From assembly GCA_041500125.1 (NCBI GenBank), contig JBGQLP010000002.1, positions 92,322 through 156,321 of the forward strand: a stretch of 64,000 bases of DNA, in the 5' to 3' direction. Made by a program: the position numbers and the translations under genes. This document shows, piece after piece, positions 1 through 64,000 of this stretch. Within the stretch, counting starts at the first letter, position 1. Every line of letters starts with the position of its first letter. Source of the DNA: Gemmatimonadota bacterium. GTDB lineage: Bacteria; Gemmatimonadota; Gemmatimonadetes; Gemmatimonadales; GWC2-71-9. Under the pieces are notes generated by a model that saw nothing but the letters and a program-made list of their open reading frames with translations, had not been told where the DNA came from and did not search any database.

Positions 1-130
1 CGCGCCAGTCCGCGGCCGGGTACGGGGACTGGGTGAAGATGGCGCGCTTCTGGTGCAGATCGCCGACCGATCCGAGATTCCCCTCCGCAGCGGCTCGGTG
101 GAGTTGGCTGCAGGTTCTCCTCACCGATAA
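1..130 (+). CDS. birA: Biotin--[acetyl-CoA-carboxylase] ligase, C-terminal fragment (5' end outside window)
   Basis: Frame 2 is open from the window edge to TAA at 128-130. The translation APVRGRVRGLGEDGALLVQIADRSEIPLRSGSVELAAGSPHR resembles the BirA C-terminal domain (G.D.DGaLlv....g....SGeV.L). birA-coaX adjacency is common. Not in the ORF track because it has no start. Confidence 0.45.
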   Translation, partial: APVRGRVRGLGEDGALLVQIADRSEIPLRSGSVELAAGSPHR

Positions 131-138
131 CTTCGACC

Positions 139-918
139 ATGCTCCTCGCGCTCGACATTGGCAACACCGAGATCACCGTCGGCCTGTTTCACGGCAATGA
201 CCTCCAGGCTCACTGGCGCCTGACCACCAACCCCGACCGCACCCCGGACGAATGGGGCAGCGCCATTGGGGGATTCCTGGTGCAGGGGGGCCATTCGCCC
301 AACGAGGTGCGAGCGGTGTGTCTGGCGTCAGTGGCCCCGCCGGTCACTCAGAGTGTGGTCGAGGGCGTGGCCCTCACCACCGGCTGCACCGGTGTCACCA
401 TCGACGCGCGAACCCCGCTCCCGGTGACGCTCGACGTCGATGAGCCGCTCACCGTGGGAGCGGATCGCATCGTCAACGTGCTGGCCGCGGTGGAGCTCTT
501 TCGGGCGGACACGATCGTAGTCGATTTCGGTACCGCCACCACCTTCGACTGCGTGACCGCCGACGCCCGGTTCCTCGGCGGCGCCATCATGCCGGGTCTC
601 CGGACCTCCGCCGATCAGCTTACCCGGCGCGCCGCCAAGCTCCCGGCCACCGAGCTCCGCGCTCCGACCCGGGTCATCGGTCGGCGAACCGAGGAATGCA
701 TCCAGGCCGGGGTGCTGTTCGGCGCCGCAGATGCGGTGGACGGAATGGTCCGCCGGATCACGGCCGAATGGCCCGGGAAGAAACGCCCGCGAGTCGTGGC
801 GACTGGCGGTCTGGCGCCCATCGTCGCGCCGATCAGCAGCACGATCGAGCTCACCGATCCCGACCTCACCCTGCGTGGGTTGCGCATCGCAGCGGGACAC
901 GTCGGCCTCGGGTGGTAA
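139..918 (+). CDS. coaX: Type III pantothenate kinase
   Basis: 259 aa with LALDIGNT and VDFGTATTFD ASKHA phosphate motifs and a C-terminal GGLA, typical of CoaX. Confidence 0.9.
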   Translation: MLLALDIGNTEITVGLFHGNDLQAHWRLTTNPDRTPDEWGSAIGGFLVQGGHSPNEVRAVCLASVAPPVTQSVVEGVALTTGCTGVTIDARTPLPVTLDVDEPLTVGADRIVNVLAAVELFRADTIVVDFGTATTFDCVTADARFLGGAIMPGLRTSADQLTRRAAKLPATELRAPTRVIGRRTEECIQAGVLFGAADAVDGMVRRITAEWPGKKRPRVVATGGLAPIVAPISSTIELTDPDLTLRGLRIAAGHVGLGW

Positions 919-1829
919 GCCGCGCCCGCCAGGCGGGCTACCGGCTGCTGGGCCCGTGGTTCGACTATCTACTCCACACCAGACCGGTTGAATGGCCCAT
1001 CGTCGCCGCTCACACTGCGGTGGGCTACCTGCTCGCTGTCGGGCTGCAGAACGCTGTTCGGGGCGCAGGCCTGGGGCCAGCGCTGCTCGGGATCGGGCTC
1101 TGGGTGATCTGCCTCAACGGCGGCACCCTCGCGCTCAACAGCGCCTACGACCGGGATGAAAGCGACGTCGCCTATCTCCGGCGGCCGCCCCGTCCTCCAG
1201 CGCATCTCGCCGGCTTCGGCCTCTCTCTCATGCTCGCCGGACTGGTTGGAGCGATCCTGCTGCCAACAGGATACCGTGCCGCCTACGCCGGGTGCCTTGT
1301 CCTGTCGGTGCTCTATTCAGTTCCGCCGGCTCGTCTCAAGGCGGTTCCGGGAGCCGACTGGGCCATCAACATGGTGGGCTTCGGGACACTGACTCCTTAC
1401 GCCGGTTGGGCAGCCACCGGGATACCGGTGGGACCGGTAGGGGGACTGGTGCTGTTAGGGTTCTGTCCCCTTTTCGCGGCGCTGTACCCGCTCACCCAGA
1501 TTTATCAGTTTGAGGAGGACGCCCGCCGGGGGGACCGCACTCTCGCTCGCACGCTCGGCGTGCGGCGCAGCTTGCTGATTGCAATCGGTGCAACCCTCGC
1601 AGCCTTTCTCTTGTTCGCGGCGGCTGGACTCAGGGCCGGCTGGAACTCGGCGGATGGCTGGCGCTGGTGGCTGCTGGGGTTCGCGGCAATCGGCTGGGGA
1701 CTGGTCCTCTGGCCCTGGCTTCGGCGCGGCCAAGGGATGAGCGCATCCGAGCATCAGCGCGGCATGTATCGTGCGCTCTTTGCCTGGGCGCTCACCGATC
1801 TTGCCGTGGTTCTGGCCTGGGGAACCTGA
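912..1829 (+). CDS. UbiA-family prenyltransferase (integral membrane)
   Basis: Multi-TM protein with the Asp-rich motif LNSAYDRDESD and a second acidic loop (YQFEEDARRGD). GTG at 912 overlaps the coaX stop. The track ORF start at 696 lies inside coaX and is probably spurious. Confidence 0.6.
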   Translation: MVSRARQAGYRLLGPWFDYLLHTRPVEWPIVAAHTAVGYLLAVGLQNAVRGAGLGPALLGIGLWVICLNGGTLALNSAYDRDESDVAYLRRPPRPPAHLAGFGLSLMLAGLVGAILLPTGYRAAYAGCLVLSVLYSVPPARLKAVPGADWAINMVGFGTLTPYAGWAATGIPVGPVGGLVLLGFCPLFAALYPLTQIYQFEEDARRGDRTLARTLGVRRSLLIAIGATLAAFLLFAAAGLRAGWNSADGWRWWLLGFAAIGWGLVLWPWLRRGQGMSASEHQRGMYRALFAWALTDLAVVLAWGT

Positions 1830-1893
1830 CCGCCCTTGGCCCGCAAAGCGGCGCCTCGGTATACTTGACCTTCTCACCGCATTTGGAGATGGA

Positions 1894-2526
1894 ATGACCT
1901 CGACCGCGGAAGTGAAGCGCCAGTACGACGCGACCGATGTCCCGGCAATCGTCGCGGCCTCGGTCAAGCTCGGGCTGCTGGAGGCAGCACTGGTGCTGCT
2001 CTTTTCCCTGGCTTCGCGGCTCCTCGGCGGACCAATCGAGATAGTCGTCTGTGCCCTCATACTGCTGGTAGGTCTCGCGGCAGTCACGATGCTTCCGGGC
2101 CTGTGGACCAGGGCCTTCACCATCGAGGGGATCGCTGGCGCCGCCGGGATCGGCCTGGGCGCAGCCGCGGTGTTTCTTCTCATCGACGTCATCCTGCTCC
2201 AGAACATTGGAACCTACAGTCACCGGTGGCACGAGATCGGCGGTGGCAGCGACTGGTGGTACCATCCGGTCTGGTGGATGGTGGGTACCTTCCTGCCCTG
2301 GATGGGGGCCTGGATCCTGGCAAATCAGACCGCGAGAGACGGACGCCCCGCTGCCGCGCTCGGGCTGCTGACCGCGTTCGTGGCGGCCATCATCATCGCG
2401 GTGCTCGCCATTCAGCTCGGTTTCCCCGGGGCGCGCTGGACGCTGGGAACCTTTGCCGTGGCCTTCCTGCCGGGGCTGGTCGTCGCCACGATCGCTTCAT
2501 CCATCATCGGGAAGCGCCCCGCCTGA
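1894..2526 (+). CDS. Hypothetical integral membrane protein
   Basis: ATG at 1894 preceded by GGAGATGG. About 6 hydrophobic helices. No motif recognised. Confidence 0.55.
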   Translation: MTSTAEVKRQYDATDVPAIVAASVKLGLLEAALVLLFSLASRLLGGPIEIVVCALILLVGLAAVTMLPGLWTRAFTIEGIAGAAGIGLGAAAVFLLIDVILLQNIGTYSHRWHEIGGGSDWWYHPVWWMVGTFLPWMGAWILANQTARDGRPAAALGLLTAFVAAIIIAVLAIQLGFPGARWTLGTFAVAFLPGLVVATIASSIIGKRPA

Positions 2527-2530
2527 CCCC

Positions 2531-2860
2531 ATGCGCTGGGTCCGCCTGTTCTTTCGCATCTTCGGTTGGCTGCTCACGCCGTTCCTGGCCTGGGCAGCTT
2601 CATTTTTTGGAGCGGTGGCCGGAGCGCTGCTCGCCATGAAGCTGGATGATCCGGTCCGGGGCTTGGCCGTCACTGCCGTCTGCGGGGGCATTGCCGGTTT
2701 CGCGGCGCTGATCGGCTGGCTGCATTACTTGAGACGGTCACCCGAAATCCGCGAGGTCCTGGCGGTGACCGAGGACGGAACCCCGGACACGACCGACTTC
2801 GCTTCCGTGCCCGAGGTTCCTGAGGAAGTCGCTGAGCCCGAGCCATCCCAGCCGAGTTGA
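2531..2860 (+). CDS. Hypothetical small membrane protein with acidic C-terminal tail
   Basis: ATG at 2531 lies 5 nt after the upstream stop. Two predicted TM helices followed by the tail EVPEEVAEPEPSQPS. Confidence 0.45.
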   Translation: MRWVRLFFRIFGWLLTPFLAWAASFFGAVAGALLAMKLDDPVRGLAVTAVCGGIAGFAALIGWLHYLRRSPEIREVLAVTEDGTPDTTDFASVPEVPEEVAEPEPSQPS

Positions 2861-3270
2861 CGCCGCTGCGAATCCCTCACCCAAGGCAGTTCCGACTTGC
2901 GTTCGCCGCTCTGCTTCTGTCCGCCTGCCGCACGGACCAGCGGCCACGGGCCAACGGTGAGACCGGCGATGCCTCCAAGCCTTCCGACTCGCTCGTCATC
3001 TCAGCCGCCGGCGGAGTCGAGGTCTGGTTTACCCTCGCGCGGGCAGCGCAAGGTCCGGACGGCAAGACCTGCCTTGAACGCGGTCTCGAGATCCGCCGGG
3101 GTGAAACTCGGGTGCAGGTCCCGCTGCTCTACACCGGGACCCCTCCGGTTCTCCTCGACGATTCGACCATGCGAGCGCTGCTGTGGAACCACTGCCGGCC
3201 GGTTGATGCCTACCGAGTGGACCTCCGGAGCGGGCGGCCCCTCAGGGAAAATGTCAGGAGTAGACCGTGA
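2857..3270 (+). CDS. Hypothetical lipoprotein
   Basis: TTG start overlaps the upstream stop (TTGA). Lipobox-like ALLLSAC after a basic N-terminus. Confidence 0.45.
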   Translation: MTPLRIPHPRQFRLAFAALLLSACRTDQRPRANGETGDASKPSDSLVISAAGGVEVWFTLARAAQGPDGKTCLERGLEIRRGETRVQVPLLYTGTPPVLLDDSTMRALLWNHCRPVDAYRVDLRSGRPLRENVRSRP

Positions 3271-4268
3271 GGCGGGGGCTCTGGCGCGGGGTTTGGTGCT
3301 CCTGGTGTGGAATGGCCGTCGGGTTCTGGGGCCTGGGGGCCGGCGGTGCGGCAGCGCAGACGATCGACGCGCGCATGGGACGCTTCTTCAATTCGACTGG
3401 ATGGACTGCTTATCGGCTGGGGATCACCCGTCCTCTTGTCGGGATACTTGGAGCCCAGCTCCATGGGGACGTTCTGCACCGCTACGGCGGAGACCCGGGG
3501 GGCCTGGCGGGGATCGGTGCCGACCTCACCGCATTTCGCACCGGCCACGACGGTCCCTACCTCATCGCCGGATTGAGCGGGGGGCTCGGGTCGGAAAGCT
3601 CGAACGCCTTGTCCAGTCTCTGGGGCTCCTGGTCCGCGGGGTTGGGCTACGATCTCTTTCCGCTTTCCTTCATGTCGGTGGGCGCGGAAGCGCGCTGGCG
3701 CGAGCTGTCGCTCGGCAAACGGGACGGACTCGAGCTCGCAGGAGGACTGACGATTCATCTCGGCGGAGCACCGCCCTCCGCACGCCCGCTGGCCCAACGG
3801 CCTGCGTCGGTCCCACCAATCATCGGGTCGACCGAGCTCGCGCCGGTGCCGGGGGAGGTCCAGTCGCCTCCGGCGACCCTGGCCGACTCCGTTATCGCGA
3901 CCGCCACCGAGGCGATGGGCCGGCCCTATGAGTTCGGTGGGACTGGCGCCAACGGTGAGGGATTCGACTGCTCGGGCTTGATTCAGTACGCCTACGGCAA
4001 ACATGGGATCATCTTGCCCCGGCGAAGCACCGACCAGGCACGGGAAGGCGCCAAAGTAGATCGCACGCTGGCGCAACTGAGGCCGGGAGACCTGCTGACG
4101 TTCTCGAATCGGGGCGGGGCCATTACCCACGTAGGGCTCTACATGGGCAAGAGTCGGTTCATTCACAGCGCCACCCGTGGCGTGCAGGTGAGCACGCTCA
4201 CCGCTGAAGATCCCTATGGTCGGTGGTGGTACAAACGCTGGGTGGGAGTGAGGCGGCTTGTACCATAA
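3267..4268 (+). CDS. NlpC/P60 family peptidoglycan endopeptidase with N-terminal beta-rich (OMP-like) domain
   Basis: C-terminal GFDCSGLIQYAY (catalytic Cys) and ITHVGLYMG (His) are NlpC/P60 motifs. N-terminal signal-like segment ending AAQ. Residues ~40-170 have alternating Gly/aromatic beta-strand character. Confidence 0.8.
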   Translation: MRRGLWRGVWCSWCGMAVGFWGLGAGGAAAQTIDARMGRFFNSTGWTAYRLGITRPLVGILGAQLHGDVLHRYGGDPGGLAGIGADLTAFRTGHDGPYLIAGLSGGLGSESSNALSSLWGSWSAGLGYDLFPLSFMSVGAEARWRELSLGKRDGLELAGGLTIHLGGAPPSARPLAQRPASVPPIIGSTELAPVPGEVQSPPATLADSVIATATEAMGRPYEFGGTGANGEGFDCSGLIQYAYGKHGIILPRRSTDQAREGAKVDRTLAQLRPGDLLTFSNRGGAITHVGLYMGKSRFIHSATRGVQVSTLTAEDPYGRWWYKRWVGVRRLVP

Positions 4269-4314
4269 GGGGCGTAGTATGCCTTCACTCCGCCCCCTAC
4301 GGACCCTTCACCGG

Positions 4315-5394
4315 TTACTGATGAGTCGACTCCTCGTGCACGGCGCCGCCGCTGTGGTCGTGATGCATTCCCGACATGGACTCATCCCCGCCACGCACCT
4401 GGAGTGAGGCCAGGTCCCGCTGATAGGTCGGATCGGAGAGATCGATCGCCGGCCAGCGCTTCATGTCGTCGGGCACGAAGAGGCCGACCATGTGCGCCAT
4501 CGCCCCTTTGACCCGCAGCTCTCCCGTCGGGTTGTCGTATTCGCCAACTACCCGGTACCGATGCTTGGCCTTGAGCCGGAGCCCGGCACCACTCACCCCG
4601 AACAGCTTCCGGCTCACCTTTACCAGCTTCCCGTCGGGAGCCCGCTCGGCCACCACCTGGGTGATCACCTTGCCGGTCTCCGCATCTTCCAACTGCACCC
4701 GGGTGCCGTAGTCGTGCATGTGTCCGCCCACTCCGAGCAGCCGGCCACCGATGGGCAGGCTGAATTCAAAGGCTTTCACGGAATGCCCCGGCGGCACGTC
4801 GAACGTATTGGTCCCGCCCACCGTCAGGTTGACGTCCATGTAGATCGGTAGCGCGTTCACCGGCTGCGGATTCTGGTTCTTGGGGGTCCACAGCATGGTG
4901 AGCTTGAGATACACGCCCTGCAGATCCTTACCGGTGTCGTTGTGCCAGGCCACGTACATGCCGAGCTTCATCCCCGGCTTCATCGGTACGCCGATGGTCT
5001 TGGGGACGCTGATCTCGTCGTCGGTCTCCGTGCCCGCACCCATCAGCCGTTCCGCCGCGGAGTAGAGCAGCTGCCGCCGGCTGAAGTTCACCATGATGAG
5101 GTGGTGCATGACATGCCGAGGGACTGCCTTGCCCTGGGCGTCGGCGAGGTCTACCCGGAAGCCGCGAAACCAGCCCTCCACCGGCCAGGAGAAGTTCTGG
5201 ACCGGGGTGTCGTGTGACATCCCGAGATCCATCATCGCGTGGCTTTCCATCGGCGGCATGTTGGGTAAATCAAAGGGCCCGCTCGTGATGGTGAGCTCGT
5301 GCCGGGAGGAATCGACGGAGATGGTCACCACGGGCGGTTTGGGTCCCCCGATACCGGCGCTTACCAAGGCAGTTAACAAGCAGCTCCACAACAT
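4315..5394 (-). CDS. Exported protein, possible PHM/DBH-like two-copper monooxygenase fold with His/Met-rich tail
   Basis: Signal-like N-terminus. Candidate ligands HH (aa 97-98), H151, HMH (aa 225-227) and M299/M302 have spacing close to the peptidylglycine monooxygenase CuH/CuM ligands. C-terminal tail is ESMSGMHHDHSGGAVHEESTHQ. The CDS call is solid; the function is inference. Confidence 0.4.
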   Translation of the reverse strand: MLWSCLLTALVSAGIGGPKPPVVTISVDSSRHELTITSGPFDLPNMPPMESHAMMDLGMSHDTPVQNFSWPVEGWFRGFRVDLADAQGKAVPRHVMHHLIMVNFSRRQLLYSAAERLMGAGTETDDEISVPKTIGVPMKPGMKLGMYVAWHNDTGKDLQGVYLKLTMLWTPKNQNPQPVNALPIYMDVNLTVGGTNTFDVPPGHSVKAFEFSLPIGGRLLGVGGHMHDYGTRVQLEDAETGKVITQVVAERAPDGKLVKVSRKLFGVSGAGLRLKAKHRYRVVGEYDNPTGELRVKGAMAHMVGLFVPDDMKRWPAIDLSDPTYQRDLASLQVRGGDESMSGMHHDHSGGAVHEESTHQ

Positions 5395-5518
5395 GGGCCC
5401 GCTCCCGAAGTTGGAGACCAGTTTACGCCATTGCGCGGCCGATGCCTGCTACGCAGTTTTCGGTCACCGGTCGATCAAAGAATGCGTTGGGACCGCAAAA
5501 TCTTGAGACGGATACCCA

Positions 5519-6349
5519 ATGTCAAGCATCCGTGTGCCGATCCTCCTCGGAGTCGTCGCCCTCACCTGGGTCACCAGCGGAGCGGGGCAGCAGCGGTTTT
5601 TCCCCGCGGTCAGAAGCTTCGAGCTGCCTGAGGCCTCGCCCCGGGTCCACGGGTTTGTGGGCCGCCTCCTCTCCGCCCAGCGGGGCGACAGCCGCTTCGG
5701 GCAAGAGCACGAGGGCGAAGTCGTGCTCGGTGAAAACTTTCCCTTGGTGACACTGAAGGGCGGCGCCCGGCCCATCATCTTCGGTCTGGGCTCACAGGTC
5801 TACGGCCGGTTCAGTCTCACCGACCCCAAGAGCGCCCTCATCAGCAACGATTGGGTGGTCGGAGTCAACACCACTGCCGGGCTGGGACCCTGGGCGCTGA
5901 CGCTGGAGGTCTACCATGAGAGCAGTCATCTAGGCGATGAATACGGCAGCCGCTTCCAGTCGCCCCGACTGGACTGGACCCGGGAGGTTCTCGCCGGCTG
6001 GGCCAGCTATGTCGTTGGGGTCTGGCGCTTCACTGCCGGCACCAGCTACGTGTTGGATGATCAGCTCAACCTCCCTGCTCCCGCTGGCTCCCTGGCCATC
6101 GATTACCGGGGTAAGCCCCGCCGGCTGCTGGGTGGTCTGGGGCGGCCGATCGCCGGGCTCTTCACCGAAGCCGAGGCCGCTACCGCCTGGCGGATGAGCA
6201 CCTCGGCGAAGCTTGGCGTGGCCTTCGCCACTGGTGCTACCCACGACATCAGCGTCGGGCTCATCGCGCACGACGGCCTCTCCACCCAGCGACAATTCTT
6301 CCGCCAGGAAAGTCAGTACGTAGGAGTGGAGCTGCGGTTCGACCTGTAG
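5519..6349 (+). CDS. DUF1207-like exported/outer-membrane protein
   Basis: Signal peptide, then YHESSHLGDEY, which resembles the conserved HxSSHLGDE core I recall for DUF1207. Confidence 0.5.
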   Translation: MSSIRVPILLGVVALTWVTSGAGQQRFFPAVRSFELPEASPRVHGFVGRLLSAQRGDSRFGQEHEGEVVLGENFPLVTLKGGARPIIFGLGSQVYGRFSLTDPKSALISNDWVVGVNTTAGLGPWALTLEVYHESSHLGDEYGSRFQSPRLDWTREVLAGWASYVVGVWRFTAGTSYVLDDQLNLPAPAGSLAIDYRGKPRRLLGGLGRPIAGLFTEAEAATAWRMSTSAKLGVAFATGATHDISVGLIAHDGLSTQRQFFRQESQYVGVELRFDL

Positions 6350-6496
6350 CAACGGACGGCCTCGGCGCTTTTCGGCCTTTCACCTGTCAACCCGTACGCG
6401 TATCCCCCGATTGCCTGTCCCGCCGTCCTCCCATTCTGCCATCCTGACACAGTTCCCGGGCACCTCACTTGCTATTGCAGCGGCAGAACACCCGGC

Positions 6497-6524
6497 TTGA
6501 CATGGGTGGGTCTGCTCTTATCTT
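6497..6524 (+). promoter_or_regulatory. Sigma70-type promoter of groESL
   Basis: TTGACA (6497-6502), 16-nt spacer, TATCTT (6519-6524). The CIRCE element starts 8 nt downstream. Confidence 0.6.
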
Positions 6525-6531
6525 TCGGGCC

Positions 6532-6558
6532 TTAGCACTCTCAGTCCTTGAGTGCCAA
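6532..6558 (+). promoter_or_regulatory. CIRCE operator (HrcA binding site)
   Basis: TTAGCACTC-N9-GAGTGCCAA against the consensus TTAGCACTC-N9-GAGTGCTAA (one mismatch), 60 nt upstream of groES. Confidence 0.9.
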
Positions 6559-6617
6559 GCCATTTAGAATCATTAACTTAGCACCGTCTAACCAATCCAG
6601 TGGTGGAGGTCGTACCG

Positions 6618-6932
6618 ATGGCAACTGCTACCAAGGCCAAGCCCAGCCTCAAGATTCAACCGCTCGAAGACCGTGTGGTCATCATGCCGTCGGATGAGGC
6701 GGAGACCATGCGCGGGGGGCTCTACATCCCCGATACCGCGAAGGAGAAGCCGACCCAGGGTGAAGTGATTGCGGTCGGTCCCGGCCGGGTCGAGAAGGGC
6801 GCGCGGGTTCCGATCGATCTCAAGGTCGGCGACAGCGTGATTTACGGGAAGTACAGCGGCACTCCGTTCCAGCTGGGCGATGAGGAAGTGATCATCATCA
6901 AAGCTTCGGACGTTCTGGCCAAGATCAGCTAA
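6618..6932 (+). CDS. groES: Co-chaperonin GroES
   Basis: ATG at 6618 preceded by GGAGG (6605-6609). The sequence LKIQPLEDRVVI...GGLYIPDTAKEKP.QGEVIAVGPG is canonical GroES. Confidence 0.95.
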   Translation: MATATKAKPSLKIQPLEDRVVIMPSDEAETMRGGLYIPDTAKEKPTQGEVIAVGPGRVEKGARVPIDLKVGDSVIYGKYSGTPFQLGDEEVIIIKASDVLAKIS

Positions 6933-6979
6933 ACCGACGCGGGTGAGCCTGCGCTCCCCCCGAACCCTTCAGGAGATGA

Positions 6980-8614
<1,635 letters not shown>

Positions 8615-8637
8615 GATCCGTAAACGGTTAGAACGAA

Positions 8638-8669
8638 GCGCCCCGGGCAGCTGCCCGGGGCGCTTTTTT
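8638..8669 (+). terminator. Rho-independent terminator after groEL
   Basis: Perfect palindrome GCGCCCCGGGCAG/CTGCCCGGGGCGC followed by TTTTTT (8664-8669). Confidence 0.85.
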
Positions 8670-8778
8670 CGTATCTGCCCTCCAAACACTGCATCCCCAG
8701 TCTGGCTGAGTCTATCCCCCTGCTGTAGGTTCGCATTTCGGGTATTGGGTGACTGGAACTGTCTCAGGAGGAGGTTCT

Positions 8779-9531
8779 ATGACCACCATCCCGCTGGTAC
8801 GGTGGCTCGCCTGGCTGCTTTCGCTCTCGCTCACCACCCTGGTGCCCAGCCTGGCGGGGCAGTCACAGCCCGCGATCACCGACGCGATCATCGGTGAGTC
8901 CAATCCGATCAGTCCCGAGATCAGCACTGCGCAGCTGCAACAGGCCCTCAGGGAGGGCAAGACCCCGGTCCTCGACGTGCGCTCGGCTCAGGAGTACGCC
9001 ATCGCCCACATTCCTGGAAGCATCAATCACTATGAGAAGGAAGTCGAACAGATCACCAAGGCATATCCGGACCACAAAACGGCCCTGATCCTCTATTGCA
9101 ACGGGCCCTACTGCGGCAAGTCGATACGGCTTTCCGAGGAATTGAAGAAACAGGGATACACCAATCTCCGCCGCTACCAGCTGGGTCTTCCGGTCTGGCG
9201 CGCGCTGGGCAACACGGTGCAGACCGATCTGCCGGGAGTGCGCTACGTGCTGGCCGGCGACAAGACCGCGGTGTGGGTCGATGCGCGCAGCGCCGAGACG
9301 TTTGCCAAGGGCAGCCTCCCCGGAGCGGTGAACATCGCCACGGGAGAGGCCGAGGCGGCGAATGATGATGGGCGTCTGCCCAAGAAGGACAAAGGCACCC
9401 GGGTCATCGTCTTCGGGGACTCGCCCGAGGAAGCGCGAGCGGTGGCAGAAGAGATCGCCCACAAGGCGTACTGGAACAGCAGCTATTTCGGGGGCCGTTT
9501 CTCCGACCTGAGGTCCGTGGCCGCGCGTTGA
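8779..9531 (+). CDS. Exported tandem rhodanese-domain protein (sulfurtransferase-like)
   Basis: ATG at 8779 after AGGAGGAGG. Signal peptide. LDVRSAQEYAIAHIPGSIN and YCNGPYCGKS form a rhodanese active-site loop, followed by a second rhodanese-like half. Confidence 0.75.
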   Translation: MTTIPLVRWLAWLLSLSLTTLVPSLAGQSQPAITDAIIGESNPISPEISTAQLQQALREGKTPVLDVRSAQEYAIAHIPGSINHYEKEVEQITKAYPDHKTALILYCNGPYCGKSIRLSEELKKQGYTNLRRYQLGLPVWRALGNTVQTDLPGVRYVLAGDKTAVWVDARSAETFAKGSLPGAVNIATGEAEAANDDGRLPKKDKGTRVIVFGDSPEEARAVAEEIAHKAYWNSSYFGGRFSDLRSVAAR

Positions 9532-9707
9532 GCCTGGGCCGAAGCGTCGCGTAATTCCCTGGCTCGGGTGGATCGCCCGCTGCAGATGGTCGCACTCTGG
9601 TGGCGGCTGTGGCCCTCCAACCACTTACGAGCGACCTCACCCGGTATGACAAATGCGGCGAGTGGCCGAATGCCTCGCACGGTCATTCCCTCAACGGGCG
9701 GAGCCGC

Positions 9708-10229
9708 ATGCCAAAGCCTTCACCTGGCCAGAAGCCCGATCCGATGTCAGGCGTGGTCGACCGCCTGCTGGCGCAGCTCCCCGGGCTGCAAGGCGAAGCC
9801 CCCATCTCTCGCGGGGCCTCGCACCAAGTAGGCTCGTCCGGCACGTCAATCCATACCGTTCCCCCTCCTATGGAGGACCTCCTCGGGCCGTGGGCTCGGC
9901 TGGTTCTAGGCCTGGCGCTTGGCACCATGATGGCCTGGTGGCCGTACCCAAGGACCTGTGGCTTTCCCCTCGCTGGATATCTGACCGCGGTCCTCACTGT
10001 CGTCCTCGGAGGCGGGTGGGCCGCAGTGTCCGCCTGGAGATACCGGGCCAGCCTGGCTCACGTGCTCTCGCTCATTCTGGTGTTCTACGGGATGATGCTG
10101 GTGGCTGCGGAGCTCCTGCCGAGAACCGGATACGCCGTCGATCAGGCAACCTGGCAATGCCAAGAGAACGATCTCGATTCGTCCTGGTCGGCCTCCCTGA
10201 ATCATCAATCCGTGCGCAGCAACAGCTGA
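9708..10229 (+). CDS. Hypothetical membrane protein
   Basis: ATG at 9708. Three or four hydrophobic helices. The 3' end overlaps the convergent regulator gene by 25 nt. The start is uncertain (the track ORF begins at 9600). Confidence 0.45.
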   Translation: MPKPSPGQKPDPMSGVVDRLLAQLPGLQGEAPISRGASHQVGSSGTSIHTVPPPMEDLLGPWARLVLGLALGTMMAWWPYPRTCGFPLAGYLTAVLTVVLGGGWAAVSAWRYRASLAHVLSLILVFYGMMLVAAELLPRTGYAVDQATWQCQENDLDSSWSASLNHQSVRSNS

Positions 10230-13200
10230 AACGGGAAGTAATCTCGTAACGATTCGAATTCCGGATCGGAGTGCACGTCTTCGTTCTCCAGGTTGTCGAA
10301 GGCAATCGGTCTACCCTCGACCCAGGCCGTCCGTAGCAACCCTACGGCCGCCGCTTTGTCACCCAAGGCAGCGGCGATGCGCGCCCGGGCATAGGTCTGC
10401 CTCCCGAATTGGTACTTTTGGGGGAGCTGTGCCAGAATCCGGTCGAATCGTCTCGCTGCAGTACTGTCTCCCAAGTGTACGGCCGTGGTACCCAGTCGTC
10501 CCAGCAAATCCGAGTTGCCCGGATGCCGTGCCAGCCCCGCGGCATACAGCCGTTGGGCATTGTCCCATCGTCCGGCGGCCGACTCGAGGTCGCCCTCCAG
10601 AAGAGCCGCGGCCAAGTTGGTGTCGCTGGGCGAGGTCATGGGTATGGCGACGAGCGGCTCCAACCACCGCGCGGCGGCGGCAGTATGCCCGTGGGCCCGC
10701 AGCTCGCGCCACACGTAGAACGCTTTCTGGCGGTCGCCGATCGCCGGCACGGGATCGTCCCGCGTGACCCGAGGGAGCTCCTGGCGGAGGGCGTCCACGT
10801 CACCCCGGGCGGCCAGCGCCAGGAGCAGATCGAGGTGAGTCCAGAAGCGGTCGGGGAACCGGCGCAAGCCCTGCCGTGCGCTCTCGGCCTCGGCCAGGTG
10901 GTCTCCTACTCGATGCAGTGCCGGGGTCTGATTGATCCAGTAGAATGGCGCCACCAGAAGCAGGCCGCGATCGGGATCGACCCGAGACAGGATGTTCAAT
11001 GCCTCCCGGGGACGGTTGACGAACAGGGCGCTGCTGGCGGCGAGGGTGTAACCCTCGACTGAGGCCGGCGTCAGGCTCATCAGGTCGCGGGCGGCCCGCA
11101 GCCGGCCCCACAGGTCTCCCCGGAGGTCGGCTTCAAGCCCGGCCAGAACCGCGCGCTCGGCCGGCTTCAGCGTATTGGCGTGCGCTTGCAGTCGACGCAC
11201 CAGCGTGTCCACCGCCGGCCAGTGGGAAAGCCGCGTTTCCACATACGCCCGCATGAGCAGCGGAGTCATGTACTGGCTATCGAGTACGCTGGCACGCCGC
11301 AGGCGTTGGAACACGTCCCCGAAATCGTCCCGGAAGAAGCTCTCCCATGCCTTGCTGACCTCGGTGTAGGCCTCATACGACGGCGGGTCTCCCAGTGCCG
11401 CGGAGAAGCCTCGACTGGTGGTGTCAACCGCCGATGCTACGGCCGCCAGGACGTGATTGCCGAGCGCGGCGATCAGGCGCGATGGCGCCGTCGCAAGTCC
11501 GCTTACCGGATCAATCGCGCGCACGATCTTTCCGGTTCCCGCATCGATCACTTGCATCAGGACCTTCAGGCTGTCGCCTTCCTCGAACAGGTCACCCGAG
11601 ACTACCGTCCCTGCGCCGGTCTCGTCGGCCAGCGCGATGGCTGGATTGCGATCCCGCAGAAACCTAGGAATGCGGTCGACAATGCGTCCGGCCAAGGATG
11701 TAGTGCGAGGATCGACCACCTCGAACTGGGTCGTGCGCATGAGGCCCTGCGCGATCCAATCGGCAGCCATCGCACCGAGACCGGCCAGCGCGCTGTCGCC
11801 GGTGTGATTGGTCAGGGGGGCGATCACGATCCGTTGCGGCACGAGCGACGGCTTACTTCGGGTGAGCAGAGTGAGGAGACTCGCCCGTCGCGACGGCGGA
11901 ATGAGCAGCATGACGGTGAAGGCAGCCAGGATCATGGCGGCAGCGGCAACCAGGGCGCGTCTGACCCAGCGGGTCGATCGCAGACGCGAGCCGGCGCGAC
12001 CTCGGTGATACGTTAGAGCCGCCTTGGCCCCGGGATGACGGCGCTGCGTTTGCCAGGCCCTGGCCGCTGATTGATGTAACTCCTCCCGTCGCTCGGGTGC
12101 CAGCCGGTCGTAGGCCACCCGACCAATGATCTCGTGGGTAAACTCGTGTAGTGCTGGTGCCTCAAGCGATCCCCGCAACATCCGCCGGCCGATAAGCTCC
12201 TCCAGCGCCACCGCGCTCGCGGCAGGACTGAGCCCGGAAACCTGGGGCACCATCTCGGCGTCGAAGCTGCGCCCCAACACGGCGGCGGCATCCAGCACTC
12301 CTCGCGCCTCGCCGCTGAGCCGGTCGAGGCGCCGGCCGACTATCTCGCGAATGGTGGCTGGAAGCGGAATGGGTTGCTCGTCGCTCGTTGCGGCCAGGTG
12401 CCACGCCCCCGATTCGGTCGGCGCGAGGACCTCTTCGTCCACCATCGCCGCCGTAAGCTCGATGGTGTAGAACGGGTTCCCGCCGCCCTGGGCGTGGAGC
12501 CTGCGCGCCAGCCGCTGTCTCTCCGAGACCGGGAGCTCCAGCATCGAGGCCAGCAGGGTTTCGACCTCGTGGGCGCTGAGTGCGTGAAGCTTCAAGCGCC
12601 GAGCGTGGAATTCGGAGGCGAGCTCGATGTAGGCGGAGGAGGGTTCTTCCTCGCCGGTCCGCGCAGTTATGAGGAGGAGAACCGCGGTGGAAAGGCGGGC
12701 CACGACGGTCCGCAGCAGCCGCTGAGTGGATTCGTCGGCGCGCGGGAGATCATCGATGAAGAGGATGACGGGCCGGTCCTCGCTCACCGCCTTGATGGTC
12801 TCGACCAGCGCCTCTTCCAGAGCGGCCTGACCGCCGCTGGGCTCGGGCAAGTGGGGGAAGCGGTCGCGCAGGGACGGCGCAACCAGACTCACCTCGCTCA
12901 GCGCTCGCGGCGATGCTCCGGCAGCGCCGGGAGCCGTCGCCAGAGTTCCCAGCAGCTCGCCTATCGGCGAAAGCCGGCCCGGCTCGATCTGCTTGAGACC
13001 TCGCGCCCGCGCGACGATCGGCGCCGAGCGGTCGCTGGCGAGCCGGTCGAGAAACTCCTCACACAAACGGGTCTTCCCGATGCCGGCCTCGCCCTCGACC
13101 AGGACCGTGGCCGGTCTACCTGCCCGTACCCGCCCCCACGCCGATAGCAGCTCGGCCATCGCCGGCCCCCGTCCGACGAGGTCCGGGGTAAACAGGGCGG

Positions 13201-13978
13201 CGGAGCTGGGAGTCGGGTGGGCGGGCGCTCTCGCGCTGTCGTGCTCGAGCAGCTTACCCAGCTGGATGAACGCAGGCGTCGGCTCCAGCTCCATGGCTTG
13301 GAGCTGGGAACGGAATCCGGCGTAGCGGGCCAGCGCCTCGCCGGCACGGCCATCCAGGTGCATCAGCTCCAGGAGGTTCCGGTAGCCGGCTTCCTCCCGC
13401 GGCAGGGCTTCCACCCACCGCTCGGCCCAGCCGACGCCTTGAGCCCACGCTCCGTGTCGCCGCGCCTGCTCGATCAGCCGCTGCAGCGCCGTCCGGAGCC
13501 CGCGGCGACAACCTTCCCGTTCGGCCTCCAGCCAGACGCGAAAGTCCTCGCCACCCATGTCATCGATGTCGGCGAGAAACTCTCCACCCCAGCGCGCCGC
13601 CGCGTCGTGCCAGCGGCCGGCGGACAGGTCGCTCTCGAAGCAGGCCACATCCAGAACTACCGCATCCGCCATCAGCCCGACCTTCTCGGGACCGGCGTCG
13701 AGGCCGTTTCCAACCGTGCGCTTGAGCTCGAGCAGGGCCTGACGCAGCGACTGACGAGCCTTCATTGCGTCCCGGTTTCCCCACAGTAACTCGGCCAGCT
13801 CGCCGCGCCCGATCATTTTCGGTGCCCGGCGGGCCAGATAGGTGAGGAGCGCCAGTTCCTTCCGCCGACTCGAGAGTCTGGCAGCCGAGTCGCCCTCGAG
13901 CCGAAGCTCGCCAAGGGTGTGGAGCACGAGCCGGGGTGCTGTCACGTAACGCCGCGGGCGCCATGGCTTTGACGCCAA
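10205..13978 (-). CDS. Membrane-spanning SARP/BTAD-type regulator with P-loop (STAND-like) ATPase, one TM helix and periplasmic TolB-like + TPR region
   Basis: 1257 aa. OmpR/PhoB-type winged helix at aa ~18-90. BTAD-like region at aa ~110-240 (FRVWLEAERE...LMHLDGRAGEALARY). Walker A GEAGIGKT at aa 296-303 and Walker B ILFIDDL at aa ~405-411. TM helix ALVAAAAMILAAFTVMLLI at aa ~675-694. Then IVIAPLTNHTGD (TolB-N-like) and C-terminal TPR-like helices ending DPEFESLRDYFPFQLLL. Confidence 0.75.
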   Translation of the reverse strand: MASKPWRPRRYVTAPRLVLHTLGELRLEGDSAARLSSRRKELALLTYLARRAPKMIGRGELAELLWGNRDAMKARQSLRQALLELKRTVGNGLDAGPEKVGLMADAVVLDVACFESDLSAGRWHDAAARWGGEFLADIDDMGGEDFRVWLEAEREGCRRGLRTALQRLIEQARRHGAWAQGVGWAERWVEALPREEAGYRNLLELMHLDGRAGEALARYAGFRSQLQAMELEPTPAFIQLGKLLEHDSARAPAHPTPSSAALFTPDLVGRGPAMAELLSAWGRVRAGRPATVLVEGEAGIGKTRLCEEFLDRLASDRSAPIVARARGLKQIEPGRLSPIGELLGTLATAPGAAGASPRALSEVSLVAPSLRDRFPHLPEPSGGQAALEEALVETIKAVSEDRPVILFIDDLPRADESTQRLLRTVVARLSTAVLLLITARTGEEEPSSAYIELASEFHARRLKLHALSAHEVETLLASMLELPVSERQRLARRLHAQGGGNPFYTIELTAAMVDEEVLAPTESGAWHLAATSDEQPIPLPATIREIVGRRLDRLSGEARGVLDAAAVLGRSFDAEMVPQVSGLSPAASAVALEELIGRRMLRGSLEAPALHEFTHEIIGRVAYDRLAPERREELHQSAARAWQTQRRHPGAKAALTYHRGRAGSRLRSTRWVRRALVAAAAMILAAFTVMLLIPPSRRASLLTLLTRSKPSLVPQRIVIAPLTNHTGDSALAGLGAMAADWIAQGLMRTTQFEVVDPRTTSLAGRIVDRIPRFLRDRNPAIALADETGAGTVVSGDLFEEGDSLKVLMQVIDAGTGKIVRAIDPVSGLATAPSRLIAALGNHVLAAVASAVDTTSRGFSAALGDPPSYEAYTEVSKAWESFFRDDFGDVFQRLRRASVLDSQYMTPLLMRAYVETRLSHWPAVDTLVRRLQAHANTLKPAERAVLAGLEADLRGDLWGRLRAARDLMSLTPASVEGYTLAASSALFVNRPREALNILSRVDPDRGLLLVAPFYWINQTPALHRVGDHLAEAESARQGLRRFPDRFWTHLDLLLALAARGDVDALRQELPRVTRDDPVPAIGDRQKAFYVWRELRAHGHTAAAARWLEPLVAIPMTSPSDTNLAAALLEGDLESAAGRWDNAQRLYAAGLARHPGNSDLLGRLGTTAVHLGDSTAARRFDRILAQLPQKYQFGRQTYARARIAAALGDKAAAVGLLRTAWVEGRPIAFDNLENEDVHSDPEFESLRDYFPFQLLLRTD

Positions 13979-14085
13979 GCTTGACGGCCGGCTGCGGGGC
14001 CGGCGCTAACCTGTCTCCACGGTTCGACGCCGCGACGACCGCGGTCGGGCGACCCGGTTCCTAATTCAGAGACGAGGCCACTGGG

Positions 14086-14358
14086 ATGACGCATGAGCCC
14101 GATGAGGAGGGCGGGGGAGCAGAGCGCTTCGAATACTTCATGGTCCGGCTGACCCGCACCGCGAGCGAGCCGGACCGTGTGGCTGGGCTGGTCGAGCGGC
14201 TGGGCTCCGGCCAGAAGCGGAGCTTCGACACCGGCGAGCAGCTGGTCCGGCTGGTGGGTGGCGGGTTCAGCCTCGATCTGAACATGCAGTCCGCAATTAG
14301 CGACCGCAATGCCGTTGAAGGAGATATCTCGGGGCCGTCAGCTAACGATGCCGTCTAG
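14086..14358 (+). CDS. Hypothetical small cytoplasmic protein (first gene of operon)
   Basis: 90 aa with no signal peptide. GAGG lies 8 nt upstream of the ATG. The stop lies inside the SD of the next gene. Confidence 0.5.
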   Translation: MTHEPDEEGGGAERFEYFMVRLTRTASEPDRVAGLVERLGSGQKRSFDTGEQLVRLVGGGFSLDLNMQSAISDRNAVEGDISGPSANDAV

Positions 14359-14368
14359 GAGGAAGCAT

Positions 14369-15439
14369 ATGCGCTCGATTCATCTGGCAGTGATCGCGTT
14401 CGCACTGGTCCTTCCCGTGGCCGGTGCGGCCCAATCCTCTAACGCAGCGGATACCACCCAACCCGCGCCCAAGAAGGGCGGGGGACTGTTCGGCAAGAAG
14501 GGCGGCCTCTTCGGCAAGGCCAAGGCACTGACTCAGAACAAGTTGGTGCAGACCGTCGCCAAGACCGCGGCCTGCAACATGGTGCCTGGGGGACAGCTGA
14601 TCGCCGGCGCGTTGGACAAGAAGTCGGCGGCTAAGACAGGGAAAGACGCTGCAGTGGGAGCGGCCGCGGGAGCCGCGCTGGGTGCTGCCGCCGGCAAAGG
14701 CAACCCGTGCGGCATGGGGATGATGGGGAATCTCGGAGCCGCTGGGATGAACCAAAGTGTACCGGGCGCGGGGATTCCGGGAATGCCGACCACGGGTATG
14801 CCCGGCATGGCCATCTCGGCCGACCAGATGAAGCAGATGGCAGAGCAGTATCAGAAGATGGGGATGAATCCGGCGCAGATCAAAGCGATGCAACAGCAGA
14901 TGCAGGCTGCGAATCCTGGCGGCACCGGGGCCGGGATTTCAGCTGAGCAGATGAAGCAGATGCAGGCACAGTATCAGGCGATGGGGATGGACCCGGCACA
15001 GATCAAGGCCATGCAACGGATGATGACCAGCGCGACTCCCGGGACCGTGGAGCAACCGGCCGGGGAGACGACGCCAGCGCCAACCCAACCGGTGGCTGCC
15101 CCCACGCTCACGAAGGAGAAGGGCCGACTGGTGCTGCGCCAGCTTCCCTGGACCCCTGGTACTGAGGAGATCCAGTCGGGCGCCGAATCTGCCCTCGTGC
15201 TCGGCCTGCACAATGCCGCCGCCGAAATCATTCCGACGGCAAAGCACTACAGCGTGCAGGTAAAAGTCGAAGATCAAGGCTCCAAGGCCCGGAACCAGGA
15301 GCTCGCGCAGAAGCGCGCCGCTGTCATCGTGGCCATTCTCGTGGGAGAGGGAGTACCTCAGGATCGGCTGACGGCGGCCGGCGGTGGCTCGGACAAGGAT
15401 CCCCGAGTTGTGCTGTCTGAAAGCAAGGGAACCAAGTGA
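14369..15439 (+). CDS. Exported Met/Gln-rich repeat protein with OmpA-C-like domain
   Basis: AGGAGG then ATG at 14369. Signal peptide MRSIHLAVIAFALVLPVAGAAQS. KKGGGLFGKKGGLFGK motif. Two ~41-aa-spaced repeats. C-terminal NQELAQKRAAVIVAILVGEGVPQDRL resembles the OmpA-C/peptidoglycan-binding signature. Confidence 0.65.
   Translation: MRSIHLAVIAFALVLPVAGAAQSSNAADTTQPAPKKGGGLFGKKGGLFGKAKALTQNKLVQTVAKTAACNMVPGGQLIAGALDKKSAAKTGKDAAVGAAAGAALGAAAGKGNPCGMGMMGNLGAAGMNQSVPGAGIPGMPTTGMPGMAISADQMKQMAEQYQKMGMNPAQIKAMQQQMQAANPGGTGAGISAEQMKQMQAQYQAMGMDPAQIKAMQRMMTSATPGTVEQPAGETTPAPTQPVAAPTLTKEKGRLVLRQLPWTPGTEEIQSGAESALVLGLHNAAAEIIPTAKHYSVQVKVEDQGSKARNQELAQKRAAVIVAILVGEGVPQDRLTAAGGGSDKDPRVVLSESKGTK
14813..15043 (+). 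repeat. In-frame tandem duplication (~123 bp period) encoding Met/Gln-rich modules
   Basis: ISADQMKQMAEQYQKMGMNPAQIKAMQQQMQAANPG versus ISAEQMKQMQAQYQAMGMDPAQIKAMQRMMTSATPG. The DNA copies are clearly alignable. Confidence 0.85.
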
Positions 15440-15483
15440 TCAAGCGCGGCACTGATGCCGCTGACTCACTGCGGGAGGTACGC

Positions 15484-16938
15484 ATGTCTCACCCCAGTAT
15501 CCGAATCGGCTCGACGGCATCAGCCGCTGCACTGCTGGTCATCGGGCTCGCAGCCACACCGGAGAGGTCGCCGGCCCAGGCTCAGGCCTCGCCTCTGATC
15601 ATCACGATGCGGGCGATGCAAAACCCGCTCTCCCCATCCCAATGCACCGCCATCGAAGTGGTCGTCACCGATGCGAATGGCAGGGCACCGCTTCGTCCCG
15701 ATGGTAAGCAGGTGAGCGGGTGGGATGTGGACCTGAGCCTGGCATCGCCCGCAGTCGATGCGTTTGCCTGGGGAGATGAACGGCATCGATTCCTGTGCGC
15801 CAGGGCGCCGACGGCACCCTATGCGGTGGTGTCGGCCCACTATCCTGCCCAATCCCTCGCGCCACCCGAGCGGCTCGAGAACGTGCAGGCCGATCAGTCC
15901 ATTCAGGTCCTCATGCAGATGGCTGGAGCTCCGGCGGCAGGGTATGGCCAGCAGCAGGCAGTCGGAGCACCAAACGGATATGCTCAGCAGCCTTCCGGAA
16001 GCACGCCCGCCACCGGCTATACGCAGCAGCAGCCAACCGTACCACCGGGGCAGCCCTATATGCCGCCGGCGAATCCGGGCGCCGGGCAGCCGGGCTACTC
16101 GCAATCGGGATATCCGCAGTCCGCCCCGGCGCAGGCGGGGACCCCGCAACAACCTTCAGGCGCTCCCACCCAACAGGCGTACGCGCCTCCGACGAATCCC
16201 GGCCCCGGACCGGCTGCGGCTGGGGTTTCGGCGCCGGCCGGCCAACCGACCAGCTATGCCGGTGCTCCGGCGACGCCCATGCCGATTCCAATCGCGGCAC
16301 CAGTCGCGGCCCAGCCGGCGGAGAAGGGTGGCGGCGGATTTTTCAAGAAGCTCGGCAAGCATCTGAAGGACAAGGCGAGCGAAGTGAAGAATCAAACGGC
16401 CGAGAACCTGGCGAGCACCGCAAATCAGATGGTGGATGTCACGGCGCAGACGGGGAGCAACCTCGTCTCCGGCGCCGCGGCCCAGGCGACCAGTGTGGCC
16501 CAGTCCACGGTGGGCGGTGTCAGTAGCTCGCTGGTGCCCTCTGCGCTCCGAGCCGGTGGGAACGCCGACAACCTCAGCACGGCGGTGGCCTCGGGTGAGG
16601 CGGTGCTGCGCATGATGCGGTTCATTGGCAACACGGACGTGCTCGATGCGACCGGGCGGGACCTGGTCAAACGCCTGGCTCCGGTACTCAACGCCACGCC
16701 CGGCAACTACGTGATCCAGGCCCACGTGGATCCGCTCCCAGCCCCGGCAGAGCCGGGAGCCACTCAGGTGCTATCCGAGCACCGGGCGGCGGCGGTGAAG
16801 GCGGCGCTGATCAGCAACGGGGTCGCCGCAGGCCGTTTGGTCGCGCTCGGCTACGGCACTTCACAGCCGTTGCCGGAGGCCCCCCCGGAAGGCGGGCCGC
16901 CCAGCAGCGCACGAGTCGTGATCGCACGGACGCAGTGA
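15484..16938 (+). CDS. Exported Pro/Gln/Tyr-rich protein with OmpA-C-like domain
   Basis: GGGAGG then ATG at 15484. Signal peptide. N-terminal beta-rich domain. ~140-aa P/Q/G/Y low-complexity region. EKGGGGFFKKLGK motif. C-terminal LSEHRAAAVKAALISNGVAAGRLVALGYG is OmpA-like. Confidence 0.65.
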   Translation: MSHPSIRIGSTASAAALLVIGLAATPERSPAQAQASPLIITMRAMQNPLSPSQCTAIEVVVTDANGRAPLRPDGKQVSGWDVDLSLASPAVDAFAWGDERHRFLCARAPTAPYAVVSAHYPAQSLAPPERLENVQADQSIQVLMQMAGAPAAGYGQQQAVGAPNGYAQQPSGSTPATGYTQQQPTVPPGQPYMPPANPGAGQPGYSQSGYPQSAPAQAGTPQQPSGAPTQQAYAPPTNPGPGPAAAGVSAPAGQPTSYAGAPATPMPIPIAAPVAAQPAEKGGGGFFKKLGKHLKDKASEVKNQTAENLASTANQMVDVTAQTGSNLVSGAAAQATSVAQSTVGGVSSSLVPSALRAGGNADNLSTAVASGEAVLRMMRFIGNTDVLDATGRDLVKRLAPVLNATPGNYVIQAHVDPLPAPAEPGATQVLSEHRAAAVKAALISNGVAAGRLVALGYGTSQPLPEAPPEGGPPSSARVVIARTQ

Positions 16939-16967
16939 GCCAACCCGCACCCTACGAGGACCGTTCT

Positions 16968-18671
16968 ATGTCGGCGATCATCAGCCGGATCACAGCCACA
17001 GTCATGCTGCTCGGAGCGACGGGCGTAATCGCGCTGCCGGCGCAGACGGTGCAGGCGAATGCCACCAATGCCACCACCGTTGCCCTCAGCTGGACGCCGG
17101 TAACGGACGCGGAGCGGTACTACGTCCAGCGAGCAATCGGCGCTGCCGGCTTCAGCAACTTGAGCACACCCAAAATCACCGGCACCGGATATACCGACAC
17201 GAGCGTGCCGGCGAATATCGCTGTTCAATATCGACTCATGACCAAGCTGAAGAACGGACATCTCCGCTACAGCGCGGCGGTACAGCGGAGGACTCCAGGT
17301 TCCTCTACAGCCTCCCAAGCTGGTGGAGCAGCCTCTCCGGCCGGAGGGGCAGCCTCGCAAACCGGCGGGTCAGCCGGGGCGGCGGCTTCACCAGCAGGTG
17401 GGGCAGCTTCAACCGGTGGGGCCGCCTCAGCAGGCGGGGCCGCCTCACAGACCGGTGGCGCAGGCGCTCCGGCAGGTGGCGCAGCTTCGCAGGCAACTGG
17501 TCCAGCCTCCCAGCCAAGTGGGGCAGCCTCCCAGGCAGGTGGGGTAGCCTCGCAAGCCGGTGGTGCAGCCCCCCAAGCCGGCAGCGCAGCACCCCAGGCC
17601 AGCGCCACACTCTTGCCGGGACAGCCGATCGCCAACGTGACGATGGCGCCGCGGGACCCGCACCAGTTTGTTGCTGCTCCCTCCGCAGCTCCCGCACCCG
17701 CAGCCGCCCCAGCACCGGCACCCGCTCCTCCACCCAGCCCGGCACCCGTGGTCACCAGCGGCCGTTATCGGATCGTGGCGAATGGGTTCAGCGTGGTCCA
17801 GCAGGCGCACAGCCATCATGACGACGTGTACGGCGGGTTCATCATGCTGCACTTCAACCGTCAGACTGGTGAACTTCTGGACCGCGATGCTCGGCACACC
17901 AAGGTCTTGGGCGACATCAATGGCCGGGTTTTCGGCGAGACGGATGGTGGTGACTTCAACCGACTCCGCGCCGGCACTGCCAACGCAAGCGGTGGCCTGA
18001 AAAATGGAGACAGCTATCCGGACGCCGGCCATGCCCGGTTCCGCGGTCAGGACGGGGCGCCACCCAATCGCGTGACCTTCCCGTTCGAGATCTGGACCGG
18101 AGACCTCACCAACGCCAGTGACGCGGTCGTCATTCTGCCAAGCTTGTGGTCGAGGGACGGGAAGCTTTCAGGGTTCGACCAATGGCAGAGTTCAGAGCTC
18201 AGCGCGGCGTCCCAGATCTGGTATGACCAGGCCGTGCAGCAGGCTTTGCATCAAACCACCCTGGGTGTGGTTGCCCCTCCCGGGGCGGTCACACCCAACG
18301 GCAATCAGATGTTCGCCCAACTCGCCAACCTGGTCGGGGCAACCATTCTGGGCGGCTTGGGACAACCCTGGGCGCTCGCGTTCGCGTTCGATCCGTCAGC
18401 TCATGATGTCCCGATCGGATTTGATCCCTACGCGAAAGCACTGCCTCGGCGAGCCATCGTGCTGACCCGGGAGATGATCGAGCAGGCACTCAATAGTCCG
18501 CCGGCGCCGCTCAGCCCAACCATGCTGGTGCCGAACTACCCCGCGTGGGTACTGGGCTATCTCACTGTTCCCGTCGGGGTGATTCCCGTGCTCCTGTTCG
18601 ACCACGTGCCGCCGCCGGGCGAGCCGCTGCGCACGTCCTACGTGATGTACTTGCAGGTAGAGCGGTTGTAA
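16968..18671 (+). CDS. Exported FN3-domain protein with GGAAS(Q) repeat array, Pro/Ala linker and unknown ~300-aa C-terminal domain
   Basis: GAGGA then ATG at 16968. Signal peptide ending AQTVQA. FN3-like VALSWTPVTDAERYYVQRA...YTDTSV...YRL. The C-terminal domain is not recognised. Confidence 0.6.
   Translation: MSAIISRITATVMLLGATGVIALPAQTVQANATNATTVALSWTPVTDAERYYVQRAIGAAGFSNLSTPKITGTGYTDTSVPANIAVQYRLMTKLKNGHLRYSAAVQRRTPGSSTASQAGGAASPAGGAASQTGGSAGAAASPAGGAASTGGAASAGGAASQTGGAGAPAGGAASQATGPASQPSGAASQAGGVASQAGGAAPQAGSAAPQASATLLPGQPIANVTMAPRDPHQFVAAPSAAPAPAAAPAPAPAPPPSPAPVVTSGRYRIVANGFSVVQQAHSHHDDVYGGFIMLHFNRQTGELLDRDARHTKVLGDINGRVFGETDGGDFNRLRAGTANASGGLKNGDSYPDAGHARFRGQDGAPPNRVTFPFEIWTGDLTNASDAVVILPSLWSRDGKLSGFDQWQSSELSAASQIWYDQAVQQALHQTTLGVVAPPGAVTPNGNQMFAQLANLVGATILGGLGQPWALAFAFDPSAHDVPIGFDPYAKALPRRAIVLTREMIEQALNSPPAPLSPTMLVPNYPAWVLGYLTVPVGVIPVLLFDHVPPPGEPLRTSYVMYLQVERL
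17307..17600 (+). repeat. Degenerate 21-24 bp in-frame tandem repeat array encoding (S/P/T)(Q)xGGAAS units
   Basis: About 13 units such as ASQAGGA, ASPAGGA, ASQTGGS and ASTGGA. The same region produces mirror-image Ala/Gly/Pro ORFs on the minus strand (17267..17755). Confidence 0.85.
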
Positions 18672-18707
18672 GTCATTCCAGCCAGCACTCAGGCCCGAGG
18701 AGTTTCT

Positions 18708-19910
18708 ATGCGGATGCACATGGTAGTACGTCTCTCCACGACCGCGCTGGCGAGCGTTGCGCTCGCCGGACTGGTCTCGGCGCAGGTGCCCACCAAGACC
18801 AGCGAGCCTCGACTGGCGGTGCCTCGTTCCGATCTTCCCCTGGCCCAACCCCCAGGGCAGCCCACGACGGCACCAACGAGCACTGCTGCGTCAACCGACA
18901 CGACGCCCACTCCGGGGCCAGTCACGCAAGTGACCGGTGGGGCGAGTGGGGTGACGCAGCTGGGAGGAGGAGCGGGTGCACCGACTACATCGAGCAGCTC
19001 ATATGCCGCGACCGCAGCACGAGCCTACACCGGGGCCAAGTTCGCGTTGACGGTGGGCGGGGTGGATGCAGGATGGCTCCAGACACTCGAGGGCGGTGGA
19101 CCTAGCTCAGATGTCGTAACTGAGAAGCTTGGGCCGGACAATGTCAGCCATAAACATCTCGCGGGGGTCAAGTACGACGACATCGCCTTCGATACTGGGC
19201 TGGATTCGAAGCCGATCACGGATTGGATCGCGGAGAGCTGGGACGGGAAGAACAGCCCCAAGGATGGCAGCGTGATCATAGCCGACTACAACGTGAAACC
19301 CGTGTCCGAACTCCAGTTCTACCATGCCCGCCTCGCTGAGGCCACGTTCCCCCGGCTGGATGCAGCCAGTAAGGATGCCGCTCATATTACCGTGAAGCTG
19401 TCACCCGAGTACACCCGAGCAGTGTCTGGATCGGGGAAGGTAGTAGCAGGAGCGGCCAAGGCGATTGTGTCGAAGAAATGGCTCGCTTCGACCTTCCGCT
19501 TCGAGATGGCCGGCCTCGACGGAAGCAAGGTCAACGTCATTGAATCATTTACCGTTTCCCAGAAATTCGCGGACACCCCGGTGGGCGAGCTGCGCGACTA
19601 CCAGAAGGAGCCGGCGAGCCTCGAGTTTCCCAACCTGAAGGTGACGCTGCCCGAGGGGTACGCCCAGAGCTGGTACGGCTGGCTCGACGACTTCGTGGTC
19701 AAGGGGAACAACGGACAGGACAAGGAGCGGGACGGCTCTATCATCTACCTCAGTGCCGACCTTAAGACCGAATTGGCGCGCGTCAACCTCTTCGGCTGCG
19801 GGATCTTTGGATTGAATCCCGTGAAGACGCAAGCCGCGTCTGAAACGATCCGGCGAGTGACTGCCGACTTGTACTGCGAGCGGATGCAGCTGCAAGTCCC
19901 AAAGTCATGA
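18708..19910 (+). CDS. Exported protein with two tandem phage/eCIS tail-tube-like (T4 gp19 / Pvc1 / Afp1-type) domains
   Basis: GAGGAG then ATG at 18708. Signal peptide ...LAGLVSA/QV. T/P/S-rich linker to aa ~105. Domain 1 reads KFALTVGGVDAGW...HLAGVKYDDIAFDTG...ITDWIAESW...KDGSVIIADYN...FPRLDAASKDAAHITVKL, which follows the tube-family pattern I recall from Pvc1 (YRFIVSVGD...KMPGQ..TNITLRKG..LFDWINS..KKDITISL..FDATSNDIAVQEITL). Domain 2 (aa ~262-395) repeats the pattern more loosely. Confidence 0.6.
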   Translation: MRMHMVVRLSTTALASVALAGLVSAQVPTKTSEPRLAVPRSDLPLAQPPGQPTTAPTSTAASTDTTPTPGPVTQVTGGASGVTQLGGGAGAPTTSSSSYAATAARAYTGAKFALTVGGVDAGWLQTLEGGGPSSDVVTEKLGPDNVSHKHLAGVKYDDIAFDTGLDSKPITDWIAESWDGKNSPKDGSVIIADYNVKPVSELQFYHARLAEATFPRLDAASKDAAHITVKLSPEYTRAVSGSGKVVAGAAKAIVSKKWLASTFRFEMAGLDGSKVNVIESFTVSQKFADTPVGELRDYQKEPASLEFPNLKVTLPEGYAQSWYGWLDDFVVKGNNGQDKERDGSIIYLSADLKTELARVNLFGCGIFGLNPVKTQAASETIRRVTADLYCERMQLQVPKS

Positions 19911-19911
19911 G

Positions 19912-20730
19912 CTAATCAGGGTAGAGCGCCAATTGCAGCTGAACCCCGCCGATTGGGATCACCGCAATCGGCGGGAGCGGCGTGTCCTGCTCCGCGACGT
20001 GAATCGCACCCCGGAACTTGACCCGTCGAAGAGCATGTCTCACCTCCTCACGAGCCACTTCCGCCGTATTGCACTGTTGGCTGAGATGGGCCAGCACGAT
20101 GACCGACAGCCCCGGATGGTGCAGCTCGGCTAATAGTTGAGCCGCGGCTCGGTTGGACAGGTGGCCGGCCGATCCCGCGATCCGGCGCTGCACGACGGCG
20201 GGATACTCGCTGGTCCGGAGCTGGACTTCGTCGTGGTTGGCTTCCAGCACGATCGCCGTGAGATCCCGCAGCAAATAACGCAGAGCCGTTGTCGGCCGGC
20301 CGAGATCGTAGGCCGCTCCGATGCTGGTCCCATCGAAGGCGCGCACCACCACGGCGAGCGGATCCGCGGCGTCGTGGCTGGTGGGACAAGCGTCGATGGT
20401 GAACGGTCCCAGCTCCACTCGTGCGCAGAGCCCCAGCGGACGGTGCTCCGCGTCGTACATCCTGGACACCAAATGTTGCCAGGTGCCCGCAGCAGTGACC
20501 ACCGGCACCCCCAGCCGGCGAGCGAGCTTCGCGGCCCCGCAGGTGTGATCGCCGTGCTCATGGGTCAGCGCGATCCCGGCAATCCGTCCTACATCGAGCC
20601 CGATTGAGGTCGCCCGCCGCTCGATCTCCCGGGCGCTGAAGCCGGCATCGATCAGCAGGGCCACGCCCTCCGACTCCACCGCGAAGCAGTTGCCTCTCGA
20701 GCCCGAGCCGAGTACGTAGAGCGTGATCAT
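19912..20730 (-). CDS. MBL-fold metallo-hydrolase
   Basis: Starts MITLYVLGSGSRGN and contains LTHEHGDHTCG (the HxHxDH motif). ATG at 20730 overlaps the upstream stop. The track ORF extension to 21195 is spurious. Confidence 0.8.
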   Translation of the reverse strand: MITLYVLGSGSRGNCFAVESEGVALLIDAGFSAREIERRATSIGLDVGRIAGIALTHEHGDHTCGAAKLARRLGVPVVTAAGTWQHLVSRMYDAEHRPLGLCARVELGPFTIDACPTSHDAADPLAVVVRAFDGTSIGAAYDLGRPTTALRYLLRDLTAIVLEANHDEVQLRTSEYPAVVQRRIAGSAGHLSNRAAAQLLAELHHPGLSVIVLAHLSQQCNTAEVAREEVRHALRRVKFRGAIHVAEQDTPLPPIAVIPIGGVQLQLALYPD

Positions 20731-21896
20731 CGAGTGCTCCGCCCATAGGTGAGCCGGAGTGACTCGCGCCGCTCGGCGGAGAAGGGGATGTTCCGCCGGA
20801 GCATGACCCGTTCGGCAATCCGCAGAAAGCCGTCTTCCGTCATTCGCTCGGCGCCGGAACAGCCCCAGGCAAAGGGTGGTACGTACCTGGGAGGGGTCGG
20901 CGGGCCGAACACGTTGGCCCCGGCTGAGATGACGGTGCCCGTTGCCAGCAGGGTCCCGATCGCCGTCTTGGCGTGATCTCCGATGAGGCTGCCCACATTG
21001 AGGCGTCCGGTCTCGATCCGCTCCCCCTCCACCTCGAGCCGAACCGGGCCGTAAGTGTTCTTGAGGTTGGAGGTCGTCGTGCCGGCGCCCAGGTTGACCC
21101 AGTGGCCCAGGACGCTGTGACCCACGAATCCGTCGTGGCTCTTGTTGGCGTAGCCCAGAAAGACACTGGCGGCGACTTCGCCCCGCACTCGGCACTCGGG
21201 TCCGAACACGGACGCGCGCAGAAATCCGCCAAGCACCCGCGTGCCCGGCCCCACATACATCGGGCCTTCGAGCCGGGTGCCGCTCCTGATCTCCGCTCCC
21301 TGGTCGACCACGACCGCACCATGGCGGAGGTCGAATACCACACCAGGCTCGACGGTGGCTCCCAGGCAGATCACCTGGCTGGGGTCGCCCAGCACCACGC
21401 TGCCCTGGGGAACTCCTTCACTCGGAGCGGCCAGAAAATCCGCGCAGTCCGCCGGGAGCAACTGCTCCAGCGCGGTCAGCAGGTCGTAGGTGCCGTGTAG
21501 GAGCACGCCATCGACCTCAACGCCGGGACCTTTCTCGTGAGGACCCTCCCAGCGCTCACCTGAGGACACGATCCAACCCACCGTCTGGTCGCCATGGATC
21601 AGCCGGCGAGTGCCGGTACCCGGGCTAATGGGAACGCCGGTGGGGGCAAACCATGCAGCCGCCACGACCGCTGGTCCCTGAATGGATCCGGGCGGTTGAA
21701 TCGGCGGCTCGTCGCCCTCGGTGAAACCGGCCGCGTGGACTCCCAGGATGGCTGTTGCGTCGTTGCCGATCGCCGCTTCCCACCGCTCCCGTACCCGCCA
21801 GATGCCGGCTCGCAGCTCGGCCAGAGGCCGGATGCCGGCAAAGGGAGCCCAGGCCGCGCCGGGCGAGTCGGGCTCCAGCAGGTAGAGTGCCGTCAC
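20727..21896 (-). CDS. Hexapeptide-repeat (left-handed beta-helix) putative sugar nucleotidyltransferase/acyltransferase-like protein
   Basis: GTG at 21896 overlaps the manC-like stop (GTGA). The C-terminal half has the periodic small/hydrophobic hexapeptide pattern (VGPGTRVLGGFLRASVFGPECRVRGEV...). Confidence 0.55.
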   Translation of the reverse strand: MTALYLLEPDSPGAAWAPFAGIRPLAELRAGIWRVRERWEAAIGNDATAILGVHAAGFTEGDEPPIQPPGSIQGPAVVAAAWFAPTGVPISPGTGTRRLIHGDQTVGWIVSSGERWEGPHEKGPGVEVDGVLLHGTYDLLTALEQLLPADCADFLAAPSEGVPQGSVVLGDPSQVICLGATVEPGVVFDLRHGAVVVDQGAEIRSGTRLEGPMYVGPGTRVLGGFLRASVFGPECRVRGEVAASVFLGYANKSHDGFVGHSVLGHWVNLGAGTTTSNLKNTYGPVRLEVEGERIETGRLNVGSLIGDHAKTAIGTLLATGTVISAGANVFGPPTPPRYVPPFAWGCSGAERMTEDGFLRIAERVMLRRNIPFSAERRESLRLTYGRSTR

Positions 21897-22924
21897 GAGC
21901 GCACGTCGCGGATGTCGGGCGGCAACGCATCGAGCAGTTGTTTCATCGAGGCTGCCCGGTCGCTCGGCATCACCAGGATCCGCCCGTTGGCCTGCACCAC
22001 AATGAGATCCTGTACCCCGCTCAGCACCACCGTGTCCCGCTCCGCCCACACGATGCAATCGCCGGATTCATGGGCGAAGGCGTTGCCCACCACCACATTT
22101 CCGTGGGTGTCCTTGGCGCGCACCCGGGTCAACGCCTCCCACGTCCCCACATCGTCCCAGGCGAACGAGCCACTCACCACCGCAACGGCAGCGCTCCGCT
22201 CCAGCAATCCCACGTCGATCGAGATCGGGGTTACGTTCCGGAAGAAGCCATCGATGTCCCCCGCCCGGAGCGCCGGGAGATGGGGAGCCACCTCCGGCGT
22301 GTGCGCCTGGACTTCGACCAGCAGACGCTCGGCGGTCCAGGCAAAGAGGCCGCTGTTCCACAACGCGCCCGCGGCCATCAAATCCAGCGCCGTGGCGGCG
22401 TCGGGCTTCTCGGAGAAGCGAGCAACCATGCGGGCCCCGTCGCTCAAGGGAGGACCGGGCACGATGTAGCCGTAGCCGGTCTCGGGACGGGACGGCACCA
22501 CCCCGACCGTGACGAGACGCTCGTGCACGCGAGCGGTGGTCAGCGCCGAGTCGGCGGTTCGGCGGAAGGCCGCGGCGTCGCCGATCGCCCAATCGGCGTG
22601 CAGCGATAGCACCTCGGCCTGAGGGTCGCGACGCTGAGCCTCCAGGGTGGCCCAGATGAGTGCCGGAGCGGTCGAGGCGGCGCGGGGCTCGACCAAGATG
22701 TTATCGGCTGCGAGCTGGAGCCGTTCCTGCAGACGGGGAGCGAGCGCGGCGCCAGTCACCACCAGAATGCGCTCCCGGGGCACGAGCCCGGAGAGCCGCG
22801 CGATGGACTCTTCGGCCGTCGAGCTGGAGCCGGCCAGAGGCAGTAACTGCTTCGGGTTCTCGGGGGTGCTGAGCGGCCAGAAGCGCGTACCCGAGCCTCC
22901 AGCGAGAATGACGGCCCATCTCAT
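21893..22924 (-). CDS. Mannose-1-phosphate guanylyltransferase-like nucleotidyltransferase
   Basis: N-terminal AVILAGGSGTRFWPLS...PKQLLPL is the NTP-transferase signature of ManC/CpsB-type enzymes. Confidence 0.8.
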   Translation of the reverse strand: MRWAVILAGGSGTRFWPLSTPENPKQLLPLAGSSSTAEESIARLSGLVPRERILVVTGAALAPRLQERLQLAADNILVEPRAASTAPALIWATLEAQRRDPQAEVLSLHADWAIGDAAAFRRTADSALTTARVHERLVTVGVVPSRPETGYGYIVPGPPLSDGARMVARFSEKPDAATALDLMAAGALWNSGLFAWTAERLLVEVQAHTPEVAPHLPALRAGDIDGFFRNVTPISIDVGLLERSAAVAVVSGSFAWDDVGTWEALTRVRAKDTHGNVVVGNAFAHESGDCIVWAERDTVVLSGVQDLIVVQANGRILVMPSDRAASMKQLLDALPPDIRDVRS

Positions 22925-22927
22925 AGA

Positions 22928-22959
22928 GGCGGGTAGGCGGGTAGGCGGGTAGGCGGGTA
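22928..22959. repeat. Tandem octamer array (GGCGGGTA x4), arm of an inverted pair
   Basis: Four perfect copies ending 3 nt from the manC-like start codon (minus strand). Confidence 0.9.
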
Positions 22960-23067
22960 AGCAATAAACATAAAGACTCAGAAGCTCCCAAGATTTAAGC
23001 TTCGCACACGCGGGTGAGGGTGTCTCTTTATGAAGGACTGAATCTATTTACAGGGGGGGAAGTCTTG

Positions 23068-23094
23068 TACCGCCTGCCTGCCCGCTTACCCGCC
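23068..23094. repeat. Inverted partner arm (TACCGCCTGCCTGCCCGCTTACCCGCC)
   Basis: The reverse complement GGCGGGTAAGCGGGCAGGCAGGCGGTA matches the GGCGGGTA family. It abuts the stop codon of the Roadblock gene. Confidence 0.8.
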
Positions 23095-23447
23095 TATAGC
23101 AACGCTGCCAACGCCGGCCGGTGCTGCCGGAGATCGTAGAGCAGCTCCCCGAGGTTCGATTCCGGGGTGACGAGTATCGCCAGGGAGTCGCCGGCCCCGA
23201 GCTGGGCGACGATCATGAGGCCGCGGTCGTACTCCAGGACGGCGGTCTGCAACGCGCCCCGCGCCGCTCCGAGGCCCAGGCGGGTGGCGTACTGGATCAG
23301 TGTCGCGGTCAGGGCGGCGATGGACTCCGAATCGGCCGAGCCGCGGGAGGCGTGCTCGATCGGAAGTCCGTCTGCGCTGATTACGAGCACCGCCTCAACG
23401 CCATCTCGTGCGGCCAGCTCGCGCACCACCTCGCTCAAGACCGCCAT
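23094..23447 (-). CDS. Roadblock/LC7 (MglB-like) domain protein
   Basis: 117 aa. GVEAVLVISADGLPI...ALTATL...G.L...VLEYD.G.MIV is the typical Roadblock/LC7 pattern. Confidence 0.7.
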   Translation of the reverse strand: MAVLSEVVRELAARDGVEAVLVISADGLPIEHASRGSADSESIAALTATLIQYATRLGLGAARGALQTAVLEYDRGLMIVAQLGAGDSLAILVTPESNLGELLYDLRQHRPALAALL

Positions 23448-23557
23448 CGCCTGGCTCCATCGCGGAGGTAAATAGTCTCGGGCAACGTATGAGTGCCCTT
23501 CGGTGAAGTCAAGAAAAATATTGATTCCTCTCTGCGTAAGGCTTAACCTTCCGGCTC

Positions 23558-24106
23558 ATGAGATCACTTGTCCTTGTCGCTCTGTTGCTCGCGGCGGCGG
23601 CCTGCAGCGATTCCACCGGGCTGCCCGACGCCACTCTCACCAACGCCGAGCGCACCGACACGCTGTACGCGCTGGTCGGGACTCCCGTCTCCACCCCCAG
23701 CGGATACGCGTTGGAGGGCAGCCGGCGCGTGCGAACCGACCTCTCGGTCGACTTCGATTTCGCCTACAATGTCCAATCCGATGGAAGTCGCATCTTCCTG
23801 CCCAGGGCGGCGTTGGGCATCGACCCCACAGCGGCGGTGAATCCGGGTTTTCTGGCGAGCGAGCAGACCTTTGAAGCCATCACGGTTGCGCCCAGCAACG
23901 GATACGTCACCGACCGCGCCATTCCCATCGTAATCGGATCACGCTATGTCGTCCGCAGCCGGGTCACCTGTGCCATCGGGGTGCCCAAGTACGCCAAGGT
24001 GGAGGTGGTGTCGTTCGACGACATAGCGCGAACCGTGGCCTTCCGAGTGCTCACCGACGATAACTGCGGGTTCAAGGGCCTCGAGCCCGGTCTGCCCAAA
24101 CGCTGA
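23558..24106 (+). CDS. Hypothetical lipoprotein
   Basis: MRSLVLVALLLAAAAC has a lipobox (AAAC). No other motif recognised. Confidence 0.55.
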   Translation: MRSLVLVALLLAAAACSDSTGLPDATLTNAERTDTLYALVGTPVSTPSGYALEGSRRVRTDLSVDFDFAYNVQSDGSRIFLPRAALGIDPTAAVNPGFLASEQTFEAITVAPSNGYVTDRAIPIVIGSRYVVRSRVTCAIGVPKYAKVEVVSFDDIARTVAFRVLTDDNCGFKGLEPGLPKR

Positions 24107-24108
24107 GC

Positions 24109-25392
24109 GTGATCGACGTCAAGCGACTCCGCCAGGATCCGGTAGCCAGTCGCGCCAGCCTCATGCGGCGGGGGGACCCGTCTCTCGGCCCCACGCTCGA
24201 CGCCATGCTGGAACTCGACCGCCGGCGACGCGACCTTCTGGTCCGGGTGGAGACCCTGAAAGCCGAGCGGAACGCGGCCAGCGATGAGGTCGCCCGGCGC
24301 AAGCGGGCCGGGGAATCGGCCGACGACCTGATGGAGCGGCTGAAGGCCTCGGGCGAGGAAGTGCGGGTGCTGGACCTGGAGCTGCGAGAGATCGAGAGTG
24401 CGCTCGACGAGCGGGCCCTCTCGGTGCCCAATTTTCCGGTTGACCAGGTGCCCGAAGGCGACGCCTCCGCCAATCGTCTGGTGCGCGCCTGGGGAACCCC
24501 GACGGAATTCGGGTTTCAGGCCAAACCCCACTGGGATTTGGGAGCATCGCTCGGACTCTTCGATTTGCCGGCGGGAGTAAAGATCACCGGCTCGGGATTC
24601 CCGCTGTTCACCGGCATGGGCGCAAGACTCGGTCGCGCCCTCGCCAATTTTATGCTCGACCTGCACACCAAAGAGCACGGGTACCTGGAGGTCTCTCCTC
24701 CGTATCTGGTGAACCGCGCCTCCCTCACCGGAACCGGCCAGCTTCCTCGATTTGCCGAAGAGGTCTACGCCTCCCCGGCGGACGATCTGTTTCTGATCCC
24801 CACCGCCGAGGTGCCGGTCACCAATATCCATCGGGACGAAATTCTCGAGGCGAAGGCGTTGCCGGCCAGCTACGTCGCGTATAGCCCTTGCTTCCGGCGG
24901 GAGGCCTTCTCCCACGGGAAGGACACCCGGGGTCTGATCCGAGTCCATCAGTTCGATAAGGTGGAATTGGTCCGAATCGTTCGTCCGGAGCAGTCGCCGG
25001 CTGAGCACGAGCTGATTACGGGGCACGCGGAGGCTGTGTTGCAGCGGCTGGGGCTGCCCTATCGCGTGGTGGAGCTGGCTGCCGGGGATACCGGATTCGC
25101 CAGTGCCCGCACCTATGACCTCGAAGTGTGGGCCGCCGGCATCGGGACCTGGCTGGAAGTTTCCAGCTCGAGCACCTTCACGGATTTCCAGGCTCGGCGC
25201 GCCAACATCCGCTATCGGCCGTCACCGAAGGCCAAGCCCGAATTCGTTCACACACTCAACGCGTCCGGCGTTGCGTTCCCCCGCACCATCATCGCGCTGC
25301 TGGAGAACAACCAAGCGCCCGACGGGTCGGTACGAGTGCCGGAGGCGCTGGTGCCGTATCTCGGCGTCGAGCGCTTGACCCCGCGTGGGTAG
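24109..25392 (+). CDS. serS: Seryl-tRNA synthetase
   Basis: 427 aa. N-terminal coiled-coil arm (IDVKRLRQDP...). Class II motifs FRRE and GSGFPLF. Ends ...NASGVAFPRTIIALLENNQ. Confidence 0.95.
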   Translation: MIDVKRLRQDPVASRASLMRRGDPSLGPTLDAMLELDRRRRDLLVRVETLKAERNAASDEVARRKRAGESADDLMERLKASGEEVRVLDLELREIESALDERALSVPNFPVDQVPEGDASANRLVRAWGTPTEFGFQAKPHWDLGASLGLFDLPAGVKITGSGFPLFTGMGARLGRALANFMLDLHTKEHGYLEVSPPYLVNRASLTGTGQLPRFAEEVYASPADDLFLIPTAEVPVTNIHRDEILEAKALPASYVAYSPCFRREAFSHGKDTRGLIRVHQFDKVELVRIVRPEQSPAEHELITGHAEAVLQRLGLPYRVVELAAGDTGFASARTYDLEVWAAGIGTWLEVSSSSTFTDFQARRANIRYRPSPKAKPEFVHTLNASGVAFPRTIIALLENNQAPDGSVRVPEALVPYLGVERLTPRG

Positions 25393-26548
25393 CGAGCGGC
25401 TCCAGCGCCTGGCGCCGGGTATGGTAGTGGCGCTTGTGGCCCTGCTTGCGTGCCTGAGCATTGGCACCGGGCTCCTCATCTTCCGTCACTTCCAGGCTGA
25501 CGCCATCGCCACCAGCCGGCTCTACTCCGGGGTGTTCGGTGGCCTCAACGATCCTCGCGCCGGAGCAGAGGCGGAGGCGCTGCTCCGGCTGGGCGAGCAG
25601 GTTCGATCGCTGGGGCTCCCGCTGGTGGTGACCGATCGGACCGGGAGGGTGACGGCCGCGGCCAACCTGCCGTTCGAGGCGCCGCTCGACGACCCCCAGG
25701 TAAAGCTGTATGCCGCTCGCCTCGACCGGCAAAACCCGCCGATCAGTGACGCCGCCGTGGGCACCGTCCACTATGGCCCGCTCCCGGCACAACGGAATCT
25801 CATTGCGCTCGCGGTGCTCCAGGGGCTCACGATCGCGGTCATGGTGGCGGTTGCCGTCTTCGCGTATCGCAGCGCGATGGCGGCCCAGCGGGATCGTCTG
25901 TGGGTAGCAATGGCACGCGAGGCCGCCCATCAAATGGGCACGCCGCTCACCAGCCTGCAGGGTTGGATCGAGCGAGTTCGCTCCCGGGCCACGCCGCCGC
26001 CGGGCCTGGCCGACCACCTCTCTGCCGATGCCGAACGGCTGGATCGGGTGGCCCAGAGATTCGAGCGGATCGGCAATCCGGCCAAGCGGGAGCCGATCGG
26101 GCTGGGAGCGCTGGCGGATCGCGTCGCCGGATACTTTCGCCCCCGTCTTCCGCGGCATACCAACATGATCGATCTCCGGGTCGAGGCACCCGGTGCGGGC
26201 CCCACGGTGCTGGGCGATCCCGTCTTGTTGGAATGGGCGCTCGAGTCCCTGGTCAAGAACGCCATCGACGCGCTGCAAGGACGTCCCGGCGCGATTATCC
26301 TGCGGGTCGGCGCTGATGATGACATGGGTACAATCCGCGTTATCGACGATGGGCCGGGGATCGCAAAAGAGCTTCGGCGTACGCTGTTTGAGCCCGGCAT
26401 CACCACCAAGCGGGGTGGCTGGGGGATCGGCCTGGCTCTCTCCCGCCGGGTGGTCGAAGACGCTCACGAGGGTGCGTTGATGCTGGAGCCAACAGAGCGA
26501 GGAACCTGTTTCCTGATCCGGGTGCCACTGGCCGGGCGGGAAGCATGA
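25385..26548 (+). CDS. Sensor histidine kinase (two TM helices, HisKA + HATPase_c), no adjacent response regulator
   Basis: H-box AAHQMGTPLTSLQGW, N-box KNAIDAL and G-boxes DDGPGI / GGWGIGLAL. Overlaps serS by 8 nt and pcrA by 4 nt. Confidence 0.8.
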   Translation: MGSERLQRLAPGMVVALVALLACLSIGTGLLIFRHFQADAIATSRLYSGVFGGLNDPRAGAEAEALLRLGEQVRSLGLPLVVTDRTGRVTAAANLPFEAPLDDPQVKLYAARLDRQNPPISDAAVGTVHYGPLPAQRNLIALAVLQGLTIAVMVAVAVFAYRSAMAAQRDRLWVAMAREAAHQMGTPLTSLQGWIERVRSRATPPPGLADHLSADAERLDRVAQRFERIGNPAKREPIGLGALADRVAGYFRPRLPRHTNMIDLRVEAPGAGPTVLGDPVLLEWALESLVKNAIDALQGRPGAIILRVGADDDMGTIRVIDDGPGIAKELRRTLFEPGITTKRGGWGIGLALSRRVVEDAHEGALMLEPTERGTCFLIRVPLAGREA

Positions 26549-28833
26549 TCGAAGCGTCCGACCGAACCCTGCAGCATGCGCTCAACCCGGCGCAGCGCGA
26601 GGCGGTCGAGCACGTCGAGGGGCCGCTCCTGGTGCTGGCTGGCGCCGGCTCCGGCAAGACCCGGGTGCTCACCATGCGGATCGCCGCCCTGATCGATCAG
26701 CACGGCGTCCCACCGCAGCAGATCTTCGCGGTGACCTTTACCAACAAGGCCGCCGGCGAGATGAAGCACCGGATCGGCCAGCTGTTGAGCCGAGATCCAT
26801 CGGGGCTGTGGATCGGCACCTTCCACTCCTTGTCGGCCCGGCTGCTCCGGCGCGAAGCGGAGCTGCTGGGATTCACCCGCCAGTTCACCATTTACGACGA
26901 GGACGACCAACTCGCCCTCATCCGCCGGTTGATGGAGCGGCAGGGCCACTCGACCAAGCTGTTCCCGCCCCGGGCGCTGCAGTCGCTGATCTCCGCGGCC
27001 AAGAATCGAATGGTGCCGCCCTCGGAACTGGCTTCGGGCGCATTCGACCGCTTGGTGCAGGTGGCCGCGGAAGTGTATTCGGCTCTGGGACCGGCGCTCA
27101 AAGCGGCCAATGCGATGGATTTCGACGATCTGTTACTGCACCCGCTCACGCTGTTCCGCGAGCACCCGGACCGGCTCCGAGCCTACCAGAGCCGCTTCCG
27201 CTTTATCCTGGTGGACGAGTTCCAGGACACCAATCGGGCGCAATACCAGCTGGTACGACTGCTGGGCGCCCATGGCAACGTCTGCGCCGTCGGCGATGAC
27301 GACCAGTCGATCTACGGATGGCGCGGGGCCGACGTCCGCAACATGCAGGACTTCCTCAAGGATTTTCCCGGCGCGAAGCTGGTGCGGCTGGAGGAGAATT
27401 ATCGCTCGACCCAGATCGTGCTCGACGCGGCTAACGGCGTCATTGCCGAGAACAGCGGCCGGATCGGGAAGACCCTCACCACCCGACGCCGGGGCGGGGA
27501 AACAGTGACGCTGGTGGCAGCCGCGGACGAGCGGGACGAGGCCGAGTGGGTCGTCCGAGAGCTGCAGAAGCGAAGCGCCGCCGCGGACTGGGCGTACAAC
27601 GAGATGGCGGTACTCTACCGCACCAACGCGCAGTCACGAGCCATGGAAGAGGCGTTCCGCCGGGCGGGGGTGCCGTATCGCCTCATCGGGGCGATCAGCT
27701 TCTACGAGCGGCGCGAAGTGAAGGACCTGTTGGCGTACCTCCGGCTGGTGGCCAACCCGTCCGACGATGAGGCCTTCCTTCGGGCAGTGGGTGTGCCGCG
27801 GCGGGGACTGGGCGAGACCAGCCTCGCCCTCCTCGGCCGGGCGGCATCCCAGTGGGGTAAGCCGCTGCTCGAGACTGCCCGCATTGCCGACCGAATTCCA
27901 GACCTGCGGCCCAATGTGCGAGAGGCCTTTCGCGCATTCGCCGCTCTCATCGATGGGGCGGCCAAGCTGCAGCACCTTCCGCCGGCCGACCTGCTGGAGC
28001 ACATCATTCGGGCCATCGACTATGAAGCCCTGCTCCATGCCGAGGGGCCCGAGGGCGCCGACCGGTGGGAGAACGTGCGCGAGCTGGTGGCGAGCGCCGC
28101 CAATTGGTCGGAGGAGGTTACCCCGGCGGAGGACGATACCGGTACGCCCCTGGAGCGGTTCCTCGCGGAAGCCGCGCTTCTCTCGTCGGCCGATACCGTA
28201 ATCGGGGAAGAACAGGGCGTCACGCTCATGACGCTGCACACCGCCAAGGGATTGGAGTGGCCCGTGGTCGTCCTGTCCGGCCTGGAGCACGGACTCTTCC
28301 CGTTGGCCCGTGCGGAAGAACAGCCGTCCGGTTTGGAAGAGGAGCGCCGGCTGTGCTACGTGGGGCTCACCCGGGCCAAGGACAAGCTCTACCTTACCTG
28401 GGCCCGGGCTCGGCGCCGTGGCGGAGAGCTTCGGCCGGGCATCGCCTCCCGCTTTCTCCGGGCCATTCCACCTGGAATAGTGGAAGAGCGGCGGACGACA
28501 TCGTTGTGGGCCCCGGACTGGGGGGCGAGCGGGCGGACCGGCGGCCGGCCGGACCGGCGGTCAAGTGGTGGTGATTGGGCTGGCTACCCATCAGGAGTTG
28601 GACCGTCCGCCCGCCCGCCCGCCGGACCGCCCGAAGAGGCATCGCAGGACAGCCCCCGCTACGTGAAGGGCGAGCGGGTGCGGCACCGGCGATTCGGCAG
28701 TGGGACCATCAGAGGGCTCACCGGCACCGGCCGGGATCTCAAGGTCTCGGTGGCCTTCGATGACGAGGAGGTGGGGGTCAAGCAGTTGCTGGTGGCCTAC
28801 GCCGGTTTGGAACGAGAATGGGAGAGCGCATGA
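26545..28833 (+). CDS. pcrA: ATP-dependent DNA helicase PcrA/UvrD (SF1)
   Basis: LNPAQREAV, Walker A AGAGSGKT, DEFQDTN, and the C-terminal Tudor-like GERVRHRRFGSGTI. Confidence 0.92.
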   Translation: MIEASDRTLQHALNPAQREAVEHVEGPLLVLAGAGSGKTRVLTMRIAALIDQHGVPPQQIFAVTFTNKAAGEMKHRIGQLLSRDPSGLWIGTFHSLSARLLRREAELLGFTRQFTIYDEDDQLALIRRLMERQGHSTKLFPPRALQSLISAAKNRMVPPSELASGAFDRLVQVAAEVYSALGPALKAANAMDFDDLLLHPLTLFREHPDRLRAYQSRFRFILVDEFQDTNRAQYQLVRLLGAHGNVCAVGDDDQSIYGWRGADVRNMQDFLKDFPGAKLVRLEENYRSTQIVLDAANGVIAENSGRIGKTLTTRRRGGETVTLVAAADERDEAEWVVRELQKRSAAADWAYNEMAVLYRTNAQSRAMEEAFRRAGVPYRLIGAISFYERREVKDLLAYLRLVANPSDDEAFLRAVGVPRRGLGETSLALLGRAASQWGKPLLETARIADRIPDLRPNVREAFRAFAALIDGAAKLQHLPPADLLEHIIRAIDYEALLHAEGPEGADRWENVRELVASAANWSEEVTPAEDDTGTPLERFLAEAALLSSADTVIGEEQGVTLMTLHTAKGLEWPVVVLSGLEHGLFPLARAEEQPSGLEEERRLCYVGLTRAKDKLYLTWARARRRGGELRPGIASRFLRAIPPGIVEERRTTSLWAPDWGASGRTGGRPDRRSSGGDWAGYPSGVGPSARPPAGPPEEASQDSPRYVKGERVRHRRFGSGTIRGLTGTGRDLKVSVAFDDEEVGVKQLLVAYAGLEREWESA

Positions 28834-29129
28834 GCATCGGGCTGGATGAGGTTCTCCATGTGGCCAGGCTCGCCGAGCTGGCGGTGAAAGAGAGCGAGTT
28901 CCGCCGGCTGGTCGAGCAAATGAATCGGATTGTGGACTACGTGGCCCAGTTGAATCAGGTGCCGGCCGATAACGCGGTCGAGCCGTTCCTGGCTGGTCCG
29001 CAGTCGGTCGCGCTGCGCGAAGATGTGGAGGGCGCGATGCCCTTGGCCCGCCCCCCGGCGGCGATGGCGCCCGAATTTGCCGATGGGTTCTTCCTGGTGC
29101 CCCGCCATGGCGCCATGGAGGATCAGTGA
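28830..29129 (+). CDS. gatC: Glu/Asp-tRNA amidotransferase subunit C
   Basis: ATGA overlap with the pcrA stop. V.HVA.LA.L....E......Q...I..YV..L is the GatC pattern. Followed by gatA and gatB. Confidence 0.85.
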   Translation: MSIGLDEVLHVARLAELAVKESEFRRLVEQMNRIVDYVAQLNQVPADNAVEPFLAGPQSVALREDVEGAMPLARPPAAMAPEFADGFFLVPRHGAMEDQ

Positions 29130-30532
29130 CAGCCACAGCGGGAAAGCGGGGAAGCGGGGCGGCAACGGCACGGGAGACTGGTGCACGCCTGACGAAGTCC
29201 GCACCCCTGAACGCGGTGTTGCATTGGTCTCAGGAGCTGCTCGATGCTGAAGGGGCGCGGGTCGATGCGATGACTGCTCCGGGCCCGCTCGCGGCTATGC
29301 CAGTGGCGCTGAAGGACAACCTCGTCACCGTGGAGCAGCCGACCACCTGCGCCTCCCGGATCCTGGAAGGCTACGTGTCGCCCTATAACGCGACCGTTGT
29401 CGTCCGGCTCCGCGCGGCCGGCGCCATGATCGCGGCCAAGACCAACCTCGACGAGTTCGCCATGGGCTCGTCCACCGAGCACTCTGCCTTCGGACGGGTA
29501 AAACATCCCCTGGATCCGACCAGGGTGCCGGGTGGGTCCTCCGGCGGTTCAGCCGCACTGGTGGCGGCGGGGGTGGTGCCGGCCGCTCTGGGATCGGAGA
29601 CCGGTGGCTCGGTGCGGCAGCCGGCGAGCTTCTGCGGGGTGGTGGGGGTGAAACCGAGCTATGGGCGGGTGAGCCGCTATGGTCTTGTCGCCTTCGGCTC
29701 CTCCCTCGATTGCGTCTCGGTCTTTGGCCGCACGGTGGATGACGCCGCTCGGGTCCTGAGCACCATCAGCGGACCCGACCCACTCGATGCCACGACCGTT
29801 GACCGTGCTCCCATGCGGGTGCCGAAGGCCCTGCCCAACCTTCGGGGTCTGACCATCGGCCTTCCTAAAGAGTACTTCCCGGCTGACCTCGACCGCGGGG
29901 TGGCTGCCGCGCTCCGTCGTACCACCGAGCGGATCCAGGAGCTCGGCGGAGAGGTCCGCCAGGTCTCACTCCCTAACTCCACCTATGCGGTGCCGACCTA
30001 CTACATCATCGCGCCGGCGGAAGCAGCGGCCAACCTGGCGCGCTATGACGGGGTCCGCTATGGCAGGCGGCGCATTGGAGCCGAGGGAGATATTCGAGCG
30101 TTGTATCGCACCACCCGGGGCGAGGGGTTCGGCGAGGAAGTGCGTCGTCGGATCCTGGTCGGCACCTACGTGCTGAGCGCGGGCTACTATGACGCGTACT
30201 ACAAGAAGGCCCAGCAGGTGCGAGCGCTGATCGCCGAGGACTTCAGCCGCGTGTTCGACTCGGGCATCGACTTGCTGCTCACCCCGACCACGCCGACGCC
30301 GGCGTTCAAGGCCGGAGAGAAGACCGAAGATCCAGTGGCGATGTACCTGGCCGATGTGTTTGTCTGCTCCATGAGCCTTGCCGGGCTCCCCGCCATGAGC
30401 TTGCCGGTGGGCCGGAGTGAGGGTCTGCCCATCGGGGCACAGCTGGTGGCGCCGCATTTCGGGGAGGAACGGCTGTTGGCCGCGGCCCAGGTCCTCGAGC
30501 GAACGCTGGATCCGCTGGCGGAGGTGCGCTGA
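29126..30532 (+). CDS. gatA: Glu/Asp-tRNA amidotransferase subunit A
   Basis: Amidase signature GGSSGGSAALVAAG and KDN. The N-terminal ~20 aa are encoded by an octamer repeat, so the start is uncertain. Confidence 0.9.
   Translation: MTATAGKRGSGAATARETGARLTKSAPLNAVLHWSQELLDAEGARVDAMTAPGPLAAMPVALKDNLVTVEQPTTCASRILEGYVSPYNATVVVRLRAAGAMIAAKTNLDEFAMGSSTEHSAFGRVKHPLDPTRVPGGSSGGSAALVAAGVVPAALGSETGGSVRQPASFCGVVGVKPSYGRVSRYGLVAFGSSLDCVSVFGRTVDDAARVLSTISGPDPLDATTVDRAPMRVPKALPNLRGLTIGLPKEYFPADLDRGVAAALRRTTERIQELGGEVRQVSLPNSTYAVPTYYIIAPAEAAANLARYDGVRYGRRRIGAEGDIRALYRTTRGEGFGEEVRRRILVGTYVLSAGYYDAYYKKAQQVRALIAEDFSRVFDSGIDLLLTPTTPTPAFKAGEKTEDPVAMYLADVFVCSMSLAGLPAMSLPVGRSEGLPIGAQLVAPHFGEERLLAAAQVLERTLDPLAEVR
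29138..29175 (+). repeat. Purine-rich octamer array GCGGGAAA GCGGGGAA GCGGGGCG ... (single arm)
   Basis: Begins 9 nt after the gatC stop. Same GCGGGRAA family as 35856-35894 and 22928-22959. Confidence 0.7.
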
Positions 30533-31974
30533 TGGCGTGGGAAACAGTGATCGGGCTCGAGGTCCATGTACAGCTGCGGACTCGTACCAAGATGTTCTGC
30601 GCCGACCGGACCACCTTTGGCGATCCGCCGAACACCAACGTGTGCCCCGTCTGCCTGGGCCTACCCGGCGCACTCCCGGTACCCAACGGCGAAGCGATTC
30701 GTCTCGCGGCTCAGGCGGCCCTGGCGCTCGGCTGCACCGTGCATGAGACCAGCGTGTTCGCTCGCAAGAACTATTTCTATCCCGATCTGCCCAAGGGATA
30801 CCAGATCTCTCAATTCGACCGTCCGCTGGCCACTGGCGGGAGCGTGACCTTCGATTCGCCCGAGCGAGGCCGCATCCGGGTAGGGATCACCCGGCTTCAC
30901 GTCGAGGAAGATGCCGGGAAGCTGCTGCATGACCGGATTCCGGGAAAGACGGCCGTGGATCTCAATCGCGCCGGCATCCCCCTAGCGGAGATCGTGAGCG
31001 AGCCCGATCTCAGGTCGCCCGCCGAAGCGCGGGCCTATCTGACCACGCTGCGTCAGATTCTGGTCTACGCCGGCGTGAGCGAGTGCAGCATGGAACAGGG
31101 GAGCTTACGGGTCGATGCCAACATCTCGATTCGCCCGGCCGGCCAGGCGAAGCTCGGCACCAAGACCGAAGTGAAGAACATGAACTCCTTCGCCAACGTC
31201 GAGCGCGCGCTGGAGGCCGAACGGGTTCGGCAGACGGGACTGGTGGAAGCGGGCCGGAAGGTGGAGCAGGTCACCCTGCTGTTCAATGCGGCGGCTGGGC
31301 AAGTAAAGCCAACCCGCTCCAAGGAAGAGAGTCACGACTACCGTTACTTCCCCGACCCCGACCTGCCGCCGCTCGTGCTCAACCCCGCCTGGATTGCGGA
31401 GCAGCGGGCATCGTTACCGGAGCTCCCCGACGCCAAGCGGTCACGGCTGGAGTCGGCCTACGGCCTGCCGGCATACGATGCGAAGGAGATCACCAGCGAA
31501 GCGGCGCTGGCCCACTTCTTCGAGTCGGTGGTGCGTGCCGGCGCCGATCCCAAGACCGCGGCCAACTGGCTCATGGCCGACGTCCGCACCTCCTATAATG
31601 AAAGCGGCGCCTTTCCGGTCTCGCCTGAGCGGTTGGCTGGGCTGATCGACCTCGTGCGCGAACGGACCGTGAGCCATCAGGCCGCCAAGCGCATCTACGG
31701 CGAGCTGGCCCGTTCGCCCGATGAAAATCCTCGTACCGCGGCGGAGCGGCTGGGTTTGGTACAGGTCAGCGATCACGGGGCGCTTACTGATTGGGTCGAC
31801 GAGGTGCTTGCTGCGCACCCGGGCGAGGTGGCCCGGTTCCGCGGTGGCGAGACCAAGCTCATGGCCTTTTTCGTCGGCCAGGTCATGAAGCGGAGCAAGG
31901 GAAAGGCGGATCCCAAAGGGGTGCAGCCGGTGTTGCAGCTGCGCCTGCGGCAGACGGCGGAGACCGGGCGGTAG
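30532..31974 (+). CDS. gatB: Glu/Asp-tRNA amidotransferase subunit B
   Basis: WE.VIGLEVHVQL.T..K.FC, NVCPVCLGLPGALP and the C-terminal YqeY-like domain. Confidence 0.95.
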   Translation: MAWETVIGLEVHVQLRTRTKMFCADRTTFGDPPNTNVCPVCLGLPGALPVPNGEAIRLAAQAALALGCTVHETSVFARKNYFYPDLPKGYQISQFDRPLATGGSVTFDSPERGRIRVGITRLHVEEDAGKLLHDRIPGKTAVDLNRAGIPLAEIVSEPDLRSPAEARAYLTTLRQILVYAGVSECSMEQGSLRVDANISIRPAGQAKLGTKTEVKNMNSFANVERALEAERVRQTGLVEAGRKVEQVTLLFNAAAGQVKPTRSKEESHDYRYFPDPDLPPLVLNPAWIAEQRASLPELPDAKRSRLESAYGLPAYDAKEITSEAALAHFFESVVRAGADPKTAANWLMADVRTSYNESGAFPVSPERLAGLIDLVRERTVSHQAAKRIYGELARSPDENPRTAAERLGLVQVSDHGALTDWVDEVLAAHPGEVARFRGGETKLMAFFVGQVMKRSKGKADPKGVQPVLQLRLRQTAETGR

Positions 31975-31984
31975 GCTCGGCTGC

Positions 31985-32896
31985 CTAGCGGCCCCCCGGC
32001 TGCTCGCTTCGCGTGGAGGTAATAGGCGGGGCCATTTTCTCCAGCTGCAGCAGACTCATCGGATCCACCGAGATTGCACCGTAACGCGCGACCCAGTGCA
32101 GGTGAGGGCCGGTGACCCGGCCACTTCGGCCAACCGCACCGATGCGTTGTCCCGCTACCACGGTATCTCCCTCCGAGACGTCGGCGCGGCTCAGGTGAAA
32201 GTAGGCGGTCACCACACCGCCCCCGTGATCGATATAGACGGCTCGCCCCGCGAGATAGAAATCCGCCACCATCGCCACGACTCCGCGGCCGGCGGCCCGG
32301 ACCGGTGCGCCGATGGCACCGGCAAAGTCGGTCCCCAGGTGCCGTCCCTGGAGCTCTCCGTTATAGACTCGCGCCGTGCCGAAAGGGCTGGTGATCCGGC
32401 TGGCCCGGGGCACCTGGAATGGCCCCCGCCAGATCTGGGGCCGTTCCTGTGACCGGCGGGACACCTCTCTGCTCCGGGCAAGCTCGGCTCGAATACGTGC
32501 AGTGGAGATGCTATCCGGCCTCACGAAGGCCGGCGCGACCGCCAGGACCTCGCTGGCGTAGCCTCCCTTACGCACCGGGACCGACGTGTGGACCGTGTCG
32601 GTGCGGTCGCCCAGCTGGAGGAAAACCGAGACCGGAAGTGAGTCGCCGACATCCATGGGGACGCCGACCAGCGCCTTGAATCCGCTATCGGACGGTTGAA
32701 AGTGAATCGGCTCGCCAGCCGCTTCACCGGCAACGATGTTGGCCGCGACGCCGGGACGGACCCGGAGCCACGCGAGCGTTCCTTCTATAAGCGAAGCAGG
32801 TTCCACACTGAGGGTGGGGCGGGGAACGGAATCCAGGCTCGGGTGAGCAAGGGAGTCCTGGCCCCAGGCCGGGTGCGGCGGGATCGCCCCAAGCAA
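31985..32896 (-). CDS. M23 family metallopeptidase (LytM-type)
   Basis: HLGTDFA (HxxxD) and GRSGRVTGPHLHW (HxH) motifs, with an exported N-terminus. Confidence 0.85.
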   Translation of the reverse strand: MLGAIPPHPAWGQDSLAHPSLDSVPRPTLSVEPASLIEGTLAWLRVRPGVAANIVAGEAAGEPIHFQPSDSGFKALVGVPMDVGDSLPVSVFLQLGDRTDTVHTSVPVRKGGYASEVLAVAPAFVRPDSISTARIRAELARSREVSRRSQERPQIWRGPFQVPRASRITSPFGTARVYNGELQGRHLGTDFAGAIGAPVRAAGRGVVAMVADFYLAGRAVYIDHGGGVVTAYFHLSRADVSEGDTVVAGQRIGAVGRSGRVTGPHLHWVARYGAISVDPMSLLQLEKMAPPITSTRSEQPGGR

Positions 32897-32967
32897 GAGG
32901 CAGACGACAACAAGACCGCGAGCGATCGTCCGCGGATCCAGAGGGCCAACGTGAATGCCGGGAGAGC

Positions 32968-33936
32968 TCAGCGGTCGCCGCTCACGAGGAGCTTGGGGGA
33001 GGGGGCGGTACCTTCAGCCGCGCGCCAGGGCAGCTTCGTGGACATCCTGCTCCAGAAGACTAGCGCCCGGTCGGGGAGCCCGAAGTGCTCGTTGGCGGCC
33101 TCCTGCAGCTCAGCGGTATCTCGCCGGCCGGCCTCGCGCATCACCCGGCGGCGCATCTCCTTGGCCGTCTTGAGCGGCCGCTCGCCCGAGGGGTCGAGAT
33201 GGCGGGCCGAGGAGACCGACTCGGTCAGCAGCTCCATCATGAAGTCAAAGGAGAGGCCCAGGTGGCGCTCCACATCGGCATCGGTGAGCGGCCAACGGCT
33301 GTACTCCCGCGCCACCTGGCTGGCGCGCTGCCAACTGGTGGTCTCGGTGAGGTGCACCATGCCCCGGAACAGTCTCCGGTTGGTGCGCACACTGAAAATG
33401 GTCGGGGCGATGATGCGATCCAGATGGGCATCCGCCGGCGCGTGATCGAGCAGGATCACGTCCTTCGCGACCTTGGAGTAGGCGTCGCCCAGATGGGCCT
33501 CGACCCGGGTCTCCCAATACGAGTGCCCCACCGCCGCGGTGCTGCTGGTGAGCATGAGCTGCCGGGGGACGAAGTAATTGTGGGCGATGGTGTCGGCGGC
33601 GAGGTGACTGAGGTACCCCAGTCCGAAGGCACGCAGCGCATCGGAGGCGGCAAGATCGTGGATCTCCTGGCCCACGTGCCAGTAGTGGCAATGTCGTCCC
33701 AACGGCGCGTAATGCTTCGCGATCGACGAATCGGCGGCGATGTTGCCGTAGAGAAAATCGAAGGGAAAGGCTCGCAGAAGATCGGCCGCCGGGCCGGGGA
33801 GATACGACAGATTCGCGAGGACCGACTCGCCCAGATAGATGTGGGTTCCCGGGGTCCAGGCGTGGGCCTGCTCGGGAACCACCAGGAGGCACAGCCCCAC
33901 GCCCACTAGCGCGAGCGCGAGGCGGGGAAGGGTCAT
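32968..33936 (-). CDS. Zinc-dependent phospholipase C-like family protein
   Basis: Signal peptide then AWTPGTHIYLGE and GYLSHLAADTIAHNY, His-rich motifs typical of the bacterial Zn-PLC-like family. Confidence 0.55.
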   Translation of the reverse strand: MTLPRLALALVGVGLCLLVVPEQAHAWTPGTHIYLGESVLANLSYLPGPAADLLRAFPFDFLYGNIAADSSIAKHYAPLGRHCHYWHVGQEIHDLAASDALRAFGLGYLSHLAADTIAHNYFVPRQLMLTSSTAAVGHSYWETRVEAHLGDAYSKVAKDVILLDHAPADAHLDRIIAPTIFSVRTNRRLFRGMVHLTETTSWQRASQVAREYSRWPLTDADVERHLGLSFDFMMELLTESVSSARHLDPSGERPLKTAKEMRRRVMREAGRRDTAELQEAANEHFGLPDRALVFWSRMSTKLPWRAAEGTAPSPKLLVSGDR

Positions 33937-34415
33937 CAGCGGCTCGGCACCAGGATTCGTCGCACCCGGCCCAGCATGCCGTTACCCCGGCGTAGCGAAC
34001 GGAGGGCCGCGGCGGCGTCGAGGGCGGCGCCCTCCACTTCGTCGTGCACCACGTCGTAGAGCGTTTCGAGCTCCTGGAGTTTTGTCTCGATCCGGTCGAC
34101 CGCTCGCACCGTCTTGCGCCGGAGCCGGCGCGCGGTCTGGGCAAAGGCGCCGGTCTCATGCCGCACCAGCACCATCACGTCCTGGGCCTGTTCCGTCAGA
34201 CGGCGGACGGTCTTGAGGGTGCGGCCCACCTCATCCTGCAGCCCATCCACGATCGTGGCGATCTTGCGCACCTGGCCGGATAGCTTGAGCGCGGCAAAGG
34301 CCAGCGCAGCCGCAATCGCGAGAAACGACAGGGCAATGATCGCGAGCGATATCGCCATGACCGGTCCCACCCACGACTGGACCGCGCCGACCTGCAAGAG
34401 TGCGAGTAATCTCAT
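33936..34415 (-). CDS. DUF948-like membrane-anchored coiled-coil protein
   Basis: One N-terminal TM helix followed by long helical segments. The stop overlaps the downstream start by 1 nt. Confidence 0.45.
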   Translation of the reverse strand: MRLLALLQVGAVQSWVGPVMAISLAIIALSFLAIAAALAFAALKLSGQVRKIATIVDGLQDEVGRTLKTVRRLTEQAQDVMVLVRHETGAFAQTARRLRRKTVRAVDRIETKLQELETLYDVVHDEVEGAALDAAAALRSLRRGNGMLGRVRRILVPSR

Positions 34416-34569
34416 ACGCTAGTCCTCCGGGAAGGCTGCACCGACTGCTCGAGCGCCAAAGTCTGGGGTCGGCGGTCCGCCCCCCTCTCGCTAATACAAA
34501 GCGGTCTCGGCAGCACCGCAACCCCCTCATTCCGCTTGACGCGATTCCCTGGTGAGGCCAGCTTTGGCC

Positions 34570-35853
34570 ATGCCTCCTCGTTTTCTCGTGCACGGCGGCC
34601 GTCCGTTGAAGGGAACGGTGCGTCCGGCGGGCAACAAGAACGCCGCACTTCCCATCCTGGCGGCCACCGTTCTCGCCGACGGTCCGGTCGATCTGGAAAA
34701 TATCCCCCGCATTCGTGACGTCGAAACCATGCTGGCGCTGCTGGTGGATCTCGGCGCAACGGCGGAGTGGACCGGCGCCAACGCCGTAAGGATCGACACC
34801 CGCAACGTCAAACCTAAGCCGCTCGACCCGGCGCTCTGCGCGAAAATCCGGGCCTCGATTCTCTTGGCCGGGCCCCTGCTGGCTCGCTTTGGAAGCGTCA
34901 CCCTGCCTCCCCCCGGGGGCGACGTCATCGGCCGGCGGCGGGTGGATACCCATTTCCTGGCGCTGGAGCACCTGGGCGCGTCGGTCATGGTGGGGGACCG
35001 CTACGAGCTCGAGGCCAAGGCGCTCAAGGGCGACGACATCTTCCTCGACGAACCGAGCGTCACCGGCACCGAGAATGCGCTGATGGCTGCGGTGATGGCA
35101 AAGGGTCGCACGATTCTTCGGAATGCCGCCTGTGAGCCGCACGTGCAGGACCTGGCCCGGGCACTCGTGGCCATGGGCGCCGAGATCAGCGGTATCGGAT
35201 CGAACATTTACACCATCGAGGGCGGGCGGCCCCTTGTGGGCACTTCGTATACCATCGGTCCGGATCACATCGAGATCGGAAGCTTCATCGGCCTGGCGGC
35301 CGTGACCAACGGTGAGGTCACCATCGAGCCGGTGCGCGTGGAGGATCTGCGCAGCACCCTCCTCGGCTTCGAGCGACTGGGGATTCGCCCGCGGGTGGAG
35401 GGAACTCGGTTGACCGTGAGCCCGGGACAGGAGCGGCGCATCCGTCCCGACCTCGGCGGCCACGTGCCCAAGCTGGAGGATGGTCCCTGGCCCGCGTTCC
35501 CCGCCGATGTCATGTCAACCACGATCGTCACCGCCACTCAGTGCTCCGGAATGCTCCTAGTCTTCGAGAAGATGTTCGAGTCCCGGCTCTTCTTCGTGGA
35601 CAAGCTGATCGGCATGGGGGCGCGCATCGTCCTGTGTGACCCGCATCGCGCGGTCATCTCGGGTCCCTCTCCGCTCAAGGGCGGCACGGTGGAGTCGCCC
35701 GACATCCGCGCCGGCATGGCCATGCTCCTCGCGGCGCTGGCGGCGGAGGGATCCAGCACGATTTACAACGTGGGCCAGATCGAGCGAGGATACGAGCGCA
35801 TTGACGAGCGGTTGCGGGCGCTCGGAGCCGAGATCGAGCGGGTGGATGGGTAG
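34570..35853 (+). CDS. murA: UDP-N-acetylglucosamine 1-carboxyvinyltransferase
   Basis: [30 protein letters not shown] is the canonical MurA N-terminus, and full-length similarity is evident. Confidence 0.93.
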
Positions 35854-36697
35854 AGGCGGGAAAGCGGGAAAGCGGGTAAGCAGGGAAGCAGGGAGTGTAC
35901 GCAGGGGCGCACAGGCTGCGTCCTTTGCCGCATCGGAACTCCGGGAAGCACCCATCGTCGGAGCCATTCCCCAGTATGAGATCCCCGGGTGGAGAGAATA
36001 CTACGGTGTCGTCGCCGGGATCACCGGCCGGGGCGACGGGTCCGGACGCGGATTCGATCTGGGTCTTTGGAGTGACCAGCCAGTAGGTGAGGTGATGAGC
36101 CGCTGGCTCACGTTTCGCCGAGGGATGTCCGAATTCCAGGCGGTGGCCCTGGGGAATCAGGTCCATGGTGTCGAGATCATGAATCTCGATGCCGGACGCG
36201 GGTGGATCCAGATCGAGGGGATCGACGGGTGGATCACCACCACCCCAGGTATCCTCCTGACCGTGACCATCGCCGACTGCGTGCCGGTGTATCTGGTCGC
36301 CCCCGGCCGCGGAATCGCATTGCTGCATGCCGGGTGGCGGGGGACCGCGGGTCAGATTCTGGGGCGCGGACTCGACCGGCTCGGGTCTGCTGTCGGCTCT
36401 TCTACCGATATCGTAATGCATTGCGGTGTCAGCATCTGCGGCAAGTGCTATGAGGTAGGTTCTGAGGTGATGGTGGGCTGCGGTCTATCGGCCGAGGGAG
36501 CCGGGCCGTGGCACCTCGATCTCCGGGAGCGGCTGGTGGCACAGGCAAGAGCCCTGGGCGTCACCCAAGTCACCGTCTCGACTTGGTGTTCGGCCCATGA
36601 CCGTTCGACGTTTTATAGCCACCGGGGATCCAGAGGCACCGATGGGCGAATGGTGGCTTACATGGGAATGCTTGCTTCCAACCCGCTTCCCGCATAA
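35846..36697 (+). CDS. pgeF: Peptidoglycan editing factor PgeF / YfiH (laccase-domain, DUF152) protein
   Basis: QVHG..I, TADCVPV and LHAGWRG motifs. The start is uncertain: ATG at 35846 overlaps the murA stop and makes the octamer repeat the N-terminal ~16 aa. Confidence 0.75.
35856..35894 (+). repeat. Purine-rich octamer array GCGGGAAA GCGGGAAA GCGGGTAA GCAGGGAA GCAGGGA (single arm)
   Basis: Starts 3 nt after the murA stop. Shares the 11-mer GCGGGTAAGCA with 22953-22963. Confidence 0.85.
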
Positions 36698-36742
36698 TAT
36701 TTAGCGGCTGTCCCGGGAGGCGCTGGTACGGGCCGACTGCCG

Positions 36743-36771
36743 ATGTGGGGGAGTTCCCCCACATTTTTTTT
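36743..36771 (+). terminator. Rho-independent terminator / possible attenuator immediately upstream of rimP
   Basis: ATGTGGGGGA-GT-TCCCCCACAT stem followed by 8 T residues. It ends 11 nt before the rimP ATG. Confidence 0.85.
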
Positions 36772-36782
36772 CTTCTCCGCCG

Positions 36783-37265
36783 ATGTCTGCCGACGCGCTG
36801 CTGGCACCGATTCGCGATCACATTGCCGGGCTCGGGTTCGAGCTGGTGGATCTCCGGCGAACCGGCCCGCTACAGCGCCCCATCCTGCAGGTGCGGGTGG
36901 ACCGCCCGGACAGCCGACCTGGCCAGGGAGTGACGGCCGACGACTGTGCGGCCATCAGCCGGTCCCTCGAACGTTTCTTGGAAACCAGGGCTATGGTCGG
37001 GCCCCGGTACGTGTTGGAGGTCTCGTCGCCCGGGTTCGAGCGGCCGCTTAGGTGGCCAGAGCATTGGCGGCGGTTCATCGGACGCGACGCGCGGGTGCGA
37101 GCGAAGTCTCTCCCGGGACGCAGTCGAGTCCGGATTGTTGCGGTTCCTGATGACGAGCACGTCATTGTCCGGCGGGACGACGGCACGGACCTGACGCTCG
37201 CCTTCGATGCGATACGGGAAGCGACATTGGTGGCGGATGTGGAGGTGTTCGGTAAACGGCGGTAG
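36783..37265 (+). CDS. rimP: Ribosome maturation factor RimP
   Basis: 160 aa immediately upstream of nusA. GFELVD..........LRV.VD and LEVSSPG are RimP motifs. Confidence 0.85.
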   Translation: MSADALLAPIRDHIAGLGFELVDLRRTGPLQRPILQVRVDRPDSRPGQGVTADDCAAISRSLERFLETRAMVGPRYVLEVSSPGFERPLRWPEHWRRFIGRDARVRAKSLPGRSRVRIVAVPDDEHVIVRRDDGTDLTLAFDAIREATLVADVEVFGKRR

Positions 37266-37277
37266 GGGGTAAACAGG

Positions 37278-38600
37278 ATGGCAGGTTCGACAGAGATGTT
37301 GGCCGCGTTCCGCGAGCTGACGACGGCAAAACAACTGGAGCGCTCCGATCTGCTGGAGCTCTTGCGCGACGGCATTCACGCCGCACTGGTGCGGAAGTTC
37401 GGCCCCAACGTGCGGTTCGAGCTGAGCGTGGACGAGCTGCAGGGCACCATCAAGGTGGTGCGCCTCAGGCAGGTCGTCGAGGCGGTCGAGGACCCCAGCT
37501 GGCAGATCACGTTGGAGGAGGCCCAGTATGAGGACCCCGACTTCGCGATCGGCGACATGCTCGAGGAAGAGGTCCCGTTCGTGGATTTCGGCCGTCTCGC
37601 GGTGCAGGCTGCCAAGCAGCGCATCATCCAGCGGGTCCGTGAAGGCGAACGGGCCCGGATTCGGGAGGAGTTCGCGTCCAAGGTCGGGGAGCTGCTTTCG
37701 GGTGAGGTGCAGCAGATCGAGCGGGGCAAGTTGGTCATCATGCTGAACAAGTTCCGCGAGGCGGAAGCCATCGTTCCCTACCGGGAGCAGAATCATCGGG
37801 AGCACTTTCATCAGGGCGATACCATCCGGGCCGTGCTCAAGCGGCTGGAGGAGACCCCCAAGGGGCCCCGACTGATCCTGTCCCGGGGCGACCCGCTCTT
37901 CGTCAAGGCGCTCTTCAAGCTCGAAGTCCCCGAGATTCAGCAGCAGGTGGTCGAGATCCGCGCCATCGCTCGCGAAGTGGGCAGCCGGACCAAGGTGGCT
38001 GTGATCTCGCGCGACGACGCGATCGACCCGGTCGGGGCTTGCGTCGGACTCAAGGGATCCCGGGTGCAGGCGGTGGTCAATGAGCTGGGCGGCGAGCGGA
38101 TCGATATCGTGCCCTGGTCGCCCGATCCCGAGCGGTTTGCTCGTCTGGCGTTGGCTCCCGCACGGGTGGCTAAGGTCTTTTCCGATCCCGAGGCCAAGAC
38201 TATCCAGGCGGTGGTAGACGAGGACCAGCTCTCACTGGCCATCGGGCGCAACGGGCAGAACGTCCGGCTCGCCTCCGAGCTCACCGGGTGGAAGATCGAC
38301 CTCTACTCCAGCCGCGAGTGGCTGGAGCGCGGCGGTGAAGGGCCGCTCTTCGCGCCGCTGCCTCCCGAGGAGGAGATGGCCGGCAAGGTGCCCCTCAGCG
38401 AGCTCAAGGGTCTGTCCCCCGATCTCACCGGCATCCTGGAGAGCGCGGGGTACAAGATGCTCAACGACATCCTCGATCTGGAACGCGAGGACATCGCCAA
38501 GATCCCGGGCATGACCCCGGAGACCGCGGACCAGCTGATGGCCTTTCTCTCCGAGCTCACGGATGAAGAGGGCGGCGAGGACGCGCGCCCCAAGGCATGA
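37278..38600 (+). CDS. nusA: Transcription termination/antitermination factor NusA
   Basis: S1 and KH domain sequence (GACVGLKGSRVQAVVNELGGERIDIV, AIGRNGQNVRLASELTGWKIDL) plus a C-terminal HhH repeat. Confidence 0.95.
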   Translation: MAGSTEMLAAFRELTTAKQLERSDLLELLRDGIHAALVRKFGPNVRFELSVDELQGTIKVVRLRQVVEAVEDPSWQITLEEAQYEDPDFAIGDMLEEEVPFVDFGRLAVQAAKQRIIQRVREGERARIREEFASKVGELLSGEVQQIERGKLVIMLNKFREAEAIVPYREQNHREHFHQGDTIRAVLKRLEETPKGPRLILSRGDPLFVKALFKLEVPEIQQQVVEIRAIAREVGSRTKVAVISRDDAIDPVGACVGLKGSRVQAVVNELGGERIDIVPWSPDPERFARLALAPARVAKVFSDPEAKTIQAVVDEDQLSLAIGRNGQNVRLASELTGWKIDLYSSREWLERGGEGPLFAPLPPEEEMAGKVPLSELKGLSPDLTGILESAGYKMLNDILDLEREDIAKIPGMTPETADQLMAFLSELTDEEGGEDARPKA

Positions 38601-38902
38601 GCGGGTTGCTGGGCCTGCTGGGACTGGGCTATCGCGGACGTCGGGTCGTCGTGGGAGTCGATGCGGTGCGCAGGGAATTGCAAGCGGGAAAGTGCTGGTG
38701 CGTGGTCGTGGCGGAAGACGCCAGTCCCCGCGCCGTAGAAAAAGTGGTCCGGCTGGCGAGCGCCAAAGGGGTGCCGTTGCTGCCGGGCCCGTGTGCCGCA
38801 GCGATCGGCGCGCAACTGGGTAAGCCGCCTGTCATGGCGGTAGGCGTGCGGGACCGCGCGTTGGCCGGCGGCATGGTGCAGCTGGCAACCGCACGCTCGT
38901 AA
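38597..38902 (+). CDS. L7Ae/L30e-family RNA-binding protein (YlxQ-like)
   Basis: 101 aa between nusA and infB. GLLGLA.RAG.vv.G...v...l..gk..lvvvA.DAS is the YlxQ pattern. Confidence 0.65.
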   Translation: MSGLLGLLGLGYRGRRVVVGVDAVRRELQAGKCWCVVVAEDASPRAVEKVVRLASAKGVPLLPGPCAAAIGAQLGKPPVMAVGVRDRALAGGMVQLATARS

Positions 38903-38913
38903 CGGAGGAATGA

Positions 38914-41637
38914 GTGGTTAAAACAAGAGTCCACGATCTGGCAGCGGAGTTCGGTGTCGCTCCTGAGCAGCTCCTCAACATGCTCAAGGACATGAACATC
39001 TTTGTGCGCAGCCATCTCTCGGCCCTGGAGAGCGACCAGGTGTCGGCGGTGCGGGTGCGCTGGGAGCGGGAGAAGCGCCGCAGCGCCGATGAGCCGACCG
39101 CCAAGAAAGGCCGCCGCAAGGCTGCCAAGGCGGAGCCCGCCCCGGTCGCGGTTGAGGCCAAGCCGGCCAAGCGGCGCCGTACTGCCGCGGAGGTCGCCCA
39201 GGTCGAGGCCCAGGTCCAGGCGGAGAAAGCCGCCGAGCTGGCCGCCCTGGAGCTGGAGCGCCCGGTCATCCACGAGGTCGAGGAGACCGCCCCTGCTCAG
39301 TCGCTGGAAGAGCGCGCCCGTGCGCTGTTCAAGGATCTGCCGCCTGCTCCGCCGGAGTCCGAGGAGGGCGAAGTCGCCACCGAGGAAGAGCCGGTAAACG
39401 GGGGAGCACCCGAGCCGGCTCTCTTCCGCCCCGCACCGGCGGCACCGGTCCCCAATCGGGCACCATTCATCCCGCCCCGGGTCCAGCGGCCGGCGGCACC
39501 GCCGACCCGCGGCCCCAAGCCGGTCTTCAGCAGCAGCGCGCCCGCGGCTCCCGCACGGCCCAGCAGTCCCTCCCGTCCCGGCGCGCCCGGTCGCCCCGGT
39601 GGCGACCGCCAGGCCCCGGTCCGCACCTTTGGTCCCGATGCGGAGAAGGGAGGCGGCAGGAAGAAGGGGAAGAAGGGCAAGCGTTCATCGGTGGATCAGG
39701 AGGCGGTGCACGCCAACATCCTTCGTACCCTGCAGGGAATGAAGGGTCCGGCAGGACGCAAGGGTCGCCGCACCGACGAGCCTTCTTTCCGCGAGGTCCA
39801 GGCCGGACGTCTGGCCGAGGAACGGGAGCGGGAAAAGACCCTGATCCGGGTCAACGAGTTCGTGTCGGTCTCCGAGCTCGCCACCGCCATGAAGGTGCCC
39901 GCGACCCAGATCGTCCAGTTTGCCTTCAAGGAGCTGGGCCTGATGGTCACGGTGAATCAGCGCCTCGACTTCGACCAGATCGAGCTGATTGCATCTGCCT
40001 TCGGCTTCCAGGCGGTCAAGGAGGATGAGTACGCAGCGGAGGCTGAGCTCGACCAGGCCGAGGAGAGTCCAGAGCAGCTGGTCTCCCGTCCGCCGGTCGT
40101 CACCATCATGGGTCACGTCGACCATGGCAAGACCTCGCTGCTGGACTACGTCCGGAAGGCCAACATCGTCGCGGGCGAAGCGGGCGGGATTACCCAGCAC
40201 ATCGGCGCCTATCACGTGGAGCTGCCCGGGGACAAGGAGATCACCTTCCTGGACACTCCGGGTCACCAGGCCTTCACCGCCATGCGAGCCCGAGGCGCGC
40301 AGGTGACTGACATCGTCGTCCTGGTGGTCGCGGCGGACGACCAGGTCATGCCCCAGACGGTCGAGGCCATCAGCCACGCCAGGAACGCCGGCGTGCCGAT
40401 GATCGTAGCCATCAACAAGATCGACCTGCCCACCGCAAACGTGCCCAAGGTCAAGCAGGATCTCCTGCAGCAGAACGTCGTACTCGAGGAATTCGGCGGC
40501 ACCACCCTTTCCGCCGAGATCTCGGCCAAGAAGGGCACCGGCATCGATCACCTGCTGGAGCAGATCCTGCTGCAGGCAGAGATCCTCGACCTCAAGGCCA
40601 ATCCGAGCGGCAAAGGCCACGGAACCGTCCTCGAGGCCACCCTCGATCCCGGCAAGGGACCGTTGGCCACCATCCTGGTGCAGCGAGGTACCCTGGTCGG
40701 CGGGGACAACTTCATCTGCGGGAAATTTTCCGGACGGGTTCGAGCGCTCTACGACGAGCGGGGCAAGACAGTGAAGGCCGCTGGCCCTTCCATCCCGGTG
40801 CAGATTCTCGGCTTCGAGGGCGTCCCCGCTGCGGGCGACGTCTTTGCCGTGGTGACTGACGCCGTGGAAGCGCGTGACATCGCCCAGAAGCGGCAGCGGC
40901 TCGAGCGCGAGGCGCAGAACCGCCGCAGCGCCAAGGGCACGTCGCTGGAGGACTTCAGCCGAGCCCTCAAGGAAGGCGAAGTCTCCATGCTGCGCATCAT
41001 CATCAAGGCCGACCAGGGTGGTCCGGCGGAGGCCTTGGCCGACGCGCTGGCGCAGCTGACCACCAGCGAGGTGCGGGTGGATGTGGTGCACCGCGGCGTC
41101 GGCGCCATCACGGAGAGTGACATCCTGCTGGCCAAAGCCTCCGGCGCCATCGTCCTTGGCTTCCACGTCCGACCCGATTCCAACGCCCGGTCGGCGGCGG
41201 AGCGGGAGCAGGTGGATGTGCGTACCTACCGCATCATCTATGAAGCGGTTGAAGACGTGCGCAATGCGCTGGAAGGCCTGCTGAAACCGGAGGAGCGGGA
41301 GACCGTACTCGGCGAAGCCGAGGTGCTCCAGCTCTTCAAGGTGAGCAAGGTCGGCACTATCGCCGGATGCACGGTGCGAAGCGGCATCATTCAGCGGACC
41401 GCCAAGGCGCGGATCATCCGGGATGGCTCTCCGATCTACACCGGTGCCCTTTCCAGCCTCAAGCGGTTCAAGGACGACGTGCGCGAGGTGCGGGAAGGAC
41501 TCGAGTGCGGCATCGGGATCGAGAACTTCAACGACCTCAAGGTGGGTGACCGGATCGAGTCGTTCCGGATGGAAGAGATCAAGCGGACGTTGGCCCCGGC
41601 GGCTGGGGAGAGTCGGGAGCTAGGAGCCAGGAGCTAG
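38914..41637 (+). CDS. infB: Translation initiation factor IF-2
   Basis: GGAGG then GTG at 38914. G-domain motifs [17 protein letters not shown] and NKID. Low-complexity N-terminal region. The C-terminal ~14 aa are encoded by a repeat arm. Confidence 0.97.
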
Positions 41638-41700
41638 AGGCTCAACCGCCAACAGCCATGCACCTCGCCATTACTACCTGGGACCTCCACCTCCCGGGCT
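41615..41700 (+). repeat. Imperfect inverted pair: GGGAGCTAGGAGCCAGGAGCTAGAGG (covers infB stop) and CCTGGGACCTCCACCTCCCGGGCT (inside DUF503 gene)
   Basis: The left arm is a 7-8 bp purine-rich tandem repeat. The reverse complement of the right arm (AGCCCGGGAGGTGGAGGTCCCAGG) matches it at about 14/19. The arms bracket the ATG at 41658. Confidence 0.5.
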
Positions 41701-41939
41701 GTCATTCCCTGAAGGAGAAGCGCAGCGTGCTCAAGCCGCTGACGTCGGGCCTGCGCCGGACGCTCAACGTGTCGGTGGCGGAAACCGGCCATCAGGACTT
41801 GTGGCAGCGAGCCGAGGTCGTGTGTGCCGCGGTGGGCAGCGACCGCGGGGTCGTCGAGGAGATTCTCCGGGCCGCCGACCGCCTGGTGGAGGAAGCCGAC
41901 GGGGTGCGCATCATGGCTACCGCGACGGTGTTTCGGTGA
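41658..41939 (+). CDS. DUF503 (YlxP-like) protein
   Basis: 93 aa between infB and rbfA. L.LPG..SLKEKR...K is the DUF503 pattern. Confidence 0.75.
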   Translation: MHLAITTWDLHLPGCHSLKEKRSVLKPLTSGLRRTLNVSVAETGHQDLWQRAEVVCAAVGSDRGVVEEILRAADRLVEEADGVRIMATATVFR

Positions 41940-42295
41940 AGGGTTCGTCGCGCCGTCCAGAACAGGTTGGTGAGACCCTCAGGCAGGTCATCACCGACTC
42001 GCTTGCCCGCGAGGTCCGCGATCCCAGGGTCGGCTTCGTCACGGTGACCGCCGTGCTGGTGACCAACGATCTTTCTCACGCGCGGGTCATGGTCAGTGTC
42101 CCGGGCGAAGAGAGCGAGAAAACCCGCGCCATCGAGGGTCTGCAGAGTGCAGCCGGCTTTCTGCGGTCCCGTGCCGCCCGTACTCTCACAACTCGCTCGG
42201 TCCCCCAGCTGCATTTCGAGCTCGACCGAGGACTCCAGCATGCGGCCCGGATCAACGAGCTCTTGAACACCGTACGGCGGGAGGATCAGGACTGA
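41936..42295 (+). CDS. rbfA: Ribosome-binding factor A
   Basis: GTG at 41936 overlaps the DUF503 stop. The sequence RRPEQVGETLRQVI...LRDPRVGFVTVT.V.V..DL..A.V is canonical RbfA. Confidence 0.9.
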   Translation: MKGSSRRPEQVGETLRQVITDSLAREVRDPRVGFVTVTAVLVTNDLSHARVMVSVPGEESEKTRAIEGLQSAAGFLRSRAARTLTTRSVPQLHFELDRGLQHAARINELLNTVRREDQD

Positions 42296-42303
42296 TCGGC
42301 GCG

Positions 42304-43152
42304 GTGCTGGTAGACAAGCCGGCCGGCGTGACCTCGCACGACGTGGTACAGCAGGTTCGGCGCAGGGTCGGGATCCGCGCCGCTGGGCACACCGGCACCC
42401 TCGACCCCTTCGCCACCGGGCTGCTGGTAGTCCTGATTGGAAGGGCAACCCGGCTGGCGCGATTTGTCGAGGCGCAGTCCAAGACCTATCTGGCCACCGC
42501 CCGACTCGGCATCCGCACCACCACCGACGACCTCACAGGAGCTGTGGTGCAAACCGCCGCCGTCATGCCGGCCGAGCCAACCGTGCGGGAGACGTTGGCC
42601 GGATTTCTGGGCGCTCAGGCGCAACAGCCGCCGCAATACTCGGCCAAGCGCGTGGCGGGCGAACGGAGCTATCGCAAGGCCCGGCGGGGCGAGACGGTGG
42701 AGTTGGCGGACGTGAGGGTGACCGTCCACTGGATCGAGTTGGTGAAATATGAGCCGCCTGAGCTCACCTTCCGGGCCGCGGTCAGTGCGGGGACCTACAT
42801 CCGGGCCATCGCCCGGGACCTGGGAGAGCGGCTCGGGGTGGGGGCCCACCTCACCAGCCTGCGCCGGGAAGCGATCGGCTCGCTCCGGGTCGAGGACGCA
42901 GTTCCCCTTGAGCAGGTGGCCCCGTCGCTGGTGCTGCCGGCGCGAAGGGTTTTGCGAGACATGCCGGGGGTCGATCTCGACGACGCAGGGCGCAACGACG
43001 TCATCCATGGACGAGCGGTGGTGGATGCGAGGGCAGCGGGGCAGCGGGGCAGCGGGTCGGAGGTGGCGTTGCTCGCTGCGGGTCACCTCATCGGTGTGGC
43101 TGAGGCAGTGGATGGCTGGCTCAGGCCCAAGGTGGTCCTGGAGACGGTGTGA
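42304..43152 (+). CDS. truB: tRNA pseudouridine(55) synthase TruB
   Basis: LVDKPAGVTSHDVV and GHTGTLDP (catalytic Asp motif). Confidence 0.92.
   Translation: MLVDKPAGVTSHDVVQQVRRRVGIRAAGHTGTLDPFATGLLVVLIGRATRLARFVEAQSKTYLATARLGIRTTTDDLTGAVVQTAAVMPAEPTVRETLAGFLGAQAQQPPQYSAKRVAGERSYRKARRGETVELADVRVTVHWIELVKYEPPELTFRAAVSAGTYIRAIARDLGERLGVGAHLTSLRREAIGSLRVEDAVPLEQVAPSLVLPARRVLRDMPGVDLDDAGRNDVIHGRAVVDARAAGQRGSGSEVALLAAGHLIGVAEAVDGWLRPKVVLETV
43031..43056 (+). repeat. Tandem octamer array (GGCAGCGG x3) inside truB 3' region
   Basis: GGGCAGCGGGGCAGCGGGGCAGCGGG is 24 nt and in frame, encoding AAGQRGSGS within the C-terminal domain. Confidence 0.85.
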
Positions 43153-44120
43153 CTGCAGAGTTGCCCCGCCACCCATCTGCCCCGCTGCCCCCGCTGCCGA
43201 ACGGCACCACCGTCACGGTGGGTTCGTTCGATGGCGTACACCTCGGCCACCAGGCGGTACTCCGGGAGATCGATCGCAGGGCGCGAGCCGCGGGGCGAGC
43301 CAGCGTGCTGGTGACCTTCGATCCCCATCCGCTCGAGGTCGTGAACCCGGAGGCGGCACCGCCGCTTCTCACTACCGGGCCCGAGCGGCTGGAAATTTTG
43401 GCCCTCTCCCCGCTTGATTACGTGGTTCTCCTCCGGTTCGACCGCCACCTGGCCGGTCTCACCCCGGAGGGCTTCGTGCGAGAGGTGCTGCTGGAACGTT
43501 GCGCTGTACGCGAGCTGGTGATCGGTCATGACCACGGGTTCGGGCGGGGACGGAGCGGGGACGTCGAGACCCTACGCCGGCTGGGCGCCGTCCACGGCTT
43601 CGAGGTGGACGTAGTCGATCCGGTCGATTTCGCCGGTCAGCACGTGTCCAGCAGCCGCATCCGCCGAGCCGTGGCTGGCGGCGACCTGGCGTTGGCGGGG
43701 GCGATGTTGGGCCGGCCGTATGGTGTGGTCGGGAGGGTGGGGGAAGGTGAGCGCCGAGGACGCCTCCTCGGCATCCCGACCATCAACTTGAGCGAGCTGT
43801 CACCCAGGAAGCTTCTGCCACCCGATGGGGTCTACGCGGTGCGAGTCGAGTGGCGGGGAGGGAGCGCCGGCGGAATGATGAACCAGGGACCCCGGCCTAC
43901 TTTTCAGGATGGGCGACGAGTACTGGAGGCTCATCTGTTCGGTTTCGAGGGGGACCTGTACGGCGAGTGGGTGCGCATCGAATGGGTTCAGCGCCTGCGA
44001 GACATCGAACGGTTTGATTCCGTGGAGCATCTGAAGAAACAGTTGCAGCACGATCGTATGCGAGCCGAGGCGGTGCTGGCCGAGGCTCCAACCAACACTA
44101 GCCGCGTGTCACACGCCTGA
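43149..44120 (+). CDS. ribF: Bifunctional riboflavin kinase / FMN adenylyltransferase
   Basis: VGSFDGVHLGHQ, GHDH.FG, and the C-terminal riboflavin kinase PTIN...GVY. Confidence 0.92.
   Translation: MTAELPRHPSAPLPPLPNGTTVTVGSFDGVHLGHQAVLREIDRRARAAGRASVLVTFDPHPLEVVNPEAAPPLLTTGPERLEILALSPLDYVVLLRFDRHLAGLTPEGFVREVLLERCAVRELVIGHDHGFGRGRSGDVETLRRLGAVHGFEVDVVDPVDFAGQHVSSSRIRRAVAGGDLALAGAMLGRPYGVVGRVGEGERRGRLLGIPTINLSELSPRKLLPPDGVYAVRVEWRGGSAGGMMNQGPRPTFQDGRRVLEAHLFGFEGDLYGEWVRIEWVQRLRDIERFDSVEHLKKQLQHDRMRAEAVLAEAPTNTSRVSHA
43177..43198 (+). repeat. Inverted partner arm CTGCCCCGCTGCCCCCGCTGCC inside ribF 5' region
   Basis: The reverse complement GGCAGCGGGGGCAGCGGGGCAG matches the array at 43031-43056. 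It encodes SAPLPPLP in RibF. Confidence 0.85.
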
Positions 44121-44134
44121 GAGCCTGATTCACG

Positions 44135-45790
44135 ATGTTCTCATCCATTCGTTCGCGACTGCTGATCATCGGCCTTCTGGTCACCGCCTCGGTGTACTTC
44201 CTTTTCCCCCGGGACATTACCACCCGTGAGCCCGGCCCGAACGGGGTCATGCATGACGTCACCGTCACGCGGGTACCTCTCAAGCGCGGCCTCGATCTTC
44301 AGGGCGGCATGCATCTCGCCCTCGAGCTGGATCAGTCCAAGCAGGTTTCCGCCGATCCCAAGAAGGATCTCGACCTCGCTTTGACCGTGCTGCGGAAGCG
44401 GATCGACGAGTTCGGGGTGGAGGAGCCACTGGTCCAGAAAGTGGGTGACAGCCGGATTGTGGTGGAGCTCGCCGGCATCACCGATCCAGCCCGGGCCAAA
44501 GGCATCGTGCAGCGGAGCGCCTTCCTCGAATTCAAGATCACCGACAAGACCGGGGCGCTGGAGAAGTCGCTCTCCGCCATGGATCGCACCCTGCGAAATC
44601 TCGGCGTCAAGGGCGAGAACCAGCCGGAGAAGCCGTCCGCGGTCCAACAGCTGCTCGGTGGCGACACTGCCCATGCCGGGCGGAAGGACAGCACCGCCAA
44701 GGACACAGCGGCCGTGATCGGCGGCGTCCTGAGTGGCCTGATTCAACCTTCCGGCGCCGCCGGCGCGGGCGGCCTGCCCGGCGAGTACGCGGTTCCCGAG
44801 CCCGCCTACCCTCGAGTCGATAGTCTGCTGAGCATCCCGGCGGTGGCCCGCCAGCTGCCGCGGGGCATCACCCTACGCTGGAGTGCTTCCCCCACCAGCT
44901 TGGGGGTGCAGCCGGTGCGCTTTCTGTATGCGCTGGATGAAAAGAGCATCGTCACCGGCAGCAACTTGGTCGACGCCAAAGCCACGTTGGACCCGCTCAC
45001 CAACGGACCCATCGTCACCTTCGAGCTGGACCGTGCCGGCGGCCGCAAGTTCGGAGAAGAGACCGGGAAGCATGTCGGCGACTACATGGCCATTCTGCTG
45101 GATGGCAAGGTGCAGGGGCGCCCCCCGGTCATTCAGAGCCGGATCGGGCGCAATGGTCAGATCACGCTCGGCGGCAAGACTCTGCAAGAGGCCCAGGACT
45201 TGGCCCTCACGCTCAAGGCGGGCGCGCTGCCCATTCCGCTCAAGATTGTGGAGGAGCGGCAGGTGGGAGCCAGTCTGGGCAGTGATTCCATTCACAAGGG
45301 GATCACCGCCGGCGTCGTAGGCACCGCACTCGTCATCCTCATCATGCTGGTCTTCTACCGGTTGAGCGGAGTGCTGGCAGTGGTCGCGCTCGCGCTGTAC
45401 ATCCTGTTCACCCTCGGCGGCCTGTCGATGGTGAATGCGACACTCACCCTGCCTGGCCTGGCCGGGATCGTGCTCTCCATCGGCATCGCGGTGGACGCGA
45501 ACGTCCTGATCTTCGAGCGGATCCGGGAGGAACTGTTGCATGGCAAGACGGTACGGCTCGCGATCGACGAAGGCTTCAAGCACGCCATGAACGCCATTGT
45601 AGACTCCAACGTCTGCACTGTGCTCACGGCGCTCTTCCTCTTCCAGTTCGGCACCGGGCCGGTCAAGGGATTCGCCGTCACGCTTATCTTGGGTATCATC
45701 GCCTCCATGATCACCGCGGTCTTCGTGACCCGGACCTTTTTCATGATCTGGCTGCAGCGTCGGCCCGCCATGTCCACCTTGAGCATCTGA
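44135..45790 (+). CDS. secD: Protein translocase subunit SecD
   Basis: LGLDLQGG, a large periplasmic domain, and the C-terminal 6-TM region with IGIAVDANVLIFERIREE. Confidence 0.95.
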   Translation: MFSSIRSRLLIIGLLVTASVYFLFPRDITTREPGPNGVMHDVTVTRVPLKRGLDLQGGMHLALELDQSKQVSADPKKDLDLALTVLRKRIDEFGVEEPLVQKVGDSRIVVELAGITDPARAKGIVQRSAFLEFKITDKTGALEKSLSAMDRTLRNLGVKGENQPEKPSAVQQLLGGDTAHAGRKDSTAKDTAAVIGGVLSGLIQPSGAAGAGGLPGEYAVPEPAYPRVDSLLSIPAVARQLPRGITLRWSASPTSLGVQPVRFLYALDEKSIVTGSNLVDAKATLDPLTNGPIVTFELDRAGGRKFGEETGKHVGDYMAILLDGKVQGRPPVIQSRIGRNGQITLGGKTLQEAQDLALTLKAGALPIPLKIVEERQVGASLGSDSIHKGITAGVVGTALVILIMLVFYRLSGVLAVVALALYILFTLGGLSMVNATLTLPGLAGIVLSIGIAVDANVLIFERIREELLHGKTVRLAIDEGFKHAMNAIVDSNVCTVLTALFLFQFGTGPVKGFAVTLILGIIASMITAVFVTRTFFMIWLQRRPAMSTLSI

Positions 45791-45791
45791 C

Positions 45792-46775
45792 ATGCTGAGA
45801 CTCTTTTCCAACGCGAAGTATGACTTCATCAGTCTCCGGCATTACGCCTACGGACTTACCGCTGCCATTCTCCTTCCGGGCCTCATTTTCCTGCTGGCGA
45901 AAGGGCTGAACTACAGCATCGAGTTCACCGGGGGGACGCTGCTCCAGATCCAGAGCAAGAGGCCGGTGAACGTGGCGGAGCTGCGAACCGGACTCGACCG
46001 CCAGGGCCTGCACGGGGCTGAGATCCAGCAATTCGGCGCGGAGAACGAGTACGTCATTCGGGCCCGAGTGGCCAAGGCGGGGAGCGACGCCAACGACACC
46101 CAGGCCACGGCCGATGCGGTGCGCCACGCGCTCGACGCCGTGCTGGGTACGGGCAACTACACGGTGCTCCGCACCGAGGCTGTGGGACCCAAGGTCGGAG
46201 GAGAGCTCCGGCAGAAGGCGTTCCTGGCCATCTTCCTCTCCTTCTTTGCCGTGCTGGCCTATCTCGCGTACCGGTTCGAGTGGCGCTTCGGACTCGCTGC
46301 CGTGATCGCTACCGCGCACGACATTCTCGCGACCATTGCGTTTATCGGGGTGCTGCGGCTGGAAGTGAGTCTCACCGTGGTTGCGGCCGTGCTCTCCATG
46401 GTGGGCTACTCGCTCAACGACACCATCATCATCTTCGACCGGGTGCGAGAGAACCTGCACCGGCACAAGCATGACACCTTCGAGCAGATTCTGAACCGCT
46501 CGATCAACGAGACCCTTCCGCGCAGCGTGCTCACGCACGGGACCACCATGTCCAGCCTCATCGCCCTGACCATCTTTGGCGGCGAGGTGATTCGCCCGTT
46601 TGCGCTGGTCATGCTCTTCGGCGTGTTCACCGGAACCTTCTCTTCCATCTACATTGCCTCGCCCGTCCTCATGGCGATCGAGAAGCGCTGGCCCGGTCCC
46701 GCCGCGCGGGGACACCTGGGTCCCCGGAAGGCCACGCCTCCGGCGCCGAGCCGGAAGCCGCAGACGGTGGGGTGA
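45792..46775 (+). CDS. secF: Protein translocase subunit SecF
   Basis: GLNYSIEFTGGT and GYSLNDTIIIFDRVREN motifs, directly after secD. Confidence 0.95.
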   Translation: MLRLFSNAKYDFISLRHYAYGLTAAILLPGLIFLLAKGLNYSIEFTGGTLLQIQSKRPVNVAELRTGLDRQGLHGAEIQQFGAENEYVIRARVAKAGSDANDTQATADAVRHALDAVLGTGNYTVLRTEAVGPKVGGELRQKAFLAIFLSFFAVLAYLAYRFEWRFGLAAVIATAHDILATIAFIGVLRLEVSLTVVAAVLSMVGYSLNDTIIIFDRVRENLHRHKHDTFEQILNRSINETLPRSVLTHGTTMSSLIALTIFGGEVIRPFALVMLFGVFTGTFSSIYIASPVLMAIEKRWPGPAARGHLGPRKATPPAPSRKPQTVG

Positions 46776-46794
46776 GGACGCGGGGCTCCCCGCC

Positions 46795-47559
46795 TTGCTG
46801 ATCGACACCCACTGTCACCTCGCCGACTCGGCATATGCCACCGATCGGCCCGAGGTGCTCGAGCGGGCATGGGCCGTTGGGGTCGACCGGGTGGTGGTGA
46901 TCGGCGAATCCCGGTCCAGCGCGGAGGCGGCGCTGGCCATGGCGGCCGCGGAGCCGCGCCTGGTGGCCACCGCGGGGATCCACCCGCACGACGCCCGGGA
47001 ATGGAACTCAGAGTCCGAAGCCTGGCTTCGCGAGTTGCTTCGTGACCCGCGGGTGGTGGCCGTGGGCGAGACCGGATTGGACTTTCACTACGATCACTCC
47101 CCGCGCTCCGACCAGCACCGCGCCTTTGAGGCTCAGCTGGCCCTCGCGGCCGAGGCGGGGAAGCCGGCGGTCATCCACGCGCGGGACGCGGATGACGAAG
47201 TAGCCGCGGTTCTGGCTCACCATCCTGAAGTCACCGCCATCCTCCATTCCTTCAGTAGCGGCATGGGACTCTTGCGAGCGGGGCTGGTCCTCCGCCACTA
47301 TGTGTCGTTCAGTGGGATGGTCACCTTCAAGAATTGGCGCCTGGACGATGCCGTGCTGGAGACACCGTTGGATCGGCTGCTGCTCGAGACGGATAGCCCC
47401 TACCTGGCGCCGGTGCCGCATCGGGGAAAGCGAAACGAGCCTGGCTTCGTCCGTCATGTAGCGGAGCGGGTGGCGGTGGTGCGGGGAATTCCGATCGACG
47501 AGCTCATCGCGGCGACCGGCGAGAATGCCGGCCGGGTCTTCCGACTTCAGGAGAGGTGA
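46795..47559 (+). CDS. tatD: TatD-family metal-dependent hydrolase
   Basis: LIDTHCHL at the N-terminus (TTG start at 46795 gives M-LIDTHCHL), GETGLDFHY, and ETDSPYLAP. The track ORF start at 46600 overlaps secF. Confidence 0.85.
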   Translation: MLIDTHCHLADSAYATDRPEVLERAWAVGVDRVVVIGESRSSAEAALAMAAAEPRLVATAGIHPHDAREWNSESEAWLRELLRDPRVVAVGETGLDFHYDHSPRSDQHRAFEAQLALAAEAGKPAVIHARDADDEVAAVLAHHPEVTAILHSFSSGMGLLRAGLVLRHYVSFSGMVTFKNWRLDDAVLETPLDRLLLETDSPYLAPVPHRGKRNEPGFVRHVAERVAVVRGIPIDELIAATGENAGRVFRLQER

Positions 47560-47567
47560 GAAGTGAG
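47551..47567 (+). repeat. 17-mer GAGAGGTGAGAAGTGAG, identical copy of 49613-49629
   Basis: Covers the tatD stop (TGA 47557-47559) and the fhs GTG start (47563). Exact 17/17 match to the ridA-stop repeat. Confidence 0.9.
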
Positions 47568-49236
47568 CCAGGTTCCCTCCGACATCGCCATCGCCCAGGC
47601 TGCCAAACTCCGGCCCATCGCCGACGTGGCGTCCGAGGTGGGGCTCCAGCCCGAGGAGATCCTCCCGTACGGACGGTATAAGGCCAAGGTGAGCGCGGAG
47701 GCCATCGCCAAGAGGAAACCCAAGGGGAGGCTGGTGCTGGTCACCGGCATCAACCCGACGCCCGCAGGTGAGGGAAAGTCCACGGTCACGGTCGGCGTGG
47801 CCCAGGCACTCCGACGCCTCGGCAAGAAAGTGATTCTCTGTATTCGCGAGCCCTCCCTCGGCCCGGTGTTCGGGGTGAAGGGCGGCGCCGCCGGCGGCGG
47901 CTATGCCCAGGTGGTCCCGATGGACGAGATTAATCTCCATTTCACCGGCGATTTTCACGCGATCACCTCGGCCCACAATCTGCTGTCAGCCATGCTGGAC
48001 AACCACATCCACCATGGAAACGTGCTCGGCATCGACAGCCGCCGCATCACCTGGCCGCGCACCATTGATATGAATGATCGCGCGCTGCGCTCAATCGTGG
48101 TGGGCCTGGGTGGGATGAATGGTGGACCTACCCGCGAGGAGCGCTTCGTCATCACCCCCGCGAGTGAGATCATGGCTATCCTGGCGCTGGCCAGCGACCT
48201 GGCCGACCTGGAACAGCGGATCTCACGGATCATCGTTGGGCTGACGCGGGATCGGAAACCGGTCACCGCGGGCGACCTCAAAGCTGCGGGCGCTATGACG
48301 CTGCTGCTCAAGGATGCGATCCTGCCGAATCTGGTGCAGACGCTGGAGGGTGGGCCTGCGTTGGTGCACGCCGGTCCGTTCGGCAACATCGCGCACGGCT
48401 GCAACTCGGTGGTTGCCACCCGGCTGGGTCTCTCGCTCGCCGATCTGGTACTGACCGAAGCCGGCTTCGGCGCCGATCTAGGGGCCGAGAAGTTCTTCGA
48501 CATCAAGTGCCGCTTCGGCCAGCTTAACCCGGAGGCGGCGATCGTGGTCGCCACAGTCCGCGCGCTCAAAATGCACGGCGGGGTGAAGAAGGACGCACTC
48601 GGTACCCCTGACCTTGCCGCACTGGCGCGCGGGATGGCTAATCTCGAGGGCCACGTGAAGAATGTGCAGAAGTTCGGTCTGCCGGTGGTGGTGGCGCTCA
48701 ACCGGTTCGTGTCCGATAGCGAGCAGGAGGTTCAAGCGGTAATCGAAGCAGCGCGGAGCTGGGGCGCGCGTGCCGCGCTGAGCGACGTGTGGGCCAGGGG
48801 TGGGGAAGGCGGCGAGGCGGTGGCGAAAGAGGTGCTCGCAGTGCTCGACCACGGGAAATCATCATTCCGGCCGCTCTATGAGACTGGCAAGCCGATCAAG
48901 GCAAAGATCGAGATCATTGCTCGGGAGATCTATGGCGCCGCCGGAGTGGACTACACTCCAGCCGCCGAGAAGTCGATTGCCCAATGCGAAGCCATGGGTC
49001 TGGGCACGACCCCGATCTGCATGGCCAAGACCCAGTACTCCTTTTCTGACGATCCCTCCAAACTGGGCCGGCCGAGCGGCTTCCGGATCAACATTCGGGA
49101 TGTATACCCGTCGGCGGGGGCCGGCTTCGTCGTGGCGATGGCGGGCGAAGTCATGACCATGCCGGGGCTCTCGAAGGTGCCCTCCGCGGAAGCGATCCGG
49201 GTGCTCCCTAATGGTACCATCGAGGGGCTGTTCTGA
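47563..49236 (+). CDS. fhs: Formate--tetrahydrofolate ligase
   Basis: 557 aa. The sequence PSDIAIAQ...[16 protein letters not shown] is the canonical FTHFS N-terminus and P-loop. Confidence 0.95.
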
Positions 49237-49628
49237 TGCCGCTCGATTTTGTTGCCACTGCTGGCGCCCCCAAGGCGATTGGTCCCTATAGCCAGGGAAT
49301 CCGGGTCAACGGGTTCGTGTTCACCGCCGGCCAGGTGGCGCTGGATCCGGGAACCGGCGAGCTCGTGGCCGGCGACATCGCCGAACAGACCGCCCGGGCT
49401 CTGGAAAACCTCCGCGCCATCCTCATTGAGGCGGGCACCAGCATGGCTCAGGTGGTTAAGACGACGGTCTTTCTCGTCGATATGGCCGATTTCGCGGCGA
49501 TGAACGAAGTATACGGCCGGGCCTTCGGGACTCACCGGCCGGCCCGATCGACTGTCGCCGTCGCGGCGCTCCCGCGCGGGGCGCGGGTGGAGATCGAGGC
49601 GGTCGCCGAGGTGAGAGGTGAGAAGTGA
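49236..49628 (+). CDS. ridA: RidA/YjgF-family reactive intermediate deaminase
   Basis: APKAIGPYSQG...GQ...DP.TGE and PARS.V.V..LP..A.VEIE motifs. Confidence 0.9.
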   Translation: MPLDFVATAGAPKAIGPYSQGIRVNGFVFTAGQVALDPGTGELVAGDIAEQTARALENLRAILIEAGTSMAQVVKTTVFLVDMADFAAMNEVYGRAFGTHRPARSTVAVAALPRGARVEIEAVAEVRGEK

Positions 49629-49680
49629 GAAGTGAGAGGGAACGCTTTACCTCTTACCTCTCACCTCTCACTTCTTACCT
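49608..49680 (+). repeat. Long imperfect hairpin: (GTGAGAR)x4 purine arm, 8-nt loop, G-free pyrimidine arm ACCTCTTACCTCTCACCTCTCACTTCTTACCT
   Basis: About 30 potential pairs including G-U, with 2 mismatches by manual pairing. The left arm contains the ridA stop codon. There is no U-tract. Confidence 0.85.
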
Positions 49681-49735
49681 TCCGGAGGACGGGAGCGGAT
49701 CGGGCCTGGTGGTCTGGCCGGTCTTCAAAACCGCG

Positions 49736-50299
49736 ATGGAGACGCCTCCGGCGGCTCCGGTGGGTTCGATTCCCACACGCTCCCGCCACCCTCGCCGCGC
49801 GGCTGCATCCGTTTGGATCCTGCTTGTCCTGCTTGCCATCAGCTTTGGCTCGGTGGTAGATCTGGCCGCTCAAGTCGCGCCGAAGCCTGCCCGTCCACCC
49901 GCCCAGAGGGCACCCGCCCCGACCGACACTCTGGCTCGCCAGTACATCAGCCCCTTCAATGCGCTCTGGCGTTCCATGCTGATTCCGGGTTGGGGGCAGG
50001 CCAGGCTCAATCGCAAGCTGGCCGGTGGAATATTCGTGGCCTGGGAGGGAGTCACTCTGGGTATGACCCTGAAGACCCGCAGCGAGCTGCGCTATCTCCG
50101 GCGCACCAACTCGGCCCGAGCCAACGACAAGCGCCAGGAGCACGAAGACTGGTGGATACTGCTCGCCTTCAATCACCTCTTTGCCGGCCTGGAGGCCTAT
50201 GTCTCGGCCCACCTCGCCGATTTTCCTGGTGACCTCCGCTTCGAGGCCGTGCCTGGGGGGGTGGGGGCGGCAATCTCTCTGCCTATCCGGCTGCGATGA
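49736..50299 (+). CDS. DUF5683-like membrane protein
   Basis: ATG at 49736. The sequence RSMLIPGWGQARLNRKLAG resembles the PG(L/W)GQ..N motif of DUF5683. The track start at 49625 would translate the hairpin repeat. Confidence 0.45.
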   Translation: METPPAAPVGSIPTRSRHPRRAAASVWILLVLLAISFGSVVDLAAQVAPKPARPPAQRAPAPTDTLARQYISPFNALWRSMLIPGWGQARLNRKLAGGIFVAWEGVTLGMTLKTRSELRYLRRTNSARANDKRQEHEDWWILLAFNHLFAGLEAYVSAHLADFPGDLRFEAVPGGVGAAISLPIRLR

Positions 50300-51096
50300 A
50301 TCGGGCCCCCATCGGAATCTTCGACTCCGGCATAGGCGGGCTCACGGTTGCGCGAGCGATCTATGAGCGGCTGCCCCACGAGTCGACCATTTACTTCGGT
50401 GACACTGCGCGAGTGCCCTATGGTCCCAAGTCACCGGAAACGGTCAAGCGGTACAGCCTGGAGATCCTGCACTGGCTCCTGGGACAGGGGGTCAAGGCAG
50501 TGGTCATCGCCTGCAATACCAGCACAGCGCACGCCCTGGAGGCGCTGCAGGCGGAATCGCCCGTTCCAGTGATCGGGGTGATCGAGCCGGGCGCCAAGGC
50601 GGCGGTGTCGGCAACGAAGCAAGGTCCCATTGGAGTCATCGGTACCGCCGGCACGATCGCGAGCAACGCCTACGCCCGGGCCATTCGAAAGGCAAAACCG
50701 GGAGCCACGGTGGAGCAACGCGCCTGCCCCTTGTTCGTGCCGCTGGTGGAGGAGGGTTGGTTCGAGCACCCTGCTGCCGAGCTGATCGCCACCGAGTATC
50801 TCGACCCGTTGAAGCGCTCCGGGGTGGATGTAATGGTGCTCGGGTGTACCCACTATCCGCTCCTCAAGCCGCTGCTTCAGCGGATCATGGGACCGGCTAC
50901 CCGTCTCATCGACAGTGGGGAAGAGACGGCGGCAGCGGTGGAGAGCGCGCTGCGCACTACTGGTCTCGACGCTCCGGCTGACGGCGATCCCTACCACCGC
51001 TTCGTGGTGAGCGATGACGAGGCCCGGTTTCGGCAGGTGGGCTCGCGGTTTATCGGGGAGCGACTGGGGAAGGCTGAGGTCGTGCCGCTGGGCTGA
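50296..51096 (+). CDS. murI: Glutamate racemase
   Basis: IGIFDSGIGGLTV, ACNTS and GCTHYP catalytic Cys motifs. Confidence 0.93.
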   Translation: MNRAPIGIFDSGIGGLTVARAIYERLPHESTIYFGDTARVPYGPKSPETVKRYSLEILHWLLGQGVKAVVIACNTSTAHALEALQAESPVPVIGVIEPGAKAAVSATKQGPIGVIGTAGTIASNAYARAIRKAKPGATVEQRACPLFVPLVEEGWFEHPAAELIATEYLDPLKRSGVDVMVLGCTHYPLLKPLLQRIMGPATRLIDSGEETAAAVESALRTTGLDAPADGDPYHRFVVSDDEARFRQVGSRFIGERLGKAEVVPLG

Positions 51097-51817
51097 ATCT
51101 GCACAGTTCCGCGCCGGAGTCAGTCGCTACGGCATAGCGGAATCCGTCGAACCACGCTCCCGGATTGAGGTACTGCCTTCCTGTTGCCGAGGTCGAGAGC
51201 ATCGCTCGGTGAGTATGCCCCATGATCAGAAGATCGACCTGCGGCTCGTCGGCCAGGAGGCGTTCGGCCCACTCTCGCTGACGGGCCCCCGCGCGTGCTA
51301 ACTTCGTTTCGTCGACGGTATGGTCGCCCAGCATGGGACTCAACAGGTCCACCAGGCGAAGCCCGACATCGGGATGCAGGAGCTGGTAGACCGCGGCTGT
51401 CGCAGGGTGCTGAATGACTCGGTGGATCAGCCTGGCTTGCCAGCGCGGCTCGGTCAGCCCATCGCCATGGATCGCCGTCACCGTGTGACGTCCGATCCGA
51501 AAGGTGGCCCGCAGCGGATTGAAGTTGAGGCCGAGGTCTCGCTGCCAGAACCCGCTGTCCCACCGGTCATGGTTCCCTCCCACCATCACGATCGGCACCT
51601 GGCGCCGAAGCCGGGCCAGCGCGGCGGCGACGTGGAAGCCTCGCCGCGGAATGACCCGGGAGTAGGTGAACCAGAAGTCGAAGAGGTCGCCGTTGATGAG
51701 CAGGCAGTCGCCCAGGGTAGGCACGGCATCGAGGAACTCGAGCAGCGCATCCTCAACGCCGGACGATGCCACGCCTAAATGGGCATCGGAGACAATGACG
51801 AGGGAGTGGCCCAGCAC
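51050..51817 (-). CDS. LpxH-like UDP-2,3-diacylglucosamine diphosphatase (calcineurin-like metallophosphoesterase)
   Basis: GTG at 51817. VSDAHLG, NGDLFDFW and GGNHD motifs. The track extension to 52318 is antisense to the thioesterase gene and spurious. The 3' end overlaps murI by 47 nt (convergent). Confidence 0.6.
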   Translation of the reverse strand: MLGHSLVIVSDAHLGVASSGVEDALLEFLDAVPTLGDCLLINGDLFDFWFTYSRVIPRRGFHVAAALARLRRQVPIVMVGGNHDRWDSGFWQRDLGLNFNPLRATFRIGRHTVTAIHGDGLTEPRWQARLIHRVIQHPATAAVYQLLHPDVGLRLVDLLSPMLGDHTVDETKLARAGARQREWAERLLADEPQVDLLIMGHTHRAMLSTSATGRQYLNPGAWFDGFRYAVATDSGAELCRFSPAARPQPSPVAPR

Positions 51818-51910
51818 GGCGCCAAAGATGGACCCCCCCTCTGCCGACCGCAACACCCGGGGAATGTGACGGCAACGCCGCCCCGAGCGTCTACAACCGG
51901 TGAGGCTTTC

Positions 51911-52345
51911 ATGGCGACCCAGTCTCCGGCAATCTCGGAGAGCCACGTGCGGGTCAACTACTCCGAGACCGACCAGATGGGGGTCGTCTATCATGCCCGG
52001 TACCTGGTGTGGCTCGACATCGCCCGGACCGAGCACCTCCGCCGGAGCGGCATGAGCTACCGCGAGCTGGAGGCCGCGGGGCTTCGGCTGGCGGTAAGTG
52101 AAGTGTCCATCCGCTATCGCCAACCCGCCCGCTACGACGATGCCCTCCGGATCCGCTGTTGGGTCCGCGAGGTCGCTTCCCGGCGGGTCGATTTCGGCTA
52201 TGCGGTTGAACATGCCGAGGACCATCGCCTGCTCGCCACCGCATCCACCAGCTTGCTGGCGCTCGATACCAGCATGTCGCTCAGCCGGCTTCCCACGCGG
52301 GTGCGGGACGCGCTGCACCCCATCCCCGATCCCGTCAAGCTCTGA
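51911..52345 (+). CDS. YbgC/4HBT-family acyl-CoA thioesterase
   Basis: V.Y.ETDQMGVVYHARYL.W...R.E is the hotdog thioesterase signature. Confidence 0.8.
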   Translation: MATQSPAISESHVRVNYSETDQMGVVYHARYLVWLDIARTEHLRRSGMSYRELEAAGLRLAVSEVSIRYRQPARYDDALRIRCWVREVASRRVDFGYAVEHAEDHRLLATASTSLLALDTSMSLSRLPTRVRDALHPIPDPVKL

Positions 52346-52347
52346 TC

Positions 52348-54375
52348 ATGCGATCATCGGGTGTGCTGTTCTGGCTCGGCGTGGGCCTTTGCCTTCCTGC
52401 CACCGCCCGGTCCCAGGAGGAAGCAGTCGTCGAGCAGCTCGCGCCGGTGCTTGCCGCCGAAGACGCCCGGGAGTGGCAGCCCGACCTGTTTCGGCGGGCC
52501 TTGGTGGCTCCCGACCCCATGGTTCGCCGGATCGCCGCCGTGGCTGCCGGCCGGATCGGCGATCTCCGCGCGACGCCTCTCTTGGTTCACCTCCTGGATG
52601 AGCCCGACTCGACAGTTCGGGTTGCGGCCGCCTTCGCCTTGGGTCTGCTCCGGGATTCAGCGGCGGTAGAACCGCCGATCGAGCGTCTCACCGGACTACC
52701 ACCACTGGATACAGCCAGTGCCGACGAGGCGGTCACCGCCATCGCGAAGACCGGGGGCCGGCGCGCCTCGGAGTTCTTTGCCTCGGTCCTCAACGGGAAG
52801 GTGGCTCTCACTCAAGTCGATCCCGCTCCAGCCCGGAACCAGATGTTGCTCGAGAGCTGGCGACTGGGAGCCGAAGCCCCGACTGCGGCGCTGTTGCCCT
52901 TTGCCGACGACACCACCCTCACGGTGCGCTGGCGAGCCATTTACTCCCTGGGACGCCTCCGTGCGCCCGCGGCCGCCACTCATCTGATAGCGGCGCTTCG
53001 GGCCGAGGACGCGGGGACCCGGGCGGTCGCGGCGCGAGCGCTCAATCGGGAGTTCGCAGTGGCCGCAAAGCTGGAGCCGGCCACCGTGGCGGGACTGCTC
53101 GGAAGAGCGGTAGACGATGACGATGCCGGCGTGCGGGTCAACGCGCTGCGGTCTCTAGCCAGTTATCACGACTCGACCCAGGCGCCGCTGATTGCCTCCC
53201 GTGTCGATGACCCGGACCCTAACGTGCGGGTACAGGCTGCAGCCAGCCTCGGCGAGCTGCGAAGCTCGGTTGCCGGCAGCAGGCTGGTTCGGGTGCTTCA
53301 GGGCAAGGGAGGGTTCGCTCTCCGCCGCGAGGCGCTGCTCGGCTTGGCGCGCAGCGACCGGGCGGCGTTCGGGTCGGCGGTGAAATCGTGGCAGTCCAGC
53401 GCCGACTGGCGGGAGCGGGCCGTCGCCGCGGAAGGCTGGGCCCGGGCGGGCGCCACTGGCGCGCCCTGGTTCACCTCGGACCGAGATGGTCGGGTGATCG
53501 CCGCCGGTCTTCAGGCATGGGCCGACACCGTGAAGGGTCCCAATCAATCTTTGGACGATGCAGCTCGGCGGCTCCTGGCCCACGCCGATGGCGGCGTGCG
53601 CAGCGTCGCCGCGGACGTGCTCACCCGGACCGCCGATCCCGTCGATCTTGCCGCCCTCACCGCAATGTTCGGCCGAGCGGCGCGGGACTCATTCCCGGAT
53701 GCCTCGCTCTCGGCTCTTAACGCGATTTTGGCCATTCGGCGTCGCAGCGCTGCTGCCGCGGCCCGAGTCGATCGCGAATTTCTGGAGACGGTCCCCCGCC
53801 CAGCTAGCTATCTGCTCCGTCGCTGGGCCGAGACCAACTGGCCGGAGGCAGCGAACCGTTGGGGGCCGCCGTATCCCCTCGCCACCGGTCGCACTCTTCA
53901 GGACTACCGGGACATCGCGCGCCGGTTTCTGGTCGCCCCTGATTCGGTGGCACGGCCCCACATATTCATCGAAACCGAACAGCGCGGCGTCCTGGAGGTC
54001 GAGCTGTTCGGACCCGACGCGCCACTCACGGTGGCTAATTTTCTCCGGCTGCTGGATCGCCGCTTCTTCGACGGCAACCGGTGGCACCGGGTGGTGCCCA
54101 ACTTCGTCGTGCAGGATGGCGATCCCCGGGGCGACGGCTTCGGTGGGCCGGGTGGCTCGATTCGGGACGAGATCAACCGCAACCGATACGGCTTCAAGCC
54201 CATGCTCGGTATGGCTCTCTCCGGCCCCGACACCGGCTCGAGTCAGTGGTTTATCACCCTGTCACCTCAGCCTCACCTGGACGGCACCTACACCGTATTC
54301 GGGCGGGTGGTCGGTAATGTTGCTCCGCTTGCTCGGATCACCCAAGGCGACGTGATTAGGACGATTAGGAGATGA
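52348..54375 (+). CDS. HEAT-repeat protein fused to C-terminal cyclophilin-type peptidyl-prolyl isomerase
   Basis: Signal-like N-terminus. Repeated DP.VR..AA.ALG HEAT-like units across ~480 aa. The C-terminus FHRVVPNFVVQDGDPRGDGFGGPG...SQWFITL is cyclophilin. Confidence 0.8.
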   Translation: MRSSGVLFWLGVGLCLPATARSQEEAVVEQLAPVLAAEDAREWQPDLFRRALVAPDPMVRRIAAVAAGRIGDLRATPLLVHLLDEPDSTVRVAAAFALGLLRDSAAVEPPIERLTGLPPLDTASADEAVTAIAKTGGRRASEFFASVLNGKVALTQVDPAPARNQMLLESWRLGAEAPTAALLPFADDTTLTVRWRAIYSLGRLRAPAAATHLIAALRAEDAGTRAVAARALNREFAVAAKLEPATVAGLLGRAVDDDDAGVRVNALRSLASYHDSTQAPLIASRVDDPDPNVRVQAAASLGELRSSVAGSRLVRVLQGKGGFALRREALLGLARSDRAAFGSAVKSWQSSADWRERAVAAEGWARAGATGAPWFTSDRDGRVIAAGLQAWADTVKGPNQSLDDAARRLLAHADGGVRSVAADVLTRTADPVDLAALTAMFGRAARDSFPDASLSALNAILAIRRRSAAAAARVDREFLETVPRPASYLLRRWAETNWPEAANRWGPPYPLATGRTLQDYRDIARRFLVAPDSVARPHIFIETEQRGVLEVELFGPDAPLTVANFLRLLDRRFFDGNRWHRVVPNFVVQDGDPRGDGFGGPGGSIRDEINRNRYGFKPMLGMALSGPDTGSSQWFITLSPQPHLDGTYTVFGRVVGNVAPLARITQGDVIRTIRR

Positions 54376-54464
54376 CAGAGAAGACGGAGAGGCCGGTAAG
54401 AACATTTTTCATGGGGTTGGCGAGGCACCTCTCCGTCCTCTTTGTCCTCTCCGTCCTCTCCGTG
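54374..54464 (+). repeat. Inverted nonamer arrays: GACAGAGAA GACGGAGAG G (left) and (CTCTCCGTC/CTCTTTGTC)x4 (right) bracketing the ATG at 54411
   Basis: Left arm (54374-54392) and the reverse complement of 54428-54446 match 17/19. The right array is in frame and encodes LSVLFVLSVLSV, the signal-peptide hydrophobic core. Confidence 0.85.
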
Positions 54465-57239
54465 CCTGCAAACGCGCAGTTCTTCGCCTTCGGCCAGAAT
54501 AAGATCCAGTATCGCAAGCTGGACTGGCGGATCATTCGAGGCCCCCACGTCGATCTCTACTACTATCCGGCCGAAGCCGAGCTTGCCCCGGCCGCGTTGG
54601 CGTATGCCGAAGCCAGTTACGACACCCTTGCGGTGCAGTTCGGCCACGATGTGGCTGCCCGAATCCCGCTCATCGTCTACGCCTCCCATACCGATTTCGA
54701 GCAGACCAATGTCCTTCCGTTCACCCCCCCGGAAGGACTGCTGGGCGCTACCGATTTCATGAAGCGCAGAGTCGCGCTTCCGTTCCGCGGGAACTTCGCG
54801 GAGTTCCGCCATACTTTGCGGCACGAGATGGTGCACGTGTTCCAGCTCGACCTCCAGGCCGAGAGCTATTACCAGGCACCCCGCTCCGGCCGGTTCAGCT
54901 TTCCGCTCTGGTGGAGCGAGGGACTGGCCGAGCTCTGGTCCGCGGGTGAGGATGCCCGCGACTACATGATCCTTCGCGAGCTCACCCTCAGTGGTCGATT
55001 GCCGCCGTTTCGCCAGCTGACCTATGTGACCGGCGGAATCGTCTATCCGCTGGGAGGGAAGATTCACCGCTGGTTGGCCGACAAGTATGGCGATTGGCGG
55101 GTGGCCGTGATGTACAAGGAGCTCAACCGGTATGAGACCTTTGAGGAGGCCATTCAGGCCACCTATGGCCGATCGCTCGACCAGCTGAGTGAGGAATTCC
55201 AGCTCGCGATGCGCCGTGACTACTATCCGTCGGTGGATAGTCTGGCGCCGCTCACGATCCTCGGTCGGGAGATCACTCAGCTCGCGGTCAAACCCACCTT
55301 CGTGCCGGACACCGCCCCCAATGGTTCCGGCGAGGTGATTTACCTCTCGCCGGCCAGCGGCTACGTCACCGCGTACCGCAAGCGCTTGAGTGGCGGTAGA
55401 CCTCAGAAGGTGGTCACCGCCGGGCGGTCGGCCGATCTCGAGGCATTCCATCCTTTCGACTCGCGCATGGACGCCTCTCGTCCCGGATTTCTCTTGTTCG
55501 CTGCCCGCTATGGCGACCGGGACGCCCTGGTCGTTTGGGATCTCAAACGAGGAAAGATGGCGGGGCGATATCAGTTCGACCGGCTCGTGTCGATCCTCTC
55601 GCCTACCTGGATGCCGGATCGTCGCAGCATCGTCTTCAGTGGACTCTCGGAGAGTGGCGTTTCGGACCTCTACCGGGTGCGGCTCCCCAACGGCACGCTG
55701 GAAGCGCTCACGCACGACCGCTATCAGGACCTCGATCCCAGCCCGACCGTGGATGGCCGTCGTATCGTGTTCGCCTCCGATCGGACCGCCGGCGGGCTCG
55801 ATGGCGCGGTCAATCTTTTCATCCTGGACCTCGCCAAGGGAGGCATCCATCAGCTCACCCGCGGCAAGTGGGTGGACGAAGGTCCGTCCTGGGGACCCGA
55901 TGGGCGGGTGTACTTCACCTCGGATCGTGATGGAGTGCTGAACGTGTTTTCCACCGACACCTTGGGCGAGGGCCGGCGCGAAACTTCGGCGTGGAGCGGT
56001 GCGTTCGATGCGGTGCCGCTTCCCGATAGTAGCGGGCTGCTGGTGGGAGGATTCCACGACCTGAGCTGGAACCTGTACCGCTATCCGGTCGATACGGTCG
56101 CCCGAGCCGACCGGTTCTCCCTCGACTCCGGGTCGGCGGCAGGGCAGTGGGCCTGGGCGACTCGGTCCGACACCGCGATCGGGAAAGCCGCCGGAGAGCC
56201 GTATCGCCGGCGGCTCACGCTGGACATTGCGGCGGGCGACGCGGTCTTCGTACCCGGATATGGCAGCGCGCAGGGGGTCGCATTTCTGATGAGCGACCTG
56301 CTCGGCGACAACCTCCTATTCGGCTCGCTCGGCTCGTTTCAGGGCCGGAACCTCGGCAGTCTGGTGGACAACATCAACGCGACGGCGATCTACCTCAACC
56401 GAGCGCGGCGGCTCAACTGGGGCCTGGGCGCCTTTCGTACCAAGGGCCGCAACTTCGAAGGCGACCGCGTCGTGGCCTATGATGAGACTGCCGGAGGAGG
56501 GATCGGTCTCTTGCGTTATCCCCTCAGCCGGTTCACCCGGATCGAGGGCACCGTCGTCGTCGAGCATTCCGATCGGGTGGATTTCACGCTCCCCGTGGAT
56601 CAGCCGCGGAGGGTTGGATGGATCGCCTCGCATTTTCTGAGCTTCGTCCACGACAATTCGCTCTGGATACCGTCCGGACCTATCGACGGCGGGCGCATCA
56701 GCGTCACGGCCGGAATCTCCAGCGATTTTACCAACAGCCGGTTCGACAGCTACCTGCTGAGCGGCGACTGGCGCCGGTACTTCCGCCTCGGCTCCCGGAG
56801 CACCTACGCCGTGCGCGCGTACGGGTTCTACAGCGGAGGTGACCGCCCCAAGAGAACCAACATCGGGGGCACCACCGCCTTGCGGGGCTACCCCGAATTC
56901 GGGTACATCGTCGGTACCCGGGCCTACATGCTGAATCAGGAGGTGCGATTCCCTCTGCTGACTCACCTGACGCTGGGAACTCCGTTCGGCGACCTCGACT
57001 TTCCCGAAATTCAGGGTGGCCTGTTCATGGATGTCGGCAAGGCCCTGCTGCACTCCGACTCGGACCGTGCTCTGCTCGGGAGCTACGGTCTGAGCCTCCG
57101 TCTCGCCCTCGCCCCCCTCGCCGTACTGCGATTGGATATCGGCCGGCGATTCACCAATCGCGGCTACCAGGGCTACAGTCTCAGCGCCGAACAGCAGCAC
57201 CCCAGCTTCCTGCACTTCTTCTTCGGCTATAACTACTGA
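54411..57239 (+). CDS. Large outer-membrane protein: HExxH metallopeptidase-like N-domain, TolB/PD40-like beta-propeller, C-terminal Omp85/surface-antigen-like barrel
   Basis: Signal peptide ...SVPANA/Q. LRHEMVHVF (HExxH). Repeated PD40-like P.WSPDG..i.F.SDR units. C-terminal barrel-like region ending FFFGYNY (aromatic terminus). Confidence 0.65.
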   Translation: MGLARHLSVLFVLSVLSVPANAQFFAFGQNKIQYRKLDWRIIRGPHVDLYYYPAEAELAPAALAYAEASYDTLAVQFGHDVAARIPLIVYASHTDFEQTNVLPFTPPEGLLGATDFMKRRVALPFRGNFAEFRHTLRHEMVHVFQLDLQAESYYQAPRSGRFSFPLWWSEGLAELWSAGEDARDYMILRELTLSGRLPPFRQLTYVTGGIVYPLGGKIHRWLADKYGDWRVAVMYKELNRYETFEEAIQATYGRSLDQLSEEFQLAMRRDYYPSVDSLAPLTILGREITQLAVKPTFVPDTAPNGSGEVIYLSPASGYVTAYRKRLSGGRPQKVVTAGRSADLEAFHPFDSRMDASRPGFLLFAARYGDRDALVVWDLKRGKMAGRYQFDRLVSILSPTWMPDRRSIVFSGLSESGVSDLYRVRLPNGTLEALTHDRYQDLDPSPTVDGRRIVFASDRTAGGLDGAVNLFILDLAKGGIHQLTRGKWVDEGPSWGPDGRVYFTSDRDGVLNVFSTDTLGEGRRETSAWSGAFDAVPLPDSSGLLVGGFHDLSWNLYRYPVDTVARADRFSLDSGSAAGQWAWATRSDTAIGKAAGEPYRRRLTLDIAAGDAVFVPGYGSAQGVAFLMSDLLGDNLLFGSLGSFQGRNLGSLVDNINATAIYLNRARRLNWGLGAFRTKGRNFEGDRVVAYDETAGGGIGLLRYPLSRFTRIEGTVVVEHSDRVDFTLPVDQPRRVGWIASHFLSFVHDNSLWIPSGPIDGGRISVTAGISSDFTNSRFDSYLLSGDWRRYFRLGSRSTYAVRAYGFYSGGDRPKRTNIGGTTALRGYPEFGYIVGTRAYMLNQEVRFPLLTHLTLGTPFGDLDFPEIQGGLFMDVGKALLHSDSDRALLGSYGLSLRLALAPLAVLRLDIGRRFTNRGYQGYSLSAEQQHPSFLHFFFGYNY

Positions 57240-57943
57240 TGCGGCAATGTGTTGGGCTTGACCGCCCCATTCTCCTGGCCTATCTTGGCCTGGTCGGGGC
57301 GGGGTGCCGGAGCGCACCTGGTCCCGTCGTCCCCGCCCCGTTAGAACCGGTGACGGAAGCGCAGGTAGACCAATGGGTCGCCTCCACCATTCCCCCGGAA
57401 CGTCTGCGGCATCGATTCAAGTGGCTATTTCAGGACGAGCGTGGCAGCGCGGGTGGGAGGGGGAGTGCCCGGATCGCGCCCCCGGATTCACTGCGATTCG
57501 ATGTTGCCGGCCCGTTCGGGAGCGGCGCGGCCTCGGCAGTCGTCGTTGGCGACCAGCCGGTGTGGATGGAGCCACCGGACGCCATTGCCAAGCTGGTTCC
57601 CAATTATCCCTTAATGTGGGCGATGTTCGGAATCGCCCGGCCCCCGTCACCGGACGTGGCGTTACGGGGGCTCTCGACGGGTACAGTGACGGCGTGGCAG
57701 TACGCTGGTGCCACCGACACGATCGAATACGTCCGCACCGCCGGCCAACCCGGCCGCCTCGTTGCCCAGGTCCACCGCGCCGGCGAGCTGCTCGGTCGCG
57801 CGGAAACCACCCTGGGCCCGGACGGGGTCCCACTGAAGGCGCGGCTCACGGTGCCCAGCGGCCCGGCGCGACTCGATCTCACCTTTCTTTCGACGGCACG
57901 GGACTCCTTTGCACCTGAGATCTGGCTTCCTCGTAAGCCTTAG
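57239..57943 (+). CDS. Hypothetical lipoprotein
   Basis: Lipobox LVGAGC. ATGA overlap with the upstream stop. No other motif recognised. Confidence 0.5.
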   Translation: MRQCVGLDRPILLAYLGLVGAGCRSAPGPVVPAPLEPVTEAQVDQWVASTIPPERLRHRFKWLFQDERGSAGGRGSARIAPPDSLRFDVAGPFGSGAASAVVVGDQPVWMEPPDAIAKLVPNYPLMWAMFGIARPPSPDVALRGLSTGTVTAWQYAGATDTIEYVRTAGQPGRLVAQVHRAGELLGRAETTLGPDGVPLKARLTVPSGPARLDLTFLSTARDSFAPEIWLPRKP

Positions 57944-58409
57944 CGCGCTCGCGCTCAGCGGTTGCCTCTACGGCTTTGCCGGCGGTGGCCTGCCACCGTC
58001 CATCAAGACGGTGGCGGTCTTGCCCTTCGACAATCAGACGCCCGAGCCGACCCTGACTCAGGAGATCTCCCGGGCGGTGCGCGAGGCAGTTGAGTCGCGC
58101 CTTGGACTCCGGCAATCCACTGAGGCCAAGGCCGACGCCGTGGTGCGGGGCTCCATCACCCGGTACGAGCCCGATCTCCCGGTGGCATACCAGGGTGGAG
58201 ACAGCAGCCGGGTGACCGTCACCCAACGCGAGGTCCAGATCACCGTTTCGGTTGAGATTCTCGATCAGAAGCAGGGAAAGCCACTCTGGCAGCGCAGCGG
58301 CCTTACCGTGCGGGGCACCTACGAGCCCGGCCGGGAGGCCGACGGGCGGAGAAAGGCCCTCGACGATTTGGTGGTCAACATTGTGGAAGGGGCGCAATCC
58401 CAATGGTGA
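57909..58409 (+). CDS. lptE: LptE-like LPS-assembly lipoprotein
   Basis: TTG start. Lipobox ALALSGC followed by Y.F.G...P..IKTVAV.PF.N.T, typical of LptE-like lipoproteins. Confidence 0.55.
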   Translation: MHLRSGFLVSLSALALSGCLYGFAGGGLPPSIKTVAVLPFDNQTPEPTLTQEISRAVREAVESRLGLRQSTEAKADAVVRGSITRYEPDLPVAYQGGDSSRVTVTQREVQITVSVEILDQKQGKPLWQRSGLTVRGTYEPGREADGRRKALDDLVVNIVEGAQSQW

Positions 58410-58459
58410 GCCATTTCTTCGTCCATCGTCCCCGGGCCGAGCGGCCGCTCTAGCCCTCG

Positions 58460-59683
58460 GTGCACGATCTCTCGATTCCCCACCTCTTTCTCATTCTGGC
58501 AGCGATGCTCGTCGCGGCCAAGCTCTTTGGTGAGCTGGCCGAGCGCTTTGGACAGCCAGCGGTGCTGGGTGAACTCGTCGCTGGTGTGCTGCTCGGCGGC
58601 AGCGTGCTGGGCATCGTTCCTGCGGACGGCCCCGCGGCGGAGATCGTCCACGTGCTCGCCGAGCTGGGCGTGGTGCTCCTCCTGTTCGAGATCGGCCTCG
58701 AAACCGACCTGAAGCAGATGTTCCGGGTCGGTGCCGCTTCGCTCTCAGTGGCCACCGTCGGCGTGGTACTCCCGTTCCTGTTCGGGTTCCTCTACTGGGC
58801 TTATGCCCCGCATGCTGGGAGCGACGGAACCAGCGACCTTACTACCGCGGCTGTCTTCGTGGGGGCGACACTCACGGCCACCTCCGTCGGCATCACTGCC
58901 CGGGTGCTCTCCGATCTCGGCCGGATGCACACCCAGGAAGCCAGAATCATCATCGGGGCGGCCGTGATCGACGACGTCATCGGGCTGGTGATCCTGACTG
59001 TGGTCTCGGGCATGGCCGCCGGGACCTCTCTGGGTACTCTCGACGTTCTGCGGGTGTTCGGCATCGCAGTGGGATTTCTCGTGATTGCCGTGGTGGCTGG
59101 CAGGTTCCTGGTCCCCCGCCTTTTCGACCTCGTGGTCCGGATGCGGGTCCGTTATGTCCTCCTCGTCTTTGCCGTCGCTTTCGCCCTCAGCCTCTCCGCC
59201 GTGGCGTCGCTGGCTGGGAGTGCCCTGATCATTGGCGCGTTCGCGGCCGGAATCATTCTTTCAGGAACGAACCAGTTCGACACCATCGAGCGGGAGGTCC
59301 GGCCGGTCGCCTCGATCTTCACCCCGATCTTCTTCGTGAGTGTAGGGGCCTCGGTCAACCTTCGGCTGCTGGATCCGACGCGAGAGGGGTCTGCAGGTAT
59401 TCTTGGAGTGGCAGCGGCCATCACCGCGCTCGCCATCGTGGGCAAAGTGGCCGCGGGCTGGGCGGCACCATGGGTCAAGTTCCGGCGGCTGGTGGTCGGC
59501 GTAGGCATGGTGCCACGGGGGGAAGTAGGCCTCATCTTTGCCGACATCGGGAGGCGCTCGGGCATTCTCAATGAAGCCGTGTTTGGCGCCATTCTGCTCA
59601 TGGTAATGGCCACCACCTTCGTGGCGCCGCCGGGTCTGAAGCTACTCTTCGGTGCGTCGCCTTCCGAGTCGGGCGAGTCATGA
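58460..59683 (+). CDS. Cation:proton antiporter (CPA2/Kef-type Na+/H+ exchanger family)
   Basis: About 12 TM helices. The N-terminal LAAMLVAAKLFGELAERFGQPAVLGELVAGVLLG is the typical CPA2 start. Confidence 0.8.
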   Translation: MHDLSIPHLFLILAAMLVAAKLFGELAERFGQPAVLGELVAGVLLGGSVLGIVPADGPAAEIVHVLAELGVVLLLFEIGLETDLKQMFRVGAASLSVATVGVVLPFLFGFLYWAYAPHAGSDGTSDLTTAAVFVGATLTATSVGITARVLSDLGRMHTQEARIIIGAAVIDDVIGLVILTVVSGMAAGTSLGTLDVLRVFGIAVGFLVIAVVAGRFLVPRLFDLVVRMRVRYVLLVFAVAFALSLSAVASLAGSALIIGAFAAGIILSGTNQFDTIEREVRPVASIFTPIFFVSVGASVNLRLLDPTREGSAGILGVAAAITALAIVGKVAAGWAAPWVKFRRLVVGVGMVPRGEVGLIFADIGRRSGILNEAVFGAILLMVMATTFVAPPGLKLLFGASPSESGES

Positions 59684-60159
59684 CCGACACCCGGAGAAAG
59701 CTGCACAGCCGCTCCGAAGCCATCGCCTGGCGGGCCCGGCAAAGCGGACCCGTCGTATTCACCAACGGTGTCTTCGACTTGCTGCACCCTGGCCACGTGG
59801 AGCTTCTGGAAGCGGCCCGGCGCGAGGGAGCTGCGCTTATCGTCGGGCTCAACAGCGACGCATCGGTCCGGGGCCTGGGTAAGGGTGCCGACCGGCCGGT
59901 GACGGGAGAGGCTTCCCGGGCTCGGGTCTTGGCCGGGCTTGCCGCGGTGGACTGCGTGGTGCTCTTCGACGAAGAAACCCCGCTGGAGCTGATAAAATCC
60001 CTCACCCCCAACGTGCTGGTGAAGGGCGCCGACTACCCGCGGGAAAGCATCGTTGGGGGCGACTGGGTCGAGTCCCGCGGTGGCCGGGTCGTCCGGGTTC
60101 CGCTGGTCGGCGGCTTCTCGACATCCTCTATCGTGGAGCGTCTTCGTGCCTCGTCCTGA
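59680..60159 (+). CDS. D-glycero-beta-D-manno-heptose 1-phosphate adenylyltransferase (RfaE domain II type cytidylyltransferase)
   Basis: VFTNGVFDLLHPGHV..L..A...G..LIVGLNSD.SV is the HxGH nucleotidyltransferase motif in an RfaE-II-like context. Confidence 0.65.
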   Translation: MTDTRRKLHSRSEAIAWRARQSGPVVFTNGVFDLLHPGHVELLEAARREGAALIVGLNSDASVRGLGKGADRPVTGEASRARVLAGLAAVDCVVLFDEETPLELIKSLTPNVLVKGADYPRESIVGGDWVESRGGRVVRVPLVGGFSTSSIVERLRASS

Positions 60160-60856
60160 CGGTCGGCCGAACGATCAACTGAGGCCACTCGTTCTCGAGC
60201 GGCGGGCGAACCCCTATGCCGAAGGGTCCTGCCTCATTCGGATGGGGGGAACCCTGGTCCACTGCACAGCCAGCGTCGAGCAGGGAGTGCCTCCCTTCAA
60301 GAAAGGCACTGGGGAGGGCTGGGTTACCGCCGAGTACGCTATGCTGCCCCGCGCCACGGTCGAGCGCACCTCGCGGGAGCGGAATGGCCCCGGCGGCCGC
60401 ACCCAGGAGATTCAACGACTCATCGGACGCTCGCTCCGGGCCGCGATGGCAACCATGTCGTTCGGAGAGTTCACCATCCGTATCGACTGCGATGTGCTCC
60501 AGGCTGACGGTGGCACTCGTACCGCGGCCATCACCGGCGGCTGCGTAGCCCTCGCGGACGCGTGCGCCTGGCTGGCGCAGCGAACCACACAGCCTTCTCC
60601 TTTTGGGCAACTGGTCGCGGCGGTGTCGGTGGGAGTGGTGGAGGGCGAGCTGCGACTGGATCTGGCTTACGCGGAAGACAAGGATGCCGGGGTCGACGCC
60701 AATATCGTGATGGTGGAACCGGCCGAATTTGTGGAGGTGCAGGGAACCGGAGAGCACTCGACCTTCACCCGGGGACAGCTGGAGACACTGCTCGACCTGG
60801 CCGAGGGCGGGATAGCCGATCTCTTCCAGGCCCAGCGCAAGGTGCTTAACCAGTGA
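60146..60856 (+). CDS. rph: Ribonuclease PH
   Basis: GTG at 60146. RPDGR...QLRP, GSCLI..G.T.V.C and DCDVLQADGGTRTA motifs. Confidence 0.93.
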   Translation: MPRPDGRPNDQLRPLVLERRANPYAEGSCLIRMGGTLVHCTASVEQGVPPFKKGTGEGWVTAEYAMLPRATVERTSRERNGPGGRTQEIQRLIGRSLRAAMATMSFGEFTIRIDCDVLQADGGTRTAAITGGCVALADACAWLAQRTTQPSPFGQLVAAVSVGVVEGELRLDLAYAEDKDAGVDANIVMVEPAEFVEVQGTGEHSTFTRGQLETLLDLAEGGIADLFQAQRKVLNQ

Positions 60857-61464
60857 AGGTGTTGGCTGCCACCCGCAATGTCGGAAAGCAGCGAGAGATC
60901 CGGCGGATACTCGCTCCCGCCGGCCTGGAGATCGTGTTTCCCGATGACATCTGGCTCCGGGAGACGTCCGCGGGAGACGCGCTGGAGCAGGCGCAGAGCT
61001 TCGAGGCCAATGCCCGTCGGAAGGCCCAGTATTTCGGTCGGCTCAGCTCATTGCCCACCTTTGCTGACGATTCCGGGCTGGAGGTCTTCTCCCTCGGTGG
61101 CGCACCGGGAGTACACTCGAAGCGCTGGGCCGGCGCTAAAGGGACCCCGGACGAGGTGGATGCCGCGAACAATGCCGAGCTCCTACGTCGGTTGGCCGGA
61201 GCGCCGGAAAGACAGCGAGCGGCTCGTTATCGCTGTGTGCTGGTCTTTCTACGCACCCCCGACGCCGTACCGACCATCTGCCATGGCGACTGCACCGGCC
61301 GGATTCTAGAGACGCCGAAGGGGAGCGACGGGTTCGGCTACGATCCGCTCTTCTTTAGTGAGGAGCTGGGCAAGACCTTTGGCGAAGCCACCGCCGAGGA
61401 GAAGGACCGAGTGAGCCACCGCGGACGAGCGCTGCGGGCGCTGGCGCAGAGCCTCAAGCCCTGA
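60853..61464 (+). CDS. rdgB: Non-canonical purine NTP pyrophosphatase (RdgB/HAM1)
   Basis: ATRN.GK..E, FADDSGLEV..LGGAPGV.S.R and GFGYDP.F motifs. rph-rdgB adjacency is common. Confidence 0.9.
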   Translation: MKVLAATRNVGKQREIRRILAPAGLEIVFPDDIWLRETSAGDALEQAQSFEANARRKAQYFGRLSSLPTFADDSGLEVFSLGGAPGVHSKRWAGAKGTPDEVDAANNAELLRRLAGAPERQRAARYRCVLVFLRTPDAVPTICHGDCTGRILETPKGSDGFGYDPLFFSEELGKTFGEATAEEKDRVSHRGRALRALAQSLKP

Positions 61465-61518
61465 GCGGCTTTTGCGTCAGGGTGGGGATGCCGTTAATCT
61501 CTTGCTTCGACATCAGTG

Positions 61519-61592
61519 CGGGGTGTGGCGCAGTCCGGTAGCGCGCCTGCTTTGGGAGCAGGAGGTCCCGGGTTCAAATCCCGGCGCCCCGA
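61519..61592 (+). tRNA. tRNA-Pro (anticodon TGG)
   Basis: Manual cloverleaf: acceptor CGGGGTG/CGCCCCG, D arm GCGC-AGTCCGGTA-GCGC, anticodon arm CCTGC-TTTGGGA-GCAGG, T arm CCGGG-TTCAAAT-CCCGG. 74 nt, CCA not encoded. Confidence 0.9.
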
Positions 61593-61645
61593 TGGAAATC
61601 GACCTTGGACGACAGCGGCAGCAGGAGCCGCGGCACTTCCATCGT

Positions 61646-62389
61646 CTATCGTACCCATCCCGGGGCCTTCCACGCCTTGGGGTCGAATATGGCGGGATCC
61701 AGCTTCACATTAGCCTTTGGGTTGCTGTACTCCTCCCTGACTTTCGGTTCTCCCCCTGACAGAAAGAGCACCTCCATCCCGACCCAGCCGCCGCCCAGCC
61801 CAATGTATTTCTGGAAGCGGGTGTCGTTGGTCACCGCCGGATTCTTCTTCGATGGCTCCAGGCTCCGCACGAAGTAGAGCCGCTCGGCATCGATCCAGAA
61901 CTGCGGGCTGACGGTATCGCCGGCCTCCGCCCCCACCACGTAGGTCGCCCGTCCCTGCCAGGTGGTTTGATGCAACTTGGACAGATCGAAGTTGAGCCCC
62001 CGAAGTTTCCCAACGATCTCCGAAACCGGCGCCTCGTATACGTCGAACCCAAGCACCATCAGCGGGTGCACTAGCGGCTTGGCGTCCTTCAGTTTGCCCT
62101 GCTCGAATGCGTAGACCGAGTCGTTGCGGAAGAGGATGGTCTTCATACTGTCCAGGGGAGCCACGTCGATCCGCAACTTGCCCGGCAGTTCCAACGCCTC
62201 GTACCAGGTCTCGACCTTGCCGTCGGGGAGGGTGGTCTTCTGGGTGAATGTGAGAGTACGGTACCACTTGCCGGCGTAGCGGTCGCGCATCTGCGCGATT
62301 AGATCCTCACCATTCTTGGGCTTCGTTACTGCACCGTCCGGAAGCCCGGCGAGAGCCAGGGCACACAAAATCAATGGCAGTCGGTACAC
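61646..62389 (-). CDS. Hypothetical exported protein
   Basis: Signal peptide MYRLPLILCALALAG. Beta-rich, with no motif recognised (possibly a LolA-like fold, which is speculative). Confidence 0.5.
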   Translation of the reverse strand: MYRLPLILCALALAGLPDGAVTKPKNGEDLIAQMRDRYAGKWYRTLTFTQKTTLPDGKVETWYEALELPGKLRIDVAPLDSMKTILFRNDSVYAFEQGKLKDAKPLVHPLMVLGFDVYEAPVSEIVGKLRGLNFDLSKLHQTTWQGRATYVVGAEAGDTVSPQFWIDAERLYFVRSLEPSKKNPAVTNDTRFQKYIGLGGGWVGMEVLFLSGGEPKVREEYSNPKANVKLDPAIFDPKAWKAPGWVR

Positions 62390-62493
62390 CGGGCCTCCAG
62401 GGCAGGGATGAGGTTGGAGCGAATCCAGGCTCTACGTCCGGCATGCGCGGCTGGTTTCTCAGCCGTTATACTTGGTTGCGTTTTCTCCTCTCG

Positions 62494-62567
62494 GCGCCCG
62501 TAGCTCAGTTGGATAGAGCAACAGCCTTCTAAGCTGTGGGTCGCAGGTTCGAATCCTGCCGGGCGCA
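62494..62567 (+). tRNA. tRNA-Arg (anticodon TCT)
   Basis: Manual cloverleaf: acceptor GCGCCCG/CGGGCGC, D arm GCTC-AGTTGGATA-GAGC, anticodon arm ACAGC-CTTCTAA-GCTGT, T arm GCAGG-TTCGAAT-CCTGC. 74 nt. Confidence 0.9.
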
Positions 62568-62606
62568 TCGGTTCCTCCCCCGAGCCAGGGAACACACCAT
62601 GGACCC

Positions 62607-64000
62607 ATGGGCCAATTAGTCGGGCGGCTTCTCCCCCGGCGAGCCGAGCTGCGGCCTATGCTTCGGCTGGCGGTGCCGGTAGTCATCATCCAGGTAGGGA
62701 TGATGGCTATGGGCGTCGTCGATACCATCATGGTTGGCCACGTCTCAGCCCAGGCTTTGGCGGCGGTGGCTCTGGGGAATCTCTACTTCTTTTCCCTTGC
62801 CATCTTCGGTATGGGAACGTTGATGGTCCTGGATCCGGTAGTGGCTCAGGCGGTCGGCGCCGGAGACCAACCCGCCATCGCACGGGCGGTTCAGCGCGGC
62901 TGTCTCATGGCAATACTGCTCGCCATTCCCACATCCATCCTCTTGACCGTAGCCGCGCCGCTGTTCGAGCTGGCCCACCAGCCGCCCGAAGTCATACCCC
63001 TTGCCGCGCGCTATTCAGTTCGGACAGCGCCCGGGGTTCTTCCATTCCTGCTCTTCATCGTCTTCCGCCAAAGCCTTCAGGCCATAGGACGCATCGCGCC
63101 AATCGTCGGGGCGATCCTGGCCGCCAACCTGGCCAATGGTCTATTGAATTGGGCTCTCATATTCGGCCACCTCGGCTTCCCTGCCATGGGCGTGGCGGGG
63201 TCGGCCTGGGCCACATCCGTGAGCCGGGGGCTCCTGGTGCTGGGACTCTGGCTGGGGGCGAGGCGCCGGCTCATCCCGATGCTCTACCCGGTCAGACCCG
63301 AGACCTGGCACCTGGAACCGCTGCGCCGGATGCTCCGGCTCGGGGCCCCGATCGGAGCGCAGCATGTGCTGGAGTTCGGAGCCTTCGCTCTCGTAGCCCT
63401 GATGATGGGATGGATCGGAACCCGCGAGATGGCCGGGCACCAGATCGCCATCAATATGGCGGCCCTCACGTTCATGGTCCCGCTGGGCGTGGGAGACGCC
63501 GCCTCGGTCCTGGTAGGCCGCGCCGTGGGGCGGGGGGACGTGCTCGGCACCCGGGCCGCCGCTCGAGCCGCCTTCGCCTGTGGCGCGGCGTTCATGTCGT
63601 TGACGGGAGCGGTGTTCCTCACTGCCCCCGCGGCGCTTGCCCGGCTGTATACCCAGGATCTCGACGTGATCGCGGTCGCCATCATCCTCATTCGGATCGC
63701 TGGGGTATTCCAGATATTCGACGGGCTTCAGGTAGTCGGGGTCGGTATTCTCCGGGGATTGGGAGATACCCGTGCGCCGATGCTGATTTGCCTGCTCGGG
63801 TATTGGCTGCTGGGCATACCCTTGAGCGCCTACCTGGCCTTTGGAGTCGGTCTAGGGCCGGCAGGTCTCTGGTGGGGTCTCGTTCTGGGCCTCGGAGTGG
63901 TGGCGATCCTGCTCCTCGCCCGGGTCCGTAGCCGCCTGGCGCGGAAACAGTCGCGGGTGATGATCGATAGTCAGCCTCCCCACGTCGCTGGCAGTCCCGA
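62607..64000 (+). CDS. MATE-family multidrug/toxin efflux transporter (3' end outside window)
   Basis: I translated from ATG 62607: MGQLVGRLLPRRAELRPMLRLAVPVVIIQVGMMAMGVVDTIMVGHVSAQALAAVALGNLYFF... The frame stays open to the window end. Absent from the ORF track because it has no stop. The pattern is typical of NorM/DinF-type MATE proteins. Confidence 0.8.
   Translation, partial: MGQLVGRLLPRRAELRPMLRLAVPVVIIQVGMMAMGVVDTIMVGHVSAQALAAVALGNLYFFSLAIFGMGTLMVLDPVVAQAVGAGDQPAIARAVQRGCLMAILLAIPTSILLTVAAPLFELAHQPPEVIPLAARYSVRTAPGVLPFLLFIVFRQSLQAIGRIAPIVGAILAANLANGLLNWALIFGHLGFPAMGVAGSAWATSVSRGLLVLGLWLGARRRLIPMLYPVRPETWHLEPLRRMLRLGAPIGAQHVLEFGAFALVALMMGWIGTREMAGHQIAINMAALTFMVPLGVGDAASVLVGRAVGRGDVLGTRAAARAAFACGAAFMSLTGAVFLTAPAALARLYTQDLDVIAVAIILIRIAGVFQIFDGLQVVGVGILRGLGDTRAPMLICLLGYWLLGIPLSAYLAFGVGLGPAGLWWGLVLGLGVVAILLLARVRSRLARKQSRVMIDSQPPHVAGSP

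Follow-up and report, generated by a model that had tools for sequence, protein, structure and literature searches.

In OmpA-C domains, conserved Asp and Arg residues contact diaminopimelate. Duplicated tail-tube proteins of the T5 pb6 type form trimeric, pseudo-hexameric rings in their phages (PMC5717097), and SARP promoters follow a rule of direct repeats at a spacing of ~11 bp, with the 3' repeat placed 8 bp from the -10 element (PMC10936776). Here, we describe six genes of a soil-dwelling member of the order Gemmatimonadales, located at positions 10205-19910 of the 64,000-nt stretch of DNA that was analysed (the window), in which an exported phage-tail tube protein would be placed in the envelope together with cell-wall-binding proteins, a use not known for tube proteins. 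Our preferred reading, to which we give a probability of roughly 45%, is that of an accessory, inducible, Gemmatimonadales-specific envelope module under an AfsR-like SARP, with the exported tube-fold proteins forming tethered rings.

Gene layout and the exported proteins

Five genes on the + strand are separated by gaps of only 10, 44, 29, and 36 nt, and each start is preceded by a Shine-Dalgarno (SD) motif (in gene order GAGG, AGGAGG, GGGAGG, GAGGA, and GAGGAG). ORF calls and SD motifs reproduced the six genes, coordinates, gaps, and one SD per gene given by a first-pass annotation. Its placement of the block between rhodanese/groESL and an MBL/manC-like cluster likewise agrees with our scan of neighboring genes, which recovered groES, groEL, and rhodanese on one side and MBL, NTP-transferase, and ManC on the other. 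No terminator-like site was found on the + strand of the operon, and the five genes are probably co-transcribed. Their features are as follows:

14086..14358, + strand: operon gene 1, a 90-aa protein without a signal peptide that opens the operon
14369..15439, + strand: operon gene 2, exported OmpA-C protein 1 (PF00691, translation, per-domain conservation)
15155-15397, + strand: OmpA-C domain of gene 2 (PF00691, 33.8 bits)
15484..16938, + strand: operon gene 3, exported OmpA-C protein 2 (PF00691, translation, per-domain conservation)
16621-16872, + strand: OmpA-C domain of gene 3 (PF00691, 39.7 bits)
16968..18671, + strand: operon gene 4, exported FN3 protein with an orphan C-terminal domain
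17046-17312, + strand: FN3 domain of gene 4 (family profile, PHROG, paralogues)
17748-18668, + strand: orphan domain of gene 4, 307 aa, without a fold match
18708..19910, + strand: operon gene 5, exported tandem tail-tube protein (PF06841, AlphaFold2, Foldseek, alignments)
18708-18782, + strand: signal peptide of gene 5 (translation)
18783-19007, + strand: P/T/S-rich linker of gene 5 with conserved motifs (translation, alignments)
19008-19907, + strand: the two tube domains of gene 5 (PF06841, AlphaFold2, Foldseek)

Signal peptides were read by eye from the translations, the marks being a basic N-terminus followed by a hydrophobic core and a cleavage-type A-Q site. By this reading, four of the five operon products, that is, every large one, have a predicted Sec signal peptide followed by a low-complexity linker, as had been described earlier, and an envelope location for these four is reasonable given their export signals. 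The remaining product, the 90-aa protein of gene 1, has no match in Pfam, NCBIfam, PADLOC, or PHROG; its 90 homologues are all ~90 aa long, and the few with a source name belong to Gemmatimonadales.

Both OmpA-C matches exceed the PF00691 gathering cut-off of 27.2 bits, which bears out the two OmpA-C-like ends previously proposed. In gene 2, the signal peptide is followed by a KGGGxFGK/amphipathic segment, Gly/Met/Gln-rich repeats, and the OmpA-C domain, while gene 3 encodes a signal peptide, an N-terminal domain of ~115 aa, a Q/Y/G/P-rich linker, a KGGGGFFKK segment, and the OmpA-C domain. The two PF00691 domains hold an N/T-x2-L-[AS]-x2-R-A segment, and their 'VEDQGS...NQELAQKRAA' and 'AHVDP...TQVLSEHRAA' stretches were compared by eye only with motifs for the conserved Asp and Arg. 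The two proteins may tether the module to peptidoglycan.

Gene 4 encodes a signal peptide, an FN3 domain, a GGAASQ-repeat linker, and the orphan domain. The FN3 assignment made at first pass holds by an indirect route: the window protein has no FN3 match in Pfam, but searching with its family profile brings up thousands of FN3 proteins, which align at positions 27-116 of the profile, PHROG returns an FN3-type match (E 1e-5), and its paralogues match Pfam fn3 (PF00041). The C-terminal domain of ~300 aa, earlier called unrecognised, remains so after fold searches; it is 94-95% identical in locus L089, and its named homologues are from Gemmatimonadales.

These architectures also bear on a second reading, in which stable beta-sandwich blocks (the tube-fold, FN3, and Ig-like domains) are simply strung on flexible linkers in a secreted surface or biofilm matrix or adhesin, with the OmpA proteins anchoring the network to the wall. 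Typical of surface proteins are the FN3 domain, the N-terminal beta-rich domain, and the Q/Y/G/P- or S/T/A/G-rich linkers. In other phyla, Tat-signal members of the tube family adjoin genes for Rickettsia-PKMT-type protein lysine methyltransferases, enzymes known to methylate a surface protein, and gp19- and Hcp-domain proteins are plentiful in an extracellular metaproteome, though the gp19 protein found there lacks a signal peptide. However, the block contains no outer-membrane route (autotransporter, T9SS, or T1SS signal or genes), and the OmpA-C domains indicate a periplasmic location, so that we regard a secreted matrix as a possible but rather doubtful role.

The divergent regulator and its promoter box

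The sixth gene lies divergently on the opposite strand, and the region facing the operon carries a candidate SARP-type promoter:

10205..13978, - strand: AfsR-like 'large SARP' regulator, longest ORF 1257 aa (Pfam Trans_reg_C, BTAD, AAA_16, TPR)
13709..13870, - strand: OmpR/PhoB-type winged-helix DNA-binding domain, residues 37-90 (PF00486, E 1.2e-4)
13262..13612, - strand: BTAD domain, residues 123-239 (PF03704, E 1.5e-9, over cut-off)
12674..13180, - strand: STAND/NOD-type P-loop ATPase, residues 267-435 (PF13191 AAA_16, E 3.3e-20)
11900..11956, - strand: single predicted transmembrane helix, residues 675-693 (Kyte-Doolittle hydropathy)
10409..10609, - strand: TPR repeats, residues 1124-1190 (TPR_16, TPR_19, TPR_17, TPR_14)
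13969..13998, + strand: SARP-type box of three direct heptads (TTGACGC at 13969-75, TTGACGG at 13981-87, CTGCGGG at 13992-98)
14007..14012, + strand: -10-like hexamer TAACCT, 8 nt 3' of the last heptad

The regulator combines a winged helix followed by BTAD with a NOD/STAND ATPase and TPRs. Its PF00486 match scores 22.6 bits, just under the Pfam cut-off of 26.2, and is made credible by the adjoining BTAD domain; the TPR models (E 1e-4 to 6e-3) each fall below their own gathering score. Residues 675-693 form the top 19-residue Kyte-Doolittle window (2.69), are flanked by Arg, and represent the sole strongly hydrophobic stretch. Since this predicted helix lies between the ATPase and the TPRs, the C-terminal ~560 residues, TPRs included, are placed outside the cytoplasm.

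The first-pass description of a divergent 1257-aa regulator across a 107-bp intergenic region holds for the domains and the divergent arrangement, but probably not for the start and the length. Homology in relatives begins close to GTG 13945 (residues 7-8 in most, residue 2 in the closest, L089), and TTG 13978 falls within the conserved promoter repeats; translation therefore probably starts at GTG 13945 (residue 12), which would extend the intergenic region to ~140 bp.

The heptads are spaced by 12 and 11 nt, and together with the hexamer they match, as a predicted site, the published SARP promoter geometry (PMC10936776). The box is single in the window (1 match versus 0.02 expected), is also found in L002, L007, L009, L010, and L089, and has core columns that are invariant across seven aligned loci; the -10-like hexamer of relatives reads TAAGAT or TAAAAT. 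The regulator adjoins the operon divergently in L001, L002, L007, L009, L010, and L089, and in L008 it is found at the cluster's far end. This invariant box links the AfsR-like regulator to the operon as far as sequence can indicate, and the earlier proposal of a regulated module gains from a conserved promoter that faces the regulator and is shared by a co-conserved block.

In the preferred reading of an inducible envelope module, the DNA-binding and ATPase parts of the regulator would lie in the cytoplasm and its TPR-containing C-terminal half beyond the membrane, where it may sense an envelope or external cue. The regulator would then bind the three heptads, 8 bp ahead of the -10 element, and activate one transcript, from which the small cytoplasmic protein would be made along with four Sec-exported products: the two putative peptidoglycan-binding OmpA-C proteins, the FN3 protein with its orphan, beta-rich domain, and the tandem tube protein.

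Conservation and variation among relatives

The gene set is kept in order in at least nine Gemmatimonadales loci. The regulator, the 90-aa gene, the two OmpA genes, and the FN3 and tube genes retain their order at 40-60% protein identity in L001, L002, L007, L009, L010, and L089, and partial copies occur in L008, L011, L014, and L086. This gene-neighborhood comparison answers the co-occurrence check suggested at first pass in favor of an ordered, co-conserved block. There are at least two chromosomal contexts, near gyrB/gyrA in L001 and between groEL and MBL in the window, L002, and L089, and in the close relative L090 a deletion of ~8.5 kb takes out the block as a whole, which makes the module dispensable and accessory.

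The 3' end of the operon is variable, with the number of tube and Hcp paralogues differing among relatives, some of which add a second tube paralogue, Hcp proteins (every one with a Sec signal peptide), and an FN3-M19 peptidase. The earlier statement that the block contains no enzyme is accordingly correct for this window but not for relatives with the FN3+Peptidase_M19 gene in the operon.

Could these be unrelated exported proteins, adjacent through shared ancestry only and beside an unrelated regulator? Elsewhere, members of the tube family mostly stand alone, and the FN3 gene is missing in L008 and L086. However, gene order persists at the above identities and in both contexts, and the tight gaps, the single conserved promoter box, and the whole-block deletion in L090 also argue against such an arrangement, which we consider quite improbable.

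Sequence divergence within the block is uneven: compared with one relative, identity reaches 82-92% in the flanking genes and 95% in the C-domain of the FN3 protein, but only 47-57% in the OmpA-C and tube domains. This pattern is easier to reconcile with paralogue sorting or diversifying selection than with a machine that is rigid and conserved. It is also among the points in favor of an envelope decoy or immunity function, in which periplasmic tube and Hcp look-alikes would bind or cap incoming phage, tailocin, or T6SS/CIS tubes or sequester Hcp-borne effectors, the OmpA proteins would reinforce or position the look-alikes at the wall, and the sensor-regulator would induce the set on attack. 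Consistent with such a function are the accessory nature of the module with its natural deletion, the variable paralogue number at the 3' end, the predicted extracytoplasmic sensor part of the regulator, and the export of all the look-alikes into the compartment through which incoming tubes pass. Against it, PADLOC recovered from the operon components only a weak, generic ZorB/MotB OmpA-domain match (E 1.2e-3), and literature searches found no precedent for exported tube proteins used this way. Judging from the tree, the retention of different ancient paralogues accounts at least in part for the identity of only 53% between the tube gene and that of L089, and monoderm Actinobacteria (L052, L068) have Tat- or Sec-signal homologues as well. 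We thus view a defensive role as unlikely. More broadly, no described system matching the block emerged from profile (Pfam, NCBIfam), structure, defence-system (PADLOC), or literature searches, in keeping with the first-pass impression.

The tube protein and its relation to known systems

Gene 5 can confidently be assigned as a tandem-duplicated tube protein from its profile match and predicted structure. It matches Phage_T4_gp19 (PF06841) at 46.5 bits against a cut-off of 28.2, and the best full-length Foldseek matches of its AlphaFold2 model (pLDDT 89.7, pTM 0.85) are the tube proteins of T5 (pb6), P74-26, and DT57C (7qg9, 9iny, 8hrg, 8ed0, and 8xan; E 1e-9 to 8e-8, TMq 0.53-0.64). Each single domain superposes on the Pvc, Afp, Alg, and T4 gp19 tube proteins. 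The two tail-tube-like domains first noticed in the translation are thereby recovered in the model.

All clade members of gene 5 have an N-terminal hydrophobic signal and linker. Over 300 residues, the protein is 45-50% identical to a ~308-aa, signal-less tandem-tube component of Myxococcota eCIS loci, which is encoded between two sheath genes of complete loci. The exported and the signal-less copies have 34 invariant columns in common, which suggests that assembly surfaces are retained. The family is large, and its members in about ten other phyla are mostly orphan genes, many with Tat or Sec signals and most without any other operon member beside them. From these stand-alone homologues, it appears that the tube protein needs no OmpA or FN3 genes and may work on its own, and the operon is possibly a looser association.

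A contractile injection system (eCIS, T6SS, or tailocin) was considered and rejected because the tube protein is present without a sheath, baseplate, cap, or spike and without a tape measure or ATPase. Searches by tblastn with two Myxococcota sheath proteins matched neither the window nor any Gemmatimonadales locus, and Pfam found no sheath domain in the six proteins. In the window, tblastn likewise gave no match to gp25, VgrG/gpD, Pvc16, or a CIS_tube initiator, and no Hcp gene, other tail gene, or CIS/T6SS part; gp25, baseplate J, VgrG/gpD, and Pvc16 domains were absent from Pfam results for the operon and the neighboring genes scanned, and the block has no tape-measure-like gene. Gene 5 has the tube fold of such systems, but its export signal departs from their cytoplasmic assembly.

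Decay of an earlier prophage tail or contractile injection system would account for the similarity of the tube domain to genuine eCIS components and for the Hcp genes close by in relatives. However, the window holds no other tail gene, the ORFs are intact, the clade as a whole retains the signal peptides and linkers, the base composition of the operon resembles that of the rest of the window, and synteny is stable, so that such an origin is highly improbable.

Returning to the envelope module, the Sec signal peptide and 75-residue linker of gene 5 predict folding and assembly outside the cytoplasm. The exported tube-fold proteins would oligomerise there, most likely as trimeric pseudo-hexameric rings or short stacks, held in the envelope by long disordered linkers and wall-bound partners, and the outcome would be a structure or scaffold of the envelope that can be induced. 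We infer, in line with the first-pass annotation, that the block may build or decorate such a structure.

Compared with known systems, gene 5 resembles the T5 pb6, P74-26, and DT57C proteins in having two tube (hexamerisation) domains on one chain, but shares only 8-10% sequence identity with them, has a signal peptide and linker, and lies outside any tape measure, tail tip, or capsid context. With eCIS tube proteins (Afp1/5, Pvc1/5, AlgoCIS, and Streptomyces CIS), it shares the PF06841 family; the eCIS copies, however, have no N-terminal extension and start right at the tube domain, whereas the window copy is exported and encoded among OmpA-type genes. The operons of relatives encode Hcp-family proteins (PF05638, over the Pfam cut-off) with the same fold as the tube domains, but unlike T6SS Hcp, these bear Sec signal peptides and have no TssB/C, VgrG, or membrane-complex genes nearby. 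Similarly, genes 2 and 3 share a C-terminal PF00691 domain with OmpA-C/Pal/MotB proteins but lack a beta-barrel, lipobox, or stator partner; in both, the domain closes a long, exported, low-complexity chain, and its identity between close relatives is unusually low (47-50%). Finally, the regulator follows AfsR and other 'large SARPs' of Streptomyces in its wHTH-BTAD, STAND ATPase, and TPR order and in a direct-repeat target promoter with repeats one helical turn apart and the 3' repeat 8 bp from the -10 element. The gene for a small cytoplasmic protein comes first, next to the regulator, as does afsS, the small gene beside AfsR on which AfsR acts, a parallel drawn from small size and position only. 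The regulator differs from AfsR in that a transmembrane helix splits the ATPase from the TPR part, with the sensor half predicted to be extracytoplasmic, and in that it belongs to another phylum, where the genes concerned encode envelope proteins rather than antibiotic pathways.

Gene content, conservation and loss of the block

An ORF map with translations reproduced exactly the coordinates of the first-pass annotation, which had proposed an uncharacterised envelope system consisting of a divergent regulator and a five-gene operon of exported proteins:

10205-13978, - strand: regulator ORF, 1257 codons
14086, + strand: start of gene 1 (90-aa protein)
14369, + strand: start of gene 2 (OmpA-1, 14369-15439), after a gap of 10 nt
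15484, + strand: start of gene 3 (OmpA-2, 15484-16938), after a gap of 44 nt
16968, + strand: start of gene 4 (FN3 gene), after a gap of 29 nt
18708, + strand: start of gene 5 (tandem tail-tube gene), after a gap of 36 nt

Each of the five genes has its own Shine-Dalgarno, as had been read earlier, in the form of a GAGG-type motif before all five starts, and no terminator-like site was found on the + strand within them. Profile searches against Pfam and NCBIfam resolved the regulator into Trans_reg_C, BTAD, AAA_16 and TPR, and placed the two expected OmpA-C proteins (genes 2 and 3) and the Phage_T4_gp19 match of gene 5 above gathering score. Neither gene 4 nor the 90-aa protein had a match. 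Sequences read by eye agreed with the signal peptides claimed for the four large products, each having a basic, hydrophobic, A-Q signal-peptide-like start followed by long low-complexity stretches, and the predicted export of every large product of the block is firmly supported at the sequence level. That these products are a surface or matrix adhesin set is an unlikely alternative. The flanks are as described, with groES, groEL and rhodanese upstream; downstream lie a metallo-beta-lactamase-fold gene, two nucleotidyl-transferases and a Roadblock gene. Codon-position GC of the block (GC3 0.71-0.79) is a little below that of its neighbours and not foreign.

Conservation was assessed from protein searches with genes 5 and 4, contig look-ups, a one-genome-per-species scan and a tblastn matrix. 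Within Gemmatimonadales, the co-conservation on which the earlier proposal hinged was recovered: the full ordered set (regulator, 90-aa, OmpA-1, OmpA-2, FN3, tube) occurs in six homologous loci (L001, L002, L007, L009, L010 and the closest relative, L089), with protein identities of 40-60%, and partial blocks occur in L008, L011, L014 and L086, which are short contigs or lack the FN3 gene. L002 and L089 share the chromosomal site of the window; L001 has a different one. For the 90-aa protein, with 90 homologues, and for the gene-4 C-domain, with 55, all homologues that have a source name come from Gemmatimonadales. Against this conserved order, it is highly improbable that the genes form no functional unit. 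The block is at the same time dispensable: in L090, a close relative (GroEL 96%, ManC 92% identical), a deletion of ~8.5 kb fuses the regulator's last 54 codons to the tube gene from codon 69 (L090 8681-9847 versus window ~10367-18912), in effect a natural knock-out of the entire module. That the block is lineage-specific, dispensable and preceded by a SARP-type promoter box is firmly supported.

The 3' end of the block varies among relatives, where the extra genes include another paralogue of the tube gene, two genes of the Hcp family (PF05638, above cut-off), an acidic-repeat protein, an FN3+Peptidase_M19 gene and an FN3 protein whose C-terminal part is distantly related to that of gene 4. 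All of these extra genes carry signal peptides, and none of them is present in the window.

Two further observations concern the regulator side. The gene at 9600-10229 (+) encodes a protein of 209 aa that has three predicted membrane-spanning helices and no Pfam match; it is convergent with the regulator, whose 3' end it overlaps by ~25 nt, is kept beside the regulator in L002, L007 and L010 (50%) and is still present (88%) in the operon-deleted L090. In L001 (1-5529), two adjacent paralogous BTAD-AAA_16 regulators, each >1200 aa, lie upstream of the operon.

Regulator, promoter box and predicted wall-binding partners

The only strongly hydrophobic 19-residue segment of the regulator spans residues 675-693, and because this segment is a predicted membrane helix, ~560 residues, including the TPRs, would lie outside the cytoplasm. 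A solved-structure sequence search with this outer half gave nothing useful. The domain order is that of the AfsR 'large SARP' (PMC10936776), whereas the window regulator has an extra membrane helix between the ATPase and TPR parts.

Alignment of the divergent intergenic region from seven loci revealed an invariant core, TTGACG-N6-TTGACGG-N4-(C/T)TGCG, followed after 8 nt by TAAnnT:

13969-13975, 13981-13987 and 13992-13998: heptads, from the alignment of seven loci
14007-14012: hexamer TAACCT, the -10-like element of the core pattern

Even with two mismatches allowed, the core pattern has one match in the window (0.02 expected). L002, L007, L009, L010 and L089 also have one copy each. In SARP-dependent promoters, direct repeats are spaced by one helical turn and the 3' repeat lies 8 bp from the -10 element (PMC10936776); the window box has the same signature. 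The first possible ORF start of the regulator, TTG 13978, falls inside these repeats, and homology begins at residues 7-8 in most relatives (residue 2 in L089); for both reasons GTG 13945 is the likelier start. We infer that the regulator binds the box and activates the operon.

The OmpA-C domains (28% identity) are all that OmpA-1 and OmpA-2 have in common, apart from a 'KGGGxF(G/K)K' segment followed in both by an amphipathic stretch. They also differ in their low-complexity parts, with tandem Met/Gln-rich repeats (…QMKQM.EQYQKMGM.PAQIKAMQ…) in OmpA-1 and a Q/Y/G/P-rich linker (GYxQQ) in OmpA-2. Divergence from L089 is uneven: the KGGGxF segments are the best-conserved OmpA parts (72%), the OmpA-C domains are at 47-50%, the tube domains at 51-57%, the flanking genes at 82-92% and the gene-4 C-domain at 95%. 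Rapid evolution of the tube gene (53% identity to L089) was considered and is weakened by a neighbour-joining tree in which the two loci retain different old paralogues, so that its divergence is at least partly due to paralogue retention. This explanation is offered for the tube gene only, and not for the low OmpA-C identity.

In the gene-4 C-domain, Trp, Asp, Glu and Arg are invariant at many positions, which, speculatively, would suit a binding or catalytic site. The AlphaFold2 model of this domain is beta-rich and of moderate confidence (pLDDT 68.5, pTM 0.73); Foldseek against the PDB and viral models returned nothing below E 0.09, and a C2/beta-sandwich resemblance was set aside as weak. 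A solved-structure sequence search with the gene-4 protein yielded nothing useful. An exhaustive family profile search was dominated by FN3 repeat proteins because FN3 columns were included in the alignment, and added only ~15 clusters over the C-terminal domain, 0 of them with a Pfam domain. An exported FN3 + Peptidase_M19 (dipeptidase family) gene directly follows the tube gene in L089 (5716-8292), L008 (11189-13609) and L086 (4268-6745). Its signal peptide and FN3 head show 46-51% identity to the corresponding parts of window gene 4, which suggests that both use one type of FN3 'delivery head' to which different C-terminal domains can be joined.

The tandem tube protein and its relatives

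Residues 101-400 of the tube protein were modelled with AlphaFold2 from 44 homologues (pLDDT 89.7, pTM 0.85). Full-length Foldseek matches in the PDB (E 1e-9 to 8e-8) were T5 pb6 (7qg9, 9iny), DT57C (8hrg), P74-26 (8ed0) and SH-Ab15497 (8xan), all of them tail tube proteins produced by a fused duplication of the tube domain; single-domain matches were eCIS tubes (Pvc, Afp, AlgoCIS, Anabaena and Streptomyces CIS), T4 gp19 and Hcp. The two tail-tube-like domains noted earlier are therefore correct, and the identity of gene 5 as a genuine tandem tail-tube protein, with real injection-machine parts among its nearest relatives, is firmly supported. Rings of T5 pb6 are trimeric and pseudo-hexameric (PMC5717097); with two tube domains as in pb6, a trimeric ring is the natural expectation for gene 5.

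Homologues that are 45-50% identical across all 300 residues are found in three situations. In Myxococcota/Polyangia, complete eCIS loci (Pvc16 cap, tube, tube-initiator, VgrG-like, gp25, baseplate-J) encode, between their two sheath genes, a ~308-aa protein without N-terminal extension, followed by a 127-aa gene matching a PHROG tail assembly chaperone (E 6e-7), as at L004 3709-4092, L003 11017-11406 and other Myxococcota eCIS loci. Two consecutive tandem-tube paralogues occur in the eCIS loci L038, L043, L050 and L085. In Gemmatimonadales, all copies have, by eye, a Sec signal and a P/A/T-rich linker with conserved motifs, and group as a single clade, split into two old paralogue lineages, in a rough neighbour-joining tree without support values.

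Isolated copies make up the third situation, in Acidobacteriota, Verrucomicrobiota, Nitrospirota, Armatimonadota, Chloroflexota, Actinomycetota, Bacillota-like Symbiobacteriaceae, Pseudomonadota and one archaeal bin. They are surrounded by unrelated genes, and no sheath or other CIS gene was found within 10 kb of the tube gene. Read by eye, ~19 copies have an S/T-R-R-x-F-L-K-type twin-arginine motif followed by a hydrophobic stretch, ~12 a Sec-like signal and ~23 no signal. Tat- or Sec-signal relatives are spread over about ten phyla, apart from injection-system genes. An exported Hcp also adjoins an exported tube protein in the Nitrospirota locus L055.

Outside Gemmatimonadales, protein methyltransferases were the only conserved neighbours found; beside exported copies, MethyTransf_Reg + PKMT_2nd recurs at 6 loci and an MTS/PrmA-like type at 3. 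For Tat-signal orphans of Verrucomicrobiota and Myxococcota, the +1 gene encodes a ~530-aa MethyTransf_Reg + PKMT_2nd protein (L040, L041, L072, L053, L057, L062), of the Rickettsia OmpB lysine-methyltransferase type; other loci of this set, which also includes L049, L052, L068 and L063, have an MTS/PrmA-like methyltransferase instead. This adjacency suggests that exported tube proteins may be methylated before Tat export. Methyltransferase-tube fusions also exist in the family. At L088 7159-9980, one of 659 aa joins a SAM-methyltransferase, a tandem tube and a G/T-rich C-terminal tail; it lies directly 3' of an encapsulin shell gene (Linocin_M18), and may be encapsulin cargo built on the tail-tube fold; L033 has a similar fusion at ~9750-11194.

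The module in relation to known tube systems

Our preferred reading, to which we give a probability of roughly 0.45, is an inducible envelope structure: once exported, the tube-fold proteins would assemble into rings or short stacks, which their own linkers and wall-bound partners would hold in place. Its component parts differ in standing, a regulated exported module being quite probable and a ring assembly tethered to the wall rather doubtful. That the block cannot be an injection system is firmly supported, because the block lacks sheath, baseplate, spike, tape measure and ATPase, and its parts cross unfolded via Sec. Prophage or eCIS remnant and T6SS readings were rejected, no other component having been found, and a decayed tail remnant is the least credible account of all. 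PADLOC has no model for any component, and neither it nor PHROGs gave a functional lead on the block; a decoy or immunity role against incoming tubes or Hcp-borne effectors is somewhat less likely even than the adhesin set.

The first-pass view that the block matches no described system held for the combination, especially the export of a tube fold, which matches none we found; the domains themselves are known. Open-access literature yielded no description of exported or Tat-signal tail-tube or Hcp-fold proteins or of Gemmatimonadota CIS, an absence that is not proof of novelty. The gp19 protein that a metaproteome study found to be abundant outside cells was rejected as precedent, being signal-less. 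We read the block as phage-tail tube proteins that were domesticated and have another cellular location and other partners; that it is a categorically new envelope structure appears unlikely. Equally unlikely, on our assessment, is the broader proposition that bacteria repeatedly took the phage-tail/CIS tube fold outside the cytoplasm, with exported tandem tubes self-assembling and, in Gemmatimonadales, forming an inducible envelope organelle. If true, it would imply a large, undescribed family of Sec/Tat-exported tandem tubes (and exported Hcp in some lineages) making periplasmic or surface rings or tubes, and the Gemmatimonadales organelle (tubes, wall-binding partners and a transmembrane SARP sensor) would be a conduit, scaffold or anti-tube decoy. 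The module, five genes with a single regulator and a single promoter box, is a self-contained experimental system.

Tail-tube and Hcp proteins are textbook cytoplasmic polymerisers, acting inside phage tails, tailocins, eCIS and T6SS. The block presents the tube fold with classical export signals, predicted peptidoglycan-binding proteins in the same operon and a sensor-regulator above. Assembly outside the cytoplasm, if true, would be a new fate for domesticated phage parts and may mark a new envelope structure or a new principle of defence, sharing with injection systems a common ancestry and not their mechanism.

What the first reader, a model, noticed from the sequence alone, without database searches (positions are those of the whole stretch)
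18708..19910. Sec-signal-bearing protein with two tandem contractile-tail tube domains and no other tail genes nearby
Seen: the N-terminus MRMHMVVRLSTTALASVALAGLVSA/QV looks like a cleavable signal peptide. A ~80-aa T/P/S-rich linker follows, then two ~130-aa modules. Module 1 follows the tube-protein pattern I recall from T4 gp19 / Pvc1 / Afp1 (F.L.V.G, LAGVKYDDIAF, DWI, KDGSVII.D, FPRLDAASKDAAHITVKL). Module 2 repeats it more loosely (FRFEMAGLDG, EFPNLKVTL, W.GW, RDGSIIYL). Established: tube proteins of phage tails, eCIS and T6SS assemble in the cytoplasm and lack signal peptides, and they come with sheath and baseplate genes. None of those are visible within the surrounding ~9 kb on either side. 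Inference: a tube fold has been exapted for a periplasmic or surface role, possibly forming a ring or tube in the envelope.
Basis: partly seen in the sequence, partly recalled or inferred. Interest (0 to 1): 0.7.

Follow-up and report, generated by a model that had tools for sequence, protein, structure and literature searches.

The report
Exported tandem phage-tail-tube protein
A soil bacterium (order Gemmatimonadales) makes a protein built from two copies of the phage-tail "tube" fold and appears to send it out of the cytoplasm, with cell-wall-binding partners and no injection machinery nearby; it belongs to a large, apparently undescribed family of exported tube-fold proteins.

Summary
ORF 18708-19910 (+) encodes 400 aa in four parts. 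There is a Sec-type signal peptide (aa 1-25, VSA|QV). A disordered T/P/A/S/G-rich tether follows (aa 26-104). Then come two tail-tube domains. Module 1 hits Pfam PF06841 (E 4e-12). Module 2 is a diverged duplicate of module 1 (hhalign E 1.4e-9). The AF2 model has pLDDT above 90 over aa 111-400. Foldseek matches tandem tube proteins T5 pb6 and P74-26 at E ~1e-10, and single tubes Afp1, Pvc1 and gp19.

No sheath, baseplate or phage genes were found in the 64-kb housekeeping window.

The gene ends a conserved Gemmatimonadales operon. All its other large products carry signal peptides: two OmpA_C peptidoglycan binders and an Fn3 protein with an unmatched fold. Sister loci add signal-bearing Hcp-like genes.

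The family is large: 1,854 clusters at 50% identity with E <= 1e-30. Myxococcota copies sit inside eCIS loci and never carry a signal (0/18). Copies away from any CIS locus mostly carry Sec or Tat signals (39/59).

A cysteine pair occurs only in the Sec-exported Gemmatimonadales clade (55/55 against 0/51).

Export is well supported. Ring or tube assembly in the envelope is inferred, and the function is unknown.

The parts
18708..19910 (+). Gene for the 400-aa exported tandem tube-fold protein (stop codon 19908-19910)
   Evidence: ORF list and translation. 242 homologues found. Pfam PF06841 hit.
18697..18702 (+). Shine-Dalgarno GAGGAG, 5 nt upstream of the ATG; it fixes the start codon, so the signal peptide is translated
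   Evidence: Sequence read directly.
18708..18782 (+). Sec (SPase I type) signal peptide, aa 1-25, predicted cut VSA|QV
   Evidence: n/h/c layout, KD12 peak 2.09, conserved as a pattern in ~55 orthologues. Heuristic only; SignalP was not run.
18783..19019 (+). Disordered T/P/A/S/G-rich tether, aa 26-104. Conserved end motifs: QVPTKTSEPRLAVPR just after the cut, and PVTQVTGGASGVTQLG...TSSSSYAATA just before module 1
   Evidence: Composition, pLDDT ~50, motif conservation in A2.
19020..19445 (+). Tube module 1, aa 105-246 (gp19/Afp1/Pvc1-type)
   Evidence: Pfam PF06841 E 4.1e-12. PDB profile hits 8bl4_v, Afp1 and Pvc1. hhalign against eCIS single-tube family E 1e-9. AF2 and Foldseek.
19473..19907 (+). 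Tube module 2, aa 256-400, a diverged internal duplicate of module 1
   Evidence: hhalign module 1 against module 2: probability 96.4%, E 1.4e-9. pLDDT above 90. Two-domain Foldseek matches to T5 pb6 and P74-26.
19797..19799 (+). Codon for Cys364. With Cys390 it makes the only two cysteines of the protein. Cys at this position is specific to the Sec-exported Gemmatimonadales clade
   Evidence: 55/55 clade members have Cys here; 0/51 other family members do.
19875..19877 (+). Codon for Cys390, the putative disulfide partner of Cys364 on the neighbouring antiparallel strand
   Evidence: Strands 355-371 and 383-389 in the AF2 secondary structure. The pairing register is inferred, not read from coordinates.
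16935..18671 (+). Upstream operon gene, 578 aa: signal peptide, Fn3 domain, G/A/P-rich spacer, and a ~300-aa C-terminal domain of unmatched fold. True start is probably Met12, at 16968
   Evidence: Translation. The phrog_4971 hit covers aa 15-122 only, the stretch read here as an Fn3-like domain. 62 homologues, the named ones Gemmatimonadales, no Pfam hit. AF2 pTM 0.80. No Foldseek PDB hit below E 0.27.
15436..16938 (+). Operon gene, 500 aa: signal peptide, P/Q-rich spacer, OmpA_C peptidoglycan-binding domain (TssL/MotB-like subtype)
   Evidence: Pfam PF00691 E 7e-10. NCBIfam domain-level hits. Translation.
14309..15439 (+). Operon gene, 376 aa as listed (true start probably 14369): signal peptide, Gly-zipper-like stretch, Met/Gln-rich repeats, OmpA_C domain
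   Evidence: Pfam PF00691 E 5.6e-8. Translation. Orthologue alignment starts at 14369.
14086..14358 (+). Small conserved 90-aa ORF with no signal peptide at the head of the operon; function unknown
   Evidence: Conserved in L001, L003, L004 and L005 at 52-84% identity. No Pfam or PADLOC hit.
10205..13978 (-). Divergently transcribed BTAD + AAA_16 + TPR (SARP/AfsR-like) regulator, conserved next to the operon in sister loci
   Evidence: Pfam. Same gene type in L001, L003 and L004.

Best explanation
The gene encodes an envelope protein, not a component of a contractile injection system.

Proposed steps:
1. The Sec system exports the protein, and signal peptidase I cuts it after VSA25. This is shown only by sequence pattern and conservation.
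2. The mature protein has a short conserved N-terminal motif, a ~65-aa flexible T/P-rich tether, and a rigid tandem tail-tube module. The module was inherited from the tube family of extracellular contractile injection systems (eCIS).
3. In the oxidising periplasm, a clade-specific Cys364-Cys390 pair probably forms a disulfide that staples the last hairpin of module 2 (inferred).
4. Known tandem tube proteins (T5 pb6, P74-26 TTP) form trimers that make pseudo-sixfold rings. By analogy, this module most likely oligomerises into rings or short stacks (inferred).
5. The rings would be held at the cell wall through the co-operonic peptidoglycan-binding OmpA_C proteins and the Fn3 protein. Sister genomes would add signal-bearing Hcp-like rings (inferred).
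6. Expression is probably conditional, under the adjacent SARP/AAA/TPR regulator (inferred).

The protein is one clade of a large family of tandem tube proteins. The family splits into cytoplasmic copies embedded in eCIS loci and Sec-, Tat- or lipoprotein-exported copies found away from any CIS. The physiological role of the exported forms is not known.
For: - Fold and duplication.
- Start codon and signal: SD; signal and post-cleavage motif conserved in ~55 orthologues.
- Cysteines: the protein has exactly two. Both are present in 55/55 clade members, and Cys364 in 0/51 others.
- Operon: genes overlap or lie 36 nt apart, and all three upstream large products have signal peptides. Two carry OmpA_C.
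- Synteny: the same operon lies between the same housekeeping flanks in L001, L003, L004, L005 and L008.
- No CIS genes: none in the window or in +-10 kb of those loci.
- Hcp-like neighbours: signal-bearing Hcp-like genes sit in L001, L003, L004, L010 and L011.
- Family-wide signal pattern: 0/18 eCIS-embedded copies carry a signal; 9/11 in the Gemmatimonadales operon do; 39/59 orphans carry Sec or Tat signals. Among 145 cluster representatives, 67 carry signals, including lipobox forms.
- Family size: 1,854 representatives at E <= 1e-30.
- Sequence constraint: the exported window protein is ~49% identical over 300 aa to the eCIS-embedded Myxococcales copy P0083. That is far closer than module 1 is to the single-domain tube of the same eCIS loci, a match shown here only by profile comparison. 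This suggests strong shared structural constraints.
Against: - No dedicated signal-peptide predictor could be run, and there is no experimental localisation.
- Oligomer state and ring formation were not modelled, because only monomer prediction was available.
- The disulfide register is inferred from secondary structure, not from coordinates.
- This window lacks the Hcp-like genes and second paralogue seen in sister loci, so any multi-ring assembly would be incomplete here.
- The module also occurs inside giant secreted multidomain proteins (P0183 has 5 matched stretches; P0202, P0210). That fits a generic binding or adhesion domain as well as it fits a ring former.
- The whole genome could not be searched for a tube-less CIS locus.
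Confidence: 0.6

Rival explanations
1. The protein is exported but does not assemble. The tandem tube module would act as a monomeric binding, adhesion or decoy domain in the envelope. It might bind cell-wall fragments, or cap incoming phage or CIS tubes as a defence, without forming rings or tubes itself.
For: - The module occurs inside giant signal-bearing multidomain proteins (P0183, 1,943 aa with 5 stretches; P0202; P0210).
- Orphan copies have no conserved neighbours, as stand-alone accessory genes often do.
- The tube gene diverges fast relative to its neighbour: ~56% identity against 95% between the window and L005.
- A cell-wall theme recurs around these genes: OmpA_C, Peptidase_M19, SLT.
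Against: - No operon protein hits PADLOC, apart from one weak MotB-type match to the OmpA_C region of the 500-aa protein.
- Sequence conservation with eCIS-embedded copies is high (~49%), which suggests retained assembly interfaces.
- Every structurally characterised tube-fold protein matched by Foldseek is a ring former.
- Several tube-superfamily paralogues cluster together in sister loci, which points to co-assembly.
Confidence: 0.27
2. The N-terminal hydrophobic segment is an uncleaved signal anchor. The protein would be tethered to the inner membrane, with the tube module hanging in the periplasm on the T/P-rich tether.
For: - The long flexible tether directly after the hydrophobic segment would suit a membrane-tethered head.
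- The conserved motif right after the segment could be a juxtamembrane element.
Against: - The h-region is only ~15 residues, which is short for a membrane span.
- Small residues at -3 and -1 (A/S-x-A, followed by Q) are conserved across the clade, as expected for signal peptidase I sites.
- Other family members use Tat or lipobox signals, which implies release or lipid anchoring rather than a signal anchor.
Confidence: 0.08
3. The protein is an ordinary cytoplasmic tube component of a contractile injection system or prophage tail encoded elsewhere in the genome. The apparent signal peptide would be an artefact of start-codon choice or chance hydrophobicity.
For: - Module 1 is a member of PF06841 by score.
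- Close relatives (~49% identity) are embedded in Myxococcota eCIS loci.
- The rest of the genome could not be examined.
Against: - The SD motif fixes the start codon.
- The signal, a 100-aa extension and a post-cleavage motif are conserved in ~55 orthologues.
- 0/18 eCIS-embedded copies carry any extension.
- The gene sits in a conserved operon of signal-bearing envelope proteins within housekeeping DNA.
- The cysteine pair is clade-specific.
- No phage genome among 50,697 carries a homologue.
Confidence: 0.05

Closest known systems
eCIS and phage inner tube proteins of Pfam PF06841 (T4 gp19, Serratia Afp1/Afp5, Photorhabdus Pvc1/Pvc5, Algoriphagus Alg1, Streptomyces CIS tube 8bl4)
   Same: - Module 1 scores above the Pfam gathering threshold.
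- It matches their sequences by profile.
- Each module superposes on them at TM 0.67-0.78, normalised to the target.
   Different: - Those proteins are ~140-165 aa single domains, with no signal peptide.
- They assemble in the cytoplasm on a baseplate, inside a sheath, and are always encoded with sheath and baseplate genes.
- Here there are two fused domains and a Sec signal plus a 79-aa tether.
- The neighbours are envelope proteins, and no CIS genes were found.
Tandem-duplicated tail tube proteins of siphophages (T5/DT57C pb6, P74-26 TTP, SH-Ab15497 major tail protein)
   Same: - They are the best Foldseek matches over both domains (E 4e-10 to 3e-8; TM 0.42-0.59).
- The viral library gives similar ~300-340-aa 'major tail proteins'.
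- Those proteins place two tube domains in one chain and build pseudo-hexameric trimer rings (established from the cited structures).
   Different: - Sequence identity is only 8-12%, so there is structural similarity without demonstrable common origin of the duplication.
- Those proteins are phage-encoded and cytoplasmic.
- By sequence, the duplication here traces to the gp19/Afp1 lineage.
- tblastn finds no homologue in 50,697 phage genomes.
Uncharacterised ~305-aa tandem tube proteins embedded in Myxococcota/Polyangia eCIS loci (e.g. P0083 in L002)
   Same: - True homologues: ~49% identity over both modules, with the same length of core.
   Different: - They start directly at the tube module (MPITxxKRxYxAGKY) with no signal.
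- They sit between two sheath genes, next to a Pvc16_N cap gene and a single-domain tube gene.
- They lack Cys364.
Hcp/TssD (PF05638), the tube of type VI secretion systems
   Same: - Same tube-fold superfamily, with weaker Foldseek hits at E 3e-4 to 1e-3.
- Sister loci carry Hcp-like genes beside the tandem-tube gene, and those genes also have signal peptides.
   Different: - The window protein has no PF05638 match.
- Canonical Hcp has no signal peptide and leaves the cell only through the T6SS.

Membership tests
PF06841 tube proteins (gp19/Afp1/Pvc1) | Sequence match above the curated Pfam threshold | tested here: met
   46.5 bits against a cut-off of 28.2, E 4.1e-12, aa 111-235. Module 2 is not matched by Pfam.
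PF06841 tube proteins (gp19/Afp1/Pvc1) | Tail-tube beta-sandwich fold | tested here: met
   AF2 pLDDT above 90 over aa 111-400. Foldseek probability 1.00 to Alg1, Pvc1/5, Afp1/5 and gp19.
PF06841 tube proteins (gp19/Afp1/Pvc1) | Encoded in a cluster with sheath, baseplate and spike genes | tested here: not met
   None found in the 64-kb window, nor within +-10 kb in sister loci. The rest of the genome could not be tested.
PF06841 tube proteins (gp19/Afp1/Pvc1) | Cytoplasmic assembly with no export signal | tested here: not met
   Conserved Sec-type signal peptide. This rests on a heuristic, not SignalP.
PF06841 tube proteins (gp19/Afp1/Pvc1) | Forms hexameric rings that stack into a tube | not testable with these tools
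   Only monomer structure prediction was available.
Tandem tail tube proteins (T5 pb6 / P74-26 TTP type) | Two tube domains in one polypeptide | tested here: met
   hhalign module 1 against module 2 E 1.4e-9. Two-domain Foldseek alignments of 330-386 columns.
Tandem tail tube proteins (T5 pb6 / P74-26 TTP type) | Homology to those phage proteins (common descent of the duplication) | tested here: inconclusive
   Structural match at E ~1e-10, but only 8-12% identity and TM 0.42-0.59. No sequence hit in phage genomes.
Tandem tail tube proteins (T5 pb6 / P74-26 TTP type) | Trimeric pseudo-hexameric ring | not testable with these tools
   No multimer modelling was available.
Sec (SPase I) secretory proteins | N-terminal n/h/c signal with small residues at -3 and -1 | tested here: met
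   MRMHMVVR / LSTTALASVALAGLV / SA|Q, with KD12 of 2.09. The pattern is conserved in ~55 orthologues. SignalP was not run.
Hcp/TssD (PF05638) | Sequence match to PF05638 | tested here: not met
   No PF05638 hit for the window protein. Similarity is at fold level only.
Known anti-phage defence systems (PADLOC) | Match to a PADLOC model | tested here: not met
   No system-level hit for any operon protein. The only match is a weak MotB-type domain hit (ZorB, E 0.0013) on the OmpA_C region of the 500-aa protein.

The most novel reading that the evidence does not exclude
Sec- and Tat-exported tail-tube-fold proteins (tandem gp19-like and Hcp-like) may form a previously unrecognised class of extracytoplasmic assemblies that lack both sheath and baseplate. 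These would be rings, stacks or tubes that self-assemble in the periplasm or on the cell surface. In Gemmatimonadales they would be anchored to peptidoglycan by dedicated OmpA_C proteins. The class would span ten or more bacterial phyla, and it would represent a second, non-contractile domestication of the phage tail tube.
Probability: 0.22. Interest if true: 0.9.

Novelty: new variant of a known kind. Interest (0 to 1): 0.72.

Why it matters
Tail-tube-fold proteins (gp19, Afp1, Pvc1, Hcp) are textbook examples of proteins that have no signal peptide and assemble only in the cytoplasm, inside a sheath and on a baseplate.

This analysis points to a large family (about 1,850 clusters at 50% identity) whose members fall into two groups. 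One group sits inside eCIS loci with no signal. The other sits away from any CIS and carries Sec, Tat or lipoprotein signals. A parallel set of signal-bearing Hcp-like proteins shows the same split.

If correct, this would mean three things.

- The tube fold has been domesticated for work outside the cytoplasm many times.
- Automatic labels such as 'phage tail protein' or 'T6SS Hcp' mislead for hundreds of environmental genes, which could inflate CIS and T6SS census counts.
- There may be an unknown envelope structure in poorly studied phyla such as Gemmatimonadota, Chloroflexota, Acidobacteriota and Armatimonadota.

The Gemmatimonadales operon gives a defined gene set with which to test this experimentally.

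Tried and rejected
- NCBIfam and PHROGs gave no hit for the target protein.
- The PHROG 'major tail protein' hit of the 578-aa neighbour covers only aa 15-122, the stretch read here as an Fn3-like domain, so it was rejected as evidence for a tail gene.
- That neighbour's C-terminal domain was modelled (pTM 0.80) to see whether it was a hidden sheath or baseplate protein. Foldseek found nothing better than E 0.27.
- The search for related loci with the 106-sequence alignment failed because no conserved stretch was long enough. It worked with a 12-sequence alignment.
- Clustering of neighbours of 61 non-eCIS, non-operon loci (including the three encapsulin-adjacent ones) found no partner shared across them. 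The exception is a methyltransferase in 8 Chloroflexota, Dormibacterota and Actinomycetota loci.
- PADLOC gave no defence-system hit.
- tblastn against 50,697 phage genomes gave no hit. Plasmids gave only single-domain tube hits to module 1.
- Four literature searches found no paper describing signal-bearing tube or Hcp proteins.
- The NJ tree is too star-like to say whether the exported or the eCIS-embedded state is ancestral.
- My Sec/Tat classifier is a crude regex plus hydropathy. It misses at least 8 obvious Tat-like signals, so the fractions quoted are lower bounds, not precise rates.
Full report
**1. The observation**

A GAGGAG Shine-Dalgarno motif at 18697-18702 sits 5 nt before the ATG. 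The upstream gene ends at 18671, so the N-terminus is not an artefact of start-codon choice.

The N-terminus MRMHMVVR-LSTTALASVALAGLV-SA|QV has the n/h/c layout of a signal peptidase I substrate.

Residues 26-104 are 73% T/P/A/S/G and are predicted disordered, with pLDDT ~50.

Module 1 (aa 111-235) hits Pfam PF06841 (Phage_T4_gp19) at E 4.1e-12 and 46.5 bits, against a cut-off of 28.2. A profile of the family finds the Streptomyces CIS tube 8bl4_v (E 7e-9), Afp1 (7.7e-4) and Pvc1 (1e-3) among solved structures.

Pfam does not see module 2. A profile-profile comparison of module 1 against module 2 gives probability 96.4% and E 1.4e-9 over 134 columns.

An AlphaFold2 model built on 106 homologues has pLDDT above 90 over essentially all of aa 111-400. 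Foldseek against the PDB puts two-domain tail tube proteins on top: T5/DT57C pb6, P74-26 TTP and the SH-Ab15497 major tail protein (E 4e-10 to 3e-8). Single-domain tubes follow: Alg1, Pvc1/5, Afp1/5, T4 gp19 and Hcp. The viral structure library gives the same picture.

**2. The surroundings**

The gene is the last of a tightly packed, same-strand set.
- A small 90-aa ORF with no signal (14086-14358).
- A 376-aa protein with a signal peptide, Met/Gln-rich repeats and an OmpA_C domain (14309-15439).
- A 500-aa protein with a signal peptide, a P/Q-rich spacer and an OmpA_C domain (15436-16938).
- A 578-aa protein with a signal peptide, an Fn3 domain, a G/A/P-rich spacer and a ~300-aa C-terminal domain (16935-18671).

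A BTAD/AAA_16/TPR regulator is transcribed divergently (10205-13978).

Everything else tested in the 64 kb is housekeeping: GroEL, SerRS, UvrD, GatA/B, NusA, IF-2, SecD, FTHFS, a cyclophilin and a Na/H exchanger. tblastn with eCIS cap, sheath and tube proteins and with Hcp-like proteins finds nothing in the window but the gene itself.

The PHROG 'major tail protein' hit of the 578-aa neighbour covers only aa 15-122, the stretch read here as an Fn3-like domain. Its C-terminal domain has 62 homologues, the named ones Gemmatimonadales, and no Pfam family. It models confidently (pTM 0.80) but matches no solved structure better than E 0.27. It is therefore not a disguised tail protein.

**3. The operon is conserved**

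Contigs carrying orthologues come from Gemmatimonadales MAGs (L001/L009, L003, L004, L005, L008, L010, L011, L013, L016). They show the same layout: small ORF, two OmpA_C genes, the Fn3/unknown gene and the tandem-tube gene. The regulator lies upstream. The flanks match the window: GroEL upstream, and MBL hydrolase, nucleotidyl transferases, Robl_LC7 and SerRS downstream.

Some loci are richer than the window.
- L003 and L010 carry a second tandem-tube paralogue.
- L001, L003, L004, L010 and L011 carry one or two Hcp-like (PF05638) genes. Those read (L001, L003, L004) begin with signal peptides, for example MSIVWQSVIAAFLGLGAPVALVAQ.
- L004, L005 and L008 carry a ~850-aa Fn3 + Peptidase_M19 protein.

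The window therefore holds a minimal version of the locus. The statement 'no other tube-family genes nearby' is true here but not for the locus type.

**4. The family**

The protein has 242 word-indexed homologues. In an exhaustive HMMER search of 1.84 billion cluster representatives it has 4,497 hits at E <= 1e-3 and 1,854 at E <= 1e-30.

In one-genome-per-species contigs the family appears in Myxococcota, Gemmatimonadota, Chloroflexota, Actinomycetota, Acidobacteriota, Armatimonadota, Nitrospirota, Verrucomicrobiota, Planctomycetota, Burkholderiales, Symbiobacteriaceae and others. All of these are MAGs. Three contexts emerge.

a) About 17 Myxococcota/Polyangia loci place a ~305-aa copy inside an eCIS cluster: Pvc16_N cap, sheath, tandem tube, a 129-aa ORF, a second sheath, and a single-domain tube.

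b) The Gemmatimonadales operon described above.

c) About 60 loci from other phyla have no CIS gene within +-10 kb and no conserved neighbour family.

A simple hydropathy and twin-arginine scan of the N-termini gives the following.

| Context | Copies with an export signal |
|---|---|
| eCIS-embedded | 0 of 18 |
| Gemmatimonadales operon | 9 of 11 (the 2 misses are frameshifted assemblies) |
| Orphans | 39 of 59 (16 Sec, 23 Tat) |

The Tat motifs are canonical, for example SRRRFLGTAAG, NRRDFLKAAG and SRREFLGKT.

Among 145 further cluster representatives, 41 carry Sec signals and 24 carry Tat signals. Two more are giant signal-bearing fusions. At least three of the Sec calls have lipoboxes, and at least 8 further Tat-like signals were missed by my regex.

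The link between 'not in a CIS locus' and 'has an export signal' is the strongest single argument that the window protein's signal is functional.

**5. A second, independent mark of export**

The window protein has exactly two cysteines, C364 and C390. In the 106-sequence alignment both are present in all 55 Gemmatimonadales-type members. No other member has a cysteine at position 364; they carry L, V, A, M or I there.

The AF2 secondary structure places the two residues on neighbouring antiparallel strands, 355-371 and 383-389. A symmetric register would put them opposite each other. A cysteine pair gained only in the Sec-exported clade fits a periplasmic disulfide. It is absent from the Tat-exported forms, which fold before export. 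The register is my inference, because coordinates could not be inspected.

**6. How it most likely works**

Shown:
- The tube fold is present twice.
- The protein carries a conserved export signal and tether.
- It sits in a conserved operon with peptidoglycan-binding proteins.
- No CIS genes are present locally.
- The signal pattern holds across the family.

Inferred:
- Sec export with cleavage at 25/26, followed by disulfide formation.
- Assembly of the tandem module into pseudo-hexameric trimer rings, by analogy with pb6 and P74-26.
- Tethering through the N-terminal motif and spacer to the cell wall, via the OmpA_C and Fn3 partners.
- In richer loci, co-assembly with exported Hcp-like rings.
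- Conditional expression through the SARP-like regulator.

The exported protein is ~49% identical to the eCIS-embedded Myxococcales copy. That is far closer than module 1 is to the single-domain tube of the same eCIS loci, a match shown here only by profile comparison. This suggests that assembly-type constraints are retained.

Against the ring idea, the module also occurs several times within giant secreted proteins (P0183, P0202, P0210). That would suit a generic binding domain equally well. No multimer modelling was possible.

My estimates:

| Claim | Confidence |
|---|---|
| 'Exported, and not a CIS part' | ~0.85 |
| Full statement including rings | 0.6 |

**7. Rivals**

- *Exported monomeric binding or decoy domain, possibly defensive (0.27).* It is favoured by the multidomain fusions, the lack of conserved neighbours among orphans, and fast divergence (tube ~56% against neighbour 95% identity between the window and L005). 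The absence of PADLOC hits and the high conservation with eCIS copies weaken it.
- *Uncleaved signal anchor (0.08).* The short h-region and the conserved A-x-A|Q site argue against it.
- *Ordinary displaced CIS component with a spurious signal (0.05).* The SD motif, clade-wide conservation of the 100-aa extension, the operon, the cysteine pair and the 0/18 result all contradict it. It can be closed finally only by scanning the whole genome.

**8. Comparison with what is known**

By sequence and fold, module 1 belongs to PF06841. By the family's biological definition it fails two tested features: cytoplasmic location without a signal, and encoding alongside sheath and baseplate genes. I therefore do not file it as a CIS tube protein.

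It has the architecture of the tandem siphophage tube proteins, but only 8-12% identity to them. No homologue appears in 50,697 phage genomes. The duplication is probably independent.

Four full-text literature searches found no description of signal-bearing tail-tube or Hcp proteins. That is absence of evidence within the held library only.

**9. Verdict**

The case turns out to be one window onto a much larger, apparently undescribed phenomenon. Function remains unknown.

- Novelty: a new variant of a known kind, that is, a known fold used in a new cellular compartment and genomic context.
- Interest: 0.72.
- Most novel reading not excluded: a class of sheath-less, exported tube or ring assemblies in the envelopes of many phyla (probability ~0.22, interest 0.9 if true).

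Noticed in passing
L003:13436-13999 and 14039-14563; L004:15975-16493; L001:11151-; proteins P0328-P0447: The Hcp-like (PF05638) proteins beside the tandem-tube gene in sister loci carry Sec signal peptides. In their family (640 hits), 78 of the best 120 have an N-terminal signal by my heuristic. Some pairs have near-identical mature ends with and without it, for example MKNWIRSLVVAGSVLGVALAPLAEAEA|ALNAYLKLKGQKQG against MALNAYLKLKGQKQG. Source databases name these 'type VI secretion system Hcp'.
   Followed up: partly
L091:1723-8451 and L092:495-7223; L005:5716-8292; L008:4268-6745; L004:11986-14550: Large Fn3 and/or Peptidase_M19-like secreted proteins recur next to signal-bearing Hcp-like or tandem-tube genes in different lineages. 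L091/L092 also have two SLT lytic transglycosylases nearby and no T6SS genes within +-8 kb. This hints at a cell-wall theme.
   Followed up: partly
L030:~8300-9809, L086:8394-9893 (also L031, L043, L053, L067, L075, L081); P0118, P0194: Tat-signal tandem-tube genes of Chloroflexota, Dormibacterota and Actinomycetota are preceded by a conserved DUF7059-MTS-DUF7782 methyltransferase gene. Other family members are fused at the N-terminus to a methyltransferase domain.
   Followed up: partly
L006:9159-11980, L007:2176-4997, L037: A signal-less member sits immediately downstream of an encapsulin (Linocin_M18) gene. It has the layout methyltransferase, acidic spacer, tandem tube, C-terminal extension. 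In L006 it lies beside MtrB/multihaem cytochrome genes, so it may be encapsulin cargo.
   Followed up: no
P0183 (1,943 aa), P0202 (1,010 aa), P0210 (2,774 aa), P0292 (834 aa): Giant proteins, some with signal peptides, contain one to five matched stretches of the tandem-tube profile. The module is therefore also used as a domain in very large secreted proteins.
   Followed up: no
window 17745-18668 (C-terminal domain of the 578-aa protein): This ~300-aa domain has only 62 homologues (the named ones Gemmatimonadales) and no Pfam family. It models confidently (pTM 0.80) yet matches no PDB structure (best E 0.27), so it may be a new fold. It is 95% identical to the L005 copy, while the adjacent tube gene is only ~56% identical. 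That suggests paralogue replacement or fast evolution of the tube gene.
   Followed up: partly
window 14309-15439: The first OmpA_C protein carries KKGGGLFGKKGGLFGK, a glycine-zipper-like stretch, and Met/Gln-rich repeats (MKQMAEQYQKMGMNPAQIKAMQQQMQ, twice). The repeats are reminiscent of Met-rich metal-binding motifs. No family match was found outside the OmpA_C domain.
   Followed up: no
window 14086-14358: A conserved 90-aa ORF with no signal heads the operon in all sister loci examined (FEYFM[VI]RL[TS]R...GEKRSF motif). It overlaps the listed start of the next gene and has no Pfam or PADLOC hit. It may be a small regulator.
   Followed up: partly
L001:11500-12900: The Hcp-like gene in this 831-kb MAG contig runs into an out-of-frame gyrB fragment. 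This looks like a frameshift or a chimeric assembly junction rather than biology.
   Followed up: no
L003:14632-15285: A signal-bearing 217-aa protein made of acidic repeats (LKAGDDDDDELQAQPSV, about six times) follows the Hcp-like genes in the richer version of the locus.
   Followed up: no
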